64,000 nt of DNA from positions 806,001 through 870,000 of the forward strand of contig OX597817.1 in assembly GCA_951406725.2 (NCBI GenBank), read 5' to 3'. Both the position numbers and the translations under genes were made by a program. Shown in pieces: positions 1-64,000 of the stretch. The stretch is from Octopus vulgaris (Eukaryota). The notes beneath the pieces are model-generated. The model was given only the letters and a program-made list of their open reading frames with translations, was not told the DNA's origin and did no database searches. Positions within the stretch are counted from its first letter, which is position 1; every line of letters starts with the position of its first letter.

Positions 1-535
1 GTTATCAGGTGGCTAGTTGGCTTCCTGAAGTTGGTGTAGCAGATCAATAGGTTATTTGCAATGCAGAACTCCAGGAGCCTAGTTTCCTCTTCATTTCTGG
101 TACCAACTACATGGCCCCCATGTACACCATGGAAGATATCAGGTTGCTGTCAGACATGCCCATTAAAATCTCCATCCACAAAGATGAGATCATTGTCAAT
201 TGTCTTTGAGGTAGCCCGCAGAAGAATATCATAAAAGTGATCCCTCTGTTCATTTGGTAGGCCCGCTTGTGGGGTGTAGGCAGAGATAATTGAAGCTGTA
301 CCATTCTGCAAGACTAGCCTGAGTTTAAGTACTCTATCGCACACCCTCACTACCTCTATGGCCTTATCCACCCATTTCTCTGCAAGAAGTATGTCCACAC
401 CCCCTATTCCATCGCTATTACCTTCCCAGAAGAGTTTATACCTATGTGCTTTGCCTGTGAGAACTCTGGCTGAAGCTCCTCTCCACCTTACCTCTTGTAT
501 GCAACATACATCAACACGTCACCGTTCAAGCATCT
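1..535 (-). mobile_element. RTE-clade LINE fragment, AP-endonuclease domain (frameshifted), inside an IF1 intron
   Basis: ORF 150-398 reads ILLAEKWVDKAIEVVRVCDRVLKLRL...IISAYTPQAG...FVDGDFNGHV, typical RTE APE motifs (SAYAPQ, GDFNGHVG); reading frame is disrupted. Confidence 0.85.
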
Positions 536-574
536 CTTTCTGTTCTTAAAAAAAAAAATCTTTGTATTTGACAG

Positions 575-655
575 GAAAAACAGCAGCTTGCTATGCTGAA
601 GAAACAAATACATGAAGATATTGACTTTCATGAGAATCAAATTAAGATACATGAG
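575..655 (+). CDS. ATP5IF1: Mitochondrial ATP synthase inhibitor IF1, penultimate coding exon
   Basis: Acceptor tttgtatttgacag| and donor |gtaaa; 81 nt, phase 0; EKQQLAMLKKQIHEDIDFHENQIKIHE resembles the His-containing IF1 coiled coil (EQLAALKKHHEEEIVHH). Confidence 0.88.
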
Positions 656-2569
656 GTAAACAAAATCCTTCTAATATACTTTTTCATTTATCAAATAAAA
701 TTAAAACTTTTTTCTAGTATTATTTTGTTATTAATATTAATTCTATTTAGTTCCCCTCTTCAAAATGATTGCATTAAAATATCTTTGCATAATTGATGGC
801 ATACTCTGCGTAGTGATAAGAGCCTATCTTCATATTTTGGTTTCTCTACATATGCAGTTATACCCTGCATTATGGAAACCTTGAGTTCCTTACAGTCTTG
901 CCATATTGTGAAATTATGTAATTTGAAATGTATTTCCCATTGTCATCCATGTTACATGGAAGTCAATGTGAAATGTTTTGCATTATAGAATTCCACATTA
1001 TGGTAATATTTTCAGAAGCACAATACTTCCATTGTATAGGGGGTGCTTGTATACATTTTATATATGCTACCAAATAGTTCTGTTTTGTTTTCTGTATATA
1101 ACTATATATGACACTTTAGAATAGAGGTCAAATCAAAAGTGTTGATATAATACATTTTTTTGAAAAATGTACTTTCAAAGATACTGCTATTCTTGCAAAA
1201 CGTATGTTTTGATGAACGACGACATACCTGTTTGTAGAAATGTACAACTATTTCTGCTTCTCTCACCTGCATTCTCTATTGCTGTTTTGTTTGAGGAGAA
1301 TGAGTTACAAGTGATATCTTACTCAACAGTATTTGGTATAATGCAAAAAAATAACTGTGGCCAAGAATTTAAATTGGTTGATGGACAGAACCTGCTGCTG
1401 GATGGTTACTTCAGGAAATCTATCTTATTACAGTGGGATTAGGATTACAGTTCAAGTGTTTATATATTAGTTGAATTCTCAAGTTGGTCACATGATAATG
1501 GAGCTCTAGTAATAGATCTTGTAGGAACATTATGCAACACTATCGAGTATATGAATTAATTAGCTCAATATAACAACATTTTAACCTTGCTCTAAAATAT
1601 TTTGGTGGAAGATAACATACAGGTTTAACAACAAACGATTGTAATTTCTATCTAGTTGTGTCTCAGTTAATTGTAATGTAGCCAGAACAATGCACAGTCT
1701 TCAACCAGCCTGCGTATATATTAGTTTCATTCCCAAAATATATATGTAAAAAAAAAAAAAGAGTTGATTCAGATACTGTATTCCTGTTTTGAGAGTTCTT
1801 ACTAAAGTTACTTAATTTATTTAGGAATTGAACTGTTTCTATTACCAAACTGAAGCTGGACAGAACTTAGTTTGAATTGATAGTTTTAGTTGTTGGTCTT
1901 GCATATTCTCTCCTGGTTGTTACTTCTTAATTTAGGTTAAGTATTCACAATCATGTAGAATTAATGTTAAGGCTTGATCAGAAGAGCAATGCTTTCTTAA
2001 TCACTGAATTGAGAGAAAACATAAATTTTGTTTTTGTTTTGCATGATTTGATTTCTAACTGTTGGTGTCAAAATAAAACATAGTATGCACCACCCAACTC
2101 CAGTTTCAGGTGATTCAGACAATGAGTTGCAAATTATCCTTTGCTTTCACAACCAGTAATAACCCAGCTACTTTTCCCAAACAATTTTGAGGGGTCTAAA
2201 AATGCAAAATTGATCTATACATATGGCCATGTACTGCACAATTCACTGGGCTACTGACATCTTATATGAATGCAAGACAAATCTTCTCTAGATATGATGC
2301 TTATCCTTTGCCGATAAGAAATCACTTGTGAATTTTACAGCGCAATAAACTATACCATCCTTTGGTATAGTATTTGCTTACAACTGCTTGCTGGACATTA
2401 CTTTTGAGCACTAATAGAGTTGGATAAGGATGTAACAATCACTGACAAAATAAAAGGAAAGGGGAAACAAAAACATAGTTTTAAAGTAATGGTTACAGAG
2501 GAAAGAAAATATGCAAAATATTCTCTTTAAATTTTCTAATTCCATTTTTTTTTGTGTATTTTATTGCAG

Positions 2570-2626
2570 GAAGCAATTAAACGGCATAAGAAGAAGATCA
2601 AAGGCATGAAATCTGATTCTGACTAA
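2570..2626 (+). CDS. ATP5IF1: Mitochondrial ATP synthase inhibitor IF1, last coding exon
   Basis: Acceptor ttttattgcag|; EAIKRHKKKIKGMKSDSD* resembles the IF1 C-terminus (EIERHKQKIKMLKHDD); phase matches exon 575-655. Confidence 0.88.
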   Translation, partial: EAIKRHKKKIKGMKSDSD

Positions 2627-2780
2627 AGAGACTTTTCTTATAAAATTAGCAGATATAAGTATATAGTGATAGGTATGTTTTGCCAAGTTCACCTCTGTTG
2701 CCTGGTTCAATTAAATATCTACTGAATAACAAAATATTTTCGTTGTCTTTTTTGTTTTTTTTTTCTTTTTCAAGCTGCGT

Positions 2781-2935
2781 AGGCGCCAGTGTGGCTGTGG
2801 TAAGAAGTTTGCTTCACATAGTTCTAAGTTCAATTCCACTCTGTGACACCTTGGAAAAGTATCTTCTCTATAACTTTGGGCTGATTAAAGCCCTGTAAGT
2901 GGATTTGCTTGACAGAAACTGAAACAGGCCTGTTA
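2781..2935 (+). mobile_element. SINE family A (tRNA-derived head), diverged 5' half
   Basis: ggcgccagtgtggctgtggtaagaagtttgctt...gtggatttgcttgacagaaactgaaa aligns with the full copy at 12424-12820. Confidence 0.7.
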
Positions 2936-3049
2936 TATATTTTTTTATCTAGTTTCAGCTCACGAGCTGTGGCCATGCTGGGGCACCGCCATTTTGGCCA
3001 TGCTGGGGCACCGCCATTTATATATATATATATATATATATGTGTTTAT

Positions 3050-4711
3050 GAAAAACAAGAGTGAAAATGCTACTTTCTTAAAATTGGATACATTTTAATT
3101 TTCCTTTTACATGTTTCGGTTTTTGAAAAACCTTATCAAAAATATGTACTGAAATGGAATATGCAAAGAGAAAAGAACTATTAAAAAAATTGAATTAAAA
3201 TTAAGATTAACATTCATAGTTTACTTTCCATTTTCTTGCAAGAACACTGGATAATATCCTTTGGTTCTGGTAGCATGACAAGTTCAACTGACTGTGACCT
3301 CAAATTACTACTATCTGTCTTTGTAATTTGAAATGTGTGGTCAAGACTTGTTTTCTTAGGAGTGGCTACAGCCATGGAATATCTAGCAGGTGGTGAAGTT
3401 GTTCCCCCTGTGGTTTTAATAGAAATTGGGTTCTTCAACCCCTTGTCTTTATTTCTTAAACACACATACATGCACTCACCCGTATACACATATACATATA
3501 TATACAGATACATACATACTCATATATATACACATACACACATACCCATGCATATATATATATACATACATAAATACACACACATTCATATACTCAAATA
3601 CACATGTATTCACATATATGCATATGAAAAAATTCTCATTGTTGCTAGTTTAGAGAATTTAGACTTGGTTGATATTTTCTTATGAAATGCATTTCCTTGT
3701 TGATGCATTCATTTTGGCTAGCATTGTCTTTGAATTTGTATAGTGGAAACGTGATTTTTGGAAATTTGTTGGAAGCACATTCTTCGATGTGCTGGCTGAG
3801 AGGTATTTTCCTGTATTCTGGAATCCTAATTTGAGTTTTGTGCACTGCCATCCTTTGACGTAGGCTGTTTTGTGTGTCCAATATATTGCTGTTTACATCC
3901 TGAGCATGTAATTAATTAAGTAAGTCAAGTTCTCTGATGCACTTGTAAAATTAGTTTTTATAATGAAATTGTGGCCTTGTTCTAATCGGTGTTCAGATCC
4001 TTCTATTATGTTGATACAAATCCCACAGTTGGGTCTCCTGCATTTTTTTTACTGACGGCTTAGTGGCTATTGTTGAGTGTAATTTGGTCTGGCTTAAAAT
4101 CTTTTCCATTGACATTGCTTGTCTTTTACTTTTGATGATTGTGTGTGTTTTGGGGATTTGATTCATCTTTGGGTCTGTCTTATAGAGCTGTGCTGTGGAA
4201 TATGGTGTTGAAGGCCTCATTTTTATGTGGGTTGTGTGTGGAAATGTAAGGCAGGGTTTTCAATTTTTCTTCTTTCTTTGGTCTTGGTTGTCTAAGTTCT
4301 TGTGTGTTTAAGTACTCTTTGGATTGCATTGTTGATTAAGGGTTGTGGGTAATTCCTGTTGATGAGTGTGGTTTTCGATTCCTGGATTCGTGTGTAACGG
4401 ATGTTTGCATTTGATACTGTTGTGCATATTCTTTTGGCTAAACAAAATGGAATATTCATTCTGGTGTGTCTCCTAAGAAAACAAGTCTTGACCACACATT
4501 TCAAATTACAAAGACAGACAGATAGTAGTAATTTGAGGTCACAGTCAGTTGAACTTGTCATGCTACCAGAACCAAAAGATATCATCACGTGTTCTTGCAG
4601 GAAAAAAGAAAAGAAAACTGAATTTTAATCTCAATTTTAATTCAATTTTTTTAATAGTTGGTTTCTCTTCGCATATTTTTGATAAGGTTTTTTCAAAACC
4701 GAAATGTGTTC
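3050..4711 (-). mobile_element. Penelope-like element, 5'-truncated, with GIY-YIG endonuclease remnant and inverted pseudo-LTR
   Basis: Minus-strand pieces NIPFCLAKRICT, CSGCKQQYIG and LRQRMAVHKTQIRIPEYRKIPLSQHIEEC; 3110-3362 is repeated inverted at 4470-4705. Confidence 0.88.
3104..3142 (-). ncRNA. Minimal hammerhead ribozyme-like motif, U3-A8 core variant
   Basis: Minus strand ttt TTGATAA ggttttt c aaaaacc GAAA catg TA aaa; palindromic stem III ACATGT; inverted copy at 4676-4711 has a damaged stem III. Confidence 0.6.
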
Positions 4712-4922
4712 AATGGACAATGTATGCTGGATGATGATGATGATGATGATACACCTACTGTGCTGAAGAAGGGAAAAAAAAACGATTTGTAAGAGTAATT
4801 GGGAAAAATGTAGTAGATATGTGATGCCTGAAAAATACAGGGCTAGGTGGGGATCATGGTTGGAATAATTTCATTAATATGTCTACTCTCATAGATGACC
4901 TAGGCCTACACAACGGTCACGG

Positions 4923-5257
4923 TTTAGCCTTTTGTTACCATATTTCTGTTGAAGGACACTACTTTTGTTTCAATTAACTTTAAACATAATGGGGAATTTT
5001 ATTGAAATAACTTTTGGCACTGTGCAGCTGGTGTTTGGAATACAAATGGACTCAGCTGGGTTAATATCAAAAGGATTCACCATTTCATTGCCATATTTTT
5101 GTTGAAATATACCCAATTGTGTCATCATTAAACTTGTTTAAAATTTTAATTAATCTGAAATTTTGGTGGAAGATTTTATCTTAGATTATGTTAAAACTAG
5201 AGATTTATATCATTGAACCAGGGGTGGCTCCAGGTGGGCTGGTATCAAAAGGATTAA
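4923..5257. mobile_element. Two adjacent degenerate non-autonomous elements with piggyBac-like ends
   Basis: Two units begin with (t)tagccttttgttaccatattt / accatttcattgccatattt and end with tatcaaaaggatt(aa), resembling TTAACCCT...AGGGTTAA termini. Confidence 0.35.
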
Positions 5258-6364
5258 AGGACTTGAAAGAATCTGCATTGTTGGCAGAATATGGTTTAGC
5301 TTAAACAAAAGCCCTTATCTGTTGAGACAAATCCTCCTCTTCTTGCTTTCACACTGGCACGGGTTGGAAACGTAACCATAGTTGGAGTTAGCACATAATC
5401 AGTGTACTGCTTACTTATTTGGTTCAGAGGACTGCATCTTACTTGCATGTTTCAATTTTGGCTTGGTTTCTATGGCTGGATGTCCTTAACACCAATCAGT
5501 CTACAGAGTAATGGGTGCTTTATATTCTATTTCTAAATGCATTTATGTACTTCAAAATAAAATGCAGATGCAAAAAGCATATTCAGTTAATATGTGACAT
5601 GTGACCAGAGAAGTATAATGGTTTTGAGGTTAAGGTACTTCCAACATATTTAAATTTTAGTTCCGTTAAGGTATAATATATTACTTCTTCCAATTTGCTT
5701 GATCATATCCTGGAGAGAAAAAAGAAAGTTTTGTCTCATAGTTTATTGGTTAGTAATGCAACAACATTCCGCTTCAGTATATAAATTGCTTTCAAACAAA
5801 AGAACCGACACATGCAAACATGGAGGTGGAGAAATAAAGAACTACCATATTTTCCAGCATATAAGTTGAATTTTTCAGACCAAAATTTACAGCCACAAAA
5901 GGTAGGTTGACTTACACACCATGACGACTTTGGAGGGCCAAAAGGTCCATGTGAAATGCTGCAGGGTTTGGAAAGAGAGTGACAGTGTTTGAGTGTTTAC
6001 AATACTATGCTGACTTGAATGTTGGAAACAACAGTATATATAAAATAATTGAATTTAGATGTTTTCTCTTTGTAAAAAGATGCCTATTTAGGCAGTATTT
6101 GAATAAGTTCTTTTGATATTTTGCCCCAGCTCATCTTTAATTACTGTAGTAGTATGATATAGTAGATAGGAGAATGATGGAGGGATAAGAGATAAGAAGA
6201 TGAGTGGGGGATAGCAGGTATAGACTTGACAGGGATGTAACGAGTGATGAATGCAGGTATGTACATACACATTATGCTGCCAACCTCCATCACTTCCACC
6301 ATTCTTGCACAGGTGGGCAGCAGTCTTCTTGAGTGCTGTGTCTCCAGGTATTTGATCCTTTGTT

Positions 6365-6570
6365 GGTTTCTCCATGATGTTCCAACTGAAGCTATCGACT
6401 ACTTCTGGGGATTCTCCTGGGCACTTAAGAGAATGTATTTCCTGTGTGCTTTTAGTGTCTATTACACCTGTGCATCTCCCACATATGACTGCTTTCTCTG
6501 GTAACCTCATGAGTCTACTGCACCTTTCATGTGTCCATAGTTTGCATTGGATGTGATGCCTTGTACAGCA
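6365..6570 (-). mobile_element. RTE-like LINE fragment with a Cys/His (PHD-like) segment
   Basis: CKLWTHERCSRL...VICGRCTG...LKCPGESPEVVDSF; the last part matches the RTE post-RT EVVDSFxYLG motif. Confidence 0.6.
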
Positions 6571-6763
6571 TGACTGACTATACAGGTGAAGAGGCTGTAC
6601 CTTACATGTCTGTATGTATGTAGACACTGATGTTTTCCTTGAAAAAAACACTCCCAATTCTCATTAAATGGCATCCAAGATTTGCATGCAAATTCAAAGT
6701 CATTCTGGCCTAAAACCTGTAGAAAAAATTTAGGTCTAAGTTCTCCTGGGACAAAACAGGAAA

Positions 6764-7518
6764 TCTCTCTCTATATAAACGGCAGTTTGTCTGTGCGTGT
6801 TTCTGTGTGTCTGTTTTCTCGTACCCTCACTCTGACCACGGCTTTCAACCGATTCTGATGAAACTTGACACACACATAGCCCAATGTCATAATTCAAAAC
6901 TAACGCAGCGAAAATTTTGAAAAGTTCCCCCAGTTCTGAAAAAAATCGATAAATTCGACATGGGGTCGAGAATGAGAAACCCAAACCACAGACCGTCTAG
7001 GGGACGCAACTCCACCTGTTTTAACTCTCAAAAAAAATTTACCATCATTTTTTTTCCATTTTTTTGCTATTTTTTGGCTATAACTCTCTAAAAATGCTTT
7101 ATAGTTATTTCCCTTACAAACCTGAGCAACGCCGGGCGATACTGCTATCTCTCTCTATATAAACGGCAGTTTGTCTGTGCGTGTTTCTGTGTGTCTGTTT
7201 TCTCGTACCCTCACTCTGACCACGGCTTTCAACCGATTCTGATGAAACTTGACACACACATAGCCCAATGTCATAATTCAAAACTAACGCAGCGAAAATT
7301 TTGAAAAGTTCCCCCAGTTCTGAAAAAATCGATAAATTCGACATGGGGTCGAGAATGAGAAACCCAAACCACAGACCGTCTAGGGGACGCAACTCCACCT
7401 GTTTTAACTCAAAAAAAATTTACCATCATTTTTTTTCTATTTTTTGGCTATAACTCTCTAAAAATGCTTTATAGTTATTTCCCTTACAAACCTGAGCAAC
7501 GCCGGGCGATACTGCTAG
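6764..7518 (+). mobile_element. Non-autonomous Helitron-like element, head-to-tail tandem dimer (6764-7147, 7148-7518)
   Basis: 5' TC after A; 3' hairpin cctgagcaacgccggg then CTAG before T; no TSD; two near-identical ~375-bp units. Confidence 0.8.
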
Positions 7519-8342
7519 TATTCAATAAAAGAAATAACAGTTTTAATGAAGTGGTTAACTCTACCCATTCCTCTGTCTCACACTAATTCTTTGTCACAAA
7601 CAACTTGCAAAACGTGTGCATGCACATAAACTTTCACCCCCACACACACACATGCACACACACACACACACACACATGCACACACACACACACACATGCA
7701 CACACATCAAAATAATGATGAGTGAGATGTATGGCAATTAATGGAAAGGACAAAACAAAACAAAAACAAATGTGGCTTAAACCAATTTGATCAGCCAACT
7801 TTTCTCCAGAGTCTATAAGATTTCACTGTTTGGAAAGAGTTGATATCACTCTTCTGGAAAGTGCCATGGCTCAAATAAAATAAAACAAAGGCCTTCAATT
7901 GAAACAGACAGAGCAGGGTCATAAGTCTGGTAAGGAAAACAACTTAAGACAGACTAATGCAATATATGTATAATTTAACTGAAATACTTGCACCTGAGAA
8001 AATTCACCTTTGCTCAGTATAAATGAGTAATAAAACTTTAAACAACAGAATGTTTTGAAATAACAGACTGTAAGTGATTATCCAATCAAAACTTGAACTA
8101 AAAATAGTTTGCGTCTAAATTAGCAACCAACTCCACATCATACAACGCAGAGTTGATAAAAGACTTGAAACAGTTAAATCAAAGGATATTAAAGTGAAGA
8201 AGCTGCACCGGTATTTTTGTAGAGTTGCAATTGCAACAGTTACTAATTGATACAGTTGAAACATGTATAGGTCTATGTAAAGCTGTATATATAAAAAGGA
8301 ATTAAAGGTAATGCTAAGCCACTTTGTAATCATTAATTTTAT

Positions 8343-8385
<43 letters not shown>

Positions 8386-8539
8386 CATACATATATGTAC
8401 ATACCTACATATATATGTATATATACATGCATATATGGGTACAGGACATCAAAAAAAAAAAAAAACGAACACAATGAGAAACAAAAACATAGAAACGTAG
8501 CAGTATAGTATATATTGCCCAGTTAGAAAAGCAGCTAGA

Positions 8540-8700
8540 AAGGTCTAGATAAGTTCTTAAAGATGGTAGAGCCACTTGCAGGGTAGTTAATGATAAAATT
8601 TGAAGAACAGAACAAGGGGAGACATGTGAGATGGAAAAGTCACTGAAGAGGTCACAGGTGTGTGATGAAAGATTTTCAGACAATGGACATAAAATAAAAC
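8540..8700 (-). mobile_element. Highly decayed Penelope-like GIY-YIG C-terminal remnant
   Basis: Minus strand HTCDLFSDFSISHVS...LQILSLTTLQ loosely resembles the end of PLE endonucleases. Confidence 0.3.
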
Positions 8701-9407
8701 AAGAATAAGGATAAATGAGTGAGGTACAAATATATAGTGCGTGTGTTTATTTGGAAAGAAAAAAACGACTATCTTGAAATATAAGAATAGTTCAAAGAGC
8801 ACTTGTGATATCAATTAGAATGTTGTTTTAATCACTTCACTTATAGTTTATGGTATCGTTAATATTCTAAGGAAATCTTCCCTCTGCAACTTGCAACAAA
8901 TTGTTAGCAAAATGAAAAGATTGACTTGATCCTTGTTTGTAAACAGTTTGAAGATTTTTAACTCTGGTCCAAATCAATGATGAGTCAAAGTAAGCAGGGA
9001 TTTCATTTGCATTTGTTCCTTTTGGAATCACTGTTTAGTGTCTGATGGAAGTTACCTAACACTTCTACTCTGCTTTACTGTTATGCAAATCCTGTAATGT
9101 CTTTCTCCAGAGCATCTAAATTTTCTCTTGTAAGCAAGTATGTATCTGTCTCAGGTAATCTTTGGCATCTCTTCAGAACTTGTTTTTCAGTTCTTGAATT
9201 TTTTAGAATGTAGCCAATTAACTAAACAGTCAGGTGTTTAAAAATCAACCAGCAGACATATATTGCAATAGGAAAGTTGCGCATGATGAAATGAACTAAG
9301 AAAAACAACCTTTTTTTACCTGTGGGAGAAAGAATACTTTAAGAAATGATGCATTTGGTGAGATGTTATTCATTCCCCAAATGCATCGTTACTATTAGAC
9401 AATACAA

Positions 9408-9625
9408 AGGTGGCCAGCTGTTAGAATCGTTAACATGCTGGGCAAAATGCTTAGCAGCATTTCATCTGTCTGCATGTTCTGAGTTCAAATTCTGCCAAGG
9501 GAGACTTTGCCTTTTCATCCTTTCTGCGTTGATGAAATATGTAACAGTTGAATACTGGGGTCGATGTATTCGACTCATCCCGTCCCCCGAAATTGCTGGC
9601 CTTGTACCAAAATTTGAAACTATTA
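9408..9625 (+). mobile_element. SINE family B
   Basis: ggtggccagctgttagaatcgtt...gagttcaaattc...ctttgccttttcatcctt...ctggggtcgatgta...gctggccttgtaccaaaatttgaaac; aligns with 52317-52549. Confidence 0.8.
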
Positions 9626-10467
9626 TTAGACAATTCAGTCAAAAGTCAATAACAATTTTTTTTTATACTTGTTGATTCTGGAGCAAGTGACAACGGCCAT
9701 GACTTTTGCAGGGAGAAGATTCCAGGAAGCTGATGTTCTGGGGAAAATGGGCTGGGAATAAGGGTTAGTAGAGTGCTAAGGAGATTGGATGCACCAAAAG
9801 TGACGGGAGGGGAAAAGAGAGTGGGTTGGGAGTGAGTTGCTATGCAAATGCATTGGACAGTACAATTCCAAAGTTTGTAATATTTTGATGTTTCAATGCA
9901 CATCTGTGTAACAATAAAGTTAAACGTTTTCATACAGAAGAATGGTGCACAGACTGTCTTCATTCTTGTACAAATGGACTGATAGCATTCCTGTCAGTAT
10001 GGCTGGTGGTAGCACCTAAGAGCAACTGATTAAGTTGGCACCTATTTATTTATAGAGGTAGAAGGGGCTCAAAGCTACTTGTTGAAAAAAACAAGACAAG
10101 ACAAAAGCAATATTGCAGTTAAATTCGGTGGAGAAGACAGTTTGACTGGGTCACATGATAATCTCTCAAGATGACGTCGTATCTCTCAGTTACGGTCGAG
10201 CTGCATGTAATATATATTGAGTGAAAGCATAATTAAACTTGTAAGTACGTGCATCACACAACGAGTGACACGTGATTACAGTAATAACCACCAGGTGGCT
10301 GTGACAGATTTCTTGTCTGTGACATTAAAACCAGTAATATGTCAACATTATATGATTATTGATTCAGTTTAGTTAGTGTTTGTGTGTTTGGTTGGGGTTT
10401 CGTAATTTTGAAATTCTTCGTAATTTATATTCTTCAGCTCATTCAGGAATTTCATGTTGCTGATTAC

Positions 10468-10620
10468 TCTTTTACTTGTTTCAGTCATTTGGATGCGGCC
10501 ACGCTGGAGCACCGCCTTTAGTCGAGCAAATCGACCCCAGGACTTATTCTTTGTAAGCCTAGTACTTATTCTATCGGTCTCTTTTGCTGAACACACCAGC
10601 ATCAGTTGTCAAGCAATGTT

Positions 10621-10681
<61 letters not shown>

Positions 10682-10828
10682 TATACATATATACGACGGG
10701 CTTCTTTCAGTTTACCAAATCCACTCACAAGGCTTTGGTCAAGTAGAAGACAATTGGCGAAGGTGCCACGCAGTGGGACTGAACCCGGAACCATGTGGTT
10801 GGTGAGCAAGCTACAGCCACTCCTGCCC
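10468..10828 (-). mobile_element. SINE family A with internal (CA)n
   Basis: Reverse complement of the 12424-12820 copy (B-box-like ggttcagtccc, tail ggcggtgctccagc...actgaaacaagtaaaagagt). Confidence 0.85.
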
Positions 10829-12423
10829 CTGATTATTTAAGCAACTGAAGAAGGGAAGTAGTAGGACAATATCTCAAAAAAAAAAAATAAATAAATAAAA
10901 AGGCAACTTATAAGCAAATCGAAATACGATCAGTTTTCGAAATTTGATTGACTGCAACCCCCGCCCCGACAAAAACAAAATGATAATAAAACAAAACAAA
11001 AAAGCAAACGGTAAAAATGCGTTACGTGTTCCTCTATCCTTCTGTTAGACATAAGCCCTTGTGATATCTTGCCTTCAGTATTAAATGTGTAAAATACATG
11101 AAAACAATGTAGGTGGCTATCGTTTATATAGTTTGGCGTTCTTGAAAAACTTGATAACCAGCTTAAGTGTATGACAAAACGATTATGCGGGAAATGAACT
11201 ATTTAAACTAATTGATATTTGGAAGTGTCTGCTTATAATTTATCAAAAAACTTTTGAGAAACACTGATTAACAAAGTAGAGATTTACACGAGATAAGAGT
11301 TAGAAACTATTTATGAATTTCGTATAAATGATTAACGAGAGATAACAGATGTTACATGGCTATTCAATTGACGAGTAGGAATTGATAGTTTTTGTGTTGA
11401 AGTGAAATATTGTGCTCTATTGATAGTTTTTATTACTTTAAAGTTTATAGCAAACTTTAAGGGTATCCCAGCGAATTTATCTTACAAGGAATAGTTTTTG
11501 TAAAGGATTACGAATGTGCTCGAACATGAATAATTTGCTAAATCTGATAAACCGAAAATCAACAGATATTTAGGCAGAAGTCAAAATTGTTGGAGAATTT
11601 GACTTGTGTCAATGCGTTCATGCCCGAACACTTTAAAACTTAAGTATTATGATAGAGAAGATCAATATGTGAAAAGTTGTATTATTCCAAAATTTAAAAT
11701 CAATCTCAGGCATTTTCTTTTTAAATTTTGATCTTTACTAGAGTAATGGCTCTACAAAATAACCATGGTATAACCAGAAACTAATAATATTTAGTGATAC
11801 GCGTTTAAGAAAGTTTTTAGTGCACGGTAAGATACTAATAGTATTGAATATTCATTTGCGAATGAGTTCAGTCCGTGGCTTGCATTTAAGATTCTTATCA
11901 ACATAGATTCCTGGAAATTAAAAATAAATCAACATTTTCTATTCTGTCACTGTCCAATTCCAATTACGGAACTGAGTCCAGAGAAATATGTTTTTGATGA
12001 TGACAAAAAAGCCCGCACTTATATCTTTTTGAGACGTTGAGCGTTGGAAAGGAAATCAAAGCTGTGTCATCCGCTTAAGGATAAAATCAATAATTTTAAG
12101 GCGGTGAAAAGTCGTTTATAAATTGTAGTATCATTGTAATATTGCCAAGTAATTAATTTTCCCATGGCAAAAGCTACATGCGACAGAGCAGTAGAATAGC
12201 TAAAGAGTGATTTATTTCTCATAGCTGAAACAGAGTGATTAGGAAAAAGGGTTCGTTATTTGACTTTAGCCTTGGCTTCTTAATTTCTGATAGCTTCTCT
12301 CTAAAACATTTGTGGCTTGAAAATCAACGAAGGAGTCTTCAAGTGGTCGTACGACATACGATAAATTACCATCAAATCTCGCCTCTTAATTAAGGAAAAG
12401 ACATTAAATAATGTAGCCTTAGT

Positions 12424-12820
12424 AGGCGTAGGAGCGGCTGTGTGGTAAGTAACTTGCTTACGAACCACATGGTTCCGAGTTCAGTCCCACTGCGTGGCAC
12501 CTTGGGCAAGTGTCTTCTGCTATAGCTTCGGGCCGACCAAAGCCTCGTGAGTGGATTTGGTAGACGGAAACTGAAAGAAGCCCGTCGTATATATGTATGT
12601 GTGTGTGTATATGTTTGTGTGTTTGTGTTTGTCCCTTCAACATCGCTTGGCAACCGATGCTGGTGTGTTTACGACCCCGTAACTTAGCAGTTCGGCAAAA
12701 AGAGACCGATAGAATAAGTACTAAGCTTACAAAGAATAGGGTCGATTTGCTCGACTAAAAGTGGTGCTCCAGCATGGCCACAGTCAAATGACTGAAACAA
12801 GTAGAAGAGAGTAAAAGAGA
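12424..12820 (+). mobile_element. SINE family A, full length
   Basis: tRNA-like head with A-box-like ggctgtgtggt and B-box-like gagttcagtccc, internal (GT) microsatellite, tail ...actgaaacaagtagaagagagtaaaagaga. Confidence 0.88.
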
Positions 12821-13610
12821 GCCTTTAAAAGCCGGAATGGTCATAGTTGGAATGCCTTTGATTATAGATCTACTTGTTTGGGTTTCAACAGATTAACCTC
12901 TAGTCTTTCCTTTCAGTGTCAGGGATCTTAAATCTTGTTCGAGATCATCATCGTGTTTCAGTATTCTGGAGTTAATACCAGTAATATAATAAATACACTA
13001 ACATATTGCAATCGATTATAAACATTTTCCCCCGGAGATGTCCTTGTTTCTAAGCAACGGAAATTTATAATATTTTTTTTCACCGTGGAAGGGCGGTTGA
13101 TGGCATAATCAATAGAATTACAGAAAGCCTTGCAGTATTTAATTCTGTCCCTTAGCGGCTGATTTTACTTTGCTTTCTCACAAGATCGATAAAATAAGTA
13201 CAAGCGAAGTGTTGGTGAGATCGATATAATTGACTATTCCCCACATATAAAATTTGTATCTTTGTGCCCTGTCTTAGAAATAAATTATTTTCTACTGTAA
13301 AATAAAGGTTAAAGCGAGTCGGCTTTGATTCCTGGTTGAATTTAATTCCTCCTACTTGCGTCACTAATATGCTTCTAGAGCAACTGAGAAATCAAACAGA
13401 CAGACAGACAGACAGATATATAGACAGCCATAGAAAGATAAATAGAGATAGATAGATAGATAGAAAGAGATAGAGAGAGAGAGAGGAGAAAGGGAGGAGA
13501 AAATTCCTTAATTTCTGTTGTATAGATGAATTCCTTGTTTCATTCTTACTATTCTTTTATTAAAAATAGAATTATTGAAATTTCTAAAGAGACTACGGTC
13601 AGCAGTACTG

Positions 13611-13750
13611 GATATTAATAGTTATCGCCAAGCTAATATGGCAGTCCAGAAATATAGGACGAATGCTGCCGTTGATTAGCTCTAATCAACGGCAGCATTC
13701 GTCCTATATTTCTGGACTGCCATATTAGCTTGGCGATGACTATAAATATT
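13611..13750. repeat. Long near-perfect palindrome (56-bp perfect arms, 2-nt loop)
   Basis: 13624-13679 is the exact reverse complement of 13682-13737; pairing extends with few mismatches to 13611/13750. Confidence 0.95.
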
Positions 13751-14010
13751 CTTTTATTCTTTTATCTTTTACTGGTTTCTGTCATTGGACTGGGGCACCG
13801 TCTTCAAGAATGAAATTACTTTCTCTAAAGTGATTTGAAATATTCCGAAACACGAAAGCTTTATCGAAAGAACAGCCAATCTGAAGAAGATTCTCTTCAG
13901 CTTGAAGGCCATTGACCGTATCAAAAGACTGACTGTGAGAGAAGTCGAGAGAACAGCCGTAGTCATTTTGCTTTCGATGTTCCTCTGTTTCCAGAAAATC
14001 TAATGTAGAG

Positions 14011-14157
14011 CAGGTACGGGCAACCTTTTTTCGAGAAGCGAGCCGCATGAGACATGACTCATTGTCAGGCGGGCCGCACTACTAAAATGCTCAAGATAAC
14101 TTTTCGTTTATCCATATCGTTCAGAAAATCCCGAGGAACGTAGTTTGCCATTGACTG
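14011..14157. mobile_element. hAT-like MITE remnant
   Basis: Ends caggtacgggcaacc ... gtagtttgccattgactg with internal gagccgca/gcgggccgca motifs typical of small hAT elements; no clean TSD. Confidence 0.4.
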
Positions 14158-14368
14158 ATAGAGAATAAATGTAGTGGAATTGACATTCGGCATTGGAAGA
14201 TGCGTAAAAGACATCAGGAGTTTGCCATCAATCTACAGTGCTGAAGAGCAGAATAATAATGGTCTACTATTGCTTAATTAGTCGCTTGTTTAATTACATA
14301 CTTAATTGCTCTTGATAGAATCATAAGAAGACGGACTATCTCTTTCAATCTCTGTCTGTTTCTATATA

Positions 14369-14401
<33 letters not shown>

Positions 14402-14588
14402 GTGTATGTATAATATATGTATGTATGCATATATGTATGAATGTATGAATAAGCACACACATACACACACACGCACACACATACGCACCTCACATTGTAT
14501 ATGTGTGGATGTATTTTGGAAACAATTAAAACATATCTTATTCTTGTAACAGCCGGTGTGTTCAAATCACACACGCACACAAACATGC

Positions 14589-14706
<118 letters not shown>

Positions 14707-14791
14707 AGAAATCGAAACGTCCACATTTATACAAATTGTTTTATTTATTCATTTGATGTAAATCACATGCAAACACATACACGTACGTACC

Positions 14792-14829
<38 letters not shown>

Positions 14830-15094
14830 TATGTATGCCTGTATGTGAGTTGTAGTAGGGTCTCAGAAAGAAGAGAAAGTGGTGACGCTCAGGTAATCTG
14901 CCACCGTTTCAAGACACGTTGTAAGAGAACGTCACAAAACCATTTGAAAACCACTTTGTATCCTCTCACTCTACTAAAAAAAAAAGAGTTCAGCTCTGGA
15001 GTGTCTTGAATTCATTTATTAATTTAAGATACGCCTGAATTGAAAGAAGAAAAAGGAAGAAAAGAGACCGTAGTTGGTTTTGTTGCCTCCAAAT

Positions 15095-15187
15095 ATGAGA
15101 CCGCGAACATGCCGTCGTTACTGCACCTATGGGATCATCATATTTGTTGGCTACCTAATAATGCAAGGATTTATCAAGGTGAACAAG
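15095..15187 (+). CDS. DUF1647-family type II membrane protein, putative exon 1 (signal anchor)
   Basis: MRPRTCRRYCTYGIIIFVGYLIMQGFIKVNK: basic N-terminus plus hydrophobic anchor; strong donor AAG|gtaagt; phase 0 matches exon 27121. The link across 12 kb is inferred. Confidence 0.68.
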
Positions 15188-15448
15188 GTAAGTATTTTTT
15201 GTTTTTCAAACTTTCTCGCCCATACATTTTTCTTTGCGTTAAAGGATTACCTCATCCTGTTGTTGTTGTTGTTATTATTATTATTTGCGGTATTCCGCCC
15301 GTCTTTACGTTCTGAATTCAAATTCTGTCGAGGTCGACTTTGCCTTTTATCCTTTCGGGGTTGATAAATTAAGTACCAGTTGCGTACTGGAGTCAATCTA
15401 ATCGACTGCCCCTTTCAAATTTCAGGCCTTGTGCCTAGAATAGAAAGG

Positions 15449-15714
<266 letters not shown>

Positions 15715-15984
15715 AGGCGGCGAGCTGGCAGAATCGTTGCCCACCGGGCAGAACGCCGAGCGTCATTTCGTCCGACTGCACGTTCTGAGTTCAAATTCCG
15801 CCGAGATCGACTTTGTTTTTCGTCCCGTCGGGGTCGATAAATTAAGATTCTGTGAAATACTGGGGTCGCTGTAAAGTCCTCTCCCCTAAATTTCCTAGCC
15901 TCCCCACCCGCAAAGTTTCAGGTCTTGTGCTTTTTGTAGAAAGGTTTATGATTCTATTTATTATTATCATTTTGATTTGGCTCA

Positions 15985-16150
15985 GGTTTAGTCTTATTTC
16001 TGGTAGGGATTATGTGGATAGCGTGTAACCTTAGGTATCCACCGGTTTTCGGCAGTCTTTCAAGTGCTTAGGACCGCCTGATAATCCTTGCTGTCCTCAA
16101 GAGACAAACTTTCTGTCACAGCTCTACCGAGCATTCTATTTCAATCTATT
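15985..16150 (-). mobile_element. Old Dong/R4-like 3' end remnant
   Basis: Minus strand cagaaagtttgtctcttgaggacagcaaggattatc = QKVCLLRTARII, like the terminal QKIVLTSTAHILRK motif of the intact element. Confidence 0.45.
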
Positions 16151-16844
16151 TATGACAACAACAACAATTTTTTTAAATCACAGGTTTTGTTGGAACTCTT
16201 TGAGTCTTGCATGAAGGCAGCGAACTGGCAGAGTCGTTAGTACACCGGACAAAATGTTTAGCGGCAACTCGTTCGTCTTTACGTTCTGAGTTCAAATTCC
16301 GCCGAGGCAAAAATGAGAAGCATTTGAGTAATGGGTTCGATATAACAGACTAACCCCACCACCATAAAAAAAAAATAATATAAATTCAGAAAGGATTATT
16401 ATTATAAAGGCAGCGCGCTAGTACGATTGTTAGAGTGTCGGAACAATTCTTAGGGGTTTTTCCTCTGGTTCTTTACGTTCTAAATCGAAACCCTACCTAT
16501 ACCAACTTAGCCTTTCTTGCCTTTCATCCCCGCCAGTCGATAAAAATAAAGTACCTGTCAAGTACTGGAGTCGATGATATTGACAAATTCTCTTCCCCTA
16601 ATATTACTGGCTTTGTACCAAAAAATTTGAAACAAAGGCTGCGAGCTGGTAGAATTGTTAGTGCGTCGGGCAAAATGCTGAGCAGTATTTCCTCTGGTCC
16701 TTTATTTTCAGAGTTCCAATTTTGCCGTGGTCAATCATACCTTTCATCCTTTCAGAGTCGATAAAAATTATACCAATGATATCGACAGGACTCTACCCAC
16801 AAAAAAGGAAAGAAATCCAGGCCTTGTGCCTATTGTAGAAAATC

Positions 16845-17100
16845 ATAATTACCATGTTTTCAATGGCCTCTGTAGATTCCTCGGAGCTGGCTGGTCTGGT
16901 ACCTCTTCCACTCAACCACCACAGCTCACTCATCATTCCATCAACCGTCACTTATGTATCTACTCAATCCAAATTCGCGCTAACCATCTCTTCCCTAGAA
17001 CATCGGTTCTCTGAAATCTTCGACCTACGGAACATTAATGTCATCAAGCTCAACTCACTTGGAGAGGGCCTGCGAAGGTCATGAATGGTGTATCTTTCTC
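16845..17100 (+). mobile_element. CR1/Jockey-group LINE 3' end remnant
   Basis: YHVFNGLC / SSELAGLVP...NHLFPRTSVL*NL resembles the conserved C-terminal F.PRT...WN.L motif. Confidence 0.5.
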
Positions 17101-17336
17101 TAGACTCAGCAAGAGAGTCTAGTGTTTTTGCACATATCGTTATTTATCATAGCAAATATTCCAATTATTATTAGTGCTGTTCTCGATTCCTTCATACTTC
17201 ACATCTTACTTATTTCAGTTTCATGATCATTGTACTTCGACAATTTCTTTACCACTATAGTAAGCGTTTTGGCTAAAAGGAATCGAGATGTCTATCAGAG
17301 TAGAGATATTTTCCTTTTAGTTTCGGTTTCTGGTTG

Positions 17337-17505
17337 GAAGAGAGCAGGCAGAATCTTTAGAATGTCAGAAAAAATGCTGTGCAGTAGTTACTCCAACATT
17401 TTAATTTTGAAGTCAAATCCCACCCAGGTCAACTTTGCCTTTTATCCTTTCAGGGCTGATAAGATAAAGTATCAGTCATATTTTGGAGTCAAAACCATTA
17501 TCATT
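17337..17505 (+). mobile_element. SINE family B, diverged
   Basis: gcaggcagaatctttag...caggtcaactttgccttttatcctttcagggctgataagataaagtatcag. Confidence 0.6.
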
Positions 17506-19700
17506 TAGTGCTCGAAAGAGGCATCACACATTTTCTTTCTGACAATAAAAAGATTTGTGTTCCTTTTAGAAAACCTTTATACTAATATTTAAGGTTAAAA
17601 GCTCTGTGAGACTTCCCAATAACATTTTAAAGACCCTATTATTGCTATTTTCTAGAACGAGTTTAAGCATATCTTTATAGATACGTCTATATAGATCTGT
17701 ACAGAAGTGATTGTACATAAGCTAGTTGTTTTGCTCATTGTATACAATATTATAAACTTTTGGTATTACTCCGTCAATTAAGAAGACACTTGTAAAAAAA
17801 TGACGCCAGGCTTATATAGTTACTTACGGTACACCTGTGTACTAAAGCTCCATAGGACCTTTGCAAAGTAATGTTCTAAGAGGAATGGAGATTCATGGTT
17901 AACACAGAACATTTTCTTTAAGAATTTTAAATTGACTGGTCAAGTGGAAATGTAGAGTACCTAAATGACTGTGTCTTCAATGATATTTGAGGATAGTTAA
18001 TGTCTTAATATGTCTTGTTTCAGAAAATACATCATCCGGAAGAATTTTGGTAACTATAAAATAAAAATTATAGTTATTCTTCTCAATGGGTTTAGAACCA
18101 ATGTCTGTTCCCGTCTGATAAATATTCTTTCTTTTGCTGTCCATTTAAACTGAATTTTGTCATAGAAGTAGAGTTTTGTGTGGGACATTTGCTTCGTGGT
18201 AGTAATGGCCATTTAACATAGAAGATTTATGTTTTTTGTTGTTTTTTGTTCATCCCAAAGTCTGTCCTGATTGTGTTGATGGGTAGACCAATGATCAGTG
18301 ACGTTCCAGGATGATCATCCCATTTTTTTTATATACGAAGAACTACATTGTCCAATGTGTTTTTTTACTTTTTATTTAAAGGCAGTAAGATATATCTAAG
18401 GGGATTTGACTGTTATTTTTATGGATCGAGTGACCCACATGGCGGCTGCTATGCTGCTTGTTCATCATGATCGTCATATGTATTATTAATGTGTCTATTT
18501 TTGTTACTAACTTAGTTTCAGTTACAGAAATCTAATCCAGTTTCTTGATAGTTTTTTACTGTCACAGTACTGGCTTTCAATCAATCTACTTACATTCATG
18601 TAACGATCATACTTAACAAATGACCGTATCAAGTTTAGTTTTATGTTAGCTGGAAATATAGTGAGTAACAATACTGGTTGCCTTTATGAAGCTAAGAGAG
18701 GGCATTTGCCGTTGTGAGTCAGATTAATCTTGGATTTTGGGTGTTCCTTAGTTGGTGTTCTCTTAGCTTCAATAAAGGCAATCAGTATTGTTGCTCACTA
18801 TATTTCTAGCTCACATTAAAAAAAAAAAAGAAACTTGATACGGTCTTTGTTAATAACGATCGTTACGTGATAGTAGATTGATTGAGCTATCAACTGTGAC
18901 AATAGATCTGGTTGAGGGTTAACTGGATTGACTAGCCACAATCTTGTTTTGTGTCTCAGCGTGGTTTAAGGAAAAATTAGCTCGTAATGCTAACATGTCG
19001 AGCGAGTCACAGAATCTCCTGTCTGGCTCATTAGAATGTGGTGTAAAACCAAATGGCATGTTAAACTTATCATTTTAGTCTAGTCGTGATTTAAGCAAAA
19101 TTTGGTTGTGCAGGTCGAGGGTTTTCAAGTTTAGGCAATGGCTGCTCAGTAAAACTACCGAATATTCTGCTAGCTGGCTAAATTTGAAATCTCGTTAACT
19201 TTGAAAAATAAATGTGAATCACTCCAGTTCATTCCTCTTTTGAATCCCTTCCGGCCATGACCATCTTTTCTTTTAATCAACTATCGAGCATTTTGGTTAC
19301 TTTATTCACTGTAACCTCCCAATTTTTGAGATGGTAAGATATAATTTGAGGAAGATTTAGCTGATGTTTCTGACGGACCATGTGACTGTGTAGGTACTCA
19401 GATACTCCCTCGTTGTATCGTGAAGACCAGGTTTTCGGTTGTAGGTTCCCAACAATCCGACTGGGTTCCACGACGATGACGACATCTTGCAACAGCCACG
19501 GTTGCTACCATCATAAACCACAACCACAACCACAACCACAACCACAACCACAACCACAAACACCACTACTGCCACCGCTGCTACTGCTTAGAGCGGTGAG
19601 ATACATTTCTACAAGGACCCCCCCCACATTAAACTTGTTCACTTTTCGACTATTATACAAGGTTTCAAATCTTCATTATCACATATAGCTTTCTTAACAG

Positions 19701-19750
<50 letters not shown>

Positions 19751-19943
19751 GCTGCTGCTGCTACTCCAGATAAAGTAAATATCTCTAGTATGTATATAGA
19801 CGTCTACGTATGTTTAGCGTTGATACGTGTCTGAGGGTGTATAATCTTGTGAGTACACATTTGTGTATATGCGTGCGTCGTTGCATGTGGACGTGCTTGT
19901 AGCTTTGTGTGTGTGCATAGCCATGAGTGTGTATATGTCAATA

Positions 19944-19988
<45 letters not shown>

Positions 19989-20826
19989 TGCACGAGATGT
20001 CTGTGATTATGGCAAACCCATAGTAACAGCTGTTGGCCACTAGATGTCACTGCTGTTATTGGGTACCAAAATCACTACCATTCACTGATGAGCTGGCATT
20101 TGGTTATGGAAACAGCTTTCACTGCGTGCATGTAGTGTGTGTATGTGTGTATTGTATGTGTGTGTGTGTGTGTGTGTGTATGTGTGTGTGTGTGTGTGTG
20201 TGTATTGTATGTGTGTGTGTGTATGTGTGTATTGTATGTGTGTGTGTGTGTGTGTTGGTAGATCTGGTGTCTTTTGTTGTCTTTTGTTCTTTTACTGGTT
20301 TCAGTAACGGGCGTGCGACCCTGCTGGAGCACTGCCTTCAAAGTAATTAACTGACCATGTAAATCTCAGTAAGTATTTTGTCTTCACTGGTCATCGAATG
20401 GCTACCAACTGCTGCTCCACTGACCAACAAAGAAAGATTCACATTAATCAATGATAATGAAAGTATTCTGAAGATGAACAGAATATTTTGCGGATGTATT
20501 TTGCTGTCCACCCTCAATCGATGAGAATGTTATGGAAGGCTTACCATGGGACCATGTTGTTGAAGAAATAATTGTAGCCTAGAGGAAGTCAAAATTAGCT
20601 TTAAACAGATCAATTCAGAACCCCTTCCCAACAACTATGGTATGCCAGGTGAGGTTATTAAGTGTGATAGTAGTGTAACTAGGGGAGGAGGAGGGGAAAG
20701 GGGGAACGTGTCCCAGGTGCCGATTGAAGTGGGCTGCAGAATTGACCAGAATATCATAAGCTTGAACTCCATTTATAAAATTGCAATTGTAAGGATGGAT
20801 CCCCAGCTTATCGTTTTATCCTGTTA

Positions 20827-21245
20827 CTAGCAGTGTAGCCCGGCGTTGCTCGGGTTTGTTTTCTTTTCGGCCCTTTAGAATTGAATTTTTGAAAAGTAAA
20901 CATTTTGCATTATGTAGCTTGTTACATTTAAGTGGACATTTTTCTGGTTGAAATACACCGAAAAATGGCGACACAGCTGTCAAAAAATCGTGAAAAACAG
21001 GGATTTTCATAGAAAAAAAAGCACCTTTTTGATGTAAATAATTTTTGGTGTTAACATGGTTCGATTGGAAAATTTTTTCTTCTACGGAAGGAAGAGCAAG
21101 CCTTCTTCTATCATACTTTCAATTTTGGTCAATTTGCGCCGCAGGGTCTTCGAGGAGATAGTGTTAGTTGAAGGCTACCAAACCTGCCACACACACGCGC
21201 GCGCACCCCCCCCCCCACACACAACTTCAGCTTTATATGTATAGA
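20827..21245 (-). mobile_element. Non-autonomous Helitron-like element (second subfamily)
   Basis: Minus strand A|TCtatacatataaagctgaagttg...aaacccgagcaacgccgggctacactgCTAG|T; homologous to 50472-50862. Confidence 0.82.
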
Positions 21246-21569
21246 TTGAAGGTAAGCGCATTATGATGGCTGTCTGCTTTCATTTCTGGACATTTATTAC
21301 GAAGGGCGTCAAAAAGGGCTTGAGGCTCAACTGAGTGAAACCCGCATATTTTCGCCTTGCCAACTACACATACTGCACGACTAAGGGTATAGAATTAAGT
21401 GTGGTGGTAAACATTCTATGTTAAATTTCCTTAACTGTCGTTTATTCATTTTACTGTTAATGATTCTTAATGGTTCTAAAAATAATTCGTTCTTTTCTCG
21501 ACCAAAATCTGCGATAACGAGACCAGAAAATAATGCCTGGAATTCGTTGTTCGATTTGGACATAACAAC

Positions 21570-21813
21570 GTTTTTACCGAAATTGTACCTTGGCCTTCAG
21601 ATGCTGCTCACAATAGCTGTTTGAATTGTAAGCTGCGAACGATCGTTCAGCAAGTTGAGGTTAATTCTATTTTATTTGCGGATATCAATGTCGCAGGATC
21701 GCATGTTTGACCTTGCTCTTCTGAGCATTGAAAGTGAAGAGACAAACGAAACTGATTTTGAACATATAATCAATCAATTCGCCTCATCAAAAGCAAGAAA
21801 GATGAAACTTTAA
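21570..21813 (+). mobile_element. hAT transposase C-terminal dimerisation domain remnant
   Basis: FLPKLYLGLQMLLTIAV*IVSCERSFSKLRLILFYLRISMSQDRMFDLALLSIE...IINQFASSKARK*; the CERSFSKL motif is present. Confidence 0.85.
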
Positions 21814-21849
21814 ACAATCGTATCTTCTTTTTATTACATCTCATTTCAC

Positions 21850-22042
21850 ACATTACGTTTTTTAATACAGTTCTATATTTAAGAGATGAGGAATTATGTA
21901 CATTATTTACATTCAACGGATATTTGTCCTCATCTTGTTTGTTGTTAATACAACGTTTCAGCTGATATACTCTCCGTCCTTCTTCAGGTGTGTTGGGGGA
22001 AATTTCGAACCTGGGTTCTCATTCCTAAGGTATTTTCGATGT
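21850..22042 (-). mobile_element. Penelope-type pLTR remnant with degenerate hammerhead motif (21948-21992)
   Basis: Minus strand acac CTGAAGA a ggacggagagtatatcagct GAAA cg TT gtat; palindromic AACGTT stem III; stem II damaged. Confidence 0.55.
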
Positions 22043-22092
<50 letters not shown>

Positions 22093-22121
22093 TAATAATA
22101 GTAATAATAATAATAATAATA

Positions 22122-23042
22122 AGGGTTTATCATAGCAGCTCAAGATCAATGCCTACCAGGGTTTATCATAGCAGCTCAAGATCAATGCCTACCAACAAGA
22201 AACTACCAGGCCAACAAATTAAAGAACGGCGGTAGCCCAACACGTCGTGTATGTCAACAACAAAATGAAACCATTGATCATGTTGTCTCCAAGTGCAGTC
22301 TTCTAGCGCCTACAGAGTATCTCAACAGGCATGATAGAGCTGCACAATATATTCACTGGGTAATCTGCAAAAACCTGGATTTGCCCCATGAAAAAAACTG
22401 GTGGGAACACAAACCACCTCCAGTGCTTGAAAATGACCACATCACACTCCTCTGGAACTTCACCATTCAAACTGACAAAAATATAGATGCAAATAGGCCA
22501 GACATCATATTGAAAAACTTCAGACAAAGAACATGTCACCTCATTGATATGACTGTCCCAATCGATATAAACGTATCTGTCAAGACCTACCAAAAACTGA
22601 GCAAATATAAAGATCTTGAAATAGAAATCAGCAAAATGTGGAACCTGAAGACTAAAACAATACCTGTTGTCATAGGTGCCCTGGGAATGATAGCAAAAGG
22701 GGCTGATTGCTACCTAACTCAGATACCAGGAAACCCCAAAATGGCAGAAATTCAAAAGATAGTGCTCATGGGAACTGCTCATATTCTACGCAAAATACTT
22801 TCTATGTAATCTCAAGGTTTAAAACAAACATAATTTTCGGTTTAAAAAAAAAAAACAAAAAAAAAACCCCCTTTTTTTTTGTTTTTTTATTTTTAGACAT
22901 TCATTAGTACAACATCCCCACCCCCCAAGTATATGGCACACTAGGCTTAACAACAACATGAACTTCCAATCTGTTGTCTCTTGAGGTCTCTGGGTGAGAC
23001 TTGGAGCCAACTTGTACAAATATAAAGCAAAAGTCAAACATA

Positions 23043-23043
<1 letters not shown>
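22122..23043 (+). mobile_element. 5'-truncated Dong/R4-clade non-LTR retrotransposon (restriction-like endonuclease) in (TAA)n
   Basis: GFIIAAQDQ...ETIDHVVS...RHDR...NRPDII...IDMTVP...KLSKYKDL...IPVVIGALG...QKIVLMGTAHILRK*; (AAT)n on both sides; 36-bp tandem duplication at the 5' junction. Confidence 0.9.
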
Positions 23044-23101
<58 letters not shown>

Positions 23102-23565
23102 TTAATAATAATAATAATAATTATTATTATTGTTGTTTGTTGTTGTTGTTGTTGTTATTGTCATTGTTCAGGTCACTACTTGGAATCGAACTCGGAATCT
23201 TGAGGAGAAAAAGTGGGAGTTAAAGAAAAAGAGGGCCAAGAAATGTGAGAGAGGGAGAGAGAGAAAAAGAAAAGAGGAAGAACGTATGAGGGGGGGGGAC
23301 TAAAAGACAGAGTAAAAGAATCGTACAGAATTTAGATAATACTTACAATAAGGTGAATAAAAGTGTACGTACGCCGCTATATGTATATATAAATATGAGA
23401 AATGGAACAAAAATGCAATTGAGGCCCATAAAACATCCGGACAGATCGACGTTATAAAGGCGGACAGGAAAACAACAATTAGAGGGGACAGGAAAAAGGA
23501 CGGGTCATGCGTAGCTTTCTTTCATCAGTCAAGTTACCAGATGTCCTTACAATTTCGGCCAGTTA

Positions 23566-23921
<356 letters not shown>

Positions 23922-24067
23922 GTAATAAGGAGAATGAAGAATGTGAACATTCAAAACTTGGTGTTTGTTTCCAGTTAGTTTATTCATAATAATAGTCCGA
24001 CACATGTTTCGATCACACCAACTGCATATTGTTGCATAGTCACACACACACACACACGCACATAGAC

Positions 24068-24099
<32 letters not shown>

Positions 24100-24106
24100 G
24101 TATAGA

Positions 24107-24500
24107 GGTAGAGGCGTGGATCTGTGGTAAGAAGTTTGCTTCTGCACTTGGCTCTGGGTACGGTCCCACTGCGTGGCACCTTGAGCAAGTCTTCTACTAT
24201 AACCTCCGGCTGACCAAAACCTTATGAGTGGATTTGGTGGACGAAAGTTGAAAGAAGCCTGTCATATATATATATATCTATGTGTGTGTGTCTTTATGTC
24301 TGTTTGTCCCCCACCACCGCTTGACAACCGGTGTTGGTGTGTTTACGTCCTCGTAACTTAGCGGTTTAGCAAAACACACCGATAGCATAAGCACCAGGTT
24401 TAAAAAGAAAATAAACACCGGGGTCGATTAGTTTGACTAAAATTCTTCAAGGCGGTGCTCCAGCATTGCCGTAGTCTAATGAGTGAAACTAGTAAAATAT
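24107..24500 (+). mobile_element. SINE family A, full length, diverged
   Basis: Colinear with 12424-12820. Confidence 0.82.
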
Positions 24501-24621
24501 ATCTGTATATAGTAAATGTAATGAACAACAAAAGAAAGAATAACTAAGAAAGACATCACAGGAGGGATAAGGTTTAGCAAATACTGAAATGCTGTTTTAG
24601 CTTTAATGAGAAAAGAAAGAG

Positions 24622-24657
24622 TCTTAACTTTTCGGACGTTAGACCTTCATCAGAAGA
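24622..24657 (-). ncRNA. Minimal hammerhead ribozyme-like motif in a putative Penelope tail
   Basis: Minus strand tctt CTGATGA a gg tctaacgt cc GAAA ag TT aaga; stem I TCTT/AAGA; stem III palindrome carries one change. Confidence 0.6.
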
Positions 24658-25094
24658 AACGGAAAATCATGGGATAAATGAGAGAGGAATATTCAGTGAA
24701 AGAAAAATCGGGTGAGATGTTACGGGACAAGTTTCAATGCAGATGTATAGGGGAGTCAAGTATGGAAGAGGGTCTGGTGTGTATGCACATGTATAGGAGG
24801 CAACCATTGTGCAGGAATGGTGTGAGTGTTTTATGAGCGTGTTTAAAAGTGTATGCACACTTCATATGCGTAAAAGTGTGCATGTGTGGAAGTATAGAGG
24901 CGTAGATTAGTGGGGGCGTGAGGTGTTGGTGTGTGTGTGTAATCGTTAAGTATGTATGATGTAAGTAGGTGGGAGCGGACTTGAGTGTGAAGCGACAGTA
25001 AAAGCAAGAGAAATGTGAAAAGTGTACAAGAAGTTTGTGCAAGGGTGTAGGTGTAAAAACGCTGCTGCATGAAAGGAAGAAATGAACTAAACGA

Positions 25095-25177
<83 letters not shown>

Positions 25178-25754
25178 GAGAGAATGAGAGAGAGAGAGAG
25201 GGGAGAGATAGAGATAGAGAGAGAATGAGAAAGAGAGAGAGGGGAGAGATAGAGAGAACGAGTTCTGGGAGAGAAGTCAGAGACAAATTACACAACACTG
25301 GTAAAAAGTATCTTTCTTTTTGTCTGTCTGTCTGTCTATATAAATAGATAGGCATGTATATATTTATATGAACAGAGTGACTCATGCATATGCACAGGCA
25401 CGTGCTATTGCGCATACGTCATTCATATAAACGTGTATAAACAGACACACATGCACACATACATAAACAATTTACATTCACACGCCCATACACGCACATA
25501 CCATCACACACATATACTTACACACACATATATACACATACGTATTTATATGTATGTGTGTGTCTATGTATGTATGTATGTATGTATGTATGTATGTATG
25601 TATGTATGTATCTATCTATCTATCTATACACACACACAGCAAATATAGACAGAAATATTTGCATTCTGAGTTCTCGAACACAGTTGATTGCTCACCTTCA
25701 TTTATGAGTCAAATAATACCTAATCTACAACTGCTTTTCACTCTCTACTTCTTC

Positions 25755-25785
<31 letters not shown>

Positions 25786-26705
25786 CTCTCCTCTCTCTTA
25801 TTAACGTATACATATCATGGCTTCGTACTATTGTCACCTCAAGCCTTGTGACTAAAAGTGAGTGGCTGGAAACTGCATAATTCCGTCGGACATATTCACT
25901 AATACTGGGTTTGAGTTTTGAAAATATTCTATACACTAAAATCGATACCTGTTATCTGTCTTTTTGTAGAAACCAAAATCAAATCGCCTTCAAATCACAC
26001 CCTACAGTCTTAAATAAAAAAAAAAAAACAGAGAAGAGAAAAAAGGACCTGGTCAGCCTTGATCGAACAGTCAACAACAACAGAATCCTGACAACAGTTC
26101 TAGAAATGCACCAGGATCTTTTCGTTCTTAAACAAAGCGATAAAAGCAACAAAAAAGACAGATCGCAGACATGTTTCTGTGTATGAAATATATTTTAAAC
26201 TCAAACCCAGCTCTGATTGACCAGGGCTATGATCAAAAGCGATCCAGTTGTGATCAGCCTGTCATTTTTTTTAATATTTGTAGAACTTCATTGTACAATC
26301 CTTGTACAATAGCGTGTCCTTCCATAAAAAAAATTACAGAATTAGAGATGAAGAATATCCGACAGGATTTTGCAGTTTCTCCTCTACGCAATTTCACTCA
26401 AAAGGCTTGAAGCGATTATAATACGAAGCCTCGATAAAAGACAATTACTCAACATGTGTACGTGTGTGTGAATAAGAGAGAGAGAGAGAGGAGGTAAAAT
26501 GAGAGAGGGAGAGAGAGGCAGTCGTAGGTTAGGTATTTCTAGTTAGTCGAGTGATCACATAAACTCTCCTTCATTGACCTGAATGTTGTATCTTGTGCAA
26601 ATGGTCTTTTCATAGGAAGTGATATCTTTTGAATGTCTGTTTGATGTCAACGTCATATTATCGTTAGAACTCATCCAGAGCACATCTGCATGTTAACGTT
26701 ATATC

Positions 26706-26938
26706 TATTTCTTTACTACCCACAAGGGGCTAAACACAGAGAGGACAAACAAGAACAGACAAACGGATTAAGTCGATTATATCGACCCCAGTGCGTAACT
26801 GGTACTTATTTAATCGACCCCGAAAGGATGAAAGGCAAAGTCGACCTCGGCGGAATTTGAACTCAGAGCGTAGCGGCAGACGAAATACCATTAAGCATTT
26901 CGCCCGGCGTGCTAACGTTTCTGCCAGCTCGCCGCCTT
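26706..26938 (-). mobile_element. SINE family B, young full-length copy with 13-bp TSD
   Basis: TSD ttaacgttatatc at 26693-26705 and 26939-26951; highly similar to 52317-52549. Confidence 0.92.
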
Positions 26939-27120
26939 TTAACGTTATATCATTAAACTTAGTAACATCTGGATCACATTACAGTATCCTCTTATAGCTA
27001 CCTGTATCTATTAAACGAGTCTTTTGTTGATGAAGTTATCTCATCATTGGAAATACACATTTGTTTGATGTTTCTAATATATATCTGATTGATGGTCAGT
27101 TTTTTTACTTCTATTTCTAG

Positions 27121-27426
27121 GAACTGAAATCTGATACAGATGAAAAGGACATAATTATTAGTAGATCAGACAACATTGAGAAAGAAAACGATAAAGAAAT
27201 CCTGAAAGCAAAACAGGACAAAAAACCAGATAAGCATTCAGACACTTCTAGAGATCAAATGTCGGAGGACATACACGACCAGTTTTTACATAAAGCTGAA
27301 GAAGCGATCGAGGCTAAGGAAAAAGCTCTGAAATTAGAACATGAGCTCAGAGAAGAGGAAGAACGACGGCACAAATTGGAGTTGAAACTTCAAGAAGAAC
27401 TGCTCCGCAAGGAAGAAGAAAAGAGA
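27121..27426 (+). CDS. DUF1647-family protein, exon 2 (charged stem / coiled coil)
   Basis: ctatttctag| acceptor, AGA|gtaagt donor, 306 nt open, phase 0: ELKSDTDEKD...KLEHELREEEERRHKLELKLQEELLRKEEEKR. Confidence 0.85.
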
Positions 27427-27751
27427 GTAAGTTCTGATGACTTAATCAGAATTGAATGGTGATTTGTAATATGTATTGTTTATGCGTTTGCGTGTTGATC
27501 GACAATTTCGGGTTTAAAGATGGTAGAGATTTTGTAGAGAGAGCCGCAGCTTATTGAACAGGTAGGCTATCAGACAACCAGTCATCTCATCATCAGTTTC
27601 AATTTGAAATTCAAAAATTAACGAAAAGAAGATTCTAATGGAAACAACGAAGTGAAATTTTGGAAAAATGTAGAGATTTCAATGTGGAAGAGAATCTGGT
27701 CTTTAAGTCAACTGCTGACATTTAAATTTTACCTTCTCAGAAGAAAAAAAA

Positions 27752-27858
<107 letters not shown>

Positions 27859-27859
27859 T

Positions 27860-28030
27860 AACGAAATACAAGAACTTAACGTGAAATAACTTCGTAAATA
27901 TAATTTTTTTCTCAAAAATGCAAAGAGTAAAAGATGTTTTATATGACACATCCTACCAGTGTCCGAAGTTTGAAAGTGTTTAGTTACAAAAAATTATTTT
28001 TTAAATCTGTAGATCAAAAAGTAAAGATCC
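27860..28030. repeat. Dispersed repeat shared with 43890-44053 (probable DNA-transposon end)
   Basis: aacttcgtaaata...gagtaaaagatgttttatatgacacat...gtgtccgaagtttgaaagtgtttagtt occurs at both loci. Confidence 0.6.
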
Positions 28031-28681
28031 ATGGCTTCGTCTAGAGAAAGTAACTGATTAGTTTTGAATGGAAATCGAAATGTGAGTTTATTCGAATCTA
28101 TTCACATCTCTGGTTTAATGTGGGCAAGAGTGAAATAACGTGTCTTTAACTGTGTTTACTCAGCCATTAGTTTTCTTGGAGATGTTAGTCCGCTGAATCT
28201 TGTTATAACTCTGCCCTATCAGGCCTGCCTGTAGCAGGAGGTAACGTCAAACTGTTTAAAACTAGAGAAAAACGTTCGAATCTCAAGGTCATTCACTTTT
28301 GTTTTGACTTTGTGGTGTGATCTCCTGCAAGGTGATTGATCGATATATAGAACATATACGTGATAATTGCATGGTTCATTCGTGACACTGGCCTGTTTAC
28401 TTAGAGAATGGGATTCAAATCCTAGATTTCGCTACACTAGAATCTGAAGAAACTAGTGATAATGTGTGTCGGAATAAAACCCCAAAGAATAATTAGTCAA
28501 ATTTGGAAGACAGGATAAGTTCATTCTCAGAAAGTGATGAATGACATTGTTTCGTGTATGACGCTTCTTCGAAGAAATGGTTTGTTGGTAGGATGTAAAT
28601 CAAGTTATAGAATGTAAGAAAACGTTCCTCAACATTAATTCATTCATCGGTGAGTGGGGATGACTTTTATATTTTTTCCAG

Positions 28682-29128
28682 AAAAAACTAGAGGAAGAAC
28701 AAGCAAGAAGGTTAGCTGAAAAGAAGAAAGAGGAGGAGCTGCGAGAAGAACTGTCACGACTTCATAAAGAATTGGAGAAGAATACGCACACAGTCGGCCC
28801 TAGAGAACAAGTACCTCACCATCCAGATGAAGACCACCACTCAGACGAACATTACAAATATTTGTATATCAGTAAAGGCAAAGAAGCGTCGCCAGTTCAC
28901 GGACGTCATTTTGCCATAAAGGCCACCCAAATTGAGCACGAGATAGAGGAACAGGTAGAGAAGCACATAGAACATTTACCTGAACAGCGGTTCCCTACAA
29001 TCGTGACGGCAGCAACAATGAAAAATTTTCGTGATGTAGAAAAGCTTATTGATTCAGTACAATATTTCCTGCCGGACAAGAAAATAGTGGTTTTCCATAT
29101 TGACCTTGATGACAAGGAGGTGAACGAG
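28682..29128 (+). CDS. DUF1647-family protein, exon 3
   Basis: ttttttccag| and GAG|gtgagt, 447 nt, phase 0; KKLEEEQARRLAE... then FPTIVTAATMKNFRDVEKLIDSVQYFLPDKKIVVFHIDL (start of the DUF1647-like domain). Confidence 0.9.
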
Positions 29129-29241
29129 GTGAGTGGGCTTTAAAAGAAGCCATTTTAATTAATCGCACGCGCGACTCACACACGGATGCATTTACACAGA
29201 CACAAGAACTTCTTTCATGTTAGATTTCCCTATTTCACTTA

Positions 29242-29297
<56 letters not shown>

Positions 29298-29554
29298 TAT
29301 ACTCAAAGATAGATGCATGTACACTCAAACGTACACAGACATGCACTTATATACACCAACGCAGCGAGGGGGTAGCTGTAGGGGCGGCACTTGTGGATCT
29401 GCTGTAGGCAATATGTGTTTTTTGTGGGGTCCGAGGGCGGCAAACAAAAGGGCCGTCCCGGGCGGTGCACACTCCAGCTACGCTAGTGCGTATATACATA
29501 TACCCAAAGACACAAACACACGCACACATAAATACATAGACACATGCATACACA

Positions 29555-29920
29555 CAAGGGGGTACCCAAAAGAAACCGGAATTTCGTAATATTATTTTCT
29601 TCACTTTTATACTTCAAAGTATTCTCCATTTGAAGCAACGCGTCTGTTCTGGCGCGTTTTCATCGGTGAATAGGGAGGAGGGATGCCATTTTGGCTTAAA
29701 AACTGTCTCACATTCAATACGTTTAGGTGTTTGTTTTGCAAGATCTGCGACGTGAAATCGTGTGTTGAAAGAGATATTGTTATCTTTGGGGATGGCCATA
29801 TTTTTGTTTTGCCAATCAACCACAGGCACTAAATACTTGTCCTTCACTTCATCTTTATTGTTATTCTGGAGTGGATCTTGCATGCATGAAGTGAATTCGA
29901 TTCACCATTGCCGAATTTAA
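29555..29920. mobile_element. Mariner-like non-autonomous remnant
   Basis: Begins caagggggtacccaaaagaaaccggaat...cttcaaagtattctccatttgaagcaac; an internal part recurs at 34263-34355. Confidence 0.45.
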
Positions 29921-29944
29921 ATTAACACCGCAACAGAACTTTTC

Positions 29945-30112
29945 CCAAGGGAAAAGAAAAGGTCGATACAGTTTGGCACCGGTGACGTCGCAACTCATTT
30001 CTACTGAAGTAACGTGAAACAAAGTGTCTTGCTCAAGAACACAACACACAGTCCGGTCCGAGCATCGAACTACCTCATGATTGCGAGCCCGACGCCCTAA
30101 TCACTGATCCAC
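29945..30112 (-). mobile_element. SINE family C (tRNA-like head)
   Basis: Minus strand gtgattagggcgtcgggctcgcaatcatgaggtagttcgatgctcggaccggactgtgtgttgtgttcttgagcaagacacttt. Confidence 0.65.
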
Positions 30113-30228
30113 TACAGAAGTAAAAAAGCAAACAAAAAAACGACCCCCACAAAGAAACGAAGCGAATCAATAATAAAGAGGTGTTTAAATCCTTTTATTC
30201 TTTACATTTTGTTTTATTTTTTCTTCAG

Positions 30229-30333
30229 TTACAATCAGCTTGTAACGTAGAAACTCGAATCTTTTGGAAGTGGATGTTTCCATCTCACGTCTACAATGCT
30301 TCTGATATGTCTTGGAAACCCGTTGTCATACAG
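30229..30333 (+). CDS. DUF1647-family protein, exon 4 (ends at a GC donor)
   Basis: ttttcttcag| acceptor; LQSACNVETRIFWKWMFPSHVYNASDMSWKPVVIQ (CNV..R.F, WKP motifs); donor CAG|gcaagt, phase 0. Confidence 0.88.
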
Positions 30334-30364
30334 GCAAGTCAATTATTATCATTATTATTATTTA

Positions 30365-31130
30365 TTCTTTTCACTCGGGTTTTATTGGAACTTCTGATTC
30401 TTTGCACGGGTTGTAGGTTTGTTACCCAAAGCCTGCAGTACTTATGTCATTTGTCCTCTTCAACTATCTCACACTTTTCTGATAATTCTGGCCGTGCCAA
30501 GGAGGAAAACCTTTTTGTAACAGCACTACTGGATACTGTTCCCTTTTTCTTTGTTTCTCTCAATATCTTTTGCTACTATTCCCAAGGCTCCACTCCTCCT
30601 CTAGGAGTATGCAATCGGTGGTTGTCAAAATCATAGTGTTTTGTTTTGATAAAGTTTATCGCATTATAATTGACGGAATTTAGTTCAGTCAAGCTCCAAT
30701 CCAGTACCACGTGATCATGATTTAACTGGAACAGTAAATGTGTTGATGGTACAGCGTTCTTGTTATTAAGAGAGGTTTTAAAAGTTTTTGAACTTTTCTT
30801 CCAAATTTTCCCTTTTTACCCTCGTTTCAACACTTTCCACGCACTCAGTATTTGTAGAATGCGGATTTGTCCAGCTCCTGCTGTATTATCTCTCTTTATT
30901 GAAGTTTCAAATAATCTGCGCCACTGGTCAATCTTCTTGCTGTATATGTCAGTTTCATGCAATTCTTTATTCCAGTAAACTTCTTAATGTCCTTGCTAAA
31001 CCGCTTGACAATACTGAAGAGACTTTCAAGATGGTGAGTGTTCGTAGCTTACAGCTTTGGGTCTCTAGAGCCACCTGCTATTTCTTCAGTGTTGTTTTAA
31101 TGATCTTCGCTACGGTGTCGACAAATTAAT
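30365..31130 (-). mobile_element. Old decayed Dong/R4-like element
   Basis: Minus strand contains aaaggttttcctccttggcacggccagaattatc (LLGTARII) and, upstream, caaatccgcattctacaaatactgagtg and atgatcacgtgg (RH.D.V-like) remnants. Confidence 0.45.
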
Positions 31131-31741
31131 GAACTTTCAGAATTTCGATAATCCCGTCATGTGGGACCGAATTAAAAGTATTCTCGTAGTCGGTCTAGGT
31201 GAATGAGAGGTTCCTTTTCCTATCTTGGTATTATCCTTGTTTACAAACTGGCCAGTTGTCCGTAGGATTTGAACATACACCTTTCAGATTATATCAGCTG
31301 GAGCATTTGGGCTGCAAATCGTCGAAATACTTGGCAGCTTTAACAGCGCTAACGCTATTTACAGTAGAGAGTTATTCCAAATCGTGGTGCAGAGTTAAAT
31401 GTAGATATATTGGGCGCACGGAATTTACACGTGAGCATAGAGCTCTTCTTAGTTTTGCCCACCTTTTATAAGCTCTATCCACCATTTATAAGCAGGTGTC
31501 TACCTACAGATGATTAGATTTAACACCTATCGTTTCCATTCCTCAGTAGGAAAAGATCTACAAAGATTTCAGGCACTCTTTTTCCTCCATGTATTCAGTA
31601 GAAAAATAAACATACAAATATACAATAAAATCTGAATACAATTAGTTTATAGAAAAATTCTTGGGAGTGTTCGAAAAGTTTAATTGCTATGAACTGTAAA
31701 GACGCTAACATTTCGAACCCATGCCCTTCGCCTGGCAGTAA

Positions 31742-31743
<2 letters not shown>

Positions 31744-31817
<74 letters not shown>

Positions 31818-31836
31818 GAGAGAGAGATAGATAGAG

Positions 31837-31902
<66 letters not shown>
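31744..31902. repeat. (AG)n microsatellite
   Basis: Direct inspection. Confidence 0.95.
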
Positions 31903-31905
<3 letters not shown>

Positions 31906-31985
31906 TGTTGTCGCTTTGATTGTTGACAAATCCTACATATATATTTATTTCATATATCCATTTTTCCATAATTCTATGTTTCAAG

Positions 31986-32240
31986 ATGGCCTTGGCAGAA
32001 TTTGGCCTCGTTATGTGGATTGACCCAACAGCAAGGCTGGTAAGCAGTCACTTCGAACCTTTACTGACCGATGCTGAACAGTCGGGTTTTGTAGTCTTAT
32101 CTACCCGGAAGCAGTATTCTACGTTTTCTGTGACACACCCCAATATGTACTCCTATATTCCAACGGATATGACGAAGCTTATGGAATCTAGTCATCTGAA
32201 TATGAGGGTCCTTATTATTCACAACACGCACGAAATTCAG
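31986..32240 (+). CDS. DUF1647-family protein, exon 5
   Basis: tttcaag| and CAG|gtaggt, 255 nt, phase 0; MALAEFGLVMWIDPTARL...YSTFSVTHPNMYSYIP...IIHNTHEIQ (W.D..R and THP.MY.Y motifs). Confidence 0.9.
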
Positions 32241-32249
32241 GTAGGTCAT

Positions 32250-32329
<80 letters not shown>

Positions 32330-32489
32330 CTTCTTCTTCTTCTTCTTCTTCTTCTTCTTCTTCTTCTTCTTCAACAGTTTTTACTTACACCATCAGGTGC
32401 ATTAATGTGTTCCTCAGGTGTGAGCAGCGTTGTCTTTTGAGGATATAAAAATGTCTTTCTATACCCTGTTAGCTTCGTATTGTTAGAAA

Positions 32490-33720
32490 TGATTATAATG
32501 GTCCAAATACTTGGCCTTTTAATCCCTTCGGGGGTCGATAAAATAAAGTACCAATCAAGTACTGAGATAGTTGGTATCAACTAATCTCTACCTCTCAAAA
32601 TTATTGAGCGGTAGGGGTTAGTCAGAGACAATTAGGTTTATAATTATTCAAATTCCGCGCTGGTGGTCACTACCTTTTATCCTTCCTGAGTCGATAAAAT
32701 AAAGTATCAGTCACACACTGGGACCAATGTAATCGATTAATTTCCCCTCTTCGAACTCGCTGCCCTTGTATCTAAACTACAACTGATTATTATCATAATT
32801 ATTAAAGAAGACGATCGGTAGAATTAATAGAACGGCAGATAAACTTTCTTAACTCTTCAATTAAATCCTTTTGTATTTAGCGTTCAAATCTGGCTGGAAA
32901 ATAAATACTTGTGAAATACTCGGTCTAATATAATGGAAAACACCCTTAATATTTGGTGATATTGTGCCGAGTTCAGAAATTGTTATTCGTTGATAGAATA
33001 ATGACGGCTCTAGATTGCTAGGCGCAGTAGAGACTCGAAGTGAATGCTATACAGTCAAAAATGGAGTTCGATTAAATTAACTGTGACTTGCTCTAAAATG
33101 TATTGCCTTGAAATCATTAAGTGAGTGAAAGATAGTCGGATTGTTGGAGTGACGGTTTAAAACAAACACTAACAATACTTGCACTCGTGAGTTATTCTCT
33201 TTTACGCTCTGAGTTCAAATCCAGTCCGGCTCAACCTTGTCTTTTATTCTTGTGCAGCTTCATAATAGGTGTACAAGTCAAATACCGGAAGTGATTTGAA
33301 TGACCATTTATCTAAAGTTAACTCGAGGTCTTGTGTCTGTATAAGAAATCATTAAAATAAATACTTTCTGGCATAGGTACAAAGCCAGAAATTTGGGAGA
33401 AGGGGTCAATCAATGAAATCGACTTCAGTACTTCACTGCTATTTCATTTTGTAGAACTTGAAAAGATAAAAGGCAAAATTGAATTCAGTGGAGTTCGCAC
33501 TCAGAACGTAAATCGCTAGGACAAATATCGCTTCTCACTTATTCGAAACGCAACAATTCTGCTGTTCCGATGGCCTTATTATAATCAACAGCGAAGGGAG
33601 AGTTTGTGAATTTCGAAGTTAGAAATAAAAGTGGATCCGACTTAATCTTTTGCTTTTCTGAGGTCGATCAAATGAATGACAGTTATATACTACGGTTGAT
33701 TTAATCGTCCATGCCTGTCT
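32490..33720. mobile_element. Several degenerate SINE family B copies in both orientations
   Basis: Cores ggggtcgataaaataaagtacc (+; ~32530, ~32690), gagttcaaatcc (+; ~33210), aaaaggcaaaattgaattcagtggagttcgcactcagaacgtaaa (-; ~33470). Confidence 0.6.
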
Positions 33721-33907
33721 TTACAAAGTAGAATCTAGTGCTAATGGGGAAAAAACCAGCTTCAGTATCACTGGTCCAATCTATTTAGAACTTCAAAATT
33801 ATTTCTGTAAATGACCTTTGGTAAATAAGAAAAATATAATCACAATTTAAGTACTACACAGTTCATCAATTTTTAACAGCATTTTTCTTTTTATTTAAAT
33901 CTTGCAG

Positions 33908-34162
33908 GAAAATCTTTTCAAATGGCTTATATTGTGTTCGTTGGAGAAAGAGTGTTTAGCACCGACGGGATCTCGGCAACAATGTGAGTTCCCAATGAAG
34001 AAAGACACTTACGCCAACTGCCATTATTACGAGGAATCAGCCTTCAACATCCTCTTAAAGAACTATTTCTCTTTCCGTCTCGAATCCTTTAATCATGAAG
34101 ATTCTTTTACAATGAACTCTGCTGATTGGAAAGGTCAAATAAATATTAGACGATGTCAATAG
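33908..34162 (+). CDS. DUF1647-family protein, last exon
   Basis: cttgcag| acceptor; ENLFKWLILCSLEKECLAPTGS...YANCHYYEESAFNILL...RRCQ*; AATAAA at 34167 and 34179. Confidence 0.9.
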   Translation, partial: ENLFKWLILCSLEKECLAPTGSRQQCEFPMKKDTYANCHYYEESAFNILLKNYFSFRLESFNHEDSFTMNSADWKGQINIRRCQ

Positions 34163-34420
34163 GAAAAATAAAACAAGCAATAAACTAATTTATATATAAA
34201 AAAAAGACATGAATTTGATTTAATTAGTTGTTACATTTATGCATTTATCTTGCAAGATTCCTGATGTGAAATCGTGTGCTGAAACAGATATTGTTATATT
34301 CGGGGATAATCATTTTACCGATAAACACGCACTATTTATTTGATCTTCACTTTAGCCTTTTTTTCTTTCATCCTTTGAGGCTCGAGGAATTATTCAGGCC
34401 TTCTGCTTATAGTAGAAGAG

Positions 34421-38690
<4,270 letters not shown>

Positions 38691-38799
38691 GATTGGTGTT
38701 GATTTTATTGTTTTATATCCACTAGGGCCAATTCTAACTATAATCCTGTGGCGCTACGAATAAGTTCGGAGCATCGATCAATCAATCGATTGATTCTTT

Positions 38800-39574
38800 T
38801 TAGCATGCGGGGGTATTCCCAGTTAGGCGATCTTCTGGGCAGCGTAGATACTTATGTTGCCTGAGGTATTAGCAGCGAGCTTTTCCGTTCCGTTCATCAT
38901 GGCTCCGATAGCTCTGATAACCAGTTATTACTTCGGGCTTCAATCTCCAGATTTGGTACATTTTGTACTTGATTACTTTCTCTGTAACTTTCACAAAATT
39001 GTTTCTTTCGGATGGTGATGCAATATAGATAAGTATGCATCTCTCAGTTTTTGTCTTTCATAACAATATCAGGCAGCTGGCTTTTATCTCTCTATTTGTA
39101 TGAATGGACGTTTCCCAGAAGATGGCCACAACGTTGTTGCCAGTCACTATGTTTGACTGATGATCATACCACTTCTAATTTGTCTTGAACTTGTATTTCC
39201 TAAATATTTTCAAGTACAGTCATGCAGTTACCTTGTAATGTCTTGGAGGTTTCCAATTTTTGCCAAATCCGGGCATCCAGGGAAAATATGATCGATTATT
39301 TCTTCATATTTTCCATATAATCTGCACTGTGAACCTGTTCCATCTTTAATGATGCAATTTTACTCTTTTACTTGTTTCAGTCATTTGACTGCGGCTATAC
39401 TGGAGCACCGCCTTTAGTCGAGCAAATCGACCCCAGGACTTATTCTTTGGAAGCCTAGTACTTATTCTATCGGTCTCTTTTGCCGAAACGCTAAGTTACG
39501 GGGACGTAAACACACCACCATCGGTTGTCAAGCGATGCTGGGGGAAAACACAGACACACACAGACACAGACACA

Positions 39575-39610
<36 letters not shown>

Positions 39611-39925
39611 TACTATGGGCTTCTTTCAGTTTCCGTCTACCAAATCTACTTACAAGGCTTTGGTCGGCCCGAGGCTATAGTAGAAGACACTTGCCCAAGG
39701 TGCCACGCAGTGGGACTGAACCCGGAACCATGTGGTTGGTAAGCAAGCTACTTTCCACTCAGCCACTAAGATCTGGTCTCGAGACTTTTCCCTGGTGCAG
39801 GGATTACCATGCCGCTCATCTCTACATCCAGTCCGACATTCTTAAGTGCAGTAAATCCTCGCCTGCTTCTTGTGTCCATTGTAGGCACTTGACGTGTATT
39901 ACCTCGTTCTTCTCGGTTAAACAAC
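38800..39925 (-). mobile_element. Older decayed Dong/R4 copy, interrupted by the SINE A at 39361-39767
   Basis: Minus-strand remnants IKDGTGSQCRL..EEIIDHIFPGCPDL, LPDIVMKD, KMYQIWRL/IGAMM, parallel to the intact element. Confidence 0.6.
39361..39767 (-). mobile_element. SINE family A, near full length
   Basis: Reverse complement of 12424-12820. Confidence 0.88.
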
Positions 39926-40707
39926 ATTGACAACCTCTGACACTACTCGCAGTAACAGCAGCTGCAGCAGCGACACCACCACCCCTACTACCAACACGGC
40001 CACTACCACCAGCATAATTATAATTATCATCTTTATCAGCATCAGCATTATCATAAGCAACACATAGACCATTACAACGACCACCGTCGCAGCCGCCACC
40101 ACCACCACTACCACTATAAATAACACTCCCATAACTCCGACCAGACTCACCTTGTCTCCTACCATCACTATAATAACCATCTCCAAATATCACGGTGACA
40201 ACCATTATAGTCCAACACCGTCACCATATCCTCATCACTGCTTTCAATTCATTAACATCGATTTCATTGAAGAGCTTGGTAAAATGAGACTGGTGAACAC
40301 CTCTGACACTGTTTTCATGTTTTAGTATGAGAAAATAACAAAACTCCTAATGAAAGGCAGGCATGGAGTGGAATAAATCGGCGTTATTGCTCGGAATCTG
40401 ATACAAGCAAATCCAAAGCTTCAGTTTTCGGCTGAAAGGTAATACAAAAAAATAATCGTTTCTAATTTAGGCACGGTGTCCGCAGTTTACAACGCACCCA
40501 GTTCTTGACTGGTATTTTATTTTACCGCTCCTGAGAGGATGAAAGGCAAAGGTGGGAGTTGAACTCGGGACGTAACTAAATACTTCAGGTCGAAACTAAA
40601 TACCTCAAAACAGTTCGTCCGACACTCTGACAATTTAGCTAACGTATCGGATTCATAATACTAATAATACTTATAAAATTCAATCCTGATCATTGATTCA
40701 AAGCCTG

Positions 40708-40793
<86 letters not shown>

Positions 40794-40794
40794 A

Positions 40795-40828
<34 letters not shown>

Positions 40829-40914
40829 TGAAGATTAGCTACAAGAATAACAATACGGAAGATAAAATGAAAAACAAGGTGTAATTATAGGTCTGACGGT
40901 CAGAGATTAGGAAA

Positions 40915-41800
40915 ATGGAAGTGTTTTTGACGTTTGGAGCTGAAATCCCTCTTCTGAAAGTAGGACTTTAGTAATCTTCAGAAAAGAAGTCAATGAGAGA
41001 ACATCTGTTAGAACTAAAAATATTCTTCTAGAGACAAACATATCCGAAAATCTTAGTAAATAATACCACAATCAAAGAAAAACGAATCCTAATCCCAAAC
41101 TTTAGGGAAAACTCTTACAACGATGAGGAAGATGCAGACAGAAATATTCTATTTGAAATCCCTCCAAATCCCAGAAACCAGATCTAATATTCGACCGAAC
41201 AATATATTCCAGTTCTATATCAGCCATTAAATCTTAGAAAAATGATTTAAGTCACAAATGTCCAACAGCTGAAGACAACTGCCACAACTTATAAAACTCT
41301 TAACAAAGACAGAATTCACTTCGGTGGTGGTGGGGGATATTAGTGACAAAATGTTGCGGGACGTGTAGGTTGACTGAACAGGGTAAACCCCAACCCCCCA
41401 AAAAATTCAAGAATGGAAGGAAATTCGAGCAAATATGAATTGCAAAAGAAAAAAATCTCTTTTACGGCATCACATGTACACAATGCAATAAGAACTATAT
41501 CAGCCAAACAGGAAACCAATTAATGGACTGTGTCAGGGTACATAAACAACAAAACAACGCTTCATCTATTAGGAGTGTTCCATGTGGTGAACAACTTAAT
41601 ATTTGTGCAAAACTAAAATTAAAAATATACCCATTTTTCAAAGTAAAGGAAAAATCGATCAATTACGAAAGCTCTCCCCCAAAAAGATGCACTCAAAAAA
41701 AGAAAAGTTTTATAAAGCACTAAAAAAAAAAAGAAGTTTTATAAAGATTCTAAAACCGAAACTAAATTGCAATTGAAAACAATTACTACTATACGGATTA
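40915..41800 (+). mobile_element. Decayed Penelope-like element (GIY-YIG) with an eroded antisense hammerhead at its 5' side
   Basis: ITCTQCNKNYISQTG..MDCVRVHKQQ...PCGEQLNICAKLKLKIYPFFK; minus strand 40925-40959 ttt cagaaga gggatttcagctc caaa cg tc aaaa. Confidence 0.7.
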
Positions 41801-42023
41801 CCTTAGAATACGTGTGCTTGAAAAACTAAATACAGCGAAAAGTGCTTACACAAAATATTTCATTCTATCAGCTTTGTTTTAATCTGCATTTCTTATGAGA
41901 CCCTTTTGCATAATCATCAATTTATAATTAAAGAAAATATCTTTCAAATGAATACATATATACACACACACACACACACATGCGTATGAATTTGTATTTA
42001 TATATACATATAAAATATATATG

Positions 42024-42073
<50 letters not shown>

Positions 42074-42503
42074 CAGAAAAAGAATAGATGAGTGAGAGAA
42101 AATCAAACAAGCGATCAGTGGTTTGTCTCGACTAAGGGTATTGCACCCTATCCATAAATTCTGAACATTTTAAAATTCACCCGGCACTAGTCATAGGTAT
42201 TTTTTACTGTTGGGTATAATTCAATAATGTAAACAGTAATATATAAAATTACGGAAAACAAGATATAAGTACCAACCTTTAGAATATTCTTACCGGATCA
42301 CTGGTTAAAGCACCATAATATCACAGACAACATTCGGAGATGATCTGGTGTCTCTTCCTGATAACTAGAGTAACACAGGTTTTATTGATTTAAATGTGTT
42401 GCTCAGAAACAAAGTATAATGTTCGTAGGAGATTTGAACACCAAAATCATGATTAGAGAACTTGATACCTTTTAAAGAAAGCCTTGTCGCAAAGTATTCG
42501 CCC

Positions 42504-42662
42504 CTTTCTCTCTCCCTCTCTCTCCCTCTCTTTCTCCCTCTCTCCCTCTCTTTCCCTCTCTCCCTCTCTCTCCCTTTCTCTCTCCCTCTCTCTCCCTCTC
42601 TCTCCCTCTCTCCCTCTCTCTCCCTCTCTCACCCCCTCTAACACCCCCCTCTCTCTCCCTCT
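42504..42662. repeat. (CTCTCC)-type polypyrimidine tandem repeat
   Basis: Direct inspection. Confidence 0.9.
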
Positions 42663-44059
42663 TTTATTCAGCGAGCCAGTTAGCATTGATATAGCCTAAT
42701 CTTCCATTGTATCACGCCCTGATCCTTCATCGTAGGAAACTCAATAAATCATTGTCAATTTCTTCTTGTTGCTGCTGTTGTTGCTATTGTCGTTGTTGTA
42801 GCAGTTGCAATTGTTGTTGTTGTTGATCTCTGTAACACTGTTTCTTGTTTTCGCTTTGTATTTTGTCCTTGATTTGACGAAGATTTACTTGCTAATTCTA
42901 GAAGTATAAAGCCAGTCAGAACCATGATCAATTGAGTTCAAAGTGTGATTATCCCATCACATTTATTCATAAAAATAGTCTCCTAGAAATAACACCCAAC
43001 CATTTCCTCAAAGGGTTTGATTTAAAGGAAATTTAGCTGTTATTTTAAAAGTCACGTGATGAAATAGAGGCCTCCACGTTGACTTGGATTCAAACGGTTG
43101 GAGAAAGCGTATTTCAACAGGATCTCTACAACTGTAATTTCCGACAAAGGCTACTGCTCACCTTCTGTACACACTTGTGACAAGAAATCGATGTGAAACC
43201 CATGTGATTGTATATATAATCAAGTATTTAAATCATTCAATAAATGAATAAAATACATATTAACAGTGCGTGTTTAACTTGATGCAAAATTCATTATGTG
43301 AAGAAGTTTATAGTATAGTAATTGATATAATCAAATCATTATTGTTATCCTCACACTCGTGGGTAAACAGCCTTGCGTAATACACTTACATCTTTTTGCG
43401 TTCTGATTGCAAGTCCTGCCGGAGTCGACTTTGTTCTTCATTTTCTTGGGGTCGATTAAATAAAGTAAATAGTCAAATGCGTTAGTCAATTATATCTTTC
43501 CTATCAAAACATGTTGCACCTGTGCTTAAGTGAGGATTTTAAAAATAATTATTATGAAAGTGCCGGAGAAATGTCTGGTGCATATGGTTACGCTCATTTT
43601 TCTGAGTTCAAATTCAACCGTGGTGGTGGTTGTCTTTAATCTTATCGACGTCAATAAGTTTCACTCAAGTACTGGGTTGAATTAATCGACTGCTCTCCCC
43701 CTCTCCCTCTCTCCCCTCACAAATTTGTAGCCTTGTATCAATGTTGAAATTCATTCTACATTGTGATGGTTATGAGTAATAGATGGCAAAGTCAGTTGCC
43801 ATCTATTACGCCGGAAGTTGTTGTTGACAAACAACGGCTGTAATTTTATTCAGCTGAATACACGTCATTGACTGGTTGAAATTACCGAAATACGACAACT
43901 TTAACACGAAATGACTTCGTAAATAGAAACTTTTCTCAACAACGTTAAGAGTAAAATATGTTTTATATGATACATTCTACTAGTGTCCGCAGTTTGAAAG
44001 TGTTTAGTTGAAAAAATTAATTTCTCGATCTGCCGATAAAAGTGAGAAGATCCAAATAT

Positions 44060-44643
44060 ACTATGCTTCTGCTCAACCAAGTTTACATGAAGAAATTATC
44101 GACTTAAAAATGATTTCGAAGCTCAAGTATATTTTCAACAGCTCGATTCTGAATCATTCTGGCTCAAAAGGCAATACAAGTATTATCAACTTTGGTAAAA
44201 AATAAAAATGCTGTTCATTGCGTTTCCTACATCATATTTAGTACAGAAAAGATTCAATGCGGTGTCGCAGTTGCTGACTAAACAACGAAATAAATTTGCA
44301 GTAAGTCAAAAAGGAGACTTATGTTTTCTTTTGACTAACATTAAACCTGATATGGAAAATTTAGCGAGATCTCATCAGGCGCAGGGAAATTATTAACTTG
44401 CGATGTATAAAGTAAATTTACAACTTTTGTCTTTATTAATTTTCTATCAATTCACTATTAAAAGCTTATATAATCTATGTTTTTGAGTAAAAATTATCAA
44501 TTATCATCCATGTTAAGTTAGTTTAATATCTCACTCGCCACTTAGGTGGGCGTTAGGCATAACAACTACTGAATAAGAGGCACTACAAAAAAAAACCCCA
44601 AAAAAAAGGAGAGAGAGAGAGGGAGAAAGGGTAAGAACAACTG
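44060..44643 (+). mobile_element. hAT (Buster/Charlie-type) transposase 3' remnant with right TIR
   Basis: QPSLHEEIIDLK...MLFIAFPTSYLVQKRFNAVSQLLTKQRNK...GDLCFLLTNIKPDMENLARSHQAQ; ends aaagggtaagaacaactg. Confidence 0.8.
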
Positions 44644-45409
44644 TTATAAAGTATCAAAGAAATAAGAACCAGTTCACTACTACTGTCGATTTAATTGCTG
44701 CATCCCTAACCAGTTGAATGTTAAAAATCCTTATTATTATTGTTAAGACGGTGGGTGACAGAACTAGAAAAGCTGTTCGCTTAAATGCTTGTCTAACAGT
44801 ATTTAGTTACGCATTTATACATTCTGATTTAACTGCCTCTTCTGACTAAAATTTGGCTTTCGTCTTTCCAAGGGCAGGAAAAATAATTACCAATAATACA
44901 CCGAAACGTTGGGGTAAGGACAGTAGTAGAACAAGAAAACAATGATGGTGATGGGCCACTTGTGGTATTCCAAAGAAATGAGGAAGAGGATAGCTGAACT
45001 GTGAAGAGTTCCTTAATTGAAGAGTTTAATAGTTCATCAGTTGTGCTAGTATTGAGAGAGTGGCCGTGGTTGTTGTATACATATAATTTTAATTTTAATG
45101 TTGAGGGTTCTTTAGTTCAGTAATATATCTTTCTAGGGAGTTAACGGGGATTTTCTTTTTATTTATTTTAGTTCATTGTTCTTATTTTGTGAAGAAACCT
45201 AACTTCAACCAACTTTTTACGTATCAATTTTTAAACACTATTTTCCAAGTAGGGGGTGCAATATTGAATTTTGTGCTCCCCACAAAATTTTAGGGGTGCA
45301 ACCCTAGCACCCCCTGTTCCCAGACAAATGTATATAGACTTCACTCCTTGCTGTCTCACAACTGTTACCCTCTGCTTAAATAACTTAAGGATTTTATATT
45401 TTTCAAAGA

Positions 45410-45785
45410 ACGATCTACTGGTTGAGGGTCTCTAAGAACGTTCGTCAATATCGACATTTTTTCGGTCATCTTGGAAACATCTGAACCACCCGTACTCTTG
45501 TGTGCGGCTCATACACTCCTCTCCATACACTTTCTGCAACTTTGCATCGGCCTCTGAGCAGGTATCGCCACGACAACTTTCTCTGTCATGGTCAATGTGA
45601 TGATCACATGCTACACACTTTCCTTCCAAGCACTGCTGTAAACAGCGGAAGTGAGCTAGAACATTAAAACTTAGTGCACATGCACAGCAGAGTTCAAGGT
45701 CAATTTGTGCCAAGCAGCTTGACTCTGCGTGCTTTAGTTTCGTTACTATGGCAACAGCCCAGATACTTATTGATCAGACCTCGTA
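45410..45785 (-). mobile_element. Mariner transposon remnant (N-terminal HTH plus TIR)
   Basis: SEADAKLQKVYGEECMSRTQEYGWFRCFQDDRKNVDIDERS*RPS; TIR-like tacgaggtctgatcaataagtatc on the minus strand at 45762-45785. Confidence 0.8.
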
Positions 45786-45928
45786 TATGGTAAAGTACAG
45801 GATCTATGTGAACTGTTGAGTGTCTGAATTGACAAGTAATCTAGCGTAGAGTTCACAGAATGATGATAAATTCGGATGTTAGCGTTTTCAAGCACCTTGG
45901 ATCAAAGAAGAAGAAGAAGAAGAAGAAG

Positions 45929-45959
<31 letters not shown>

Positions 45960-46253
45960 CTTGTGTTTCTTTGATAAATAATATGTCCTCCGTACACAGA
46001 TAAATAATCTGAAAATTAAACGATGTCGAAATCAATCATACAGTCTCCATAATCACCACCACCACCACCACCCACCACCACCACCACCACCATGTTTATT
46101 ATGTTACACAAAAGAATCTATTTGTTTTACTTCATTGTTTTAGAACTCCGCCCATTCTCCTCCTCTTCTTCCTCTTCACCATCCTCGTCATCAATAGCAG
46201 TTATAATAATAAAGTTTACTTAATGGCTTTACAGGAGTTAATTAAGTGTAAAG

Positions 46254-46315
<62 letters not shown>

Positions 46316-46944
46316 CAGAGACAGAGAAAGACAGAGAAGAAAGTTGGGAGAAAGAGAAAGAGAGAGAAGAAAGGTGGGAGAAAGAGAAAGAGAGAAACAT
46401 TTACGATGTTAAAGGTGTAGAGACTGCGTGCGCACGCATGTGTATCGGGAAAAAGAAAAGTATTACGAGAGATATGGAAAAATTGATTACGAAGATTTAT
46501 CCATTGGACAAGTAACATCTCTTATGTCAGTCTCCAGAAGGTTGGTGTTCGTTGGATTTCTTTCTGTTTTTTCCGTAGCTTTCAATTGCAATTCACTTGT
46601 GGTGGAATACGATAATCACACACACACACGCACGCACACACACATACTCACGCACGCACACGCACGCACACACACGCACGCACACACACGCACGCACGCA
46701 CACACAACTACCCAAACCCCCCTCGCACACACGCATCTAAGCCCAACACACAAACATTTTCCTAAGTGTGCACAAATACGAAACCTTATAACTAAAACAC
46801 TGTTTTCCTTAAAAAAGCACCCAAGCTTCTAAAATCGTTGTGACCTGGAATGTATTCAGGACCACAAGGCAGTGATGTTAGACTGAGAAGTGTGGCGGGT
46901 GGACCTTGTTGCCGCGACCCGGGTTGGAATCCAACCATAGTAAA

Positions 46945-48148
46945 TCAAATAACACAATACAACAGAAACATTTTGGAATTCCCACCATAACATATGACAG
47001 GGACATTGGAATGATACTTAAAAGATAACCCCAATACATGTTCTTGCCAATCTCGAATTACACACGCGATAAAGCAGATTGGAGAATATAACATACATAA
47101 AAGGCCAAGTCGCCAATACAGAGATAGCACGAACGACACTTAAATGCAATTAAGGTAACAGGACTCACTTGAAATGCAGGTATTCGAAGCAAAAACAGCA
47201 TAATAAACATACATATCTCACCCGAAACTTCCCAACAAGCTGCAAACTCAACTACGAGATATCATATCAATGAGAAAGCATTCAATGCACACAATATGTA
47301 CTGGTTCCAAAATATTACTGATATCTCAAAAGGTGTTATGTTTATAAATACACCCTCTTCCTTTTCTAAATAAACCTCATCAATTCATCCAAATATCTCA
47401 CCAAGCAAACGATATTACTTTTGTTTTGCTCCACGCGCCACATTCCTTTCCCCACATGTAACTAGCCTACCCACATAACAAGCAATTTCGTCAACTCGAC
47501 TCTGTTCACCTGTCTACCATCATTCCATTACACAAAAATATATGAACAAAAAAAACTAAAAAAAACTATAAAAAAAGGCGTTCTCAAACTTGATAAAACG
47601 CTACAGAGTCCTTTTCTTCTGGTAGTCACTCGAGTCTGTGACAGACGATCCGCTATTTATTGTCACAACCTGCACCGATGATTTGTTTACAGTGATTAGA
47701 TGTTTGTGACGTGCATGAGCTCACTCCCCCTATCAACGTATTAAGTTTAAAGATTTAGTTAACAGAATATATTCAATAAGACAAGTCATGTTTTTATTTT
47801 AAGATATATTGTTGAATTTTGTTCGATTTTTTTAATTGTAAAATTACGTATTTTTATATATATTTATCTTTTCTTATAAGATAATATACGTACATTTATT
47901 TGATTAATTTATTGTTTTTATCTTAGACCTGATGAGTGACTATATTTAAATTGAATTGATTTTATTGTTATCAATTTGAAAATACAGCCACGAAACATGT
48001 GTAGTCTATTTACTAGTTATATACTATTTATTTATTATTTAGTACTCTATTTAGTTTTAGGTAAATGTTTTATCGTGTGTTTAATTTTTTCTATATGGTA
48101 TGATTTAAGTATATCACTGTTGAATTGCTTCATGGTGGTTCTTCTCTA

Positions 48149-48150
<2 letters not shown>
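46945..48150 (+). mobile_element. Decayed Penelope-like element (GIY-YIG remnant and 3' tail)
   Basis: Remnants acatgttcttgccaatctcg (TCSCQSR), gcaggtattcgaagca (QVFEA), aagctgcaaac; AT-rich tail with a hammerhead, ending at (TA)n. Confidence 0.5.
47924..48008 (+). ncRNA. Type I hammerhead ribozyme with intact core and extended stem II
   Basis: TAGAC CTGATGA gtg-[50 nt]-cac GAAA catgtg TA GTCTA; perfect 5-bp stem I, all core nucleotides, GUA cleavage triplet after 48003. Confidence 0.85.
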
Positions 48151-48194
<44 letters not shown>

Positions 48195-48198
<4 letters not shown>

Positions 48199-49438
48199 TA
48201 CATGACAAAAGTAAATAGACACCCTTATAATCATTAAAATTTATTTGAATCTGAAATTATACATTCAAATTATTTATTAATTGTAATGTGAATATCTAAT
48301 ATTTAGTACACGTGCCCTTTGCCTTTTTCAATCCAAGGACCCTCCCTATTAGGCATGTTTACTGTTCAGATGACGAATATTCTCTAGGGGAATTTCTTGC
48401 CAAGTTTCATGCAATAATCTCAAAAGATCCGGCTTCGAGGATGCTTTCTTGTTCTTTTTATGAAATGTCCTGTTCATTACGCCCCAGAGGTGTTCAATAG
48501 GGTTCATATCTGGTGACTGGCTTGGCTATGGAAGTTTTTTAATGCCATTCTTTTTCAACCAATTTTGGCTCTTTTTAGCCGTGTGACAAGGAGTCCCATC
48601 TTCCATAAATAAAGAGTCTTTTTTTATCATTTCACCATTGGAGAAGATTAGAAGGAGTCCTTTCTGCAATATGGACACATTTATCTGAGTTTATCTTTCC
48701 ATCATACTCCATCAGCTATGATTGATCATTGCTCCAAGTTGCTCCCCAGACAATCATAGAATAGCTGCCTTGTTCCATTGTTGGCTGCAATCTTTTTGCC
48801 AAATTCTTGATCACGGTGTATCCACCCCCACACTCGACCCTTGTCAGAAAATACAGGAAATCTGGACTCATCACAGAATATGACAATGTCCCAAAATGCT
48901 AGTGGCCACTCCATCATCTCACAAGCCAAAATCTTTTGTCCACTTGATATCGGCTGGTTGAAGAAGTGGCTTCCTTCCTGCTGCTCTACCATAGTAGCCA
49001 AGTTTGTGGAGACACCTGACAGCTGTTCTGAGATTGACATCAACTTGTTCTGCTACGTCAGAGGCCTTGCGATGAGGATTATCCTCTACACTTAACAAAG
49101 TAAAGGGTCCTGTCAGAGGGCCCTGGTCGACCTGGGCAAGGTGAAGTGGATTTCTTCTCCTGTCTGGTGAATTGCATAATCACCCTATTAACTGTAGAAA
49201 GCGGGATCCCAAGGTTTTCTGTGACTTTACGCAAAGTCCACCTTCAGAATGATCTACAACCACGGCCTGTTTGAAATTTGTACAGCTCCAAGGCATCATT
49301 TGTACGCGGCACGATTAAACAGTCACCTATAGAACCTGAAACATAAAGAAATGTCCATTAATAAAAAATAAAAAAACATTTCAAGTTGAAATAAAACGAT
49401 GTTTTATGGGGTGTCTAGTTACTTCTGTCACGTCTGTG
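48195..49438 (-). mobile_element. Tc1-like transposon, decayed, with both TIRs
   Basis: TIRs catacatgacaaaagtaaatagacaccc / ggggtgtctagttacttctgtcacgtctgtg beside TA; minus strand WDIVIFCDESRF..FSDKGRVW and SQSPDMNPIEH motifs. Confidence 0.88.
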
Positions 49439-49470
<32 letters not shown>

Positions 49471-49506
49471 TGTATGTATGTATGTATGTATGTATATATA
49501 TATGTA

Positions 49507-49735
49507 CAGGGTGGCCCAAAAGTAGGCTTACAGTTATCCCGTAGGCACTTTACATTTCTATTAAAACATTTTATTATATTTAAATTTCTATCTTACAAAC
49601 TGAAAAAGGAGCTTGACAAAAATAAATTAAATTAGCATAAAATAATGGTTTCATATTCTTTTATAATTAAGATCTAAACTGTGAATGTGAAAGAGATTGT
49701 TGAATAACTGTAAACCTACTTTTGGGGCCACCCTG
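49507..49735. mobile_element. Tc1/mariner-type MITE
   Basis: TA|cagggtggcccaaaagtaggcttacagttat ... ataactgtaaacctacttttggggccaccctg|TA. Confidence 0.9.
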
Positions 49736-50177
49736 TATGCATATATGTGCGTGTGTTTGTGTGTCTGTGTCTGTGTGTGTTTGTGTGTGTGTGTGCGTGC
49801 GCGCGTACGTACGTATATACATATATAATACATATTCTATTTTCATTTGTATTAAACATTTCCCTCGGGAGACAATGCAAAATTACTGGATTACTTTACA
49901 CGCTCGATGATCATTAATAAAATATTGTTCAGAAAAAACAATCGATTGTTGTCATAACACTTGATATGTAAAAAAAAAAAAATATTATATTCGCAGAGAA
50001 AAAGGAGTCGGAAAGAGGCGTAGCTTTAAGGATTAAAATTTAGTCGTTTCTCTCGTGACCCCTAGTGTCTTATTCAAACAGAGTATATCTAGGACGAGAC
50101 CAATTGAGTTGAACTTAAAGATTATAAAGCGAAATATTTGTAGAAAGTTCTTTTTATATAATCATGATATTATTGTT

Positions 50178-50370
50178 AGCTCGCCTGGCAAAATGCTTAG
50201 TGGCATTTCGTCCGTCTTTACGTTCTGAGTTCAAATTCAGCCGAGGTCGACTTTGCTTTTCATCCTTTCGAGGTCGATAAAATAAATACCAGTTGAGCAC
50301 TGGAGTCTATGTACTCGACTTACCTCCTCCCTTGAAATTGCTGGTTTTGTACCAAAATTTGAAACTGATA
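50178..50370 (+). mobile_element. SINE family B
   Basis: ctggcaaaatgcttagtggcatttcgtccgtctttacgttctgagttcaaattc...gaaattgctggttttgtaccaaaatttgaaac. Confidence 0.8.
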
Positions 50371-50471
50371 TTATACATGCCTGTCTTACTAAAAAACCAC
50401 ATATTGACCGAATAACGTAGGTTCTTCGTTGCCCTGTCGCTCTGTTTTGGGTTAAAGTTTGTCATGCCTCA

Positions 50472-50862
50472 TCTATATATATATAAAGCTGAAGTTGTCT
50501 GTGTGTGGCAGATTTAGTAGCCTTCAACTAACACTATCTCCTCCGAGACCCTGCGGCACAAGTTGACCAAAATTGAGATTATGATAGAAGAAGGCTTGCT
50601 CTTCATTCCGTAGAAGATAAAATTCAAATCGGACCCTGTTAAGACCAAAAATTATTTACATAAAAAAAGTGATTTTTTTCTATGAAAATCCCTATTTTTA
50701 CGATTTTTTGACTGCTGTGTCGCCATTTTTCGGTGTATTTCAACCAGAAAAATGTTCACTTAAAGAGAATAAGAAGCTACATAACGCAAAATTTTTACTT
50801 TTCAAAAATTCTTATTCTAAAGGGTCGAAACAAACCCGAGCAACGCCGGGCGATACTGTTAG
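50472..50862 (+). mobile_element. Non-autonomous Helitron-like element (second subfamily)
   Basis: A|TCtatatatatataaagctgaagttg...aaacccgagcaacgccgggcgatactgTTAG|T; homologous to 20827-21245. Confidence 0.82.
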
Positions 50863-52009
50863 TCTACAAATAAAACCGGTGGCTAAGATAGCATATTGTA
50901 TTAATCGTAAATTAATACAATGGGGGCACAGTTGATTAACTCGATCTACTACTTAAAAGATACATAATAGGTACTTTGTTCACAGACGCCAGAAAGAAGA
51001 AAAGTAAAGTTGACTCCTGCAATTATTGAACTCAAAACTTTTAGGTATATGATGAGAGTAAAAGTTTCCTTCTTCATGAAAAGTATATAGTTAAGTACAT
51101 GTTAATATATTGAATATAGTGAGTTTAACATAATTTTTAATCAATCATTTTATTCTCCAAAGTGAGAAAAAAAAAGTCATTAACGTTTACCACACGTAAA
51201 GGCTATCAAAAGGAGATAACTTCAAAATATCATTAAAAGGAGGAGACATTTAAATAGGGAGTGAGTGTGACATAACGCAATATAAATGTTTTCCCCGGCT
51301 CTCTACTATTTCTGTTACCCACCCATATCTCCACCCAACATTTAATGTTAATAGCGAATAATTGTCTACTGTTACCAAGCGACATAGTAATTGGATAACC
51401 AACAGATATCGATAAAGTTCTAATTCCACCGAGAGTTTTGTAATCAACTGATTGGGTGTGGCGTACAACGAACGGACGACATTACTAAGGCTAAACAATC
51501 CAGTAAAACTTCCCGCTCACGCCATCTCGTAATGTTTTAATGACTTTGTTGTATATTTATGGAGTTTGAGTTACCAAGATGCAAGAAAATGTGAGTTTTT
51601 CGTTTTAGCAAGGATAGTTTTTAAACCTCCTAACGTTTTAATTATGGGCTGCCCAACTTCGTACATTTTATTATTTTTTTTCTTATTTAAGATGTCCTTC
51701 TAACCTCAGAATCTGAAAAAAAATTAGATGAAAAAGAGTTTTAGATTAAAAAGAAATTATAAAACTGATTCACAGCATCAGTGCTTTTTAAATAAATATA
51801 TTTCGTTTCAATTTGCAAAATATTTTGTTTAAATTTGAAAGCGTTTGTGAGACGCGTTATTTCCCGAAAAATTTAAAGAAATCATTGTTTAATAAAAATA
51901 ACAGAAAATACATTTTCTGAAAATAATAAACGGTGTTCTTTCAGTTTTAATTTATTAAATATGAAATATAATTACCAATACACGCACAAAATATATTTAC
52001 AAATTTCAA

Positions 52010-52063
<54 letters not shown>

Positions 52064-52316
52064 AACGTACAAACGCATACAAATACACACACAACACACA
52101 CACACACATACACACATACACACACAAATATACACACACACACGCAGAAACACACGCAAGGTTTGACAGATGCATTAGTTTAACGCTTTAAAATGAAAAT
52201 AATCGATTCTTCGTATTTCGGATGTTTGCACTTCATCAGAAAAATAACAGATTGGGAAAAGGTGGCAAGAACCAAAACGGAAAGCCGAAAGGAGAAAGCG
52301 GTACGAATGAGGTTTT

Positions 52317-52549
52317 CAAGGCGGTGAGCTGGCAGAAACGTTAGCACGCCGGGCGAAATGCTTAGCGGTATTTCGTCTGCGTTACGTTGTGAGTTCAAAT
52401 TCCTCCGAGGTCGACTTTGCCTTTCATCCTTTCGGGGTCGATAAATTAAGTACCAGTTACGCACTGGGGTCGATGTAATCGACTTAATACCTATGTCTGT
52501 CCTTGTTTGTCCCCTCTGTGTTTAGCCCCTTGTGGGTAATAAAGAAATA
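52317..52549 (+). mobile_element. SINE family B, young full-length copy with 17-bp TSD, inserted in a putative Penelope tail
   Basis: TSD ggtacgaatgaggtttt at 52300-52316 and 52550-52566; an eroded hammerhead (CTGATGA...GAAA) lies on the minus strand at 52210-52244. Confidence 0.92.
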
Positions 52550-53416
52550 GGTACGAATGAGGTTTTGTAGTTTTATGAAGGGTGTTAGAAAGGAAGAAGT
52601 AACAGGGTGATGGGAGATACAGGAGGGTATCCATGTGTAAAGATAGGCATAGGGTATGTGCGCGTGTGGTTTCATGAGGTGAGCGTGGGTGTGCTGATGT
52701 GCAAGTATGGGTGTGTAGTGGCGTGGGATTTTGGGGCGTGAGAGGATGGTGTGTAGGTATAATCTTATTGTATGTGTGAGAAGGGAGGCAAGGTGGAGGT
52801 AGCAGGCATGAATGTGAGGTGAAGGGGAAGGTAAGAGGAATGTGATATTTAAGAAGAAACAAAGATGGAAAAGACTATAAATAGTAAAAAGTCAAAAATA
52901 GTAAAATGATAACACTGGTGAAAGGTCAAGAGGTTATGTAATAGATATAATTTCTGGAGAGAGTAAAAGCTGATAAGGGAAGGGTTAAAAAAGAAGATAA
53001 AGACTGAAAAAGGAAAGGGGAATAAATGAATGATATGACGCTGAAAAGACAATAATTCTTTTATAGATGCATTGGAAAAAGTAAATAAAAATACAAAAAT
53101 AAAAAAGAATAAGATAATAAAAGTACGAGTGAAGAGTGGGGTTTACAAGATCCCCGCAGGGTGCTCGTCACATGCTCCACGTCTGGTGGATGAAAGGAGA
53201 AATATAGGTGTTATTTTTAGAAAAGGCTTTGTAAAAAGTCGTAATATCCGGTAATATATTTCAGAGGTGAAATAGGGAACGGAGACAAGTGTGGAAAAGT
53301 GGGAGCGAATTGGATCGACATATGGCGGAGGCAAAAGGGAACTGGTGTCGTCGACCAGCATGCGGTGGATGCAGTTTGCGTTGAGAGCGACGAAGGGAGA
53401 GATTGAAAAGTGAGTG

Positions 53417-53494
<78 letters not shown>

Positions 53495-55251
53495 TGAGTG
53501 TGAATATATTTGTGCGCGCGCGTGTTAGCGAAGGAAATAGCAGTCCAATTTGAAATCCTTAAGACATCCCAATTCTTCTTTGAAAAGATCTGAGAATTCG
53601 TCACAGAGATTGTGGCAATGTCGTTGCAGGAAAGCATAAGGCTTGTTCGAGATATTAAGGCGCGACGTTCTTACATCCTCACTCTTGTCTTGACTCTCTA
53701 CGCATCTCAGTCCAAGAGCATTATCCACAGAGATTCCCAGTGTTTGGATAGCGTTTCGTCCCACCAATTTCAGGTCAGGGATCTTAGTGACTATGTAAAG
53801 AATTGGGCTTTATTTGCCAGTCATTGGATACTTGCTTTGGCCCATAAAAGTTCCCAGCACGGGCAGGTCGTGCTTGCTAGCAGACTCATTGCGAAGTCTG
53901 ACATTATCCAGCTTCGGTTTTTCCAGTTGTTTCCAGACCAGAAATGAAACGAAATTCCCCGTAGTTGCAGTATCCAGTTACATCGTGAACTGTCGGTCTT
54001 GGATTGTGATTGGCACAACTAACCTGGAAGTATTGTCGGGAACTTCTCCGACGATTGTTTTGACAAGCTCTGCTTCCGTGATTCTCTTCACGGAAGGTTG
54101 GGAACGATGTTCCCGTTGCTGCCATTGTTTCTTCTTACAAACAGCTTCCAAATGTCCTTTCTTTTCACGAAAGTGGCATTTGACTTCTTTGTAGGGGCAG
54201 TCTGTCACAGTATGGGCCTTTCCGCATCTGTAACACTTCAACTCGGGGGTCTGTGGACTTAGACTGCTGGTGGGGTTTTTCGTTGGCCCTTGTTCTGTCT
54301 TTGCTTGATCTTATTGACAGGCCTGATCTTGGAACCGTAAACAGTTTCCTTGGCAACCTTCACCGCGTCTTCAGTCTCAATCACAACTTGGAAAGCACAG
54401 GATAAATCCAGCTCTGTGTCCTTGATCTTGCAAAGAGCTTTCAATAAAGCTTCATTGTTGACAGAACATACGAATCTCTATCCAAGAACTTACTTTTGAG
54501 GATCTATGATCGAAGGAAAGCCACAGGTAGCAGCATCTTGACGTATACGCGCTGCCAGTTCGAGGAGAGTTTCGCCTGGCTTCTGTTGCATGTCACTTCA
54601 GAATTTGAAACATTTTCGCTCAATGAAATGTCTTGGGTCGAATTGTTCTTTCATAAAGTTGACAATTTCCCGAATCGTCCGCTTGTTAATATCCCTGGAC
54701 GGACTCTGTTGAGTAGCCAGATTCGCCAGTTGTTTATAGATGGTAGCGGTTTGATTCGTCAAGAGTACTTGAGCCTTGCGCTGGTCAGGCACGGCGTTAG
54801 CCACAAACAAAAGTGCAAAATCTTAGCCAGTAATTAGGCCACAGTTCTGATGTTGAATCAATAGCAGCAAATAGTGGGATAGAGGTTGAAGGAGTTGGAA
54901 GACGGAACTTGGACTGGAATCCTTTCTAGAAACTTGAACTTGAATCAGCCTTCTCAAAGCTTCCAAGTCTTCTCTGTGCTGCCGCACTTGTACCTCCATT
55001 TGTTCTCCCTGAAGTTGAAGTTGTTGCGTGAGCAACTTTATCAGCTTTCCGCTTTGTTCCGCCATTGTTGTCAAGGTAAAAATAACTTACAGTAAAACTC
55101 CAACTATATTAGATAAAATAAAGTAAAACTCTTGACAAAATAATTTAACTGATAACAGAAGCTTATGTGCAAAACTGGTTGTTTACCTTTCAGATTATTG
55201 TATTATCAACGTCAAGGTAAAAGAAAACACTCGGCAAGGATAGTCTTTCTT

Positions 55252-55269
55252 ATCCTATCAGCGAAGCCA
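55252..55269 (-). promoter_or_regulatory. Primer-binding site, tRNA-Ser-like
   Basis: Minus strand TGGCTTCGCTGATAGGAT, 3 nt after the LTR; complement ATCCTATCAGCGAAGCCA resembles a tRNA-Ser 3' end. Confidence 0.6.
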
Positions 55270-55272
55270 ATT

Positions 55273-55531
55273 TGTTGTGCTTCTCTCGTTCACTTGCGAA
55301 AAAGAACACAGTGATACTCCAGATGGGTTTATTACCCCTCTCTCAAGCAGTGTATAACAAGAAAAGACAAAAGCAAAAGGAGAAACGCCCCTCTACCAGC
55401 TCTGCTTATATAGCGGTAAGCCATTAGAACATTCTAGAGGGTTCTACAACTTTCCATTCGATTCTATTGGACAGATTCGAATACCACCACTTTTTATTGG
55501 ACAAATTTAGATGCTAGCGATCTCCACAACA
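55273..55531 (-). repeat. 5' LTR (259 bp) of the Gypsy element
   Basis: Termini TGTTGTG...CACAACA (7-bp inverted repeat); minus-strand TATA-like tatataag and AATAAA. Confidence 0.8.
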
Positions 55532-55539
55532 GTGTAAAA

Positions 55540-56450
55540 ATATGATCAAAAGAGGAATATTCCAAGGAGTTACATTTTGCCCATTTCTATTTGTAATTAT
55601 CTCTCGTCTTTATTTTTAATAATGAAACAAATCGAATCATTTAGTCAAAAGTAACAAAGGAATCATTTATTCATGAATAAACTCAAACTTTACTCCCATG
55701 GTAAGAACTAGTTAGTTTCTTTAAAAGAATTTTCGATAGAGATACTCGTATGAATTATGGTAGTGAAAACAACAGTTGTTTTTACTACCATATTCATATG
55801 CTAATGATAAAGGGAAGGAAATGATAGTTTAAAGTAGTAATTCTTAACCGGGGTCCACATGGCCCCTGGAGGGCCACGTAAGATTTTACTGTTAGAATTG
55901 ATGTGCAATAAATTGGCTATACTTCTACAAGTCATGAATATTTCAGCCATTTTTTAAATACCATTCCAAATAAAATTTAATTATAAAAACATAATGGGAC
56001 TTTTAAAAACATCGAATGTCTATAAGAATCCAGTAGAGTAAAATATGAATGAAAGGGGTCTTTAGGCAAAAAATGGTTGAGAACCACTGATGTAGAAAAC
56101 CCATTCCCTTATGACAATAAAATAGCTGAAGGAAGGTTCTATATAATAATGATGAAGTATGGAAGAAGAATGGAAGAATGGAAGAAAAAGACTAGGAATA
56201 TCATGGAAACAAAATTATATGTGAGGAGCAGCATTAAAGGAATCAATACCCAGAGAAGAACAATACTAAGGTATTTGAGTCTAATGGATAGGTGCACTAG
56301 AAATTTGTTAAAAGCACACAACGTAATACACCTTTGGAGTAATGCTAGCACAATGTCTACATTAAAGAGGGAGAGAGAGGGAGAGAGGGGGAGAGAAAGA
56401 CTTAGCAGTCATCGTGCATGCACCACAGTGCACTTTGTACACTAATGACG
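55540..56450 (+). mobile_element. Very old Dong/R4-like RT remnant, interrupted by a hAT MITE
   Basis: IKRGIFQGVTFCPFLFVI and NHLFMNKLKLY correspond to KRGIFQGDSLSPLLF and NHLFYMDDLKL. Confidence 0.55.
55834..56089. mobile_element. hAT/Charlie-type MITE
   Basis: Left tagtaattcttaaccggggtcc, right aaaaatggttgagaaccactg (CAGTGGTTCTCAACC-type TIR). Confidence 0.7.
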
Positions 56451-56711
56451 TAATCGGGAAGATAAATGGTTATTAGAATAAAAACAGACTAATTAGAATA
56501 TTAAGTAAAGTGAAGATATCGAAAAGATGAGGCTAATGTTGCTGATTTTTGGATCATTTCTGTAATAATTAACCAAAAACTTTTTTTGGCATAAAATTAA
56601 TTAATTCATTCATTATAAAAATTTTCACTTTTTTCAGATACAGCTACAGTTAAATATAGACTTCTCAACCAATTCCATTAAATGTTCTGAAAAATATCAA
56701 ATATCGCAACA

Positions 56712-56800
56712 ATGGGCTGTTCTGCAAGTACAATTATGAAAAAAACGCCTCCTCTGGCAGCGCAAGACCAAACTCTAAAACATGGAGAACGTAGGAAAAG
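56712..56800 (+). CDS. NWD1/NWD2-like NACHT-WD40 protein, first coding exon (MGCSAS lipidation motif)
   Basis: ATG in acaATGG context; MGCSASTIMKKTPPLAAQDQTLKHGERRK; AG|gtaatt phase 2 joins in frame to acceptor aag|t at 57904. Confidence 0.7.
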
Positions 56801-57062
56801 GTAATTCGATTTTTTACTTTGGCACTACCAAGTTAATATTTTTTATGTGTTTTATTCTTTTCCTGGTTTTGGTCATTCGACTACTGCGATGCTGGGAGTT
56901 TTTAGTCTCCATTTTGGGAGACTGTCCAGGTCTCACTACTTTGTTTGGTAGTCATTTTGATCTTTATTTACCGGATGACTAAATTAACTTTGAGTTATGT
57001 CCCTTATACGAATATACGTTCGTATAATGAGTAAATACCACAAAGAATTATGACTAATTCAA

Positions 57063-57160
57063 AGTGGCTGCGTGGTAAGGAGTTTGCTTCCCAACCACAT
57101 AGTTCAGTCCCACTATCTCGTACCTTGAACAAGTGTCTTCTACTATAGCCCCGGATCAAC
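57063..57160 (+). mobile_element. SINE family A, 5' fragment
   Basis: gtggctgcgtggtaaggagtttgcttcccaaccacatagttcagtcccac...aagtgtcttctactatagcc. Confidence 0.7.
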
Positions 57161-57262
57161 TTTAGAAAAGTGTGAATGAAGTACAAAAAGCAAATAAGGA
57201 AGATGATAAAGATGATCAGATTATGTAACTTGTAGGTTAGCACTCTAAATAAGCTAGAAAAT

Positions 57263-57323
<61 letters not shown>

Positions 57324-57903
57324 GCCTGTGTTGGTACACTTTGTGATAAAGTAGATATCAACGTGGTGCTGTGGTGTGCGGCTCATGAAAAGAAGATGGA
57401 CTGGTATAAGAAGAATTGTAAAAAGGAGAGAATTATTTTATATGTGAGGGATGAACAGATGTGTAATGTATATCTTAGTGTCGTTAAGTTCTCAAAAGTT
57501 GATAGACATCTGTGAATATTGAGAAAAATATGGATGTATCCAAGAATACCCAAGTTAGTTCCACCAAATTTATAATGCAGGCAAAAGGGTTGTTGACAAA
57601 AGAAATCAAAGAAGTTTGTTTCTGAGAAGGTTAGTGATGTCGGCAGTGTAGTGGTCATCGAGTTTATGAGTGGATTATTAATTCGATGGAAATTTGCCTT
57701 CTAACATAATCTATGAATAAGCTGGCATAATTAGAGTAATTTTAGAACCTATAGACAAACTTCTAATTAGTGAGCGGAGTTGAAGAGTAAGTGGAGAGAT
57801 TCAGTGACTACCATTTCAACTAGTTTGCGTAATATAATATTGCTACTAATGAAACCAACGATATTGATTGCATTTTTTTCTTTTGAATTCTTCTTCAAAC
57901 AAG

Positions 57904-58481
57904 TGACAACTCAATGGCATCGAAATCAATCGTTCATTCTGAAGAAACTATTCAAGGAAGACCTCCACAGGAACATACTGAAAACCACATTGATGCAGTT
58001 GTAACTTTTGTAACAGATCAAAATATACAAAACGATAACAATGAAAACATCCAGAAAGACAACACTGATTCGAAAAATTCTTGCAATGACAGAAAAGAAC
58101 AGGATATTAAAAGTCCGGAAAATAGTTACAAAAACAATAAATCGGAAGTTCAATCAGAGTCAGTTGACATGACAAATGAAATAACATTTGCCGAAATAGA
58201 CCAAGCAAATTCATCGTTTGAATCTAATTCTGGTGTAAATCTAAAAGAGAATGGAAACCTGCAATCTGGTGAGAGAAATATCGGCGCTAAAATACATTTC
58301 TACAAGAAAATTCAACAGCTCAAAGGTTCAAATAATGCAATGCATGTGAGTAATACTTCTCTAAAGACGGAGATTAGTAGAGAGGAGAAAGCAATCCATG
58401 ATTTACTAATGGGCAATATGCAAGTTGAATGTCTAAGTGAAGCTAAAATCGTACGAATATTTACCAGTAGTACATTCACAG
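57904..58481 (+). CDS. NWD1/NWD2-like protein, exon 2 (low-complexity linker and start of DUF4062)
   Basis: Open frame ...IHDLLMGNMQVECLSEAKIVRIFTSSTFT G|gtaaat, phase 1; VRIFxSSTFxD is the NWD/DUF4062 signature. Confidence 0.88.
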
Positions 58482-58573
58482 GTAAATGATAACATTTTTG
58501 ATTGGTAAAATAATAATTTTAGTATTTTAAATGATTGAGTTGTTGTTTTTCCTTAGTTATTGATGGTGTTGAG

Positions 58574-59259
58574 CAGTGGCGACATCTGTATAGGAACCGT
58601 GGAACTGCAGCACCCTCCTCTATTTCCACTCGATATTATCGATAACATTCAATATAATGAGTCCTTTTTTCTTTAATTCCTTCTTTATGCTTGTACATTA
58701 TGTAATCCTTAAGTTTAATGTCAGTAGCCATCCCCTAGTTTATGGAAAAATACAAAAATCCTTGTATAGAGCTGTGCGCTTCACAGCTCCAGTGACGCGG
58801 TGTTTGGCTGTTGTGCGCATGCTCACTTGTCCGAGATTGGAAGCTTCGCAGTAGGAAGAGAGAGCACTGCGTGAATGACAGTTCTGGGTGAAAGGTAGTG
58901 TTTCTTTTTGACTTCGCGTGTGTTGTGCTTAAAGCGTGTTTATATTCTTGAATGTGATAAATTAGATTATTATCCTTCTTCCAACTTCAATGTTGTTGTT
59001 AGGATTTGAAAAATAGGGCACATTTTTACCCCCTTATTTTGTCATTTGAGGGGATATTTGAAAAACAGGGAGGAATTCTCAGCGGTGTTCAGTGAACAAA
59101 TTAAACATACAACCCGGCGGTAGATAAAACGCGAACCGATCAAGTTTATGTATAAATCTTCTTTTTTATATGTTTGTTTCCTTTTACACAATATTAAAAC
59201 AACGGCTAAAATATTTCTGAAGCAGCACCTCCACTAATTTTATCTACGAGCTGCCACTG
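58574..59259. mobile_element. hAT-family non-autonomous element with perfect 8-bp TSD
   Basis: TSD gtgttgag at 58566-58573 and 59260-59267; TIR CAGTGGC...GCCACTG. Confidence 0.9.
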
Positions 59260-59512
59260 GTGTTGAGTAACCATAACTAAATACATCTGAGAACTCATTG
59301 CTGTTATGAGTAATGCCGAATGAATTCTTGGGAATGATCTCTACGCCCATAGTGGACCCTAACATGAGCAGCACCTCCACCAATTTTATCTACGAGCTGC
59401 CACTGGTGTTGAGTAACCATAAATAAATACATCTGAGAACTCATTGCTGTTATGAGTAATGCCGAATGAATTCTTGGGAATGATCTCTACGCCCATAGTG
59501 GACCCTAACATG
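59221..59512 (+). repeat. 146-bp tandem duplication spanning the right end of the hAT element and its flank
   Basis: Units 59221-59366 and 59367-59512 are nearly identical. Confidence 0.92.
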
Positions 59513-59937
59513 CACAGCACATCATAAAGTTGTGTGCGTGTGTGTGATATAAATACATAAACACACCCGTATACATAATATAGATATATAATACATATAA
59601 ATGTAAATATATATGTGCGCACGCACATCCACACACATATAGACATACACACATACATGTATACACACGCTGATATCCGCTCTTACAGTACACACTAATG
59701 ACACCCAACTTGCACACGCACACACATCCATATATACACGGAACGAAAAACACCGACACACACGTGCACACACACAGACTCCCTCTCTCTACCCCCTCTT
59801 TCTCTCTACCCCTTCTTTCTCCCTCCCTCTCTCTCTCTCTCGCATGCATGTGCACCATTTCTTCATCTGTTCTTTTAGAAAAAGAACAAACGCCCAAAAC
59901 ATCCCAGATAATCTTTTTTCTTGCCAGCGTTATACTA

Positions 59938-59975
<38 letters not shown>

Positions 59976-60136
59976 AAGCGTATGTGTGTATGTATGTGCG
60001 TGTGTGTATATATGTGCGTGTGTGTATTTGTGTGTGAGAGAGAGAAAGAAAGAGAGAGCCTGTGTGAGAGGGTTTAACTAAAACAATCAATTTTCCTTTA
60101 CAAACACGGTCTGAGTTTTCAATCTATATTCTATAG

Positions 60137-60339
60137 ATACCCAACACGAACGAAATTATTTAATGGAGAACGCTTACTGTAAACTGAAGACTTTCTGTCA
60201 GCAAAATGGCTACCAGTTTCAAGTTGTGGACATGCGTTGGGGTATTGGACAAGATGCTACCAATGACCACCTAACAACCGAGTTGTGTATGAAAGAGTTG
60301 AAACTATGTCAGAAACTTTCGACGGGACCAAATTTTGTG
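60137..60339 (+). CDS. NWD1/NWD2-like protein, exon 3 (DUF4062 core); gene continues downstream
   Basis: ctatag| acceptor completes the Asp codon; DTQHERNYLMENAYCKLKTFCQQNGYQFQVVDMRWGI..ATNDHLTTELCMKELKLCQKLSTGPNFV|gtgaat. Confidence 0.92.
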
Positions 60340-60697
60340 GTGAATATTTATTTCATAAAATCTTTTGTTTTGCTTTTCGTAATGTATCTGAGTGGAAGGG
60401 AAGTCACCGAAAGAATAAAGCATTGAATCACATTATCAAGGATGCTGAGTTCAAATCCACAGCAGGCGCCTCGTTTGTTTTCGAGATACAGTATATTATT
60501 ATACATTCCCGCATTTCAGCACTTTTGGAGAAAGTGTCTGCAGACGCGGTTGTGTAGTAAGAAACTTATTTCCCGACCTCATGGTTCCTGGTTCAGTCCC
60601 ACAGCGTGGTACCTTGGGCAAGCACTTTCTACTATAGCCTTAGACCGACTAAAGCCTTTTGAGTGGATTTATTAGACGGAAACTGAAAGAAACGCGT

Positions 60698-60734
<37 letters not shown>

Positions 60735-60738
<4 letters not shown>

Positions 60739-62704
60739 GTAGTAGTAACAGAAAAGAGGAATTTCGGTTGTCCCCACGTGGTGGATTGTAATGTATATAA
60801 GAAAATAAAAAAAGGAAAATACGCACACTTACATGGTTATAATATAATTTTTAATGTATCGACCGGTTTCGCAATCGCTATTCATGATATAATGTTTAAT
60901 TTATATGAATATATATTTTTTCTTAAGAAGAAATTTGTAATGAAGTTCACGAGTGAATGATTTTACAAGTTGACAAGGAAAGGGAGGTAATTAGTTGTTA
61001 TTATTGTTATTGTTGTGTGTAAGGGAGAGAACTGTTTAGGTTTTGGGTGGGGAATAAATACGTGTACAGACAATTATTTCCTATTTGATGACACATACTA
61101 TCGTCAGAAATGCGGAATTGCGATGGGGACGAAAGCAGCTCCTGTTCTTGCGAACCTAATAATGGGTTATTTTGAATTCACCTTATATGAAGTATCACTT
61201 CAGAAATATGGTTGCCCATTTTACATCTACATAAGAGAAAATTCGAAGCGATACCTGGATGACTGTTTTATCATTTGGAAGGAGAACATCGACAAACTTT
61301 TGGATTTCAAAACAACATTAAATGACATAAATAGTAACATTCAATTCACAATGGAATATAAAGAACAACTTTCATTTTTAGACATCATGATAAAAAAAGT
61401 CAACTGACATTTATTATAAACCAACTGACTCAAAACAATATCTTCTTTTCAACTCATGCCACCCGAAACACATAAAAATAAACATCCCTTTTAAACTTAG
61501 CAAAAAGGATCTGCACAATAGTGTCTGATAGAACAACTCGGGACCTTCGTCTTCAAGACCTCAAGACAACACTTATTGAAAGACAATATCCACCCTCTCT
61601 TATCGACGAGGGAATTAAACGTGCCAAACAATTAGACACAAAACACTAAGAACAACAAAACAGAGTACCACACCTCAAACCAAAACATTACTTTTTATAT
61701 CAACACACAACCCCAGAAACAGTGAGGCATTCAACACTATTGTGCAAACTCTCCCTTTACTAACTAGAGATCCAAAAATGAACGACATCCTGAAAACACA
61801 CAAACTCATCAAATGCAAGAAACAAGACAAATCGTTAAAGAGACTACTAACAAATGCGAAGCTTTACAAAACAACCACGAAACCAACGGTTGAAAAATAT
61901 GGACGCCCGAACTGTGTCACCTGCGCCAACCTGCTTGAAGGCTCGGATTTCCTTTTCAAACGAGGACAGAGGTTCAAAATTAAAACTAGTTTCACCTGTG
62001 CCTCTGAGAACCTAATTTATGTAATAACCTGCTCGGGTTGCAGTCATCAGTACATTGGACAAACGAGTTTAACTTTGAGGAAGAGAATCACTCTGCATAA
62101 GGAGCAAATCCGTTTCCCGCAATACAGACAAATTCCTCTTAGTGAACACATAGAAAAATGTGCAGGTAACAGCAAACCAAATTTTACAGTCTTCCCTTTC
62201 TACCAGTGCAAAGACACAATCTCTCAACTAGAACGCTTAAATAAAGAAACTTTTTTCATTGAAAAATACAAAACGCGTCTTAATATGCACGCATAGCTAA
62301 CTTTTATATTTTTACATATTACATCACTACTAAACAAGGTCCCTTTTTGTAAACCTGTCTCCTTTCTGTACACATATTTATTCCCCACCCAAAACCTAAA
62401 CAGTTATCTCCCTTACACACAACAATAACAATAATAACAACCAATTATCTCCCTTTACTTGTCAACTTGTAAAATCATTCACTCATGAATTTCATTACAA
62501 ACATGGACCAAATTTCTTCTTAAGAAAAAATATATATTCATATAAATTAAACATTATATCATGAATAGCGATTGCGAAACCGGTCGATACATTAAAAATT
62601 ATATTATAACCATGTAAGTGTGCGTACTTTCCTTTTTTTACTTTCTTATATACATTACAATTCACCATGTGGGGACAACCGAAATTCCCCTTTTCTTTTA
62701 CTAC

Positions 62705-62710
<6 letters not shown>
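60735..62710 (+). mobile_element. Penelope-like element, 5'-truncated: RT C-half, GIY-YIG and inverted pseudo-LTR
   Basis: NYFLFDDTYYRQKCGIAMGTKAAPVLANL, RYLDDCF, LSFLDIMI; LIYVITCSGCSHQYIGQTSLTLRKRITLHKEQI; 60735-61070 is the inverted copy of 62366-62710; (TA)n on both sides. Confidence 0.93.
62557..62589 (+). ncRNA. Minimal hammerhead ribozyme-like motif, A3-U8 core variant (identical inverted copy at 60857-60889, minus strand)
   Basis: TATC ATGAATA gc gatt gc GAAA ccgg TC GATA; stem I TATC/GATA, 2-bp stem II, palindromic ACCGGT stem III, GUC triplet. Confidence 0.7.
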
Positions 62711-62793
<83 letters not shown>

Positions 62794-64000
62794 TATATCT
62801 GTGTGTCTTTGTGCCATAGTTTGTCTCCCCCTCCACTGCTTAACAACTGGTGTTGGTATGTTTAAATTTCTGTAACTTAGCAAAAGAGACTAATAGAATA
62901 AGAATCAGACTCAAAAATAAGTACTGGGGTCGATTCGTTTGACTAAAAGTTCTCCAAAATGGTGCCACAGAATGACCGCAGTCTCATGACTGAAACAAGA
63001 AAAAGGTAATAGATAAAAGAAGGCTGATCATCCAGTGATACTCATACACACACACACGCACATTTATGTTTTGGAACGAAAGAAAATACTACTGAACACT
63101 TGGTATAGAGTTTATATTAATTGTGAAATAATTGGTGATTCACCCCACTGCAACTCAGGGTTTAACGCATGTTAAATACACATGTGATCCAGTCCGGTAA
63201 TATTTTATGGATAATTGAAGCTGCGTCTGTAATACACTAGTTAAGTTGATTCTCATTGGTCAAAGGCAGATCTCGTAGTAGAATATGTGGTAGGTCAGAA
63301 ATGTTGCTTGCTAGACTACTTGATGAAAAAGAAACCATCTGCTCCACACTCGAAGACATCATGAGGCAAATAGGTTCAAATATTAAAACTAGCGATATAA
63401 ATTAACTGGAGAAGAAATATTTTAAATGATGTCATAAACAGCTTCCACAGGTCTGGAAATCCAGAGCGGACCGATTCAAATCTACAGCCAAAGATCAACG
63501 AGCACCGTGAACGATTTGCCTCATGATATCTACGAGTGTGGACGAAATGGTTTCTCTTTCATCAAGCAGTTTAGCGAACATTTCTGACCTACCACATATT
63601 CGACTACGAGATCTGCCTTTGACCAATAAGAATCGACCTAACTAGTGTATTGCTTCAATTATTCATAAAATATGACCAAAGTTATTGATAGATATCAATT
63701 ATTTATAAAATATGACCAGAATTATTGATAGATACTTTCACTCCTGAAATGTCAAGTAGGTGACAGAAAATGTATCGACTTCGAACGGGGGAAAAAACGG
63801 AGGTTGTGCGTCCCTACTTTTCTTCTCGGGCAACAGGAGTGTAATTAAATTGCTACGATCGGGAATCGAGACCTGAGTTGCAAACACATACAAGTTACAT
63901 TATGTCCGTCATTACGTGTGACAAAACCTGGGCATGGCAACTGGATCCACTAGAAGTAGCAATCAACTTTCCCTCAAATTCCATCCAACCGTCTTGGAAA

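What the first reader, a model, noticed from the sequence alone, without database searches (positions are those of the whole stretch)
62557..62589. Penelope hammerhead with an A3-U8 compensatory catalytic core
Seen: the 3' pLTR of the best-preserved Penelope copy folds as a minimal type I hammerhead (stem I TATC/GATA, stem II GC-gatt-GC, GAAA, palindromic ACCGGT, GUC site), but the core is AUGAAUA instead of CUGANGA. The only two changed positions are 3 and 8, both transversions. The inverted copy at 60857-60889 is identical. Established: C3 and G8 form a Watson-Crick tertiary pair in the active hammerhead, and PLE pLTRs carry minimal hammerheads thought to cleave as dimers through the palindromic stem III. 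Inference: this is a natural covariant core that standard CUGANGA searches would miss, rather than decay. Both copies come from one insertion, so they are not independent evidence.
Basis: partly seen in the sequence, partly recalled or inferred. Interest (0 to 1): 0.8.

Follow-up and report, generated by a model that had tools for sequence, protein, structure and literature searches.

The report
Retrotransposon hammerheads with flipped core pair
A family of Penelope-like jumping genes in this animal genome carries a hammerhead RNA motif whose core C-G pair is replaced by A-U, and other such repeats in the same genome use U-A, G-C or C-G, so the pairing rather than the letters is likely what is kept and standard motif searches would miss most of them; whether the A-U form actually cuts itself is untested.

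Summary
Confirmed and larger than reported. The A3-U8 core is the family norm, not decay: 34 of 34 aligned copies have A3 and 33 have U8. Genome-wide, 1,207 of 1,303 A3 motif matches have U8. The same genome holds all four Watson-Crick pairs at positions 3 and 8: U-A (commonest), A-U, G-C and C-G (about 2%). Near-identical sister subfamilies differ by A-U versus G-C. On a protein tree the pair changes 3-4 times and stays paired; one origin for all A3-U8 is rejected (p 0.016). A3-U8 most likely came via the known U3-A8 variant, not directly from C3-G8. The element looks Neptune/Nematis-type. Against: a single copy does not fold as a hammerhead by energy; insertion ends never fall on the predicted cut; a published mutational scan found only the G-C swap active. 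Cleavage is untested. I found no natural A3-U8 or G3-C8 in print (9 searches; two key papers unreadable). This scan noted single A3-U8 and G3-C8 cases earlier on other DNA, mostly phage. New variant of a known kind.

The parts
62557..62589 (+). Type I hammerhead motif with A3-U8 core (A3 62561, U8 62566; predicted cut 62585|62586; stem I can extend to 62555-62591 across an A.C mismatch)
60857..60889 (-). Identical hammerhead motif in the inverted copy of the element's 3' end
62365..62709 (+). 3' pseudo-LTR and tail of the element; ends about 125 nt past the predicted cut, in a (TA)n run
60737..61070 (-). Inverted copy of the 3' pseudo-LTR joined to the 5'-truncated direct copy (arms 95-97% complementary)
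61071..61407 (+). Fragment of the reverse transcriptase frame (5'-truncated, broken downstream)
   Evidence: intact relative L149 hits RVT_1 at E 1e-6, just under Pfam's cut-off
61619..62296 (+). Thumb, Cys linker and GIY-YIG endonuclease frame (225 aa)
   Evidence: PF01541, E 2e-7
62561..62617 (+). 18-codon upstream frame opened by A3-U4-G5 (AUG); not the element's main start
3105..3142 (-). Hammerhead of a second Penelope-like family in the window, with U3-A8 core and palindromic ACAUGU stem III; its endonuclease lies at 3657-4296 (-)

Best explanation
The motif is the standard hammerhead of a Penelope-like retrotransposon family whose core positions 3 and 8 are A and U, while other families in the same genome carry U-A, G-C or C-G there; it likely still forms the 3-8 tertiary pair and is predicted to act as a slow self-cleaving RNA that would need a second copy or the element's protein. 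Shown: consensus status, position in the pseudo-LTR, covariation of 3-8 and of stem I across families, lower divergence of the core than of its flanks. Inferred: two motifs of a tandem transcript pair through the palindromic ACCGGU to build stem III; G12 stays the general base and the 2'-OH of nucleotide 8 the general acid, which is why the base at 8 can change if 3 changes with it; cutting at C17 is inefficient or late, so uncut RNA is what gets inserted. Inferred history: C-G to U-A (known variant), then one or two flips to purine-3/pyrimidine-8, then exchange between G-C and A-U.
For: Consensus: A3 in 34 of 34, U8 in 33 of 34 motifs in 30 loci picked by whole-region BLAST; 1,207 of 1,303 A3 matches have U8 (reversed control 6). 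Other pairs, first 100 listed rows tallied by hand: U3 82 of 87 A8; G3 65 of 100 C8; C3 61 of 100 G8. One near-identical context gives 82 A-U, 13 G-C, 4 A.C, 1 U.C of 100 listed. Stem I was not in the patterns that gave these loci, yet reaches 4 bp or more in 38 of 47 A3-U8 motifs against 2 of 35 chance metagenome matches. In 17 hand-picked representatives all six stem I pairs change on both sides. Core 3 of 319 cells differ versus 187 of 3,665 in flanks (p 0.0002, copies not independent). Tree: 4 changes counted, A3-U8 not one clade (p-AU 0.0155). For the 6-bp stem I subfamily (L018) the double hammerhead equals the lowest-energy dimer (-15.9 kcal/mol). A PLE hammerhead from a lizard cleaves only with its protein, is rescued by C3G/G8C, and is inserted uncut (PMC11167929). 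The 2'-OH of G8 is the proposed general acid (PMC6155905).
Against: No cleavage data. In a pairwise scan of a type III hammerhead only the G-C swap rescued activity and all other double mutants in this region were low (PMC9901934); that would include A-U, but also the natural U-A. None of 30 near-full-length loci (three places held twice or thrice) starts at the predicted cut and about 8 places run across an intact 5' motif or its cut site; none of 34 3' ends stops there (loci chosen by a query that favours long copies). For this window's copy the double hammerhead is 6.5 kcal/mol above the best dimer fold, and for 3 of the other 4 copies tested it is 1.6-4.8 above. Strict pairing is not absolute: a C3.A8 subfamily of a 360-nt tandem repeat has spread, and A3-U8 copies with an A.C mismatch in stem I are common. 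The number of independent 3-8 changes is only 3-4.
Confidence: 0.65

Rival explanations
1. The hammerhead fold is kept as a structure (a handle for the RT-endonuclease protein, or a spacer that sets the reverse-transcription start sites 70-130 nt downstream), and cuts little or not at all; this relaxed demand is what lets the 3-8 pair wander.
For: Insertion ends ignore the cut site and cluster at about +71 and +116 to +133. Hammerhead mutants did not affect insertion in vitro in PMC11167929. A-U was not rescued in PMC9901934. Canonical C3-G8 survives here mainly in a non-coding tandem repeat.
Against: The 3-8 pair belongs to the active conformation (PMC3884650). H17, A15.1-U16.1 and the palindrome are kept across the families aligned, though these letters were part of my search patterns.
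Confidence: 0.25
2. A3 was selected because A3-U4-G5 makes an AUG start codon (upstream frame or spliced first exon), with U8 following to save the pair.
For: An 18-codon frame from this AUG, ending at a GTAAGT donor-like site, is kept in several subfamilies. In the lizard element the ORF starts inside the hammerhead.
Against: The main ORF has its own ATG 172-174 nt downstream and I saw no AG acceptor after the pyrimidine tract in those two copies. In the second A3-U8 lineage stem II length varies by one base and the frame differs between subfamilies.
Confidence: 0.05
3. The motif is a dead relic; A3 and U8 drifted in a few master copies and pair by chance.
For: Only 3-4 independent changes; copy numbers reflect amplification, not independent tests; a mismatched C3.A8 subfamily spread.
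Against: Every protein-coding lineage sampled has a Watson-Crick pair at 3-8 while endonucleases are only about 55-62% identical; the core is about five times less divergent than flanks; stem I covaries.
Confidence: 0.05

Closest known systems
U3-A8 minimal hammerheads of Cercyon Penelope-like elements in Schistosoma mansoni (Cervera and de la Pena 2014, PMC4209133)
   Same: Type I motif in the pseudo-LTR of an endonuclease-bearing PLE, palindromic stem III suited to dimer folding, family-wide covariation at 3-8 missed by the standard descriptor.
   Different: Here the pair is purine-3/pyrimidine-8 (A-U, G-C); stem II is only 1-3 bp and lacks the extra base between 9 and 10.1; all four pairs occur in one genome. 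Their 56-motif alignment shows C3-G8 except two U3-A8 and one U3-G8.
Natural U3-A8 hammerheads (Perreault et al. 2011, PMC3088659)
   Same: Compensatory change of the 3-8 pair in nature; very short stem II is also reported.
   Different: Only U3-A8 is named in the passages I saw; those were rare cases, not high-copy retroelement families.
Protein-assisted hammerhead of the Anolis Poseidon element PAc (Frangieh et al. 2024, PMC11167929)
   Same: Reverse transcription starts at two sites downstream of an uncut hammerhead, giving the tail; the engineered G3-C8 swap partly rescues cleavage.
   Different: PAc has C3-G8 and its ORF starts inside the hammerhead; here the ORF starts about 172 nt downstream, and G3-C8 and A3-U8 are natural.
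Neptune/Nematis clades of EN+ Penelope-like elements (Craig et al. 2021, PMC8557442)
   Same: RT followed by a CX4CXXC linker and C-terminal GIY-YIG, (TA)n targets, inverted 5'-truncated copy, tail.
   Different: Clade not fixed by a tree with named references; the hammerheads listed in their File S2 all have C3 and G8.

Membership tests
Type I hammerhead (PLE form) | U4 G5 A6, A9, G12 A13 A14, A15.1-U16.1, H17 | tested here: met
Type I hammerhead (PLE form) | Literal C3 and G8 (CUGANGA) | tested here: not met
   A3 and U8 in 33 of 34 copies; so filed as a variant, not a canonical member
Type I hammerhead (PLE form) | Watson-Crick complementarity between positions 3 and 8 | tested here: met
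Type I hammerhead (PLE form) | Stems I and II with compensatory changes; G10.1-C11.1 | tested here: met
   (representatives hand-picked; stem II second pair broken in 3 of 17)
Type I hammerhead (PLE form) | Palindromic stem III allowing a double hammerhead | tested here: met
   ACCGGU; dimer equals the lowest-energy fold in 1 of 5 copies tested and is 1.6-6.5 kcal/mol above it in 4
Type I hammerhead (PLE form) | Extra nucleotide between 9 and 10.1 typical of min-HHRs | tested here: not met
   A9 is followed directly by G10.1
Type I hammerhead (PLE form) | Match to Rfam hammerhead models | tested here: not met
   no hammerhead hit at E<=5 in 54000-64000
Type I hammerhead (PLE form) | Site-specific self-cleavage after H17 | not testable with these tools
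   only contigs were available; insertion ends do not mark the site
EN+ Penelope-like element | RT with C-terminal GIY-YIG endonuclease in one frame | tested here: met
   635-aa frame in L149
EN+ Penelope-like element | Pseudo-LTR, inverted 5'-truncated copy, optional tail, tandem units | tested here: met
Neptune/Nematis clade | CX2-5CxxC linker between RT and endonuclease | tested here: met
   CX4CXXC in L149; first Cys lost in the window copy
Neptune/Nematis clade | Phylogenetic placement with named reference elements | not tested
   no named references on hand

The most novel reading that the evidence does not exclude
One animal genome holds a natural saturation experiment on the hammerhead's 3-8 tertiary pair: retrotransposon lineages have fixed all four Watson-Crick pairs, including A3-U8, which looked inactive in a laboratory scan, because dimer folding or the element's own RT-endonuclease protein licenses otherwise dead cores. 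CUGANGA searches would then miss about 98% of this hammerhead class here, and other elements called 'ribozyme-less' may hide such cores.
Probability: 0.4. Interest if true: 0.7.

Novelty: new variant of a known kind. Interest (0 to 1): 0.57.

Why it matters
The C3-G8 pair is a textbook feature of the active hammerhead. Natural covariation was described only as U3-A8 in the papers I could read. A3-U8 and G3-C8 fixed in repeat families of over a thousand and about a hundred matches, with sister subfamilies differing at both ends of the pair, complete the set from evolution alone. They give matched natural constructs to test what the hammerhead does for Penelope-like elements, which is still open, and whether the element's protein rescues weak cores. 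They also show that CUGANGA descriptors undercount these motifs: C3-G8 is roughly 110 of 7,162 matches of this class here (estimate).

Tried and rejected
Decay private to this copy: rejected. Rfam: no hammerhead hit. A3-U8 in metagenomes: 35 matches, none near a PLE gene, 2 of 35 with stem I of 4 bp or more, read as chance. Viral contigs: no relative. Purine-3/pyrimidine-8 cores with other stem III centres: 43 matches versus 58 control, background. A3UG as main ORF start: rejected. Genomic footprint of cutting: none. Expression and RNA ends: no RNA holder listed; four runs laid were contigs only and cannot show ends; the 40 variant rows shown include none at positions 3 or 8, but 19 rows were not shown, so I draw nothing firm on other species. 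One origin for purine-3/pyrimidine-8: neither shown nor rejected (p-AU 0.40). Papers not held: Przybilski and Hammann 2007 and Lunse et al. on PLE hammerhead dimers; either may already report A3-U8, the first (recalled) as an engineered swap. Supplement file 1 of PMC4209133 could not be searched; supplements of PMC9901934 were listed, not read.

Full report
Observation. In hammerhead numbering A3 is 62561, U8 is 62566, C17 is 62585. A descriptor with free positions 3, 7 and 8 finds three hits in the window: these two and one at 3142 (-), which has U3-A8 and follows the endonuclease of a second Penelope-like family. The 33-mer does not fold as a hammerhead by energy: its best fold is another hairpin (z -0.13) and the monomer hammerhead scores +5.4 kcal/mol. 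Rfam gives no hammerhead match at E<=5.

The element. The motif sits in the 3' pseudo-LTR of a 5'-truncated, broken copy (61071-62709) preceded by an inverted copy of its own 3' end (60737-61070) and flanked by (TA)n. A relative, L149, keeps a 635-aa frame with RT (Pfam E 1e-6, just under the cut-off) and GIY-YIG (E 2e-6), joined by a CX4CXXC linker. Passages of PMC8557442 give that linker to Neptune and Nematis elements; I did not place it on a tree with named references. Named protein relatives include oysters. The 2.8-Gb host is probably a cephalopod; that is my guess from recall, not a result.

Is A3-U8 the family norm? Yes. Of 30 loci chosen by BLAST score over 401 bases (40 of 1,463 candidates were scored), all 34 aligned motifs have A3 and 33 have U8. 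With stem II fixed and positions 7-8 free there are 177 genome matches, control 0, and 99 of the 100 listed have U8. With stem II free, A3 gives 1,303 matches (control 6) of which 96 lack U8, leaving 1,207. The 7% of mismatched copies is close to flank divergence among copies (5%), as expected for decay after insertion. These are pattern matches, not insertions; many insertions hold two.

All four pairs in one genome. For motifs with the ACCGGU stem III the totals are U3 5,507 (5,859 minus 169 minus 183), A3 1,303, C3 183, G3 169. Tallied by hand from the first 100 listed rows of each call: U3 82 A8 and 5 G8 of 87; G3 65 C8, 17 A8, 13 U8, 5 G8; C3 61 G8, 29 A8, 9 U8, 1 C8. Many off-pair rows share stem II with the large U-A or A-U families and look like single mutants. 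One exception matters: a C3.A8 subfamily of a 360-nt tandem repeat without a long frame has spread, beside C3-G8 and U3-A8 versions of the same repeat. In one near-identical context (150 matches) the first 100 are 82 A-U, 13 G-C, 4 A.C, 1 U.C and no G.U. A further 1,286 matches have ACAUGU, nearly all with A8 among those listed (control 83). Purine-3/pyrimidine-8 with other stem III centres is at background (43 versus 58).

Independent structure tests. Stem I was not in the patterns that produced loci L031-L133. It reaches 4 bp or more in 38 of 47 A-U, 15 of 32 G-C, 13 of 23 U-A and 10 of 11 C-G motifs, and in at most 5% of arm pairs drawn from different classes; chance metagenome matches give 2 of 35. 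In 17 hand-picked representatives 94% of cells pair, against 24-41% for slid controls, and all six stem I pairs change on both sides (relatedness and my choice inflate this). Among 29 BLAST-chosen copies the 11 core positions differ in 3 of 319 cells, stems in 10 of 464, flanks in 187 of 3,665, gaps counted.

History. Trees of the protein upstream of each motif (40 of 62 rows; 43 of 61; short rows dropped and listed there) give a U-A group, the A-U clade of this finding (99/99), a second U-A clade (100/100) and a G-C clade (100/99) with a second A-U subfamily inside it. On 31 rows (12 gappy or long rows dropped) four changes are counted, three if the two nested A-U rows share an origin; one clade for all A-U is rejected (p-AU 0.0155) and one clade for purine-3/pyrimidine-8 is not (0.40). 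Of 10 outside loci, one at 38% identity has U3-A8 with a palindrome and four at 26-29% (three from one tandem array) have C3-G8; the rest gave no clear motif. I infer C-G, then U-A, then one or two flips, then G-C/A-U exchange. The root is not firmly set.

How it likely works. Tandem copies place the motif 172-174 nt upstream of the next unit's ATG, so a unit transcript can carry two motifs that pair through ACCGGU. For the subfamily with a 6-bp A-U stem I this double hammerhead equals the best dimer fold; for four other copies it is 1.6-6.5 kcal/mol worse, the window copy being worst. The proposed general acid is the 2'-OH of nucleotide 8 (PMC6155905, passages), so a base swap that keeps the pair can keep the chemistry; this step is inference. 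Insertions do not record cutting: 3' ends cluster at about +71 and +116 to +133 past the site, none at it (34 ends, one cut off by the locus edge), and none of 30 near-full-length loci begins at it. This matches the lizard element, where two internal start sites make the tail, uncut RNA is the substrate, cleavage needs the protein, and C3G/G8C partly rescues (PMC11167929, parts 1-2 of 4 read). Against activity, a pairwise scan of a type III hammerhead found only the G-C swap active (PMC9901934, passages). A3-U4-G5 forms an AUG and opens an 18-codon frame, but it is not the ORF start and is not kept in frame in the second A-U lineage.

What is known. U3-A8 is reported in PLEs (PMC4209133, parts 1-2 of 4 and supplement parts 1-2 of 3) and elsewhere (PMC3088659, passages). 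Passages only: PMC3884650, PMC6765202, PMC8495972, PMC10085705, PMC2920678, PMC6962438, PMC11014351, PMC8557442 (supplement search and part 2). Part 1 of 5 of preprint 10.64898/2026.07.22.740005. Nine searches showed no natural A3-U8 or G3-C8. Two papers most likely to bear on this were not held, so novelty is provisional. Earlier notes of this scan mention one A3-U8 and several G3-C8 cases in phages and G3-C8 in protist PLE tails; I did not test them and they are not support.

Verdict. Real, conserved and family-wide; a new variant of a known ribozyme in a known element, with unusually complete natural covariation and no proof of cleavage. Interest 0.57.

Noticed in passing
window 3105-3142 (-) and 3657-4296 (-): A second Penelope-like family with a U3-A8 hammerhead and ACAUGU palindrome; the ACAUGU class has 1,286 genome matches.
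   Followed up: partly
L070-L093, e.g. L073:1-3030: A 360-nt tandem repeat without a long frame, with a hammerhead in every unit (retrozyme-like). It holds most canonical C3-G8 cores, plus U3-A8 and amplified C3.A8 versions.
   Followed up: partly
window 57887-58489 (+) and 60115-60340 (+): Exon-like frames of a host gene (weak NPHP3-domain hit, E 4e-4, below cut-off). The element seems to lie in an intron in the sense direction, where its two 340-nt arms could pair and hide both motifs.
   Followed up: partly
window 62614-62619 (+): A GTAAGT donor-like site 53 nt after A3, kept in several subfamilies, ending an 18-codon upstream frame; no acceptor seen before the ORF start.
   Followed up: partly
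window 62555-62556 with 62590-62591: The fifth pair of stem I is G-C, A-U or A.C in different subfamilies; the window copy has the mismatch.
   Followed up: yes
L232-L241: Penelope-like elements on contigs filed under bacterial MAGs, probably host-animal DNA; L237-L239 is a tandem array with a 3,083-nt unit and C3-G8 hammerheads.
   Followed up: partly
window 41406-41651 (+): A more distant GIY-YIG fragment (32% identity), likely a third Penelope-like family.
   Followed up: no
window 63231-63651 and 59221-59512: A nested inverted repeat (75- and 67-nt arms), MITE-like, and a 146-nt direct duplication.
   Followed up: no
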